Source: Bacteroidia bacterium (GTDB lineage Bacteria > Bacteroidota > Bacteroidia > UKL13-3). From it: DNA of 32,000 nt. The DNA is taken from assembly GCA_020049855.1 (NCBI GenBank), contig JAGVLJ010000057.1:306-32305 (forward strand), in the 5' to 3' direction. Each line of letters begins with the position of its first letter. Position 1 is the stretch's first letter. Positions 1-32,000 of this stretch are shown here, piece by piece. The notes below the pieces were generated by a model. That model was given only the letters and a program-made list of their open reading frames with translations. It had not been told where the DNA came from and searched no databases. A program made the translations under genes and the position numbers.

Positions 1-287
1 TTTAGGCAAACATTATTTAACATAATATTAATTATAAGAAAAAATAATTGAAATAAATTTTTAAAATTCAGTGGATAAACGCTTTTCTATCGCAATAATC
101 TAAGCGTTCCATCTTACTCACCTCAAGATATATAAAATCAAATAAAGAACCTTTTTATTCATAAGGTAAAAATACCACCAAATTGATAATAAAAAAGACC
201 AGAGTAAAACAGCCTTTCATCTTTAAAGCAAAAGTGTAGTAAATAAAAGCAGTCTCTCACTATACAGTCCATGGTTAACGTATGCCG

Positions 288-1172
288 CTAAAAGTTATAC
301 AAAAACCCCAATGACATAGCCTGATTTAACTGAACTTCTTTATCCTGATCGAAATCATAAAGTGCCACTCCGGTCAATGTCACATTGAAGAATTTATTGA
401 TTTTAGCGGTAAGGCTCGCATCCACCCGATGATCAATTTTATCCATGGTTTGGTAATTGGCAAAGCCCTGATATCGCACCTTCAGGTTCATGTTTTTGGC
501 AATGTCTTTATCAAAATTCATAATAAGCATTAAGGCCACCTCGTTGCGTAATGTTTTTCCGGGCTTTACCCCATAATTATTTGGCTCAGTAAGGTAAAGT
601 TTTTTATCGTTGACAATAGTTTGGCGCATTGTCCCAATACCGGCCCTGACACTGAAATAAGAAACCGGTTTGTACTCTAAACCTATTGATTCGGTAATAA
701 AAGCCGGTGCAAAAAAACGAGAGGTAAGTACGGCTACTTCACGGTTTACCGTATCTTTATCGTACTTATAACCTTTATCGAACTGACTTTGAAAGTTGAG
801 CGAAGCAAATACTAACCAGTGCGGTGATATATTATACGCTAATTTCGAATCAATAAAAATGCGATCCTGCGTTTTGCGGTAATCAGGTAAATAAGCCGCT
901 TCATTCTGGTTGTATAGCCTACCATATTGCAATTGAATATCGTTGAGAAACGACACCTTTTCGCGGTTGTATTCCACTTTGCCGCTGAATAAAGAGGAGA
1001 TTGCCATTGAATTTACCCCTCCCGCTTTCCAGTTCTGACTAAATGAAGCCTGATTGATTCCCAACCCAATACTGAACTTAGACTTCCAGTAAGAAGTATC
1101 GCGTTTCACAGCGTTCTGAGCAAGTGCAGACATTGCGCCCACTAAGAGATATAATAGGAATATTTTTCTCAT
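288..1172 (-). CDS. DUF3078-like outer-membrane beta-barrel protein
   Basis: 294 aa. N-terminal signal peptide MRKIFLLYLLVGAMSALAQ. Motif GINQASFSQNWKAGGVNSMA is typical of Bacteroidota DUF3078 proteins. Alternating beta-strand pattern and a C-terminal aromatic residue (LYNF). Confidence 0.6.
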   Translation of the reverse strand: MRKIFLLYLLVGAMSALAQNAVKRDTSYWKSKFSIGLGINQASFSQNWKAGGVNSMAISSLFSGKVEYNREKVSFLNDIQLQYGRLYNQNEAAYLPDYRKTQDRIFIDSKLAYNISPHWLVFASLNFQSQFDKGYKYDKDTVNREVAVLTSRFFAPAFITESIGLEYKPVSYFSVRAGIGTMRQTIVNDKKLYLTEPNNYGVKPGKTLRNEVALMLIMNFDKDIAKNMNLKVRYQGFANYQTMDKIDHRVDASLTAKINKFFNVTLTGVALYDFDQDKEVQLNQAMSLGFLYNF

Positions 1173-1228
1173 AATCTGATATATTAAAGATTAAATTTGT
1201 TGCAAATTTATTTTAAAATTTACAAGGT

Positions 1229-1612
1229 ATGAAATTAATGCAGTTCTTTACTTTTTTAGGGCTTTCCCTCCTGTCCGCTTCAACTATGGGTCAGGTAAAA
1301 ACGGTTACCCCGCAGCAAATGAACATGGATGCCAAAAAAGTAAAAGCTTCCTTTTTAGATGTGCGTACCGCGCAGGAGTGGAATAAAGGCCATATACAAG
1401 GCGCGATTCACCTTGATTTATTCAACGATAATTTTGAATCGGAGTTAAAAAAGCTCGACAAGAACAAGGTTTACTATGTGTACTGTGCCATAGGTGGCCG
1501 TTCTGCAGAAGCCGGTGAGATGATGATAAAAATGGGATTCAAAAACGTGTACAATATGAAGGGCGGATTCAATGCCTGGACAAAAGCGGGACTACCTGCT
1601 ACTGCCAAATAA
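1229..1612 (+). CDS. Exported single-domain rhodanese-like sulfurtransferase
   Basis: 127 aa. Signal peptide, then a rhodanese fold with LDVRTAQEWNKGHIQGAIH and the active-site loop CAIGGRS. Confidence 0.8.
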   Translation: MKLMQFFTFLGLSLLSASTMGQVKTVTPQQMNMDAKKVKASFLDVRTAQEWNKGHIQGAIHLDLFNDNFESELKKLDKNKVYYVYCAIGGRSAEAGEMMIKMGFKNVYNMKGGFNAWTKAGLPATAK

Positions 1613-1704
1613 CAAATCCTTTCGCCTCATTTTTACAAAAACCTTTTCTCCTGAGTGATGCAATCTCCGTACGATTGGCAAAGTGCCCCACTGATTAGAT
1701 ATTT

Positions 1705-2211
1705 TCAAAAATACCTCTCACGAATTACTTTTAGGTGATGCTGTACATGCCCTGCCATAATCCAAAATAGTGCATCGCAGGTTACTGATAATTGATTTGC
1801 AATTCCCTTTCGCAATAGTGCTTCTTCAGTAAGTCCATAAAACAACTGCAGGTTTGACTTGCGCAGGTACATAAATTCAACCAGTAAATCATTCAGGCTT
1901 CGTTCTCCAAAAAAACCATTCCGCACATAATCGTCCTCCTCAAATCCTGATAAAGATTGCTGTTCGCCACGGGCAATGCATAAAGCACGGTAAGCAAAGA
2001 TGCGCTCTGCATCCAGCAAATGACCTAATACTTCCTTCACACTCCATTTCCCTGTGGCATAGACATAATCAGCCTTGTTATCGGGAACTGCTGAGAAAAC
2101 TTCGTCAAGCTCCCTTAATTGTCTTTCTAATAAAGCATTGATGGGTTCATCGGGCAATAACTGAACGTATTTTTCGTAATACGATGGGTATGTTGTGGCG
2201 GATGGTTTCAT
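1705..2211 (-). CDS. DinB-family (DinB_2) metal-dependent four-helix-bundle protein
   Basis: 168 aa. HLLDAERIF and C-terminal GHVQHH histidines fit the DinB His triad. Size is typical for the family. Confidence 0.75.
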   Translation of the reverse strand: MKPSATTYPSYYEKYVQLLPDEPINALLERQLRELDEVFSAVPDNKADYVYATGKWSVKEVLGHLLDAERIFAYRALCIARGEQQSLSGFEEDDYVRNGFFGERSLNDLLVEFMYLRKSNLQLFYGLTEEALLRKGIANQLSVTCDALFWIMAGHVQHHLKVIRERYF

Positions 2212-2280
2212 TTGGCAAACTTAACATCGGGCAGGGTTATTGCAAACTTTTGTGCCATATTCCTTATCATTGAACGTTTG

Positions 2281-3432
2281 ATGAAATACAGTTTTATTTT
2301 ATTTTTTCTGATAGGGTCATTTTCCCTGAAAGCCCAACTCACCATTGAACCCGTAACCAGCGGCAAACAGGTGCTTGAATTAATTTCGGGTGGAACGATT
2401 CAGGTGGAGAGCATTGACTATTACGGCTCATTCAATGCCATTGGTAAATTTACCAATAACAGCCCCATACTAAACATGAAGAGCGGTATTTACCTTGGTA
2501 CAGGAAACCTGAACGCGCCCGTTGGCCCCAATCTAACCGGAGGAAGCAGCACTCCTCAATCGCGTGACGGGATTCAGTTGGCCGATGACCCTGACCTGAT
2601 GAAAATCGCCTCAGGAAAATTATTTGATCAGGTTATTTTGCAGTTTACATTCATTCCGCATTGCGACACTATTTCCTTTCAGTTTGTATTTGGATCTGAA
2701 GAATATCCGGAGTACGTGCAGAAAAAATTTAACGATGTATTTGGTTTCTTTATTAAAGGACATGGCATTAATGGTACAAAAAATATGGCCCTGCTACCCG
2801 ATGACTCCACTCCTATCACCATTAACTCGGTGAACATGCTTTATAACAACCAATATTATATCTATAACAAACCCACTACACCCGAAGAAGTGAAAAACAG
2901 TTTACAGTTTGACGGTTTTACCCGAAAACTCACAGCTAGATCGCATGTTATATCAGGGCAAACCTATACCATTAAAATTGCTATTGCTGATGTGAATGAT
3001 ATGAGCTACGATTCGGGCGTGTTTATAGAAGCCAATTCATTTACCTGCCTGGGGCAAACATTACCTCCTGTACCGGGTAAAACAGATTCGGTGGTGGCCA
3101 CATATACCCTCCATATTGAGTTTCCGTTTAACTCTTCGGTTATTCCGCAGCAATACCACCGCTATCTTGATAGCATGTATGAGGTGCTAAGTGAAAATGC
3201 CGCGTATGTAATGGAAGTAAACGGTCACACCGATAACGCAGGAACATCCGAATACAATCAATTGCTTTCAGAAAAAAGGGCACTGGCGGTAAAAGCATAT
3301 CTGGTAAAAAAGGGCATTGATGAAAGCCGTATTGTTGCAATCGGTTTTGGCAGTTCTAAACCGCTAAACGGCAACCGCAACGAAAAAGAAAAAGCGCAAA
3401 ACAGGCGGGTGGTATTCGTGATTAAAAGATAG
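2281..3432 (+). CDS. Secreted choice-of-anchor-L domain protein with a C-terminal OmpA-like peptidoglycan-binding domain
   Basis: I start at ATG 2281 (MKYSFILFFLIGSFSLKAQ signal peptide) rather than the track TTG at 2212. Choice-of-anchor-L motifs: FVFGSEEYPEYV, FNDVFGFFI, QFDGFT, IAIADVNDMSYDSGVFIE. C-terminal OmpA motifs: NGHTDNAGTSEYNQLLSEKRA and NRRVVFVI. Confidence 0.75.
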   Translation: MKYSFILFFLIGSFSLKAQLTIEPVTSGKQVLELISGGTIQVESIDYYGSFNAIGKFTNNSPILNMKSGIYLGTGNLNAPVGPNLTGGSSTPQSRDGIQLADDPDLMKIASGKLFDQVILQFTFIPHCDTISFQFVFGSEEYPEYVQKKFNDVFGFFIKGHGINGTKNMALLPDDSTPITINSVNMLYNNQYYIYNKPTTPEEVKNSLQFDGFTRKLTARSHVISGQTYTIKIAIADVNDMSYDSGVFIEANSFTCLGQTLPPVPGKTDSVVATYTLHIEFPFNSSVIPQQYHRYLDSMYEVLSENAAYVMEVNGHTDNAGTSEYNQLLSEKRALAVKAYLVKKGIDESRIVAIGFGSSKPLNGNRNEKEKAQNRRVVFVIKR

Positions 3433-3437
3433 GTTAC

Positions 3438-4637
3438 TTGAACAAAATACTGCTAACATTTTTTTTACTATTTTGCTCACCCCTTGTGAGAGCGCAATTG
3501 GTTTTTGATTCCACTTCCAATGTGGAACAAATGGTAAGGCAGGTATTTCAAAGTGATGGGGTAGAAATTAAAAATATTTGTTTTAACGGGTATAGCAAAG
3601 CTATCAGAATGTTTCACAACAGCAAGAACAATATGCCTATTCCGGCTGGTATCTTTTTGGCGACAGGGCATTACAATGTTGGTAAAGGCCCTAATTTCTC
3701 TGCCAGTACCAGTTATTCTTCTCAAACCGATGGCGATCGGCAGCTCACCGAACTGGCAGGCTATGCTACCTGCGATGCCGGCATTCTGGAGTTTGATTTT
3801 GTTCCCACCGGAACTACGGTTTCTTTTCAATATTTATTTGCTTCCGAGGAATACCCCGAATACGTAGGTTCAAAGTTTAACGATGTGTTTGCTTTTTTTA
3901 TCAGCGGACCCGGAATAAAAGGATTTAAAAATATGGCGGTGGTTCCCGGAACCAACAAACCGGTTACCATCAATAATATTAACCATATTAAACATAAACA
4001 GTATTACATCAACAATGAGTATAAAGTTTATGATCCATTTATTATGGAGCCCGATTCGAATGAGATACAGTTTGATGGATTTACTCAGGTGTTGGTAGCC
4101 AAAGCTAATGTATTACCCGGGCAAACCTACCACCTTAAAATTGCTATTGCCGATGTAAAAGACAGGAATTATGATTCGGGAGTATTTATAGAATATGGCA
4201 CGTTTACGAGTACCGGAATTCCTGCTCAAGCAACGGATTCAAAAAAAGGAAAGCGGCAAAAAGAACAAATCCTAATTTTGTCTCCCCGAAGGCTTTCGCC
4301 CGAGCCACCCAACCATGTTGCCCAAATACTGTTTGAGGATACCGTGGTTTCTTCCTTTCAAAATAACCCGTTGTTTTTACAGCGCATGGAAAAATTGCTT
4401 CCTTTATTTCAAAATTACCCCGATGGAATATTTGAACTGGATGGTGGCATTCGCACCATGGCAAAAGATTCCTTTATTTCTTTCCTCATTCATTTTATGA
4501 CCGAAAACGGTATTGCAAGCCACCGCGTACAAGTGGTATTTTCGGAAACACATGGGAGTAAAAATAAAAAACCACTTCCGGTGTCAAACCGGGTACTGCT
4601 TACCATAAAACAGAAAAGCCGTCAATCCGAAAACTAA
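3438..4637 (+). CDS. Secreted choice-of-anchor-L domain protein, tandem paralog with a degenerate OmpA-like C-terminus
   Basis: TTG start, 5 nt after the upstream stop. Signal peptide MNKILLTFFLLFCSPLVRAQ. Same motif set as its neighbour: LFASEEYPEYV, FNDVFAFFI, QFDGFT, IAIADVKDRNYDSGVFIE. The C-terminal ~100 aa align positionally with the neighbour's OmpA domain but lack the TD..G and N..LS..RA residues. Confidence 0.7.
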   Translation: MNKILLTFFLLFCSPLVRAQLVFDSTSNVEQMVRQVFQSDGVEIKNICFNGYSKAIRMFHNSKNNMPIPAGIFLATGHYNVGKGPNFSASTSYSSQTDGDRQLTELAGYATCDAGILEFDFVPTGTTVSFQYLFASEEYPEYVGSKFNDVFAFFISGPGIKGFKNMAVVPGTNKPVTINNINHIKHKQYYINNEYKVYDPFIMEPDSNEIQFDGFTQVLVAKANVLPGQTYHLKIAIADVKDRNYDSGVFIEYGTFTSTGIPAQATDSKKGKRQKEQILILSPRRLSPEPPNHVAQILFEDTVVSSFQNNPLFLQRMEKLLPLFQNYPDGIFELDGGIRTMAKDSFISFLIHFMTENGIASHRVQVVFSETHGSKNKKPLPVSNRVLLTIKQKSRQSEN

Positions 4638-4650
4638 CGGCTTATTTCTG
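4616..4650. terminator. Candidate hairpin between convergent genes
   Basis: AAGCCGT (4616-4622) pairs perfectly with ACGGCTT (4637-4643) across a 14-nt loop, followed by ATTTCTG. It overlaps the stop codon of the upstream CDS. The large loop and weak T-run make it uncertain. Confidence 0.3.
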
Positions 4651-4675
4651 CTATGAAAAAACCAAACTACCTCTC

Positions 4676-5116
4676 TTATTTAATTGCTATTTTTACGCTG
4701 TTGTCTTTGGGTTCACTTTTAGGAAGCACCAGTGTAAGAATTCCATTGGTAAACTCAGCCTGAATTTGCTCTTTGTTTACGGTTTCAGGTAAAGTGAAAC
4801 TGCGCGAGAAAGAACCGTAATGGCTTTCAACCAAATGGTATTTAGCTTCTTTTTGTTCATTTTGAAACTTGCGCTCTCCGCTTATGGTGAGCAATTCATT
4901 TTTCAAATCAATTTTAATATCCTCTTTGGTCATTCCTGGCAAGGATGCATGCACCTCAAATTGATTCTCCTTTTCTACAATGTCAACCTTGGGCGAAAAG
5001 AAACGACTGTCGCTGGTTGCTTCCGGGAAAAACTCATTGAAAAAAGCATTGTTGAAAAATTTAGGAATCATTGAATCCCTCAATAATTCGCTGTTTTTAA
5101 AACGTACAAGTGTCAT
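4676..5116 (-). CDS. Small heat-shock protein, Hsp20/alpha-crystallin family
   Basis: 146 aa. Alpha-crystallin domain: VDIVEKENQFEVHASLPGMTKEDIKIDL...LTISGERK...GSFSRSFTLPE...AEFTNGILTLVLPK. Confidence 0.9.
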   Translation of the reverse strand: MTLVRFKNSELLRDSMIPKFFNNAFFNEFFPEATSDSRFFSPKVDIVEKENQFEVHASLPGMTKEDIKIDLKNELLTISGERKFQNEQKEAKYHLVESHYGSFSRSFTLPETVNKEQIQAEFTNGILTLVLPKSEPKDNSVKIAIK

Positions 5117-5293
5117 ATTTTTTATTTTTTAAATTTTGCTGTTAATGTCCATCGGTTTTCAAATCGTGAACCAATTGAATTTACAAGCCATTTTGACGCC
5201 TTAAAGTTTACTGCTTTTATTTTCAGCCGTCAAAATTTCTGCTTTTAGTAAAACGGCCTGAAAAAATTTCAGATTTCCAAAACCAATACGGCT

Positions 5294-5301
5294 TATGTTT
5301 G
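5294..5301 (+). promoter_or_regulatory. Candidate Bacteroidota sigmaA -7 box (TAtgTTTG)
   Basis: TATGTTTG matches the TAnnTTTG consensus. It lies 13 nt upstream of ATG 5314, which argues that the TTG at 5299 is not the start. Confidence 0.3.
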
Positions 5302-5313
5302 TTTAACTCATTT

Positions 5314-5772
5314 ATGAAATCTCATTGTTTAACCCATGTAACCACTATAGCAAAACCAATTGAAGATGTATTCGATTTTTTTAGCAAGGCCGAAAATCTG
5401 AATGAACTTACACCGCCTGAATTGGACTTTGAAATTATTACCCCACTCCCGGTTAATATGCAAAAAGGTTCTCTCCTTGATTACCGCATTAAACTAAACG
5501 GAATAAGGTTTAATTGGAAAACAGAAATAAGCGCATGGGAACCACCTTACCGATTTGTTGACAAGCAGCTAAAAGGCCCGTATGTTTTGTGGATTCATGA
5601 GCACCGTTTTAAGGCATTAAATAATCACCTCACCGAAATGACTGATACGGTACACTACCTTTCTCCTGGATGGTTATTAGAACCATTGGTTCATCACCTG
5701 TTTGTGAAGAAAAAAGTAGAAGCTACATTTAAATTTAGAAAGGAAATGCTGAAAAAAATATTCGATAACTAA
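5314..5772 (+). CDS. SRPBCC (START/cyclase-dehydrase-like) family protein
   Basis: About 152 aa from ATG 5314. Ligand-binding-fold pattern: PIEDVFDFFSKAENLNELTPP...WKTEISAWEPPYRFVDKQLKGPY..W.HEHRF. Confidence 0.65.
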   Translation: MKSHCLTHVTTIAKPIEDVFDFFSKAENLNELTPPELDFEIITPLPVNMQKGSLLDYRIKLNGIRFNWKTEISAWEPPYRFVDKQLKGPYVLWIHEHRFKALNNHLTEMTDTVHYLSPGWLLEPLVHHLFVKKKVEATFKFRKEMLKKIFDN

Positions 5773-6050
5773 TACTTTTTTAACGGAATCTATGTATTTG
5801 TTAAGAACAACAACATTTACAGTAATCAATCATTCTATCCACAGCCATCGTGTCTAAGATTTTTTAATTCATTCTGAAATATGCCAACCCCAAATAGCTA
5901 CGGTACAACGCGGTGAGCATAATACTGGGCTTTTTTTGAAACAGTTTAAGTCTTATTCGCATGAAATACAATAAATGTTTAATCCCTCCCTTCATGTGAT
6001 TCTTTTTTTATTATCGAACAATTTTTCCAACAAGGTTGCGTTTTATTTAA

Positions 6051-6058
6051 TATTTTTG
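6051..6058 (+). promoter_or_regulatory. Candidate -7 box (TAttTTTG) upstream of the porQ-like gene
   Basis: TATTTTTG matches TAnnTTTG and ends 8 nt before ATG 6067. I found no convincing -33 TTTG at the canonical spacing. Confidence 0.25.
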
Positions 6059-6066
6059 AAAATTAA

Positions 6067-7122
6067 ATGCACAAAATAACATTTCTTTCATTCTTTATTT
6101 GCTCGGTCATTACCAGTAAGGCTCAGATAGCCGCATCAGGAATATATAAATTCATTAACCTTAATCCGTCTGCCAGAGTATCGTCCTTAGGAGGGGCAAA
6201 TGTGAGTATCATTGATAAAGACCTCAACCTATCACTACAAAATCCGGCATTGCTTAATAAGCAAATGCGAAATCAAGTGACTTTTAATACCGTAAATTTT
6301 GTTAGCGATATTAGTTTAGGTTATGTGGCCTACGCTTTTGGATTTGGTGCCGGAACAAGCAGTGTTGGAATCCAATACATCAATTATGGTAAATTTCTGG
6401 GAGCTACTTCTTCCGGAGTTTCAACTGGCAGTTTTACCGCTGGAGAATACAACTTACAAGTAAGTTACGGCAAACAGTATAAACATTTTTCCTATGGCAC
6501 CTCTCTTAAAATGATTTACTCAAATATGAATGTAGCTAAATCATTAGGGGTAGCCACCGATTGGGGTGGGGTTTATCGGAGTAGCGACTCTCTTTTTACA
6601 GCTGGACTTGTAGTAAAAAATATTGGATACCAACTTGCGACCTATGTCACTGGAAACCGTGAAAAATTGCCTTTCGAAATTCAGGCTGGTTTTTCGAAAA
6701 AGCTAAAACATATGCCCCTGCGCTTATCGGTAACGGCTCACAATCTGCAAAAATTTGATTTAACTTATAATAACCCTAATAAACCAGGACAACAAACGGA
6801 TTTGGCCACTGGTGATCCTGTGGTTGAAAAAGTTACGATAGCCGACAAATTTATGCGACATATCATAATAGGCTCAGAATTATTACTATCTAAGAATTTA
6901 AACTTTAGATTCGGATACAACCATTTACGTAGAAAAGAAATGACCATTGAGGGCAAACGAGGGTTAGTGGGTTTTGCTTGGGGATTTGGCATACGTATTA
7001 ATCGGTTTTTGATAAGTTATAGCAGTTCATCCTTTTACGTTAGTCAAAACACCAATCACTTTAGTTTCTCAGCCAATATTAATGACTTCAGAAAAAAGAA
7101 AACCACACAACCAAAGTCCTAA
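6067..7122 (+). CDS. porQ: PorQ-like type IX secretion outer-membrane beta-barrel protein
   Basis: 351 aa. Signal peptide ending SKAQ. N-terminal motif YKFINLNPSARVSSLGGANVS..D.DLNLSLQNPALL resembles the PorQ/PorV family. Beta-barrel periodicity throughout. Confidence 0.6.
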   Translation: MHKITFLSFFICSVITSKAQIAASGIYKFINLNPSARVSSLGGANVSIIDKDLNLSLQNPALLNKQMRNQVTFNTVNFVSDISLGYVAYAFGFGAGTSSVGIQYINYGKFLGATSSGVSTGSFTAGEYNLQVSYGKQYKHFSYGTSLKMIYSNMNVAKSLGVATDWGGVYRSSDSLFTAGLVVKNIGYQLATYVTGNREKLPFEIQAGFSKKLKHMPLRLSVTAHNLQKFDLTYNNPNKPGQQTDLATGDPVVEKVTIADKFMRHIIIGSELLLSKNLNFRFGYNHLRRKEMTIEGKRGLVGFAWGFGIRINRFLISYSSSSFYVSQNTNHFSFSANINDFRKKKTTQPKS

Positions 7123-7131
7123 ATGTGGTAA

Positions 7132-7830
7132 ATGAAACGTATTACAATTGCCATTGACGGATACTCGAGTTGCGGGAAAAGCACTTTAGCTAAACAGCTG
7201 GCCTTAGAGCTTGGTTATACCTATATTGATAGTGGAGCTATGTATCGTGCAGCCACTTTATACATGTTGGAAAATGATATTAGCTCTGATAATATACAAG
7301 CCATAGTTGCTGCTCTAAAATACATTAAAATAGAGTTTAGAATTAATCCATTGAATGGGTTGCAGGAGACCTACCTCAACGAGGGAAATGTAGAGCGGGA
7401 AATACGCACTTTGCAAATCTCCAATTTGGTTAGTCCTATGAGTAGCATAGCCGAAGTAAGGCAGGCTATGGTTGCTCAACAGCAATATATGGGAAAATCC
7501 AAGGGTGTGGTGATGGATGGACGGGATATTGGAACTGTGGTTTTTCCTGATGCCGAACTGAAATTATTTATGACAGCCGAACCACGTATAAGGGCTCAAC
7601 GCAGGTTTGAAGAATTAATGGCTAAAGGTGATGGAGTCAGTTTTGATGAAGTATATCAAAATGTGTTAAGTAGAGACTTAATTGACTCCACACGCAAAGT
7701 GGGTCCACTTGTTAAATCTCATGAGGCGATTGAAATAAATAACTCACATATTTCCAGAGAACAACAATTAAATTTGGCACTTAATTATGCACTTAAAGCG
7801 ATTGCCAGCAATCATATCAGGAAGGGGTAA
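7132..7830 (+). CDS. cmk: Cytidylate kinase
   Basis: 232 aa. P-loop IAIDGYSSCGKST, then IDSGAMYRA and GVVMDGRDIGTVVFPDA. Confidence 0.9.
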   Translation: MKRITIAIDGYSSCGKSTLAKQLALELGYTYIDSGAMYRAATLYMLENDISSDNIQAIVAALKYIKIEFRINPLNGLQETYLNEGNVEREIRTLQISNLVSPMSSIAEVRQAMVAQQQYMGKSKGVVMDGRDIGTVVFPDAELKLFMTAEPRIRAQRRFEELMAKGDGVSFDEVYQNVLSRDLIDSTRKVGPLVKSHEAIEINNSHISREQQLNLALNYALKAIASNHIRKG

Positions 7831-7863
7831 CTAATTTTTTCTGTGTTTTTCTCTCTGAATACG

Positions 7864-7894
7864 CTTGACATCAATGTGATTTAACGTATATTCG
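7864..7894 (+). promoter_or_regulatory. Candidate rpsA promoter
   Basis: cTTG (7864-7867), 19 nt, then TATATTCG (7887-7894). This is one mismatch from TAnnTTTG. The same stretch also reads TTGACA-N16-TATATT. Confidence 0.35.
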
Positions 7895-7925
7895 CGGGCT
7901 TTTTTAAGCAAAGGAGGATAAAAAT

Positions 7926-9758
7926 TTGACACAAAAACAAAACACACAAACTAGTGCTCCCGATTCGGATTTCGATTGGAGCATGGACAAAGAAGGCTTC
8001 TCTACTTACTCAAGTGATGAACGTGAAAAGTTCTCAAATCTCTATGAAAAAACCTTGAACACCATCGTTGAACGGGAAATTGTAAAAGGTGTAGTAGTTG
8101 GTAAAACCGACAAAGAAGTAGTATTAAACATTGGTTTTAAATCTGACGGGTTAATTCCTCTTTCGGAATTTCGTGACATTTCAGAGGTAAAACTCGGAAT
8201 GGAAGTGGAAGTGCTTATTGAAACAACTGAGGATAAAAATGGCCAGTTGGTTCTGTCACGCAAAAAAGCCATTGGCGAAAGAGCATGGGAAAACATTGTG
8301 AAAGCACAGGAAAATGATGAAATCGTGACTGGTTTTGTTAAATCAAGAACAAAAGGTGGATTGGTAGTAGATGTGATGGGCATTGATGCATTTTTGCCCG
8401 GTTCACAAATTGATACCAAACCTATCCGTGATTACGACATTTTTGTAGGACAGAACATGCAGTTTAAAGTGGTTAAAATTAATCATGTGTTCAAAAATGT
8501 AGTGATCTCTCATAAAGTATTAATTGAAGAGGATCTGGAAGCTCAAAAATCAGACATTTTATCGAAACTCGAAAAAGGTCAGGTACTGGAAGGTACAGTT
8601 AAAAACATGACCTCTTTTGGTGTGTTTATCGACCTTGGAGGACTGGATGGATTACTTCATATCACCGATATCAGTTGGGGGCGTATCAATCATCCTGAAG
8701 AAGTACTTAAACTTGATCAGAAGATCAATGTGGTGGTGCTTGATTTTGACGATGAGAAAAAACGTATCTCGTTAGGTTTAAAACAACTTACAGCACATCC
8801 ATGGGATACGCTGGCAGAAACAATAAAAGTTGGAGAAAGAGTAAAAGGTAAAATTGTTACAGTTGCTGATTACGGTGCATTCCTTGAAATAGCTCCGGGT
8901 ATAGAAGGGTTAATTCACGTATCAGAAATGAGTTGGAGTCAGCACCTGCGCAACCCACAAGACTTCCTTAAAGTAGGTGACGAAATAGAAGCTGTAATTC
9001 TGACATTAGATAAAGATGAGCGTAAAATGTCACTGGGAATTAAACAACTTACTCCTGATCCGTGGGGTAGAATAGCAGATAAATATGCGGTAGGCACCAA
9101 GCATAAAGGAGTTGTTCGAAATCTTACCAACTACGGCTTATTTGTAGAATTAGAAGCTGGAGTTGACGGACTTGTACACGTATCAGACCTTAGTTGGACT
9201 AAGAAAATTAAGCATCCTGCCGAATTTGTGAAGAAAGATCAGGAACTAGATGTAGTGGTACTTGAAGTAGATACTGAAAACAGACGGTTGAGCCTAGGCC
9301 ATAAACAAATGGACGAAAATCCATGGGATACTTTTGAAACCATTTTCACTACCGGCTCGATACACCCTGGAACAGTCTTGAAAATTGAAGATAAATCAGC
9401 TACTATTGCTCTTCAATATGGTGTTGAAGGTTACGCGCCTGTAAAACAACTGCAGAAATCTGATAACACTATCGCTAAAGAAGATGAGAACATTGATCTG
9501 GTGGTTACCGAATTCAACAAGGAGAACCGCAGAATAGTACTTTCACACACTGCTCTTTGGAAAGAAGCTGAAAAAACTAAGATGGCAGAAGCTGAAACCG
9601 CTCGCAAAAACGAAGAGAAAAAGGCTTCTAAAACTGCTAAGAAAATATCTTCGTCCAATGAGAAGTCAACCTTTGCCGAAATTGACGCGCTTAGCGAGTT
9701 GAAATCTAAAATGGAAGGCAATACCGTTGCTGAAAACAACGAAGGGGAAAATCAATAA
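7926..9758 (+). CDS. rpsA: 30S ribosomal protein S1
   Basis: 610 aa with six S1/OB repeats (G.V.....FG.F..L....GL.H.S). The N-terminal DFDW motif, seen in Bacteroidota S1, lies upstream of the first ATG. TTG 7926 is the only start candidate after the in-frame stop at 7905-7907. Confidence 0.95.
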   Translation: MTQKQNTQTSAPDSDFDWSMDKEGFSTYSSDEREKFSNLYEKTLNTIVEREIVKGVVVGKTDKEVVLNIGFKSDGLIPLSEFRDISEVKLGMEVEVLIETTEDKNGQLVLSRKKAIGERAWENIVKAQENDEIVTGFVKSRTKGGLVVDVMGIDAFLPGSQIDTKPIRDYDIFVGQNMQFKVVKINHVFKNVVISHKVLIEEDLEAQKSDILSKLEKGQVLEGTVKNMTSFGVFIDLGGLDGLLHITDISWGRINHPEEVLKLDQKINVVVLDFDDEKKRISLGLKQLTAHPWDTLAETIKVGERVKGKIVTVADYGAFLEIAPGIEGLIHVSEMSWSQHLRNPQDFLKVGDEIEAVILTLDKDERKMSLGIKQLTPDPWGRIADKYAVGTKHKGVVRNLTNYGLFVELEAGVDGLVHVSDLSWTKKIKHPAEFVKKDQELDVVVLEVDTENRRLSLGHKQMDENPWDTFETIFTTGSIHPGTVLKIEDKSATIALQYGVEGYAPVKQLQKSDNTIAKEDENIDLVVTEFNKENRRIVLSHTALWKEAEKTKMAEAETARKNEEKKASKTAKKISSSNEKSTFAEIDALSELKSKMEGNTVAENNEGENQ

Positions 9759-9783
9759 ATGAGAAACTTCCTCTTCATATCAC

Positions 9784-9816
9784 AAAAAAAATCCCGCTTC
9801 GGTGGGATTTTTTTTT
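9784..9816. terminator. Rho-independent terminator, bidirectional type, after rpsA
   Basis: A-run, then stem ATCCCGC / GTGGGAT (one G-U pair) with a TTCG loop, then a run of 9 T. Confidence 0.75.
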
Positions 9817-9848
9817 GCAGTTTAAGGGGTTATTTAAATATTTGAAGT

Positions 9849-10259
9849 ATGAATTATTGGCTGATTAAATCCGAACCTTTTAAATACTCATGGGAAATGT
9901 TTGAGAAAGATAAAAAAACTGTTTGGGATGGTGTTCGCAACTATCAGGCGCGAAACAACCTGAGAGGAATGAAAAAAGGAGACTTGGCATTATGGTATCA
10001 CAGTAATGAGGGGAAAGAAATTGTGGGCATTGCCAGAGTTGTAAAAGAATATTATCAAGACCCTACTACAACCGATTCCAATTGGGTAGCAGTTGACTTC
10101 GCTCCTCTTAAAAAACTGAGGAAATCTGTTACACTTGAGCAGATAAAGGCTGATAAACGGTTGCAAAATATTGCTTTGGTGAAGCAAGTGCGACTTTCGG
10201 TAGTAGCCATAAAACCGAAAGAATTTGATGTGCTACTGGAGATCTCTGAACGAAAATAA
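9849..10259 (+). CDS. EVE (PUA-like) domain protein
   Basis: 136 aa. MNYWLIKSEP...WDGVRNYQARN.L..MK.GD....YHS......IVGIA.V is the EVE/DUF55 signature. Confidence 0.8.
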   Translation: MNYWLIKSEPFKYSWEMFEKDKKTVWDGVRNYQARNNLRGMKKGDLALWYHSNEGKEIVGIARVVKEYYQDPTTTDSNWVAVDFAPLKKLRKSVTLEQIKADKRLQNIALVKQVRLSVVAIKPKEFDVLLEISERK

Positions 10260-10260
10260 C

Positions 10261-10812
10261 ATGAAAGAAAAACTGCTTCTTGATCAAGAAAGACTTTCGA
10301 TTATTATCGACAGGCTTTGCCATCAATTAATCGAAAACCACAACGGGTTTAATGACACAGCCATTGTAGGACTACAACCGCGTGGTGTATTGCTTTCGCG
10401 CAGAATTAATCAGCGGATGAAAGAAATAACCGGTAACGAAAACCTTCTTTACGGAGAACTGGATATTACCTTTTACCGTGACGATTTCAGGAGAAGAGAA
10501 TCGGTATTGATACCTAACGAGCAAAAAATAGATTTCATCATAGAAAACAAAAATGTAATTTTAATTGATGATGTACTTTTTACCGGACGCACCATTAGGG
10601 CAGCCATGGATGCCCTCACCGCTTTCGGTCGCCCATCCTCAGTTGAACTGATGGTGCTGATTGACCGAAGGTACAGCAGGGAATTGCCAATTGAAGCCAC
10701 TTATGTAGGATATGTGGTTGACTCGCGTAATAATGACAAAGTGATAGTTGACTTGAAACAAGCAGGAACTAAAGATTCAGTTTGGTTAATAACGAATACC
10801 GAAAATAAATGA
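10261..10812 (+). CDS. pyrR: PyrR: pyrimidine operon regulator / uracil phosphoribosyltransferase
   Basis: I start at ATG 10261 (MKEKLLL), 1 nt after the EVE stop, not at the track start 10225. PRPP-binding loop VILIDDVLFTGRTIRAAMDAL and RELPI.A.YVG. Confidence 0.85.
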   Translation: MKEKLLLDQERLSIIIDRLCHQLIENHNGFNDTAIVGLQPRGVLLSRRINQRMKEITGNENLLYGELDITFYRDDFRRRESVLIPNEQKIDFIIENKNVILIDDVLFTGRTIRAAMDALTAFGRPSSVELMVLIDRRYSRELPIEATYVGYVVDSRNNDKVIVDLKQAGTKDSVWLITNTENK

Positions 10813-11732
10813 GCAAATTAAGCACACGACACCTGATTGGAATCAAAGATTTAACGGTTGAAGATATTCAACAGATTTTTGAGACCACTGATAATTTTAA
10901 AGCAGTAATTAACCGCCCTATTAAAAAAGTTCCTTCACTCAGAGATATCACCATTGCCAACATCTTCTTTGAAAATTCAACCCGTACGCGCATTTCGTTT
11001 GAATTGGCCGAGAAACGACTTTCTGCCGATACCATCAACTTCGCCTCCTCCTCCTCGTCCGTATCGAAAGGCGAAACGCTTATTGATACGGTAAACAATA
11101 TTTTGAGCATGAAAGTAGATATGGTAGTCATGCGGCATCCATCTCCGGGAGCCTGTAAGTTTTTAGCCAAACATATAAACGCACAGATAGTGAACGCAGG
11201 TGATGGTACACATGAGCACCCTACCCAAGCCCTTCTTGATGCCTATTCAATAAGAGAGAAGCATGGAGATGTAAGAGGAAAAAAAATAGTGATTGTTGGA
11301 GATATTCTGCACTCTCGTGTAGCCCTTTCAAATATATTTTGCCTCCAAAAATTGGGAGCCAAAGTAATGGTGTGCGGCCCCACAACCCTTATCCCTAAGC
11401 ATATTAATGAACTTGATGTTTTAGTAGAGCATAACCTGCGTAAAGCCCTTGAATGGTGCGATGTAGCTAATATGTTGCGCATTCAACTGGAGCGACAGGA
11501 TATAAAATATTTTCCAAGCCTAAGGGAATACTCTATGCTCTATGGATTAGACAGAGCCATGCTTCATTCTCTTCCTAAAAAAATAACCATCATGCACCCC
11601 GGCCCCATTAATCGCGGGGTGGAGATTACCAGTGAGGTAGCGGACTCCGATCAATCCATCATTTTACAGCAAGTAGAAAACGGTGTAGCTATTCGTATGG
11701 CGGTATTGTATCTGCTGGCAGCACAAGGCTAA
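10809..11732 (+). CDS. pyrB: Aspartate carbamoyltransferase catalytic subunit
   Basis: 307 aa. Motifs STRTR.SFE, HPTQ and HPGP. ATGA overlap with pyrR. Confidence 0.95.
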   Translation: MSKLSTRHLIGIKDLTVEDIQQIFETTDNFKAVINRPIKKVPSLRDITIANIFFENSTRTRISFELAEKRLSADTINFASSSSSVSKGETLIDTVNNILSMKVDMVVMRHPSPGACKFLAKHINAQIVNAGDGTHEHPTQALLDAYSIREKHGDVRGKKIVIVGDILHSRVALSNIFCLQKLGAKVMVCGPTTLIPKHINELDVLVEHNLRKALEWCDVANMLRIQLERQDIKYFPSLREYSMLYGLDRAMLHSLPKKITIMHPGPINRGVEITSEVADSDQSIILQQVENGVAIRMAVLYLLAAQG

Positions 11733-11736
11733 AAGC

Positions 11737-13176
11737 ATGCTATCCATAGTTGCTCGTAAGTGGTTTCCTTATCTGGTTGTTTCATTTTTTTTCATTAGTC
11801 AAATTCCATTTTTGCATGCCGATGCCGACCTATACTTATCACATAGCCGTGGAGCCTGGACAGATGAAGGCTTGTACACTCTACAACTGCGAAACTGGTT
11901 AAATACCGGTAATTGGAATCTGCAAGAAACTGATGCTTTTTTGCGGGCACCCTTGTTTAATGCCATACTTCTTCCATCCTTTTTAATAATTGGAACTAAT
12001 TGGCTATGTGCACGTATTACCATCTTGCTACTGGTAATTGTTACCTGCCTAATTATAATAAGGTTGAACGTGTTCAAACCTGTTACGGGAATGGTTTTAC
12101 TGGCTTTATTGTTTAATCCGGTTGTATTTCATTACAGCCATTTAGCTATGACCGAAATTCCGGCTACCTGCTTTTTGCTTGTGGCATTAACCTTTTTCTA
12201 TCGCAGCTTTCAAACAAAAAAAGTATCCGATGCGGTATTAGCCAACGTAGTCATTGGGGTGACTGTGTTTATTAAAATCTCGTTTGTGTACACAGCGGCT
12301 ATCTTACCTTTTACCACCGCCATTCTTTTTCTTACTACAAAAAATTCAGAAAAAAAGCATTTCCAAAAACAGTGCTTAATTTCCATTTTCACGGCAATAG
12401 GCATTGGTCTATTATTTTATGCGGTGTGGTATCTTCCAAATAAAACATATTTAACAAAAATAGCAGCTATTCAAAGCGAATTGAAGTTTGACAATAACCT
12501 ACACGATTTATGGAAGCGAATTAAATTTACTCATACGTTATACAGGGATGATCCATTTATGGGATACAGTGTTTACCTCTTCTACCTAAACATTTGGTTA
12601 GTAGTAATGATGCTTTGGAAAAGAAAAAAAATAATCGAACAGCCTCTCCTCCTCTTCTGCTTAATCTGGCTGGGATTAGAATTGTTAAAATTCATCAACG
12701 TGTACTTACCCAGTCGGTATCTCATAAGCACTGCCATGGTAAATATGATCCTATTTTTTGTATTGCTTAATGAACTAAAGTTCTCACAAATACTTCCGGT
12801 AGCCTCGCTTTTACTTTTTGGAATCGGATTTAGCATGGTTACACTATCCTTTACCAAACGTACTTTTCAAATTAAAGAAGCCAATAAGTACTTTGAGCAA
12901 ACCCTTAAACAAAATCACACATCGGCAGTGGGTAATTGGACATCAGTTTGTTGCTGGAACAGTAAAGTATACAGCCGCTATTGTGTAAAAGATTACGGCA
13001 ATCAGCAGGAATTACTACGGAAGCCTATCGTTCAGTTAATTCTTACCGAAACGGATGAAGGAGAATCTGACGGGGCATTTGCCGCAATCGGATATAATTT
13101 AAAAGCCCATGCCGACTCTGTAGTTACTTTTAAAATTGCCAATTGGCAATTAAACGGGTATTGGATTAGTCACTAA
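11737..13176 (+). CDS. Polytopic membrane protein, probable GT-C fold (ArnT/PMT-like) glycosyltransferase
   Basis: 479 aa with about 10-12 hydrophobic segments. A DE..Y-type motif (WTDEGLY) sits in the first extracytoplasmic loop, as in GT39/GT83 enzymes. There is a soluble C-terminal ~100 aa. Confidence 0.5.
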   Translation: MLSIVARKWFPYLVVSFFFISQIPFLHADADLYLSHSRGAWTDEGLYTLQLRNWLNTGNWNLQETDAFLRAPLFNAILLPSFLIIGTNWLCARITILLLVIVTCLIIIRLNVFKPVTGMVLLALLFNPVVFHYSHLAMTEIPATCFLLVALTFFYRSFQTKKVSDAVLANVVIGVTVFIKISFVYTAAILPFTTAILFLTTKNSEKKHFQKQCLISIFTAIGIGLLFYAVWYLPNKTYLTKIAAIQSELKFDNNLHDLWKRIKFTHTLYRDDPFMGYSVYLFYLNIWLVVMMLWKRKKIIEQPLLLFCLIWLGLELLKFINVYLPSRYLISTAMVNMILFFVLLNELKFSQILPVASLLLFGIGFSMVTLSFTKRTFQIKEANKYFEQTLKQNHTSAVGNWTSVCCWNSKVYSRYCVKDYGNQQELLRKPIVQLILTETDEGESDGAFAAIGYNLKAHADSVVTFKIANWQLNGYWISH

Positions 13177-13204
13177 GTGTTGCATTTCTTATCTTCGCGC
13201 CAGC

Positions 13205-14212
13205 ATGAATCAATCACAAGAAATAGTTGTTAGCGGAATACGCCCTACAGGAAATTTGCATTTGGGTAATTACCTAGGTGCGGTTAAAAATTTTGTGCAG
13301 ATGCAGCACGAGTTCAAGTGCTTTTTTTTTATTGCCGATTACCATTCCCTTACAACTCATCCCAAGCCAGCCGATTTACAGAACAGTGTGAAACAGGTGC
13401 TGGCAGAATACCTGGCCTGCGGTATTGATCCGAATGTCTGTACTATTTACTATCAAAGTGATTTGCCGGAAATACCCGAGCTGTACCTGTTGCTGAACAT
13501 GCATGCCTATAAGGGAGAACTGGAACGTGTAGCTTCCTTTAAGGAAAAAGTGCGTACGCAACCAAATAATATCAATGTCGGCCTGCTTACCTATCCGGTG
13601 CTAATGGCAGCCGATATCATCATTCATAAGGCAATTAAAGTGCCTGTTGGAAAAGATCAGGAGCAACACTTGGAAATGGCTCGCACTTTTGGTAACCGGT
13701 TTAACCGCATCTATGAGAAAGAAATTTTTATAGAACCAGTTGCCTTTAATTATGGTAACCAGTTAATAAAGGTTCCAGGGTTGCAGGGAGGCGGAAAGAT
13801 GAGCAAAAGTGACGGAGATAATAATGTTATTAACCTGATAGATACTCCGGAACTGATCAGGAAAAAAATATTAAGGGCTGTTACAGATACAGGCCCAACC
13901 GAACCCAACAGCATACCCACCGCTCCAGTTCAAAACCTATTCGATTTAATGCAAATGGTTTCTGCACCTAACACGTTTGAGCATTTTACAAAGGTCTATG
14001 CCGATTGCAGTATCAGGTACGGGGATTTGAAAAAACAACTGGCTGAAGACATGGTAAGCTTTTTAATCCCGGTAAGAGAAAAAATTGCAGCCATCAGGGC
14101 TGATGAGCCTTATTTAGCTCGTGTAGCCCGTGAAGGGGCTGAGAAAGCGAGGGTAAGCGCAAAAACTACCATGGATGAGGTTAGGGGAGCCATCGGCTTC
14201 CGTAAGTTTTAA
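13205..14212 (+). CDS. trpS: Tryptophan--tRNA ligase
   Basis: 335 aa. HIGH-type PTGNLHLGNY and the KMSKS motif. Class Ic layout. Confidence 0.95.
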   Translation: MNQSQEIVVSGIRPTGNLHLGNYLGAVKNFVQMQHEFKCFFFIADYHSLTTHPKPADLQNSVKQVLAEYLACGIDPNVCTIYYQSDLPEIPELYLLLNMHAYKGELERVASFKEKVRTQPNNINVGLLTYPVLMAADIIIHKAIKVPVGKDQEQHLEMARTFGNRFNRIYEKEIFIEPVAFNYGNQLIKVPGLQGGGKMSKSDGDNNVINLIDTPELIRKKILRAVTDTGPTEPNSIPTAPVQNLFDLMQMVSAPNTFEHFTKVYADCSIRYGDLKKQLAEDMVSFLIPVREKIAAIRADEPYLARVAREGAEKARVSAKTTMDEVRGAIGFRKF

Positions 14213-14278
14213 CAGGTATTTATACACAATTAGTATTGAAAATTTTATAATTTCAGTTCAATCAATTTTATTTGTTAC

Positions 14279-14893
14279 ATGCACATAGCCATAGCTGGTA
14301 ATATAGGTTCCGGAAAGACTACCTTAACCTCACTTTTAGCCAAACATTACGGATGGGAGCCCCATTATGAAGATGTAGAAGACAATCCATACATCAGCGA
14401 CTTTTACGAAGAAATGCAGCGCTGGTCGTTCAACCTGCAGATTTATTTTCTGAACAGCCGTTTCAATACCATCATGAAAATTCGGGAGGGAAAAAAAACG
14501 GTAATTCAGGATCGTACCATTTACGAAGATGCCTTTATTTTTGCCCCCAACCTGCATGCCATGGGATTAATGAGCACCCGTGATTTTGATAACTACTCGC
14601 GCCTGTTTGAATTACTCAATAAATTTATTAAAGGTCCGGATTTATTAATTTACCTGCGTGCTTCCATTCCTACCCTTGTAAATAATATTCAAAAACGCGG
14701 TCGCGACTACGAGGATTCCATAAGACTCGATTACCTGCGTAGATTGAATGAACGCTACGAAGCATGGATTTCTACTTATAAAAAAGGAAAGTTGCTTATT
14801 ATTGATATTGATAACCTAAACTATGCCGATAAGCCAGAGGATTTAGGAGTTGTGATCAATAAAATAGAAACCGAAATCAATGGTCTTTTCTGA
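14279..14893 (+). CDS. Deoxynucleoside kinase
   Basis: 204 aa. P-loop GNIGSGKTT, NPY...FY, LQIYFL..R and an RGR.YE lid motif. Confidence 0.85.
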   Translation: MHIAIAGNIGSGKTTLTSLLAKHYGWEPHYEDVEDNPYISDFYEEMQRWSFNLQIYFLNSRFNTIMKIREGKKTVIQDRTIYEDAFIFAPNLHAMGLMSTRDFDNYSRLFELLNKFIKGPDLLIYLRASIPTLVNNIQKRGRDYEDSIRLDYLRRLNERYEAWISTYKKGKLLIIDIDNLNYADKPEDLGVVINKIETEINGLF

Positions 14894-15383
14894 TCAAATA
14901 CGAATCAGAAAAGTGCAGGAAACCGATTTACCCGCCATTACAGATATTTACAATGACGCCATAAGACATACAACTGCTACGTTTGATACCGAACAAAAAA
15001 CACTGGATAACCGAAAGCAATGGCTTGAGCAGCATTCACAAAAATATCCGGTAGTTGTGGCAGCTTTAAATGAAAAAGTAATTGGCTGGGCTTCTCTGTC
15101 CAAATGGAGCGAACGTGCTGCGTATGACGATACTGCTGAAATTTCAGTGTATATCCATCCTGACTTTCGGGGTAAGGGAATTGGCCGACAATTAATGCAA
15201 CAAGTGCTTCATGATGGGAAAAAAGGTGGATTACACACAGTACTCTCACGCATAACTCAGGGCAATGAAATAAGCATTCATTTGCATAAAGAAATGGGAT
15301 TTAAAATCGTAGGCACTTTGAAACAGGTAGGCAAAAAATTTGGACAATTGCTTGATGTGACCATGATGCAAAAAATGTACTGA
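14880..15383 (+). CDS. GNAT N-acetyltransferase, phosphinothricin/methionine-sulfoximine acetyltransferase-like
   Basis: 167 aa. IRKVQETDLPAITDIYNDAI..TTATFD and the acetyl-CoA loop RGKGIGRQL. Overlaps the kinase gene by 14 nt. Confidence 0.8.
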   Translation: MVFSDQIRIRKVQETDLPAITDIYNDAIRHTTATFDTEQKTLDNRKQWLEQHSQKYPVVVAALNEKVIGWASLSKWSERAAYDDTAEISVYIHPDFRGKGIGRQLMQQVLHDGKKGGLHTVLSRITQGNEISIHLHKEMGFKIVGTLKQVGKKFGQLLDVTMMQKMY

Positions 15384-15774
15384 GGTTGGAGTATTGTCAC
15401 ACTTATTCCAGATTCTACCACCGTCCAGACAATTATACTTGGTTGAAATCGTTCTCTTCAAATCACGAAAAATTTTTACCCTTCGTTAAACCAAAATCAC
15501 GCATTCGAGAATTGGACGGGGAATTTATGTCATAATCCCACAATCCACCGAACATATGTCTTCGTTTTTTGTGTAAGGCAGAATATTGGGGACGAAACGC
15601 CCTTTTGCTTTGGTAAAATTGGCTCCGATAGCAATTATACAATACTAAGGGTAGTAAGTTTTCGCTGTGTTTTTTCGTGTAACATAAACATTTTTAAAAT
15701 AGACATTAGGTTGTAAGCAATCATCACCGCTACCCAACAACGACAGCACATTAGGTAATGCCAACTATTGCACC

Positions 15775-15782
15775 TATCTTTG
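15775..15782 (+). promoter_or_regulatory. Candidate -7 box (TAtcTTTG) for the helicase gene
   Basis: TATCTTTG matches TAnnTTTG. It would give a 5' UTR of about 155 nt before ATG 15945. Confidence 0.25.
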
Positions 15783-15944
15783 CTCCGCTAACGTGCCAAC
15801 CGTTATTTAATAAAAACCGAAAGGCACAATCAGTGCAGCAGTTCGTTAACCCATTCTTCTGCCGGTTTATAGCAAAAAAATTAGTAGTATTCACACAGCT
15901 CGCCAAACAAAACTACGCGTGCTGCAAAACACATTTTTGTTCTC

Positions 15945-17258
15945 ATGACATTTGATCAGTTACATTTAATTAAACCCATTCTGGATGCCTTGCATACCGA
16001 AGGGTACACCACACCCACTCCCATTCAGCAACAGGCAATTCCCGTTTTACTGGATGGGAAAGATTTATTGGGTTGCGCACAAACCGGCACCGGTAAAACA
16101 GCAGCTTTTGCCATTCCAATATTGCAATTAATGCACAAAAACAGGCTCGAAGGCAAAGAGCAAAACAAACGCTACATTCGCGCCCTTGTACTTACGCCTA
16201 CCCGTGAGTTAGCCATACAAATTGAAGAAAGTTTTAGTGCCTATGGCCGTCATTGTGGTTTCCGCCACCTTACTGTATTTGGTGGAGTTTCGCAAAAGCC
16301 ACAAACCGATGCGTTACAAAGGGGGATTGATATCCTTGTAGCTACTCCTGGTCGTTTGCTCGACTTGATGGATCAGGGTTATATCAACCTAAAGCATATT
16401 GAGTTTTTTGTATTAGACGAAGCGGACCGGATGCTGGATATGGGATTTGTGCATGATGTAAAAAAGATCATTGCTAAATTACCTCAACATCGCCAGTCAC
16501 TGTTTTTCTCAGCTACCATGCCAAAAGAAATTGTATCATTATCTAATTCTATTCTGAAAAATCCGGTAAAAGTGGAAGTAACCCCTCCTTCCTCAACGGT
16601 AGATAAAATAGACCAGTTTCTTTATTTTGTTGGCCGAAAAGACAAACGTTTACTGCTGGCTGACATTTTACAGGACAAAAACATAAAAACGGCTTTGGTT
16701 TTTACCCGTACCAAACACGGAGCAGATAAAGTAACATACGATTTGCACAAAAAGGGAATTAAGTCGGCTGCCATCCACGGAAACAAATCACAAAATGCAA
16801 GGCAAAATGCCCTCAGCCAGTTTAAAGAAGGAAAAATACGCGTGTTGGTGGCAACCGATATTGCTGCCCGCGGTATTGACGTAGATAATCTGGGGCACGT
16901 GTTTAATTTCGACTTGCCCAATATTGCTGAAACATACGTGCATCGTATTGGCCGTACAGCACGTGCCGGTGCCAGCGGAACAGCTATTTCTTTTTGTGAT
17001 GAAGAGGAAAAAGAATACCTATATGATATTCAAAAACTCATTGGTAAAAAAATTGACATAGTAGAAGAACATAATTATCCATTAAGCAAATACGTTGAAA
17101 CCTCTCCTCCATCAGGCGACAAACAGCAGCAACGGCAGCGTAAAAGCAATGGTCAGTCGCGAGGTGGACATGGTCAGTCCCGAACTTCTCAGGCAGGCAT
17201 AGCAGGTAACCGTTCGGGGAAAAAGTTTTTTGGCAAGCCTAAATTAGGTTCAAAGTAA
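15945..17258 (+). CDS. DEAD-box ATP-dependent RNA helicase (RhlE-like) with a basic Gly/Arg/Gln-rich tail
   Basis: 437 aa. Q motif GYTTPTPIQ, then [21 protein letters not shown] and [11 protein letters not shown]-terminal tail [20 protein letters not shown]. Confidence 0.9.
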
Positions 17259-17357
17259 GCGTTTAATAGATTTCCATTTTGCTTTTATCGTATTTCTATG
17301 TCAATATTGGAATATTTTGAGGAATGCCTCGTATTTTCCCTTCACTTTTGAAAGTGT

Positions 17358-18383
17358 ATGATAAATGCTAACAACAAATTTTTGCAGCACTTCTTTCGCT
17401 TCAGGTTGCAGCATATTTTGTTTTGGATTGGGTATGTATGGCTTCAAACCATCATTTATAAACGCTATGACGGAACCGGACTAGCATTATTAAATGCACT
17501 GGTTGTAAATATCTTTCATGCGACAGCGGTGTACTTTAATTTCTATTTTCTAATCCCAAGACTACTGCTGCTTAAAAGGTATATCGTTTACTTTATGATG
17601 TTGCTGTTTACTGTAACATTGGTTAGTTATTTACTGGTTCAGGTAATGATTTTAATTGAGCCTGATTCCGAGAATTTTCTTATTGAATCCTTTAGCGGAT
17701 TATTTATCGGAGTACTTTTTACGGTTACTATCACCATGGTAGCAAAAATCATGGTCAATTGGTATCAGCAGCAGCAGATAACTATTCAATTAGAAAAACA
17801 GCAAATAGAAACAGAGCTTAAGTTTCTGAAATCACAGATTCAACCACATTTTCTTTTTAATGTACTAAACAATATTTATTCACTTGCGCTGCAAAAATCA
17901 GATCAAACTCCTGACGTTGTGCTTAGGTTGTCCGAATTTTTGAGGTATATTTTATATGAAACCGGAGATAAAAAAATTCTACTGAATAAAGAAGTGGAGT
18001 TTCTAAATAACTATATTGAATTGCAAAGAGTAAGGTTTAGTAACAGAGCAAATATTGAATTTGTAACCCAGGGAGTCACCTCCTCACAATATATTGAGCC
18101 AATGCTCCTCATCACCTTTCTCGAAAACAGTTTTAAACACGGGGTAGGAAATCAACTGGAGAAAGTATGGGTTCGTATTCACTTACATGCCAATGACAAC
18201 CAATTAACTTTTGATATACAAAACTCTAAGGTTGCCGAGGCAAAAAAAGAAGCACAAGCCGGAGGAATTGGATTGGAAAACGTAAAAAGAAGGTTAAACC
18301 TGCTTTATCCACAACAGCATGAACTTAGTATAATGAATAAGGAAAATGAATATCATGTTCAACTTAAAATAAACGAGTTATGA
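17358..18383 (+). CDS. LytS/YehU-type sensor histidine kinase
   Basis: 341 aa. Four or five N-terminal TM helices. His_kinase motif QIQPHFLFNVLNNIYSLA. HATPase_c N and G boxes (FLENSFKHG, GGIGLENV). Confidence 0.8.
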   Translation: MINANNKFLQHFFRFRLQHILFWIGYVWLQTIIYKRYDGTGLALLNALVVNIFHATAVYFNFYFLIPRLLLLKRYIVYFMMLLFTVTLVSYLLVQVMILIEPDSENFLIESFSGLFIGVLFTVTITMVAKIMVNWYQQQQITIQLEKQQIETELKFLKSQIQPHFLFNVLNNIYSLALQKSDQTPDVVLRLSEFLRYILYETGDKKILLNKEVEFLNNYIELQRVRFSNRANIEFVTQGVTSSQYIEPMLLITFLENSFKHGVGNQLEKVWVRIHLHANDNQLTFDIQNSKVAEAKKEAQAGGIGLENVKRRLNLLYPQQHELSIMNKENEYHVQLKINEL

Positions 18384-19093
18384 AACTAAAATGCCTTATT
18401 GCCGATGATGAGCCTTTGGCCTTAGATGTACTGGAAAATTTCATCAAACGCACCCCCGACCTTGAATTAGTGGCTCGCTGTGAAAATGCCATGCAAGCTT
18501 TACAAACGCTTAAAGAAAAACAAGTTGATTTACTTTTTACGGATATTGAAATGCCCGAATTTAATGGCATTGAATTGGTAAAATCATTAAATACCAAACC
18601 GTTAATTATTTTTACAACGGCCCACCCTAAATACGCTGTTCAGGGCTTTGAACTTGATATTGTAGATTACTTACTTAAGCCAATTGCTTTTGATAGGTTT
18701 GTTAAATCGGTGAATAAAGCCAGTGAACTGTTAAACTATAAAAAAAGCGAATCGCATGGAAAAGACGATTTGGATTACATATTCATTAAATCGGAACAAA
18801 AATACATTAAGGTAAATTTGAGTGATATTTTATACATCGAAGCTCTGGCCGATTATGTAAAAGTTCATATTCCGGAGAAACGAATTATTACTCTTCAAAC
18901 CATGAAAAACTTGGAGGACAAGTTGCCTTCTGAACGATTTGTAAGAGTGCATAGATCCTTTATTATTGCTTTAGATAAAATAAGTTCAATATCTGGAAAC
19001 ATAATATATATTGGAAAGGATGAAGTGCCCGTTGGTAAAAATTTCAGGGACGAGTTTTTTAAAATTATTCAAGAAAATAACCTTTTAGGCTAA
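18380..19093 (+). CDS. LytTR-family response regulator
   Basis: 237 aa. Receiver domain (CLIADDEP...LLFTDIEMP) plus a LytTR DNA-binding domain (Y.EA..DYV.V......I.....M...E..LP...F.RVHRS.I). ATGA overlap with the kinase gene. Confidence 0.9.
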   Translation: MKLKCLIADDEPLALDVLENFIKRTPDLELVARCENAMQALQTLKEKQVDLLFTDIEMPEFNGIELVKSLNTKPLIIFTTAHPKYAVQGFELDIVDYLLKPIAFDRFVKSVNKASELLNYKKSESHGKDDLDYIFIKSEQKYIKVNLSDILYIEALADYVKVHIPEKRIITLQTMKNLEDKLPSERFVRVHRSFIIALDKISSISGNIIYIGKDEVPVGKNFRDEFFKIIQENNLLG

Positions 19094-19872
19094 TGCAAGA
19101 AAAACTAAAAGCTTTTGAACGCTTGCTTCGCATCATGGATGATTTAAGGGACAAATGTCCATGGGATAAAAAACAAACTATGGAATCGCTTAGGCATTTA
19201 ACCATTGAAGAAACCTACGAACTCACCGATGCTATTCTGGCGGGTAATATGGCTGAAATAAAAAAGGAATTGGGTGATGTACTACTACATATTGTATTTT
19301 ATGCAAAAATAGCATCGGAAACCAACGACTTTACCATAACGGATGTATTAAATAGCCTGAGTGATAAACTAATTTCAAGACACCCACATATTTATGGGGA
19401 TGTGGAAGTTAAAGATGATGAAGAAGTAAAACAAAACTGGGAAAAATTAAAACTCAAAGAAGGGAATAAGTCGGTATTGGGTGGGGTTCCTACATCATTA
19501 CCATCTATTATTAAAGCCTTTCGCATTCAGGATAAGGCAGCACAGGTAGGTTTTGACTGGCCTGAGATTAAGCAGGTATGGGATAAGGTAGACGAAGAAA
19601 TGCTTGAATTGAAGCAGGAAACAATGATAGAAAATAATCAGGCTAAAATAGAGGCCGAATTCGGAGACTTGATGTTTACTATGATCAATATAGCACGTCA
19701 TCTAAATATTAACCCAGATGATGCGTTGGAAAAAACCAATCTAAAATTTATTCACCGCTTTCAATACATTGAAAAAAAAGCTAAAAAAAAAGGTAAAAAA
19801 ATAACAGATTTATCCCTGAAGGTGATGGAAGAATATTGGCAGAAAGCAAAAAATGATACTCTTAATTCCTAA
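19093..19872 (+). CDS. mazG: MazG nucleoside triphosphate pyrophosphohydrolase (tandem-domain form)
   Basis: 259 aa. CPWDKKQT..SL...T.EE.YEL.DAI....ELGD.L..I.F, RHPHIYGD, and a second EEM.E....EFGDLMF repeat. Its start overlaps the regulator's stop (TAATG). Confidence 0.9.
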   Translation: MQEKLKAFERLLRIMDDLRDKCPWDKKQTMESLRHLTIEETYELTDAILAGNMAEIKKELGDVLLHIVFYAKIASETNDFTITDVLNSLSDKLISRHPHIYGDVEVKDDEEVKQNWEKLKLKEGNKSVLGGVPTSLPSIIKAFRIQDKAAQVGFDWPEIKQVWDKVDEEMLELKQETMIENNQAKIEAEFGDLMFTMINIARHLNINPDDALEKTNLKFIHRFQYIEKKAKKKGKKITDLSLKVMEEYWQKAKNDTLNS

Positions 19873-20129
19873 ATAAATTTTTATAATACTCCAAAACCCG
19901 ATTTAAGTAAATTGGTTTCATTTATTGGCTTACGCAAATAACATTTCAACAATAACTCATCTTTTTCTGTTGATTTAGGCTTCGGCTGCACAATTAACAC
20001 GGCATTTTTAGGCATGAGATCTGATTTTAAAATGTGATTTGGGCGCATTCACAAACTAATACCAATTGATTAACTAAAATCTGATATAAGTATTCAAAAC
20101 TTTATGTAAACTTGCAAAAACTTTAATCA

Positions 20130-21620
20130 ATGATGACCCGTAACTATTTAACAGTGCTGCTAATGTTGGTTTCAATCACTACATTAAATGCTCAAACCTT
20201 AATGAATAAAAAAAATTACAAAACCTGGAGCATAGGTTTTGGCGGAGGTTACTTAATTGGAAGGTCTGATGTAAAACAATATGATTGGTTTCCAACTTCG
20301 ACATATGCAAATGAAAGGCGGTTTGGTTTTCATGGTGAGCTCACTAAACAAATTTCCCCTGCTTTAGGTTTTCAGGGAATGATTTTGAGGGGAAACGCAA
20401 CTGGAACGCTCAGAAGCAAAAATCAATATTATGATGCAGATATCTGGGACTACAGTTTAAATGCTGTAATCAACCTAAGAAATCTTTTATCACTTGGTGT
20501 TCAAAAAAAATATAAATTCTCCTATTCTTTTACTTTAGGTGCTGGTTTAGCTCAATTCAAAACAAAGCTTAAACAATTAGACGGCCCATCTAAAAACCAG
20601 ACTATTAACTCATATGGTTACGGAGAATTTGGAGGCAAAAATTCAAGAACGACAGAAAGTTTCTTAACCTTAGGTGCAGGAGTTAAATACGCTATAAACA
20701 AAGATTTTGATTTAGGTATTGACCTTTACTATAGAAGCTTAAATTCCGATAAATTAGATGCGGTAATTCAAGACGGTAATAATGACTCCTATATTTTTGG
20801 AGGTGTTGGCATCACTTACCACCTTGGAAAACGGAACTCTATTCCGTATGAAAGAGTTGATCCAACTAATAAAATGTACGAGCAATTGCAAGCTCTTCAG
20901 AATAAAGTTGATTCTATTACCAAAGATGGTGATGGCAACGGAATTCCGGATATCTATGAACGTAAGGATGCTACTGCGAGCACTCCAATTATCACCGATA
21001 CGGATAGAGATGGGGTAACCGATGATAAGGACAAAGAACCGTTCTCAAACAAAGAAGTAAAAGTAGATCCGCAAGGTAAAGAACTTGATGATGATGATGA
21101 TGGTATTCCAAACAGTAAGGATCTTGAGCCAAATACCCCCAAAGGAAACTTAGTTAACTTTCAGGGCAAAACTATTGTAGCAGAAAATAAAAATGCGAAA
21201 GATGACCAATTTGATTTCAATAATCAAACTCCGATTCCTGGTAATAAAAATGTGCCTACCAATGGTGGTTTGAACAAGTCTGCCGGAATCAGTCTGCTCA
21301 ATCGTGTACCGGTTTATTTTAACCTCAATAATGCAGCCGTAAGTAGTAAATACAATGAAAATTTAGCCCAAATTGCTTTGTTTCTTAAGGCAAATCCAGA
21401 TGTTAAACTACGTATAACTGGGCATACAGATGCAACAGCATCAGCTAACTATAACTATCAGTTAGGTTTACGCAGGGCAAATATTGTGAAACAATACTTG
21501 GTTCACAACTTCAGAATTAAGGCCGATAGAATTATTGTCGAGTCTATGGGTGAAACCGAGTTGCTTAGCCCTACCATTAATGAAATTAACCGCAGGGTTG
21601 AAGTAGAGATTATACGTTAA
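20130..21620 (+). CDS. OmpA-family outer-membrane protein with an N-terminal barrel, thrombospondin type-3-like Ca-binding repeats and a C-terminal OmpA domain
   Basis: 496 aa with a signal peptide. Acidic repeats DGDGNGIPD, DTDRDGVTDDKDKEP and DDDDDGIPNSKDLEP (about nt 20920-21135). OmpA C-terminal motifs GHTDATASANYNYQLGLRRA and NRRVEVEI. Confidence 0.8.
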   Translation: MMTRNYLTVLLMLVSITTLNAQTLMNKKNYKTWSIGFGGGYLIGRSDVKQYDWFPTSTYANERRFGFHGELTKQISPALGFQGMILRGNATGTLRSKNQYYDADIWDYSLNAVINLRNLLSLGVQKKYKFSYSFTLGAGLAQFKTKLKQLDGPSKNQTINSYGYGEFGGKNSRTTESFLTLGAGVKYAINKDFDLGIDLYYRSLNSDKLDAVIQDGNNDSYIFGGVGITYHLGKRNSIPYERVDPTNKMYEQLQALQNKVDSITKDGDGNGIPDIYERKDATASTPIITDTDRDGVTDDKDKEPFSNKEVKVDPQGKELDDDDDGIPNSKDLEPNTPKGNLVNFQGKTIVAENKNAKDDQFDFNNQTPIPGNKNVPTNGGLNKSAGISLLNRVPVYFNLNNAAVSSKYNENLAQIALFLKANPDVKLRITGHTDATASANYNYQLGLRRANIVKQYLVHNFRIKADRIIVESMGETELLSPTINEINRRVEVEIIR

Positions 21621-21641
21621 TTTAAATCTTATTTATCAACT

Positions 21642-21677
21642 AACAGAAAAACGGGTCTTCTACCCGTTTTTCTGTTT
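21642..21677 (+). terminator. Rho-independent terminator after the ompA-family gene
   Basis: Perfect 15-bp stem AACAGAAAAACGGGT / ACCCGTTTTTCTGTT with loop CTTCT. GC core followed by a T-rich tract. Confidence 0.8.
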
Positions 21678-21744
21678 AATAAATAGCTGATTTCTTTCAT
21701 CTTTCTTTTTCCTAAGATTATAGTGCATTTTTAATAAACTAAAT

Positions 21745-21752
21745 TATTTTTG
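21745..21752 (+). promoter_or_regulatory. Candidate -7 box (TAttTTTG) of the nuo operon
   Basis: TATTTTTG matches TAnnTTTG and ends 20 nt before the nuoA ATG. It lies downstream of the strong terminator at 21642-21677. Confidence 0.35.
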
Positions 21753-21772
21753 CTGCGTTTCTACACACAGCC

Positions 21773-22141
21773 ATGAGTAATACAGATTATCTCTTAATCT
21801 TTATCCAGTTCATAGTAGCCGGAGGATTTGTCACCTTAGTACTTTTCGTAACCCACTTTCTGGGACCAAAAAGAAAAACATCAGATAAGCTTGAAACGTT
21901 TGAGTGCGGAATTGAATCGCAGGGCAACGCGCGGCTTCCATTCTCAATTAAATATTTTCTAACGGCCATTTTATTTGTGTTGTTTGATGTTGAGGTAATT
22001 TTTCTTTACCCTTGGGCCGTTAATTTTAAAGAGTTCAGCTCCACAAACATGAGTGGGTTTATCTCCATGTCAATATTTATGGGACTGCTGCTGCTTGGGT
22101 TCATTTATATCATTAAAAAGGGTGCCCTTAAGTGGGAATAA
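21773..22141 (+). CDS. nuoA: NADH-quinone oxidoreductase subunit A
   Basis: 122 aa with three TM helices. FECGIES and FLYPWA motifs. Confidence 0.9.
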   Translation: MSNTDYLLIFIQFIVAGGFVTLVLFVTHFLGPKRKTSDKLETFECGIESQGNARLPFSIKYFLTAILFVLFDVEVIFLYPWAVNFKEFSSTNMSGFISMSIFMGLLLLGFIYIIKKGALKWE

Positions 22142-22159
22142 TTTTGAATAAAGAAATTT

Positions 22160-22702
22160 ATGTCGGAGATTAAAATGACAGAAGCACCTCTAGGAATAGA
22201 AGGCCCCGGTTTTGTTGCTACCAGCTTAGATAAAGTAATTGGGTTGGCACGCTCTAACTCGATTTGGCCACTACCCTTTGCCACATCATGTTGTGGGATT
22301 GAGTTTATGGCTACTATGGGGGCAAATTATGATTTAGCACGATTTGGCTCCGAGCGTTTAAGTTTTTCCCCTCGTCAGGCCGACTTGCTGATGGTAATGG
22401 GCACGATTGCGAAAAAAATGGGACCCGTGCTTCGTCAGGTTTACCTGCAAATGGCTGAACCACGTTGGGTGATTGCCGTAGGGGCTTGCGCCTCGAGCGG
22501 TGGAATATTTGATACCTATAGTGTACTTCAGGGAATAGACCGGGTTATTCCAGTTGATGTTTATGTTCCGGGATGCCCTCCCCGCCCAGAACAGATAATT
22601 GACGGAGTGATGAGGATTCAGGATCTGGTAAAAAATGAATCGTTGAGAAGGCGAAACTCTACAGAATATAAACAATTACTGGCCGGATACGGAATTCAAT
22701 AA
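22160..22702 (+). CDS. nuoB: NADH-quinone oxidoreductase subunit B
   Basis: 180 aa. N2-cluster cysteines in CCGIEFMA, GACASSGG and VPGCPPRPE. Confidence 0.95.
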   Translation: MSEIKMTEAPLGIEGPGFVATSLDKVIGLARSNSIWPLPFATSCCGIEFMATMGANYDLARFGSERLSFSPRQADLLMVMGTIAKKMGPVLRQVYLQMAEPRWVIAVGACASSGGIFDTYSVLQGIDRVIPVDVYVPGCPPRPEQIIDGVMRIQDLVKNESLRRRNSTEYKQLLAGYGIQ

Positions 22703-23208
22703 TGGCAATGTTAACCAACCAATACGCGCTGAAAAAAATAAAAGAAGCATTCTTAGATCATATCACCGATGCTTCAGAGTCATACGGAATGTTGACCGTT
22801 TCAGTAAATAAAGATTCTTATTTTGACTTGGTAAAATTTCTGAAAGAAGATGCTGAATTAAACTGTATGTTTCTTACAGATCTTACCGGAATTCATGACC
22901 CGAACAGATTAAACGAAGAACTTGGTGTGATAGTGCATTTGCACAACCTTACAGCCAATTTCAGAATACGGATAAAAACATTTGCCTCGACAGAGCATCA
23001 TTCCATTAAATCGCTCACCCCTTTATTTAAAGGAGCCAACTGGATGGAACGTGAAACATTTGACTTCTTTGGCATTCACTTTAGTGGACACCCTAATATG
23101 AAACGGATTTTAAATGTTGACGATATGGATTACCATCCACTGCTAAAACAGTACCCAATGGAAGACCAAACCAGAGAGGATAAAGACAATAAATATTTTG
23201 GCAGATGA
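22702..23208 (+). CDS. nuoC: NADH-quinone oxidoreductase subunit C
   Basis: 168 aa. 30-kDa subunit motif ANWMERETFDFFGIHFSGHP. TAATG overlap with nuoB. Confidence 0.9.
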   Translation: MAMLTNQYALKKIKEAFLDHITDASESYGMLTVSVNKDSYFDLVKFLKEDAELNCMFLTDLTGIHDPNRLNEELGVIVHLHNLTANFRIRIKTFASTEHHSIKSLTPLFKGANWMERETFDFFGIHFSGHPNMKRILNVDDMDYHPLLKQYPMEDQTREDKDNKYFGR

Positions 23209-24407
23209 GCAAAATAGATAACACTGCAACAGTCATTCAGGAAAAAGAATACAATATCCTAAATCTTGGGCCTACACATCCTGCCACACATGGAATCTTT
23301 CAAAACGTCCTTAAAATGGATGGTGAAATTATTGTGGAGGCGGAGCCTACTATAGGTTACATTCACCGGGCTTTTGAAAAAATTGCCGAACGCAGACCAT
23401 TTTATCAGATAACCACTTTAACCGATCGCCTCAATTATTGCTCATCGCCCATCAATAATATGGGCTGGCATATGACGGTTGAAAAATTGATTGGGGCACA
23501 ACTACCGAAAAAAGTGGATTACATGCGGGTAATTGTAATGGAACTAGCACGAATTGCTGACCATATTATTTGCAACTCGGTAATTGCCGTTGATACCGGA
23601 GCACTCACCGGATTTACCTATGTGTTTCAATGGAGAGAAAAAATTTACGAACTGTTTGAGGAGATTTGCGGTGCACGCTTAACGACTAATATTGGGCGCA
23701 TTGGCGGGTTTGAACGCGATTTCTCCGATAAATTTTACACTAAACTCAATGCTTTTCTAAATGAATTCCCTGATAAATGGAAAGAATTTGAATCGCTGGT
23801 AAGTCGTAACCGGATTTTTATGGATCGTACAGTTGGGTGCGGGCCTATATCGGCCGAAATGGCGCTGGAATACAGTTTCACGGGACCGAATTTAAGAGCC
23901 GCAGGTGTAGACTATGATGTGCGGGTAATGAATCCTTACAGTTCGTATCAGGACTTTGATTTTATAATTCCTGTTGGAACCAGTGGCGACACCTACGACC
24001 GATATATGGTGCGCAACGAAGAGATATGGCAAAGTTTAAGTATTATTAAACAAGCACTGGAAAAAATGCCAATCGGAAAACACCATGCCGAAATACCGGA
24101 TTTTTACTTGCCGCCTAAAGAAGAAGTATATTCGACAATGGAAGGTTTGATATGGCACTTTAAAATAGTGATGGGAGAAACTGAAATTCCAAATGGTGAA
24201 GTATACCACTCGGTAGAAGGTGGAAATGGAGAACTCGGATTTTACCTGGTAAGTGATGGCGGACGTACACCTTTCCGCCTTCATTTTCGTAGACCATGTT
24301 TTATTTACTATCAGGCCTATCCGGAAATGGTTAAGGGAGGCATGCTGTCTGACGCCATTATCACTATGAGCAGTATGAATGTAATTGCAGGAGAACTTGA
24401 CGCTTAA
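23205..24407 (+). CDS. nuoD: NADH-quinone oxidoreductase subunit D
   Basis: 400 aa. 49-kDa subunit motifs LNLGPTHPATHG and GYIHRAFEK. ATGA overlap with nuoC. Confidence 0.95.
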   Translation: MSKIDNTATVIQEKEYNILNLGPTHPATHGIFQNVLKMDGEIIVEAEPTIGYIHRAFEKIAERRPFYQITTLTDRLNYCSSPINNMGWHMTVEKLIGAQLPKKVDYMRVIVMELARIADHIICNSVIAVDTGALTGFTYVFQWREKIYELFEEICGARLTTNIGRIGGFERDFSDKFYTKLNAFLNEFPDKWKEFESLVSRNRIFMDRTVGCGPISAEMALEYSFTGPNLRAAGVDYDVRVMNPYSSYQDFDFIIPVGTSGDTYDRYMVRNEEIWQSLSIIKQALEKMPIGKHHAEIPDFYLPPKEEVYSTMEGLIWHFKIVMGETEIPNGEVYHSVEGGNGELGFYLVSDGGRTPFRLHFRRPCFIYYQAYPEMVKGGMLSDAIITMSSMNVIAGELDA

Positions 24408-24416
24408 TTGAACAAC

Positions 24417-24971
24417 ATGAACACAGGTCACACACAACAGGAAATTAAGTTCAGTGACGAGAGTCTTGAATTGGTTAGAAACATCATTGCCCGTTATCCG
24501 CAGGGAAAACAAAAGTCAGCATTACTGCCATTGCTTCATTTGGCACAGGCAGAGTTTGACGGATGGCTCAGCGTTCCAGTAATGGATTATGTTGCCTCAC
24601 TGCTTAGTATTAAACCAATTGAAGTGTATGAGGTGGCTTCGTTTTACACCATGTTTAACTTGAAGCCTGTAGGCAAGTGTCTGATTGAAGTTTGTCAGAC
24701 CAGCAGTTGCTGGCTGTTGGGTGCTGAAGACATCATAAAACATTTAGAGAAAAAGTTAGGTATTAAAGTGGGCGAAACCACCAAAGACGGGATGTTCACA
24801 CTGAAAACGGTGGAGTGCTTAGGCTCTTGCGGAACTGCTCCCATGCTGATGTGTGGCGCTCAGTTTCACGAAAACCTGACCATAGAAAAAGTGGATACCT
24901 TACTTACTGATTTAAAGACAGAAGGTAAACGCAAAACCTATCTGGACGAAGTTAAAATTGATAAATACTAA
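24417..24971 (+). CDS. nuoE: NADH-quinone oxidoreductase subunit E
   Basis: 2Fe-2S ligands in EVCQTSSC and ECLGSCGTAPM. I prefer ATG 24417. The track's TTG at 24408, directly after the nuoD stop, is also possible. Confidence 0.9.
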   Translation: MNTGHTQQEIKFSDESLELVRNIIARYPQGKQKSALLPLLHLAQAEFDGWLSVPVMDYVASLLSIKPIEVYEVASFYTMFNLKPVGKCLIEVCQTSSCWLLGAEDIIKHLEKKLGIKVGETTKDGMFTLKTVECLGSCGTAPMLMCGAQFHENLTIEKVDTLLTDLKTEGKRKTYLDEVKIDKY

Positions 24972-24996
24972 CTAATAGCCGCTGATTTGCGCTGAT
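24971..24996. repeat. Left arm of the long-range inverted repeat bracketing the GxxExxY gene
   Basis: Contains CGCTGAT twice at 10-nt spacing (24980-24986, 24990-24996) and ends at the base before ATG 24997. It pairs with 25414-25438; see findings. Confidence 0.7.
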
Positions 24997-25413
24997 ATGA
25001 TACTTGAAGAAGCAAAAGAGATTTATAAAACATTAGAAAGTTATCCTTTACAAGAGGAAGCTTTTCAGGTAATAGGGGCGTGTATGGATGTGCACATGGA
25101 GTTAGGTAAAGGCTTTCTTGAGATAGTGTACAAAGAAGCATTGGAATATGAATTCCGCAAAAGAGGAATAGCCTTTGAGCGGGAAAAGAAATTTGATATT
25201 CAATACAAAGAAATAACACTTGCTCACTCCTACTATGCTGACTTTGTTGTGTGCAATAACATTATACTTGAGGTAAAGGCTCAGGAAGGTGTGATAGAAG
25301 AACATTATAAACAAGTGATTAACTACTTGGCGGTTTCAAAACTCCAATTGGGATTGCTTGTTAATTTTGGAGAAGCTTCATTAAAATTTAAACGAGTTGT
25401 ATTAACCAAATAA
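24997..25413 (+). CDS. GxxExxY protein (PD-(D/E)XK nuclease-fold superfamily) inserted between nuoE and nuoF
   Basis: 138 aa. GKGFLEIVYKEAL (the G..E..Y signature), ADFVV...IILEVKA (a D..(E/L)VK PD-(D/E)XK-like core), QVINYL and LLVNFG. Confidence 0.85.
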   Translation: MILEEAKEIYKTLESYPLQEEAFQVIGACMDVHMELGKGFLEIVYKEALEYEFRKRGIAFEREKKFDIQYKEITLAHSYYADFVVCNNIILEVKAQEGVIEEHYKQVINYLAVSKLQLGLLVNFGEASLKFKRVVLTK

Positions 25414-25438
25414 ATTAGCGGCAATCAGCGAAATTAGT
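25414..25438. repeat. Right arm of the inverted repeat bracketing the GxxExxY gene
   Basis: ATTAGCGGCA / ATCAGCGAA / ATTAGTGGCA: three ~10-nt subrepeats starting at the base after stop codon 25411-25413. They are the reverse complement of the left-arm units. Confidence 0.7.
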
Positions 25439-25449
25439 GGCAAAAAAGC

Positions 25450-26799
25450 ATGGGAAAGAAACTACTTTTAGAACACGATAACGTTCCCGGTATACAGGGT
25501 TATGACGTATATCGCCAAATGGGCGGATATGCATCAGTGGAAAAAGCGTTAAAAACCATGAACCCGAATGCCGTGGTGGAAGAAGTAAAAAAATCTGGTT
25601 TGCGCGGACGAGGCGGTGCCGGATTTCCAACAGGCATGAAATGGAGTTTTCTGGCCAAGCCCGATGGCGTTCCGCGCCATTTGGTTTGTAATGCCGATGA
25701 ATCGGAACCCGGTACGTTCAAAGACCGTTACCTCATGTCGCGCATCCCTCACCTGCTGGTAGAAGGAATGATTACCTCCAGCTTTGCTTTGGGAGCAAAT
25801 ACTTCGTACATCTACATTCGAGGTGAGTACTATTACATCGTTCGCATATTAGAAAAAGCCATTGCTGAAGCTTATGCTCACGGGTGGCTGGGTAAAAATA
25901 TTTTAGGTACCGGATACAACCTCGACCTGTATGTGCAGGTGGGTGGTGGCGCTTACATTTGTGGTGAAGAAACCGCATTGCTTGAATCACTGGAAGGCAA
26001 GCGTGGTAACCCGCGCATTAAGCCTCCCTTCCCTGCCGTAAAAGGATTGTGGGAACGCCCAACGGTAGTAAACAATGTGGAAACCATTGCTGCAGTAGTG
26101 CCTATTGTAAACAACGGTGGTGATGCTTACGCAGCCATTGGGGTGGGAAAATCAACAGGTACCAAATTAATTTCTGCATCGGGACATTTGAATAAACCCG
26201 GTGTGTATGAAATTGAATTGGGTTTGCCGGTAGAAGAGTTTATTTATTCTGAGGAATACTGCGGTGGCATTCGCAACGGACGTGAGCTGAAAGCCGTAGT
26301 AGCAGGTGGTTCATCAGTTCCTATATTGCCCAAACATTTAATCTTAAACACAGCAGCCGGTGAGCCCCGCTTAATGAGCTACGAGTCATTGGCCGATGGA
26401 GGTTTTGTTACCGGAACCATGATGGGCTCCGGTGGTTTTATTGCCATGGACGATACCACCAGCATCGTAAAAAACTTATATACCTTCACCCGTTTCTATC
26501 ACCACGAGAGTTGCGGACAATGCAGTCCCTGCCGTGAAGGAACCGCATGGATGGAAAAAGTACTACACAAAATTCTTGACGGACATGGCACTCTGGCTGA
26601 TGTGGACCTGCTGTGGGATTTACAAAAAAACATTGAAGGAAAAACCATTTGCCCGCTGGGCGAAGCTGCTGCTTGGCCCGTGGCCGCTGCCATTCGCCAT
26701 TTCCGTACCGAGTTTGAAGAGTTTGTAAAAAACCCTACCCGCATTAAAGACGTAAAACATTATTACCGTTTGAATAATTTACCTGAACCTGTAATGTAA
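25450..26799 (+). CDS. nuoF: NADH-quinone oxidoreductase subunit F
   Basis: 449 aa. FMN/NADH site GLRGRGGAGFPTGMKW and N3-cluster motif ESCGQCSPCREG...CPLG. Confidence 0.95.
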   Translation: MGKKLLLEHDNVPGIQGYDVYRQMGGYASVEKALKTMNPNAVVEEVKKSGLRGRGGAGFPTGMKWSFLAKPDGVPRHLVCNADESEPGTFKDRYLMSRIPHLLVEGMITSSFALGANTSYIYIRGEYYYIVRILEKAIAEAYAHGWLGKNILGTGYNLDLYVQVGGGAYICGEETALLESLEGKRGNPRIKPPFPAVKGLWERPTVVNNVETIAAVVPIVNNGGDAYAAIGVGKSTGTKLISASGHLNKPGVYEIELGLPVEEFIYSEEYCGGIRNGRELKAVVAGGSSVPILPKHLILNTAAGEPRLMSYESLADGGFVTGTMMGSGGFIAMDDTTSIVKNLYTFTRFYHHESCGQCSPCREGTAWMEKVLHKILDGHGTLADVDLLWDLQKNIEGKTICPLGEAAAWPVAAAIRHFRTEFEEFVKNPTRIKDVKHYYRLNNLPEPVM

Positions 26800-26805
26800 A
26801 CCCGT

Positions 26806-27081
26806 ATGAAAAAACAACTTCTTTACATCTTGCTTATTGTTGGTGGCTTAGCCAGCATCTTCGCATTTAAGAACTCGGGGCAAACGCCTAAGTATGCCCG
26901 CCTGATTTCTTACATTGACGGTACTATGGTAATGGAGTACGAAGACAACACCACCGAAACCATGAAATCGGGGCAAATGAAACCATTGGCTAAAATCAAT
27001 CAGGTAGCAGCCAAAGGATACAAAATGATATCATCGCACGGTGGTGATAAGTACCATGTATACGTTTTTGAAAAAGAATAA
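26806..27081 (+). CDS. Small membrane-anchored or secreted protein of unknown function inside the nuo operon
   Basis: 91 aa. Starts 6 nt after the nuoF stop. N-terminal hydrophobic helix LLYILLIVGGLASIFAF, then a ~65-aa soluble domain. The C-terminal pattern INQVAAKGYKMISSHGGDKYHVYVFEK weakly recalls DUF4177-type small domains. Confidence 0.6.
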   Translation: MKKQLLYILLIVGGLASIFAFKNSGQTPKYARLISYIDGTMVMEYEDNTTETMKSGQMKPLAKINQVAAKGYKMISSHGGDKYHVYVFEKE

Positions 27082-27120
27082 ATAATCGTTGCGGCTCAGG
27101 CTGCAATAAGAAAAAAAGAT

Positions 27121-28077
27121 ATGCCTAAAGTTACAATAGACGGACGCACCATTGAAGTACCAGAAGGTACTACCATATTGCAGGCAGCCCGCATGGTTGG
27201 TCCCGAGGTGGCTCCTCCGGCCATGTGCTACTATACAAAATTAAACACCAGTGGCGGCTATTGTCGCACCTGTATTGTAAAAGTAGCACAGGGATCTGAA
27301 AAAGATCCGAGGCCCATGCCCAAACCGGTTCCATCCTGCCGCACCATGGTAATGGATGGAATGGTGGTAGAAAACGAAACCTCACCCGAAATTGTGGAGG
27401 CCCGCAAAGGGGTTGTTGAATTTTTACTGGCCAATCACCCGCTCGATTGCCCGGTGTGCGATCAGGCCGGAGAATGCCACTTACAAGATTTGAGCTATGA
27501 ACACGGAAGTGCTAAATCGCGTTATGAATTTGACCGCAGAACATTTGATAAAATAGATATTGGCCCCTACGTGCAACTGCACATGACCCGTTGCATCATG
27601 TGCTATCGCTGCGTAAAAGTAGCTGAGCAAATTACTGATGGACGGGTACATGGAGTGATTAACCGTGGCGACCATGCTGAGATTTCCACCTATGTAGAAC
27701 AAGCCATTGATAACGATTTCTCCGGAAACGTAATTGACGTGTGTCCTGTGGGTGCCTTAACGGATAAAACCTTCCGTTTTAAAAGCCGTGTGTGGTTTAC
27801 CAAACCGGTAGATGCACACAGAGATTGCACTACCTGCAGCGGTAAAGTAGTATTGTGGTATCAGGGCGAAGAAGTACTAAGGGTAACAGGACGAAAAGAC
27901 CAGTGGGGCGAAGTAGAAGAATTTATTTGCAACGAATGTCGGTTTGAGAAAAAGAAAACAAGCGACTGGACGATTGAAGGTGTTCGCACTATTGATCGCC
28001 ACTCTGTGATTTCACAGGGGAAATACGCAAGAGATCTTGAAATTCCTGCTCATACTAAAAAGAAATTGATTAAGTAA
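27121..28077 (+). CDS. nuoG: NADH-quinone oxidoreductase subunit G, short form
   Basis: 318 aa. 2Fe-2S (C..GGYCRTC) and HPLDCPVCDQAGEC, CIMCYRC and CPVGAL cluster motifs. It lacks the molybdopterin-like C-terminal extension, which I recall being usual in Bacteroidota. Confidence 0.9.
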   Translation: MPKVTIDGRTIEVPEGTTILQAARMVGPEVAPPAMCYYTKLNTSGGYCRTCIVKVAQGSEKDPRPMPKPVPSCRTMVMDGMVVENETSPEIVEARKGVVEFLLANHPLDCPVCDQAGECHLQDLSYEHGSAKSRYEFDRRTFDKIDIGPYVQLHMTRCIMCYRCVKVAEQITDGRVHGVINRGDHAEISTYVEQAIDNDFSGNVIDVCPVGALTDKTFRFKSRVWFTKPVDAHRDCTTCSGKVVLWYQGEEVLRVTGRKDQWGEVEEFICNECRFEKKKTSDWTIEGVRTIDRHSVISQGKYARDLEIPAHTKKKLIK

Positions 28078-28080
28078 AAC

Positions 28081-29112
28081 ATGGACTTAGCATTATTACT
28101 CGATAAAACGATTCTTATTCTGATTTTGTTCGGAGTAACTCTTTTCATTGCCATGTACAGCACCTACGCTGAACGAAAAGTGGCCGCATTTCTTCAGGAT
28201 AGAATTGGCCCAGACCGTGCGGGTCCCTTCGGTATTTTGCAACCATTGGCCGATGGGGTGAAGATGTTTATGAAGGAAGAAATTATTCCGAACACTGCCG
28301 ACAAGTGGTTATTTATTATCGGTCCTGGTATAGCCATGTGTACGGCTTTAATGACCAGTGCCGTGATTCCATGGGGTAAAAACATTACCATTGGCGGACA
28401 TGAAATAGTGCTGCAGGTAGCCGATATAAACATTGGAATTCTTTACGTTTTCGGAGTGGTTTCATTAGGTGTGTACGGTATAATGATTGGCGGTTGGGCA
28501 TCCAACAATAAGTTCTCGCTGCTGGGTGCAATCCGCGCTTCCTCGCAAATGATTAGCTATGAACTGGCCATGGGTATGGCTTTAATAGCTATTCTGATGT
28601 CAACAGGCTCGTTAAGTATTCGTGATATTGTAGAAGGACAACACGGCTGGCATTGGAATGTGCTGTATCAGCCTTTAAGTTGTTTGATATTTATTGTATG
28701 CGCTTTTGCCGAGTGTAACCGTACTCCGTTTGATTTGCCCGAATGTGAAAGCGAATTAGTTGGAGGATATCACACTGAGTACAGCTCGATGAAATTAGGA
28801 TTTTACCTTTTTGCCGAGTACACCAATATGTTTATTTCTTCCGCTATCATTTCATCACTTTATTTCGGAGGATACAACTTTCCGGGAATGGATGCATTTA
28901 GCGGTAATACATTGGCTTTGCTGGGCACAGCGGTTTTCTTTGCTAAAATATTTTTCTTCATCTTCTTCTTTATGTGGATTCGCTGGACATTGCCACGTTT
29001 CCGGTATGACCAATTGATGAGGCTCGGCTGGCAAATATTGATTCCACTGGCCATTTTTAATATTCTGGCTACAGGAACCTGGATGACATTTAAAGGATAT
29101 TTAGGATTTTAA
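28081..29112 (+). CDS. nuoH: NADH-quinone oxidoreductase subunit H
   Basis: 343 aa and polytopic. AERKVAAFLQDRIGPDR and RTPFDLPECESELVGGYHTEYS motifs. Confidence 0.95.
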   Translation: MDLALLLDKTILILILFGVTLFIAMYSTYAERKVAAFLQDRIGPDRAGPFGILQPLADGVKMFMKEEIIPNTADKWLFIIGPGIAMCTALMTSAVIPWGKNITIGGHEIVLQVADINIGILYVFGVVSLGVYGIMIGGWASNNKFSLLGAIRASSQMISYELAMGMALIAILMSTGSLSIRDIVEGQHGWHWNVLYQPLSCLIFIVCAFAECNRTPFDLPECESELVGGYHTEYSSMKLGFYLFAEYTNMFISSAIISSLYFGGYNFPGMDAFSGNTLALLGTAVFFAKIFFFIFFFMWIRWTLPRFRYDQLMRLGWQILIPLAIFNILATGTWMTFKGYLGF

Positions 29113-29183
29113 AATTTTGGATGATGAATGACCAATTTTTAAGTAAGGCCCATTTAAGCATTAAAAATTAACCATTAAGAAAT

Positions 29184-29201
29184 TTAATTGCATGCAATTA
29201 A
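29184..29201. repeat. 18-bp perfect palindrome centred on the nuoI start codon
   Basis: TTAATTGCATGCAATTAA is its own reverse complement. The ATG at 29192-29194 sits in the central CATG. Confidence 0.6.
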
Positions 29202-29722
29202 CAAACAGATCAAAAGTTGTATCAAATAAAGAAATGACCTGGGTTGAAAAAATGTACCTACCGGCCATTTTCGGTGGACTTTGGATTACCATAAGGCACT
29301 TCTTGCGCAAAAGTGCTACCATTCGCTATCCTGAAGTGAAACGTGAGGTAAGCACCGTGTATCGTGGTAAGCATGTGTTAAAACGTGATGAGCAAGGCAG
29401 AGAGAATTGCACAGCCTGCGGTTTATGTGCTGTAGCCTGCCCTGCCGAAGCCATTACCATGGATGCAGCCGAACGTAAAAAAGGAGAAGAGCATTTATAT
29501 CGCGAAGAAAAATATGCAGCTAAATATGAAATTAATATGCTGCGTTGCATTTTTTGTGGCTTATGCGAAGAGGCATGTCCTAAACAGGCAATCTACCTTA
29601 CCCCCGAATTTCCCGTAGCTAATTACAACCGGAGCAACTTTATTTTCGGAAAAGATAAATTGGTTGAACCAATAGATAAACGAATTGATGTATCGCTTAA
29701 AAAGAAAGTACATACTTCTTAA
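29192..29722 (+). CDS. nuoI: NADH-quinone oxidoreductase subunit I
   Basis: 176 aa. Two 4Fe-4S motifs: CTACGLCAVACP and CIFCGLCEEACP. Confidence 0.95.
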   Translation: MQLTNRSKVVSNKEMTWVEKMYLPAIFGGLWITIRHFLRKSATIRYPEVKREVSTVYRGKHVLKRDEQGRENCTACGLCAVACPAEAITMDAAERKKGEEHLYREEKYAAKYEINMLRCIFCGLCEEACPKQAIYLTPEFPVANYNRSNFIFGKDKLVEPIDKRIDVSLKKKVHTS

Positions 29723-29750
29723 GTAAATAATAAACTATAAATTAAATTTT

Positions 29751-30617
29751 TTGAAAACAAAACTCTATTATTTTCTCTTTACACTATCAGTTCTTCTACT
29801 CATAGTGAGTTACAAAAAAGATGACAAACTTTTTTTAACCCAATTTAAACCCAAATCATCAAGCTACAGTCAATATTATTTAACTGATAGCTTAGCCTTT
29901 GGGAAGATAAAACAGATTTTTCAAGATAAAGAAAGCTTCATGAAGGAATATATGAAGACTATTGCAATAGCTTCTATGGATTTAGTAAAAGACACAAACT
30001 ATCTAAATTTAATTGATTCTATTACTAACTCATATGACACAATTGTTGGAGTGGATTATTATGCTTATATATATGACCAAGTTGAAATGGCATATGCTTC
30101 AAAATTTGGCCGTTCCTTACTTGATGATTTTAAAACTTCATTAATAAACAATAGTGCGACCTTGTATCAAAGGCAATTACTTGATTCTTTCGGGCTAAAT
30201 TTCGAGATAGACGGTATTAACTTTTCTCCAAAATACTTTTTGTATTATAAAAACAGCGGTCTTTATACCAGTATTACAAATCGTTTGCCTTCGTTGACTG
30301 CAACACTTCAATTTCCTGATGACTCAATTCCATTATGGAGATATGATACTACTTATCACACATTCCTTTATACACTTACTAATTTAAGTTATGTGGATGG
30401 AAGTGCGTTGATAGATGTTTCTCTACGCATTTCCTACCAACAAAGTAGCAACTCGAGACCAATTCTATATTTATTTGGTAATCGTTACGAGGCTTTAGGT
30501 AGATGTAAATCCGATATGACAGGTTGGTGTACTATTGCATGTAAATGGTGGCTTGGCTGCTGTGGATGTAACCATCCATTCCCAAGGCCAAGAATTACAG
30601 AGTCTGATTATATATAA
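29751..30617 (+). CDS. Exported hypothetical protein with a C-terminal six-cysteine cluster (cassette gene 1)
   Basis: 288 codons from TTG 29751, open in AT-rich DNA. N-terminal hydrophobic segment YYFLFTLSVLLLIVS. C-terminus CKSDMTGWCTIACKWWLGCCGC. I recognise no family. Confidence 0.6.
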   Translation: MKTKLYYFLFTLSVLLLIVSYKKDDKLFLTQFKPKSSSYSQYYLTDSLAFGKIKQIFQDKESFMKEYMKTIAIASMDLVKDTNYLNLIDSITNSYDTIVGVDYYAYIYDQVEMAYASKFGRSLLDDFKTSLINNSATLYQRQLLDSFGLNFEIDGINFSPKYFLYYKNSGLYTSITNRLPSLTATLQFPDDSIPLWRYDTTYHTFLYTLTNLSYVDGSALIDVSLRISYQQSSNSRPILYLFGNRYEALGRCKSDMTGWCTIACKWWLGCCGCNHPFPRPRITESDYI

Positions 30618-30625
30618 TCCAGCAG

Positions 30626-31168
30626 ATGAAATATTTTTTTAGTCTCTTATTTACAATATCATTAGTGTCTATGGGTCATGGAGTCAATCCTCCTGATTCA
30701 ATAGGGAAGATAGCACCAATATCTACATTCAGATTAGCTGGGAATTTATACTTTGACAAAAAAGACTTGAGATATTCAGATTGGGTTTCATTTATTTCTA
30801 GTCCATTTCTGATTGAATTAAATCTTATTGCCCCTGAATACGATGATTCAACATTTAAGTTCATTTTAATAGAAGGGTATAAACATCCAAACAAAATTAT
30901 TCAAAGCCTACCTATTAAAGAACTAATGCTTTATATCAAATGGAGAAATACCGTAGTCAATCATTTTAAAAAACAGTTTACAACAGGTATGGAAGGGTGT
31001 AGTGGAAATAAATATTATGAACAATTTCGAACTGTAGATCCGAATAACGAATGGCAGATTTGTTACGAATTGGCTCCGGATTCAATTCTTACCAAGTATC
31101 GTTGTAAAGGAATACGTTGCATAGCTTATTATAAAAAAAATACTTTAATAGCCAAATACAGCCAATGA
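30626..31168 (+). CDS. Exported hypothetical protein (cassette gene 2), with faint FGE/SUMF1-like sequence echoes
   Basis: 180 aa, starting 8 nt after gene 1. Signal peptide MKYFFSLLFTISLVSMG and four Cys. LYFDKKDLRYSDWVSFI, LMLYIKWRN and KGIRCI loosely resemble conserved blocks of formylglycine-generating-enzyme-type domains. Confidence 0.6.
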   Translation: MKYFFSLLFTISLVSMGHGVNPPDSIGKIAPISTFRLAGNLYFDKKDLRYSDWVSFISSPFLIELNLIAPEYDDSTFKFILIEGYKHPNKIIQSLPIKELMLYIKWRNTVVNHFKKQFTTGMEGCSGNKYYEQFRTVDPNNEWQICYELAPDSILTKYRCKGIRCIAYYKKNTLIAKYSQ

Positions 31169-31260
31169 GTCAATACGTTTTTTTATTTCTTTCACTGTTA
31201 TCGGTGCTTTGTGCCCTTTCAGTGATTTTAATAAAAAAATTGATTATTAAATTAAGTTGA
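31165..31260 (+). CDS. 31-codon hydrophobic mini-ORF (cassette gene 3), not in the ORF track
   Basis: ATGA overlap with the gene 2 stop. Translates as MSQYVFLFLSLLSVLCALSVILIKKLIIKLS: one TM helix and a Lys-rich C-terminus. It ends 7 nt before the next ATG. Confidence 0.4.
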   Translation: MSQYVFLFLSLLSVLCALSVILIKKLIIKLS

Positions 31261-31267
31261 TGAATTT

Positions 31268-31798
31268 ATGAGCAAAAAAAGTTTAGTTTTAAGAAATTTG
31301 GGACTTTTATTGATACCATTGCTTTTAGGTAATTTTGGTGGGCTTCGGTTAAGAACAAAAACGTACAAAACTCTACAATTAAAAATCTTAATGTATGAAC
31401 CTGATGCCTGGCGACTCCCTATTTGCCCCCCTCCAATGATAACTGATGTATCAGTTATTGACCAGCAGTTTAATCCAATTAACTCACCAAATGCATATTT
31501 CGGTTTAGTTTCTGTAAATGACGGACAAAGTGAGATATTTACCGGAGCAATTGGAAATGGAAATTTACCTAAAGTTGGTAGTTACTATCAGGTAACCATT
31601 CCCAAAAACTATACAAGATGGTGTAGAATATCCACAACAATCTATGAACCATGTTCGAACGGGTGTGATCGAATGACATGGCGAGTCGAGTACATTTTCA
31701 ATCCAATTGATATGTACGACATGCAGGCAATTACTATTTTCCTGAAAGAGATCAATAGAAATCAGCCTAATGCTAATTATTTAAAGCGTAATTGCTAG
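31268..31798 (+). CDS. Exported cysteine-containing hypothetical protein (cassette gene 4)
   Basis: 176 aa. N-terminal LGLLLIPLLLGNFGG hydrophobic segment. Five Cys, including ICPPP, WCRISTTIYEPCSNGC and a terminal C. I recognise no family. Confidence 0.6.
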   Translation: MSKKSLVLRNLGLLLIPLLLGNFGGLRLRTKTYKTLQLKILMYEPDAWRLPICPPPMITDVSVIDQQFNPINSPNAYFGLVSVNDGQSEIFTGAIGNGNLPKVGSYYQVTIPKNYTRWCRISTTIYEPCSNGCDRMTWRVEYIFNPIDMYDMQAITIFLKEINRNQPNANYLKRNC

Positions 31799-31805
31799 TA
31801 AAAAT

Positions 31806-32000
31806 ATGAGAAAATATTTCATTTTAATAATCGTTTTTACCCTAGCAACGAATTCCGGATGCAGGAAAGGTTCGGATTCTATTGTTGGAGAAAAACCATG
31901 GGGGAATAAAAAACTAGTTTTACATGGAAACCAAAATCTTATTGATGAATATACGGATTTTTTTACAGGAATAAACTACTCGAAAATTTCCCTAACTATG
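31806..32000 (+). CDS. Lipoprotein, 5' part only, runs off the window (cassette gene 5)
   Basis: ATG 31806 is 7 nt after the gene 4 stop. 65 codons are open to the window end. MRKYFILIIVFTLATNSGC is a signal peptide with a lipobox-like SGC. Confidence 0.55.
   Translation, partial: MRKYFILIIVFTLATNSGCRKGSDSIVGEKPWGNKKLVLHGNQNLIDEYTDFFTGINYSKISLTM

Follow-up and report, generated by a model that had tools for sequence, protein, structure and literature searches.

Putative envelope-protein genes inserted between nuoI and nuoJ in the complex I operon of a Bacteroidota lineage

Which genes follow nuoI where nuoJ would be expected, and do their products belong to complex I? The question is raised by the end of the window, the whole stretch of 32,000 nucleotides that was analyzed, in which the nuoI stop codon (TAA, 29720-29722, + strand) is followed by a series of closely spaced ORFs (Table 1). 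An earlier note, made from the letters of this DNA, had described them as a five-gene cassette of exported proteins with no recognisable family, an accessory envelope module inserted into, or appended to, the complex I transcription unit. Its coordinates, its start and stop codons and its successive gaps from nuoI through g1, g2, "gene 3" and g4 to g5 (28, 8, -4, 7 and 7 nt) were all exact on recheck, and so were its five hand counts of GC.

Table 1. Features at the end of the window, from nuoI to the last, incomplete gene
Feature	Position	Strand	Description
nuoI	29192..29722	+	Two Fer4 domains; last complex I gene upstream of the insertion
nuoI-g1 spacer	29723..29750	+	28 nt; without terminator or promoter motif
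g1	29751-30617	+	TTG start, 288 aa, N-terminal hydrophobic segment
g2	30626-31168	+	ATG start, 180 aa, N-terminal hydrophobic segment, no lipobox
nuoJ'	31164..31229	+	66-bp direct-repeat copy of the nuoJ 5' end; left repeat flanking g4-g5
"gene 3" ORF	31165-31260	+	ATG start, 31 codons, ATGA overlap with g2
g4	31268-31798	+	ATG start, 176 aa, N-terminal anchor/signal segment
g5	31806..32000 (runs off the window)	+	ATG start, first 65 codons in the window, lipobox

Extension of the contig and comparison of the nuoI-nuoJ synteny, both proposed in the earlier note, were informative. Two contigs, L001 and L089, extend the window; their overlaps with it and with one another are 100% identical (828 nt between L001 and the window), and they supply the rest of g5, followed by nuoJ, nuoK, nuoL, nuoM and nuoN and then by kup. 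In the chained contigs nuoJ starts 13 nt past the end of g5 and nuoJKLMN are intact; the downstream NuoJ, K, L, M and N of L089 and of two close relatives, L082 and L084, match their complex I profiles (Oxidored_q3, Oxidored_q2 and Proton_antipo_M). Of 81 other species of Bacteroidota, about 73 have nuoJ next to nuoI, at a gap of 14-270 nt. Therefore, since nuoJKLMN resume downstream and direct nuoI-nuoJ adjacency prevails in the other species, the interruption is a true insertion in a complex I operon whose 14 genes are otherwise all in place, and it was found in only a few lineages. The possibility that g1, g2, g4 and g5 encode NuoJ/K/L/M/N membrane subunits, which the earlier note had already judged them not to resemble, was ruled out by profiles and topology: none of the four matched Oxidored_q3, Oxidored_q2 or Proton_antipo_M in Pfam at E<=1, and each has one N-terminal hydrophobic segment and no further predicted TM segment, as against five hydrophobic segments in the NuoJ of L089.

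The number of genes had to be revised. "Gene 3" comprises 22 NuoJ codons (TM1, residues 1-22) and 9 unrelated codons, and it starts in a direct repeat, nuoJ', that contains 1 nt upstream of nuoJ and codons 1-22 of that gene. This repeat is identical to the true nuoJ start of L089 at 64 of 66 nt, and it was also found in L082 (63/65) and L084 (66/66); it measures 65-66 bp with an identical junction in the three lineages, and both copies inside one genome carry shared lineage-specific substitutions. An assembly artefact was excluded as its source because three independent assemblies show it with lineage-specific differences. Past the repeat, the ORF runs into a tail whose length and sequence vary by lineage (31, 21 and 26 codons). 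"Gene 3" is thus no independent gene, most likely a gene remnant, which leaves four real genes. The proposed export of the products holds for g1, g2, g4 and g5 and not for this copy of the nuoJ start; likewise, the cysteines that the earlier note had placed beyond the hydrophobic segment in genes 1-4 are absent there from "gene 3", whose sole Cys lies inside that segment.

All four genes were present in the window and in L082. The layout was nuoI-g1-g2-nuoJ in L083 and nuoI-g2-nuoJ'-g4-g5-nuoJ in L084, and L096 carries g4(partial)-g5-nuoJ-nuoK; of the islet members, only g2 occurred in all of the complete junction copies examined here. The nearest sister, L002 (NuoI 86% identical), has none of the islet genes. 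L083, a distant lineage (NuoJ 83% identical), has g1-g2 at exactly the same junction. The islet is therefore modular, with g1 and g2 on the left and g4 and g5 on the right between the 66-bp nuoJ repeats, and its modules occur independently of each other, their presence varying module by module among the relatives. What had been taken for one cassette consists of two modules of different age and a nuoJ fragment.

The islet has a GC content of 29-35%, and the GC3 values of g1 and g2 (0.27 and 0.24) are the lowest of the window genes, with 0.35-0.48 in the nuo genes. In dN, the islet genes exceed the nuo genes beside them by a factor of 3-30. The dN/dS ratio was 0.15 for g2, 0.07 for g4 (versus L084) and 0.12-0.17 for g5, and these values of 0.07-0.17, taken over a dS of about 0.9-1.7, show purifying selection on the islet coding sequences. 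Between the window and L082, dS was 0.026 for g1 and 0.058 for g2, compared with 0.82 for nuoI and 0.32-0.40 for g4 and g5. Such near-identity of g1-g2 (dS 0.03-0.06) beside a nuoI dS of 0.8 implies a recent allele exchange. Sliding-window identity to L082 steps up at about 29650, within the nuoI 3' end (76-90% before, 96-100% after), and a second step was found at about 31200, in nuoJ'. These data indicate that the g1-g2 block was recently exchanged with the L082 lineage, that the breakpoints lie in the 3' end of nuoI and in nuoJ', and that this nuoI end (from about 29650) acts as the left homology arm. Additionally, L082 and L084 have g2 products that are 65% identical, compared with 99% for NuoI and NuoJ.

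A transposon or integron origin was ruled out, as neither a recombinase nor inverted repeats were found: no transposase, integrase or recombinase domain was detected in the islet ORFs or their neighbours (window, L082 and L084), and no convincing inverted repeats occur at the module ends, where the nuoJ direct repeat of 65-66 nt is the only notable one. Rfam and tRNA scans of the window returned nothing, scans of viral contigs found no relatives of the islet genes, and PADLOC and PHROG models gave no match to the islet products (best E 0.049). The g4-g5 module may have entered by a single Campbell-type crossover of circular DNA bearing a nuoJ 5' segment, and gene conversion would have kept the repeat copies alike. 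As in a Campbell-type integration, direct repeats of 65-66 bp that correspond to the target gene's 5' end lie on both sides of the 1.45-kb insert, and the downstream nuoJ copy stays intact. In contrast to it, the islet yielded no integrase, att-like core, tRNA target or inverted repeats, and the event itself is one that we infer.

Two other arrangements invite comparison. Envelope-gene islets such as the O-antigen and capsule loci are bounded by core genes and swapped by homologous recombination. The nuo islet resembles them in its conserved flanks (nuoI 3' and nuoJ 5'), which enclose hyper-divergent alleles, in the presence and absence of modules and in the recent transfer onto diverged backbones. 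It differs in being tiny (about 2.9 kb), in lying inside an essential respiratory operon and not between operons, and in encoding products outside any known surface-structure pathway. In Paracoccus denitrificans and Rhodobacter capsulatus, URFs are interspersed among the complex I genes of the nqo/nuo operons; a search of the open-access literature for nuo-operon URFs found nothing usable. Judged by gene organization only, both cases have same-strand ORFs between complex I genes in an unbroken operon, and the URFs, like the islet genes, lie outside the 14 core subunits. However, the islet comes from another phylum, consists of exported and lipoprotein genes that vary among close strains, and is flanked by a duplicated nuoJ fragment.

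The product of g1 has six conserved Cys within its last 40 residues, in the pattern GRC-x7-C-x3-C-x5-CC-x-C, of which the CC-x-C (C270, C271 and C273), near the C-terminus, is invariant. Its relatives carry a lipobox, IVSC in L082 and VISC in L083. In the window the same position reads IVSY, with Tyr21 replacing the lipobox Cys and TTG replacing ATG, so that this copy failed the lipobox test and may be decaying. The surface-export signal LES consists of K-(D/E)2 or Q-A-(D/E)2 right after the +1 Cys (PMC5080379); by eye, the C-K-K-D-D-K of L082 fits it and the C-Q-K-E-N of L083 fits it in part. Homologues of g1 were found in only 2 clusters among 5.8 billion, g1 is an orphan with no match in Pfam, NCBIfam, PHROGs or PADLOC, and the AF2 model, built from 3 sequences, was unusable (pLDDT 35.7). 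From its sequence features, g1 is predicted to be an outer-membrane lipoprotein with a disulfide-rich C-terminal tail.

The earlier view that the products belong to no recognisable family stands for g1, g4 and g5 and not for g2, a remote relative of the FGE-sulfatase family. Window g2 gave nothing against PF03781 at E<=1, and its orthologue in L083 reached 15.0 bits (E 0.02), below the Pfam gathering cut-off of 23.3 bits. A g2 profile searched against a library of 1.84 billion proteins matched P0009 (3.4e-8), P0010 (7.8e-8), P0015 and P0014, and three of these proteins pass PF03781 (P0010, 50.5 bits; P0015, 33.2 bits; P0009, 28.2 bits). In hhalign, the g2-orthologue profile A3 matched the mini-FGE profile A8 with 99.5% probability (E 1e-22, 152 columns). 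Against solved structures, A8 found PorK/GldK at E 2e-10, and a mixed profile, A7, found them at E 1.5e-6 over just about 48 residues; the g2-only profile A3 gave no FGE match in the PDB and did not reach PorK. The AF2 model of g2 (pLDDT 76.5) gave no FGE match in Foldseek searches of the PDB and BFVD (best E 1.8). The LRR proteins P0011-13 and P0016 in the representative search were rejected as repeat-driven false positives, and a metagenome scan with g2 added nothing to one previously found JGI contig. On these profile comparisons, g2 is a truncated and distant relative of the FGE-sulfatase fold; among solved structures, the T9SS proteins PorK/GldK come closest.

The FGE-fold lipoproteins of T9SS and gliding, PorK/GldK/GldJ, are represented by PDB 9mzu, 9ots, 9myj and 9p6h (PMC12421860; PMC12635249), and in PorK the fold works as a docking hub and not as an enzyme (PMC12421860). 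Three sequence elements connect g2 and its mini-FGE relatives with these lipoproteins: a strand at the N-terminus, D-K-x-E/D-hydrophobic; a helix, P-V-x-G-(I/L)-x(3)-Q/E-x(2)-A-Y-C-K-W-R-S; and a strand at the C-terminus, G-F-R-C. Like PorK, the g2 family is Bacteroidota-specific and probably non-catalytic. The window g2 covers only positions ~24-110 of PF03781, of ~255 in the complete domain, plus the C-terminal GFRC strand, and the complete FGE domain with its catalytic Cys pair is absent from it. On the other hand, g2 has 180 aa versus 440-490 aa, stays below the Pfam cut-off with a model that has no Foldseek match, lacks the lipobox, the middle of the domain and the insertions that bind PorN/GldN, and is not encoded alongside gldLMN. 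The g1-g2 pair could be conceived as an accessory of the gliding/T9SS track, with g2 as a mini GldK/PorK-like protein and g1 as an outer-membrane lipoprotein disulfide-bonded through its CC-x-C to g2 or GldK. For this speak the closeness of the g2 relatives to PorK/GldK among solved structures, the invariant CC-x-C of the g1 tail, the precedent of SprF and PorG, in which a C-tail Cys-Xaa-Cys forms a disulfide with GldK Cys343 (PMC12635249), and the resemblance of the C-K-K-D-D of L082 g1 to the K-(D/E)2 surface-export signal (PMC5080379). However, the GldK traits, a lipidated N-terminus and the partner-binding Cys343 with the region that would contain its equivalent, are absent from g2, whose conserved Cys125 and Cys165 fall outside the Cys343 zone between the RLPTEAEWE and GLYDMAGNVAEW motifs (PMC12635249). 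Moreover, g1 is a lipoprotein and no 8-stranded barrel, its six tail Cys suggest internal disulfides, L084 carries g2 without g1, and no T9SS or gliding gene was found in the window. We consider this unlikely.

In g4, the best-conserved cassette member, five Cys are invariant, the C-terminal residue among them. The full-length g5 product, complete on L001, has 287 aa; its SGC lipobox, recognized in the earlier note, reads NSGC in the window and ISGC in L084 with an invariant Cys, and the following residues, C-R-K-G-S-D, do not fit LES by eye. Both are orphans and, like the other three window ORFs, had no match in Pfam, NCBIfam, PHROGs or PADLOC. When orthologue alignments were used as profiles against the PDB, no hit for g1, g2, g4 or g5 fell below E 0.7, profile-profile paralogy tests found g1 unrelated to g5 and g2 to g4, and all-against-all BLASTP returned nothing. 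An envelope role for g1, g4 and g5 is suggested by their signal peptides, lipoboxes and Cys patterns. Public annotations assign no function to the islet ORFs, those named being "hypothetical protein", and this, together with the nuoJ' remnant, the TTG start and lost lipobox Cys of window g1, and a dN/dS of about 0.54 for g1 and g2 in the very recent window-L082 comparison, would suit a non-functional, decaying insert tolerated since read-through continues. Against this, three or four lineages have kept all four ORFs intact, dN/dS is low at greater divergence, and the invariant Cys patterns and lipoboxes are retained, which makes decay of the islet very improbable.

As to its expression, a search of positions 28000 to 32000 and of the g5-nuoJ junction turned up neither a terminator-like hairpin nor a complete -33/-7 pair of the Bacteroidota type, in line with the absence of a hairpin plus T-run after nuoI reported in the earlier note and extending to the other intergenic spaces; simple motif scans capture Bacteroidota promoters poorly, so that an internal promoter may have gone unnoticed. 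The islet is probably co-transcribed on the nuo mRNA, because its spacing is tight, terminator and promoter motifs are absent and the downstream nuoJ-N must be expressed. Alternatively, the islet could form its own transcription unit or units, with g1-g5 and nuoJ-N driven by internal promoters and the operon split. In favor of such a split, the nuo cluster of L048 is physically broken after nuoI, so that nuoA-I and nuoJ-N are separately expressible in Bacteroidota; the islet is AT-rich, and promoters are frequent in AT-rich DNA; and one -7-like box, TAATTTTG, occurs at 31330. Nevertheless, -7 boxes occur merely at chance frequency, the full pair and the hairpin are missing, and the gaps of 7-28 nt and the ATGA overlap are too small for regulatory regions, so that separate units seem unlikely.

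We hold, with somewhat better than even confidence, that the locus is a lineage-restricted, strain-variable islet of envelope-protein genes in the nuoI/nuoJ junction that is read through on the nuo transcript and whose products are not complex I subunits. The islet genes would carry neither a promoter nor a terminator themselves, and the nuo mRNA would cross them to express nuoJ-N. Their products would be exported via Sec/SPII to the periplasm and outer membrane as strain-variable envelope components, independent of NADH:quinone oxidoreduction. Among them, g2 may serve as a non-catalytic FGE-fold docking module, like PorK/GldK, perhaps coupled to g1 through the Cys-rich g1 tail.

The products could instead face the periplasm and serve complex I as accessory or assembly factors peculiar to these lineages, encoded where the peripheral-arm genes nuoA-I meet the membrane-arm genes nuoJ-N and made in step with the enzyme. 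The embedding of the genes in the operon with 7-28 nt gaps, the purifying selection on them, and the exact position of g1-g2 in distant L083, as a functional link would predict, are in agreement with this. So are the Cys-rich mature parts, as expected of disulfide-stabilised periplasmic proteins, and the parallel with mitochondrial complex I, which has Cys-rich subunits facing the intermembrane space. However, L084 lacks g1, L083 lacks g4-g5, and L002 and about 73 other species lack all of them; dN is 3-30 times that of nuo, and g2 alleles only 65% identical sit on NuoI/NuoJ backgrounds 99% identical. Moreover, window g1 has lost its lipobox Cys, the mini-FGE relatives of g2 (P0009, P0010 and P0014) have contexts that are short or unrelated to nuo, and Bacteroidota lipoproteins go mostly to the outer membrane. 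Such a role is thus quite improbable, and more improbable still is its fuller form, in which the islet proteins are disulfide-rich, exported, periplasmic-side supernumerary subunits or assembly factors of bacterial complex I whose alleles are exchanged among strains. Were the products to bind complex I, they would count as accessory subunits on the periplasmic side of a bacterial enzyme, which to our knowledge nobody has yet described; the present evidence speaks against such binding.

With the envelope islet as the preferred reading, a core respiratory operon can host strain-variable envelope genes and must transcribe through them, and conserved nuoI and nuoJ sequence can act as homology arms for gene exchange without a dedicated recombinase. 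A short form of a repurposed PorK/GldK-like FGE fold and three orphan exported families would be new. Additionally, the nuo operon of the host clade was observed to carry extra genes at three junctions (E/F, F/G and I/J), and therefore offers a natural system for asking why some junctions tolerate insertions.

The complex I (nuo) operon of the window is interrupted after nuoI by an islet of four genes, g1, g2, g4 and g5. The source contig (32,307 bp) stops within g5. A Logan contig (L001), identical to the window across an 828-nt overlap, completes g5, and its last stretch repeats the nuoJ start. A JGI contig (L089), matching the window-L001 composite at 680 of 680 overlapping positions, continues into full-length nuoJ (165 aa), nuoK, L, M and N and a Kup transporter gene. 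The insertion proposed in the earlier note was thus borne out by the contig extension it had suggested, and nuoJ follows nuoI in most Bacteroidota loci. Its ORF coordinates, starts and stops matched the ORF map exactly, and its five hand GC counts were reproduced on recount. The five-gene cassette it described held for g1, g2, g4 and g5, but gene 3 (g3), which begins MSQYVFLFLSLLSVLCALSVI..., consists of the first 22 nuoJ codons and, before its stop, 9 further codons that are unrelated. L002 is the closest relative at the species level (NuoI 86% identical); there nuoJ starts 60 nt past the nuoI stop with the sequence MSHYVFLFLSLLSILCAMAVIF. The two nuoJ copies of the window strain are 66 bp long and differ at 2 positions. 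The remaining window is ordinary Bacteroidota chromosome, with cmk, rpsA, pyrB, trpS, a DEAD helicase gene, a LytTR two-component pair, mazG and an OmpA-like gene, followed by nuoA-I.

Coordinates of the nuoI-nuoJ junction and of other features of the nuo operon in the window and in related loci
Feature	Sequence	Position	Strand	Description
-7 box TATTTTTG	window	21745-21752	+	Bacteroidota type, 21 nt upstream of nuoA ATG
PD-(D/E)XK_3 ORF	window	24997-25413	+	nuclease superfamily, nuoE-nuoF gap, 138 aa, Pfam E 4e-37
91-aa ORF	window	26806-27081	+	nuoF-nuoG gap, N-terminal anchor, without known family
nuoI	window	29192-29722	nuo strand	stop TAA 29720-29722
Identity block with L082	window	~29650 to ~31200		nuoI 3' end to nuoJ', 97-100% identity
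g1	window	29751-30617	nuo strand	TTG start (29751-29753), 288 aa
g1 codon 21	window	29811-29813	nuo strand	TAC (Tyr21)
g2	window	30626-31168	nuo strand	ATG start, 180 aa
nuoJ'	window	31164-31229		66-bp copy of nuoJ 5' end
g3	window	31165-31260	nuo strand	ATG start, 31 aa, ATGA overlap
g4	window	31268-31798	nuo strand	ATG start, 176 aa
g5	window	from 31806	nuo strand	ATG start, 287 aa when completed on L001, leaves window
MNT (NTP_transf_2)/HepT pair	L084	6426-7065		toxin-antitoxin, nuoF-nuoG gap
MNT (NTP_transf_2)/HepT pair	L097	1457-2096		toxin-antitoxin, nuoF-nuoG gap
233-aa ORF	L024	10551-11252		signal peptide, nuoI-nuoJ junction

The synteny comparison called for in the earlier note was carried out on loci from 81 Bacteroidota species, retrieved with NuoI as the query. 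nuoJ was detected in 76 and lay 14-270 nt downstream of nuoI in 75 of them (about 73 of the 75 complete), while three contigs ended before the junction content was visible. Exceptions were a Saprospiraceae locus (L048), where the nuo cluster is broken past nuoI, and another Bacteroidota MAG (L024), with an unrelated ORF at the junction. The product of the latter looked outer-membrane-protein-like by eye. Islet genes were found in only a handful of assemblies in searches of 5.8 billion protein clusters and 241 million metagenome records. The insertion is confined to a few lineages, and breaks or insertions recur at the nuoI-nuoJ junction. The rarity of the islet may be partly technical. Logan short-read assemblies of the window strain break precisely at the 66-bp nuoJ repeat (the end of L094, both ends of L001), so many metagenome assemblies probably split the islet or lack it.

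The layout nuoI-g1-g2-nuoJ'-g4-g5-nuoJKLMN was found in two JGI loci (L082 and L088). An NCBI MAG (L084, GCA_019695215.1) reads nuoI-g2-nuoJ'-g4-g5-nuoJ, without g1, and its islet proteins (MBX7204994-96) are all annotated as hypothetical. L096 reads g4(partial)-g5-nuoJ-nuoK, and L083, whose lineage is further removed (NuoJ 83% identical), reads nuoI-g1-g2-nuoJ, without g4-g5 or the repeat. Therefore, the islet consists of two modules, g1+g2 and g4+g5, and g2 is the sole member common to every complete junction copy. Direct repeats of 65-66 bp of the nuoJ start bracket g4-g5, with an identical junction in all three carriers; repeat analysis and a domain scan revealed neither inverted repeats nor a recombinase at this module. 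Since both copies within one genome carry the same lineage-specific substitutions, and those of L084 are identical at 66 of 66 positions, the repeat sequences indicate that one event took place in an ancestor and that gene conversion acted afterwards. If a circular DNA bearing a nuoJ 5' segment had integrated by a single crossover, g4-g5 would lie between repeats, exactly the structure observed.

In alphaproteobacteria, nuo/nqo operons are known to contain additional ORFs, and there are precedents for variable islets flanked by core genes and for Campbell-type duplications. New here are the combination of these features inside a Bacteroidota complex I operon, a direct repeat made of a nuoJ fragment, a short form of the FGE-sulfatase (FGE) fold in g2, and three orphan exported protein families (g1, g4 and g5).

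When the window or L082 was compared with L084, dN/dS was 0.15 for g2, 0.07 for g4 and 0.12-0.17 for g5, against 0.01-0.04 for nuoG/H/I/J, and the dN of islet genes was 3-30 times that of nuo genes. The islet genes are real and fast-evolving, and the idea that they are junk DNA is contradicted by these dN/dS values. Between the window and L082, dS reached 0.82 in nuoI, 0.32 in g4 and 0.40 in g5, but only 0.026 in g1 and 0.058 in g2, and a sliding-window comparison delimited a block of near identity around the latter two. The L082 backbone is otherwise L084-like (NuoI 98.9% identical, a common MNT/HepT pair between nuoF and nuoG), whereas its g2 is 93% identical to that of the window and about 66% to that of L084. 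The low dS, the bounded block and this mixed ancestry show that g1-g2 moved recently from one diverged backbone to another, the homology arms being conserved nuo sequence. The lowest GC3 values in the window belong to g1 (0.27) and g2 (0.24). The g1 alleles of the window and L082 are 97% identical; the TTG start of the window is ATG in L082, and its Tyr codon 21 is TGC there, the lipobox Cys that relatives keep. The window allele may be losing function, and the changes in the window and L082 may be early signs of decay. In L082 the g1 stop codon is lost and the ORF is 7 codons longer.

The N-terminal hydrophobic segments reported for all five products were recovered, one each, in g1, g2, g4 and g5, and none of the four had a further membrane-like stretch, in agreement with the absence of polytopic NuoJ-N-like products. 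Scans of the five ORFs against Pfam, NCBIfam, PHROGs and PADLOC gave zero matches, so the products were family-less as claimed, except that g2 is remotely FGE-related. Searches of protein clusters, metagenome records and family databases found no relatives of g1, g4 and g5 outside the islet. The SGC/ISGC lipobox, with an invariant Cys, makes g5 a lipoprotein, and g1 is likewise a lipoprotein in relatives. In L082, g1 carries C-K-K-D-D, similar to K-(D/E)2, the Bacteroidota surface-export signal of lipoproteins (PMC5080379). The last 40 residues of g1 contain six invariant cysteines, CC-x-C among them, and g4 combines an N-terminal anchor or signal segment with five invariant cysteines.

The g2 product is a predicted secreted protein with a remote family. 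HMMER searches of 1.84 billion representatives matched it to four small Bacteroidota proteins (P0009, P0010, P0014 and P0015; E 3e-8 to 1e-4), three of which exceed the Pfam FGE-sulfatase cut-off, and hhalign aligned the g2 orthologues with them at 99.5% probability (E 1e-22). These FGE-like relatives match the solved ring/track proteins PorK/GldK of the T9SS secretion system (E 2e-10). The N-terminal strand, an "AYCKWRS"-type helix and the C-terminal GFRC strand are kept in g2, which lacks the mid-domain, the lipid anchor and the region of the GldK partner-binding Cys. Profile evidence thus argues for an FGE-fold homologue whose membership is only partial, because window g2 fell below the Pfam FGE-sulfatase cut-off and its AF2 model (pLDDT 76.5, pTM 0.71) gave zero Foldseek matches. 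Four further hits (P0011-P0013 and P0016; E 1e-6 to 2e-4), eukaryote-like LRR_6 repeat proteins aligned via a "KHPN(K/C)KxQ" stretch, were rejected as repeat-amplified false positives.

PorK uses its FGE fold as a hub for docking, with no enzymatic role (PMC12421860), and the Cys-Xaa-Cys tails of outer-membrane SprF and PorG form disulfides with GldK (PMC12635249). By analogy, the g1 tail might pair with g2, which is a lead and not a result. A T9SS or gliding-track accessory role of g1-g2 is suggested by this FGE and CxC likeness, its sole hint.

Motif and hairpin scans of the islet detected neither a promoter nor a terminator motif within it; the hairpin reported as absent after nuoI was likewise missing there and in the spacers. 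Since nuoJ-N lie directly downstream, 13 nt past g5, the nuo transcript would have to read through the islet to reach them. The -7 box TATTTTTG upstream of nuoA is probably the operon promoter. Across the whole window this motif occurs at chance level, and internal promoters could drive the islet. The islet products would be exported by Sec, processed by signal peptidase I or II, and reach the periplasm and outer membrane.

Periplasmic accessory subunits of complex I would be far more interesting than a passenger islet. In their favor, g1-g2 keep their nuoI-nuoJ position in a distant lineage and the mature parts of the islet proteins are Cys-rich; the variability of the islet argues against this very improbable reading. 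Strain-variable envelope components hitch-hiking on the constitutively expressed nuo operon fit better than obligatory subunits, because presence varies between close relatives, islet alleles diverge fast on near-identical nuo backgrounds, and g2-like proteins elsewhere are unlinked to nuo.

In the nuoF-nuoG gap of this clade a small anchored protein is encoded once or twice, joined in some strains by the MNT/HepT pair, and a nuclease-superfamily ORF occupies the nuoE-nuoF gap. The nuo operon of the clade therefore tolerates insertions between its genes in general. The 91-aa ORF of the nuoF-nuoG gap is a better candidate than the islet for a lineage-specific complex I accessory. Its identity is 94.5% in L002, above that of NuoI, and 52% in L084 and L085, and a second paralogue of 112 aa occurs in L084, L002 and L097. 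Relatives of the nuclease ORF were found in L002 (59%) and L017 (49%). The MNT/HepT pair, present in L084 and L082-type strains and absent from the window, adds a third passenger type to the nuo operon.
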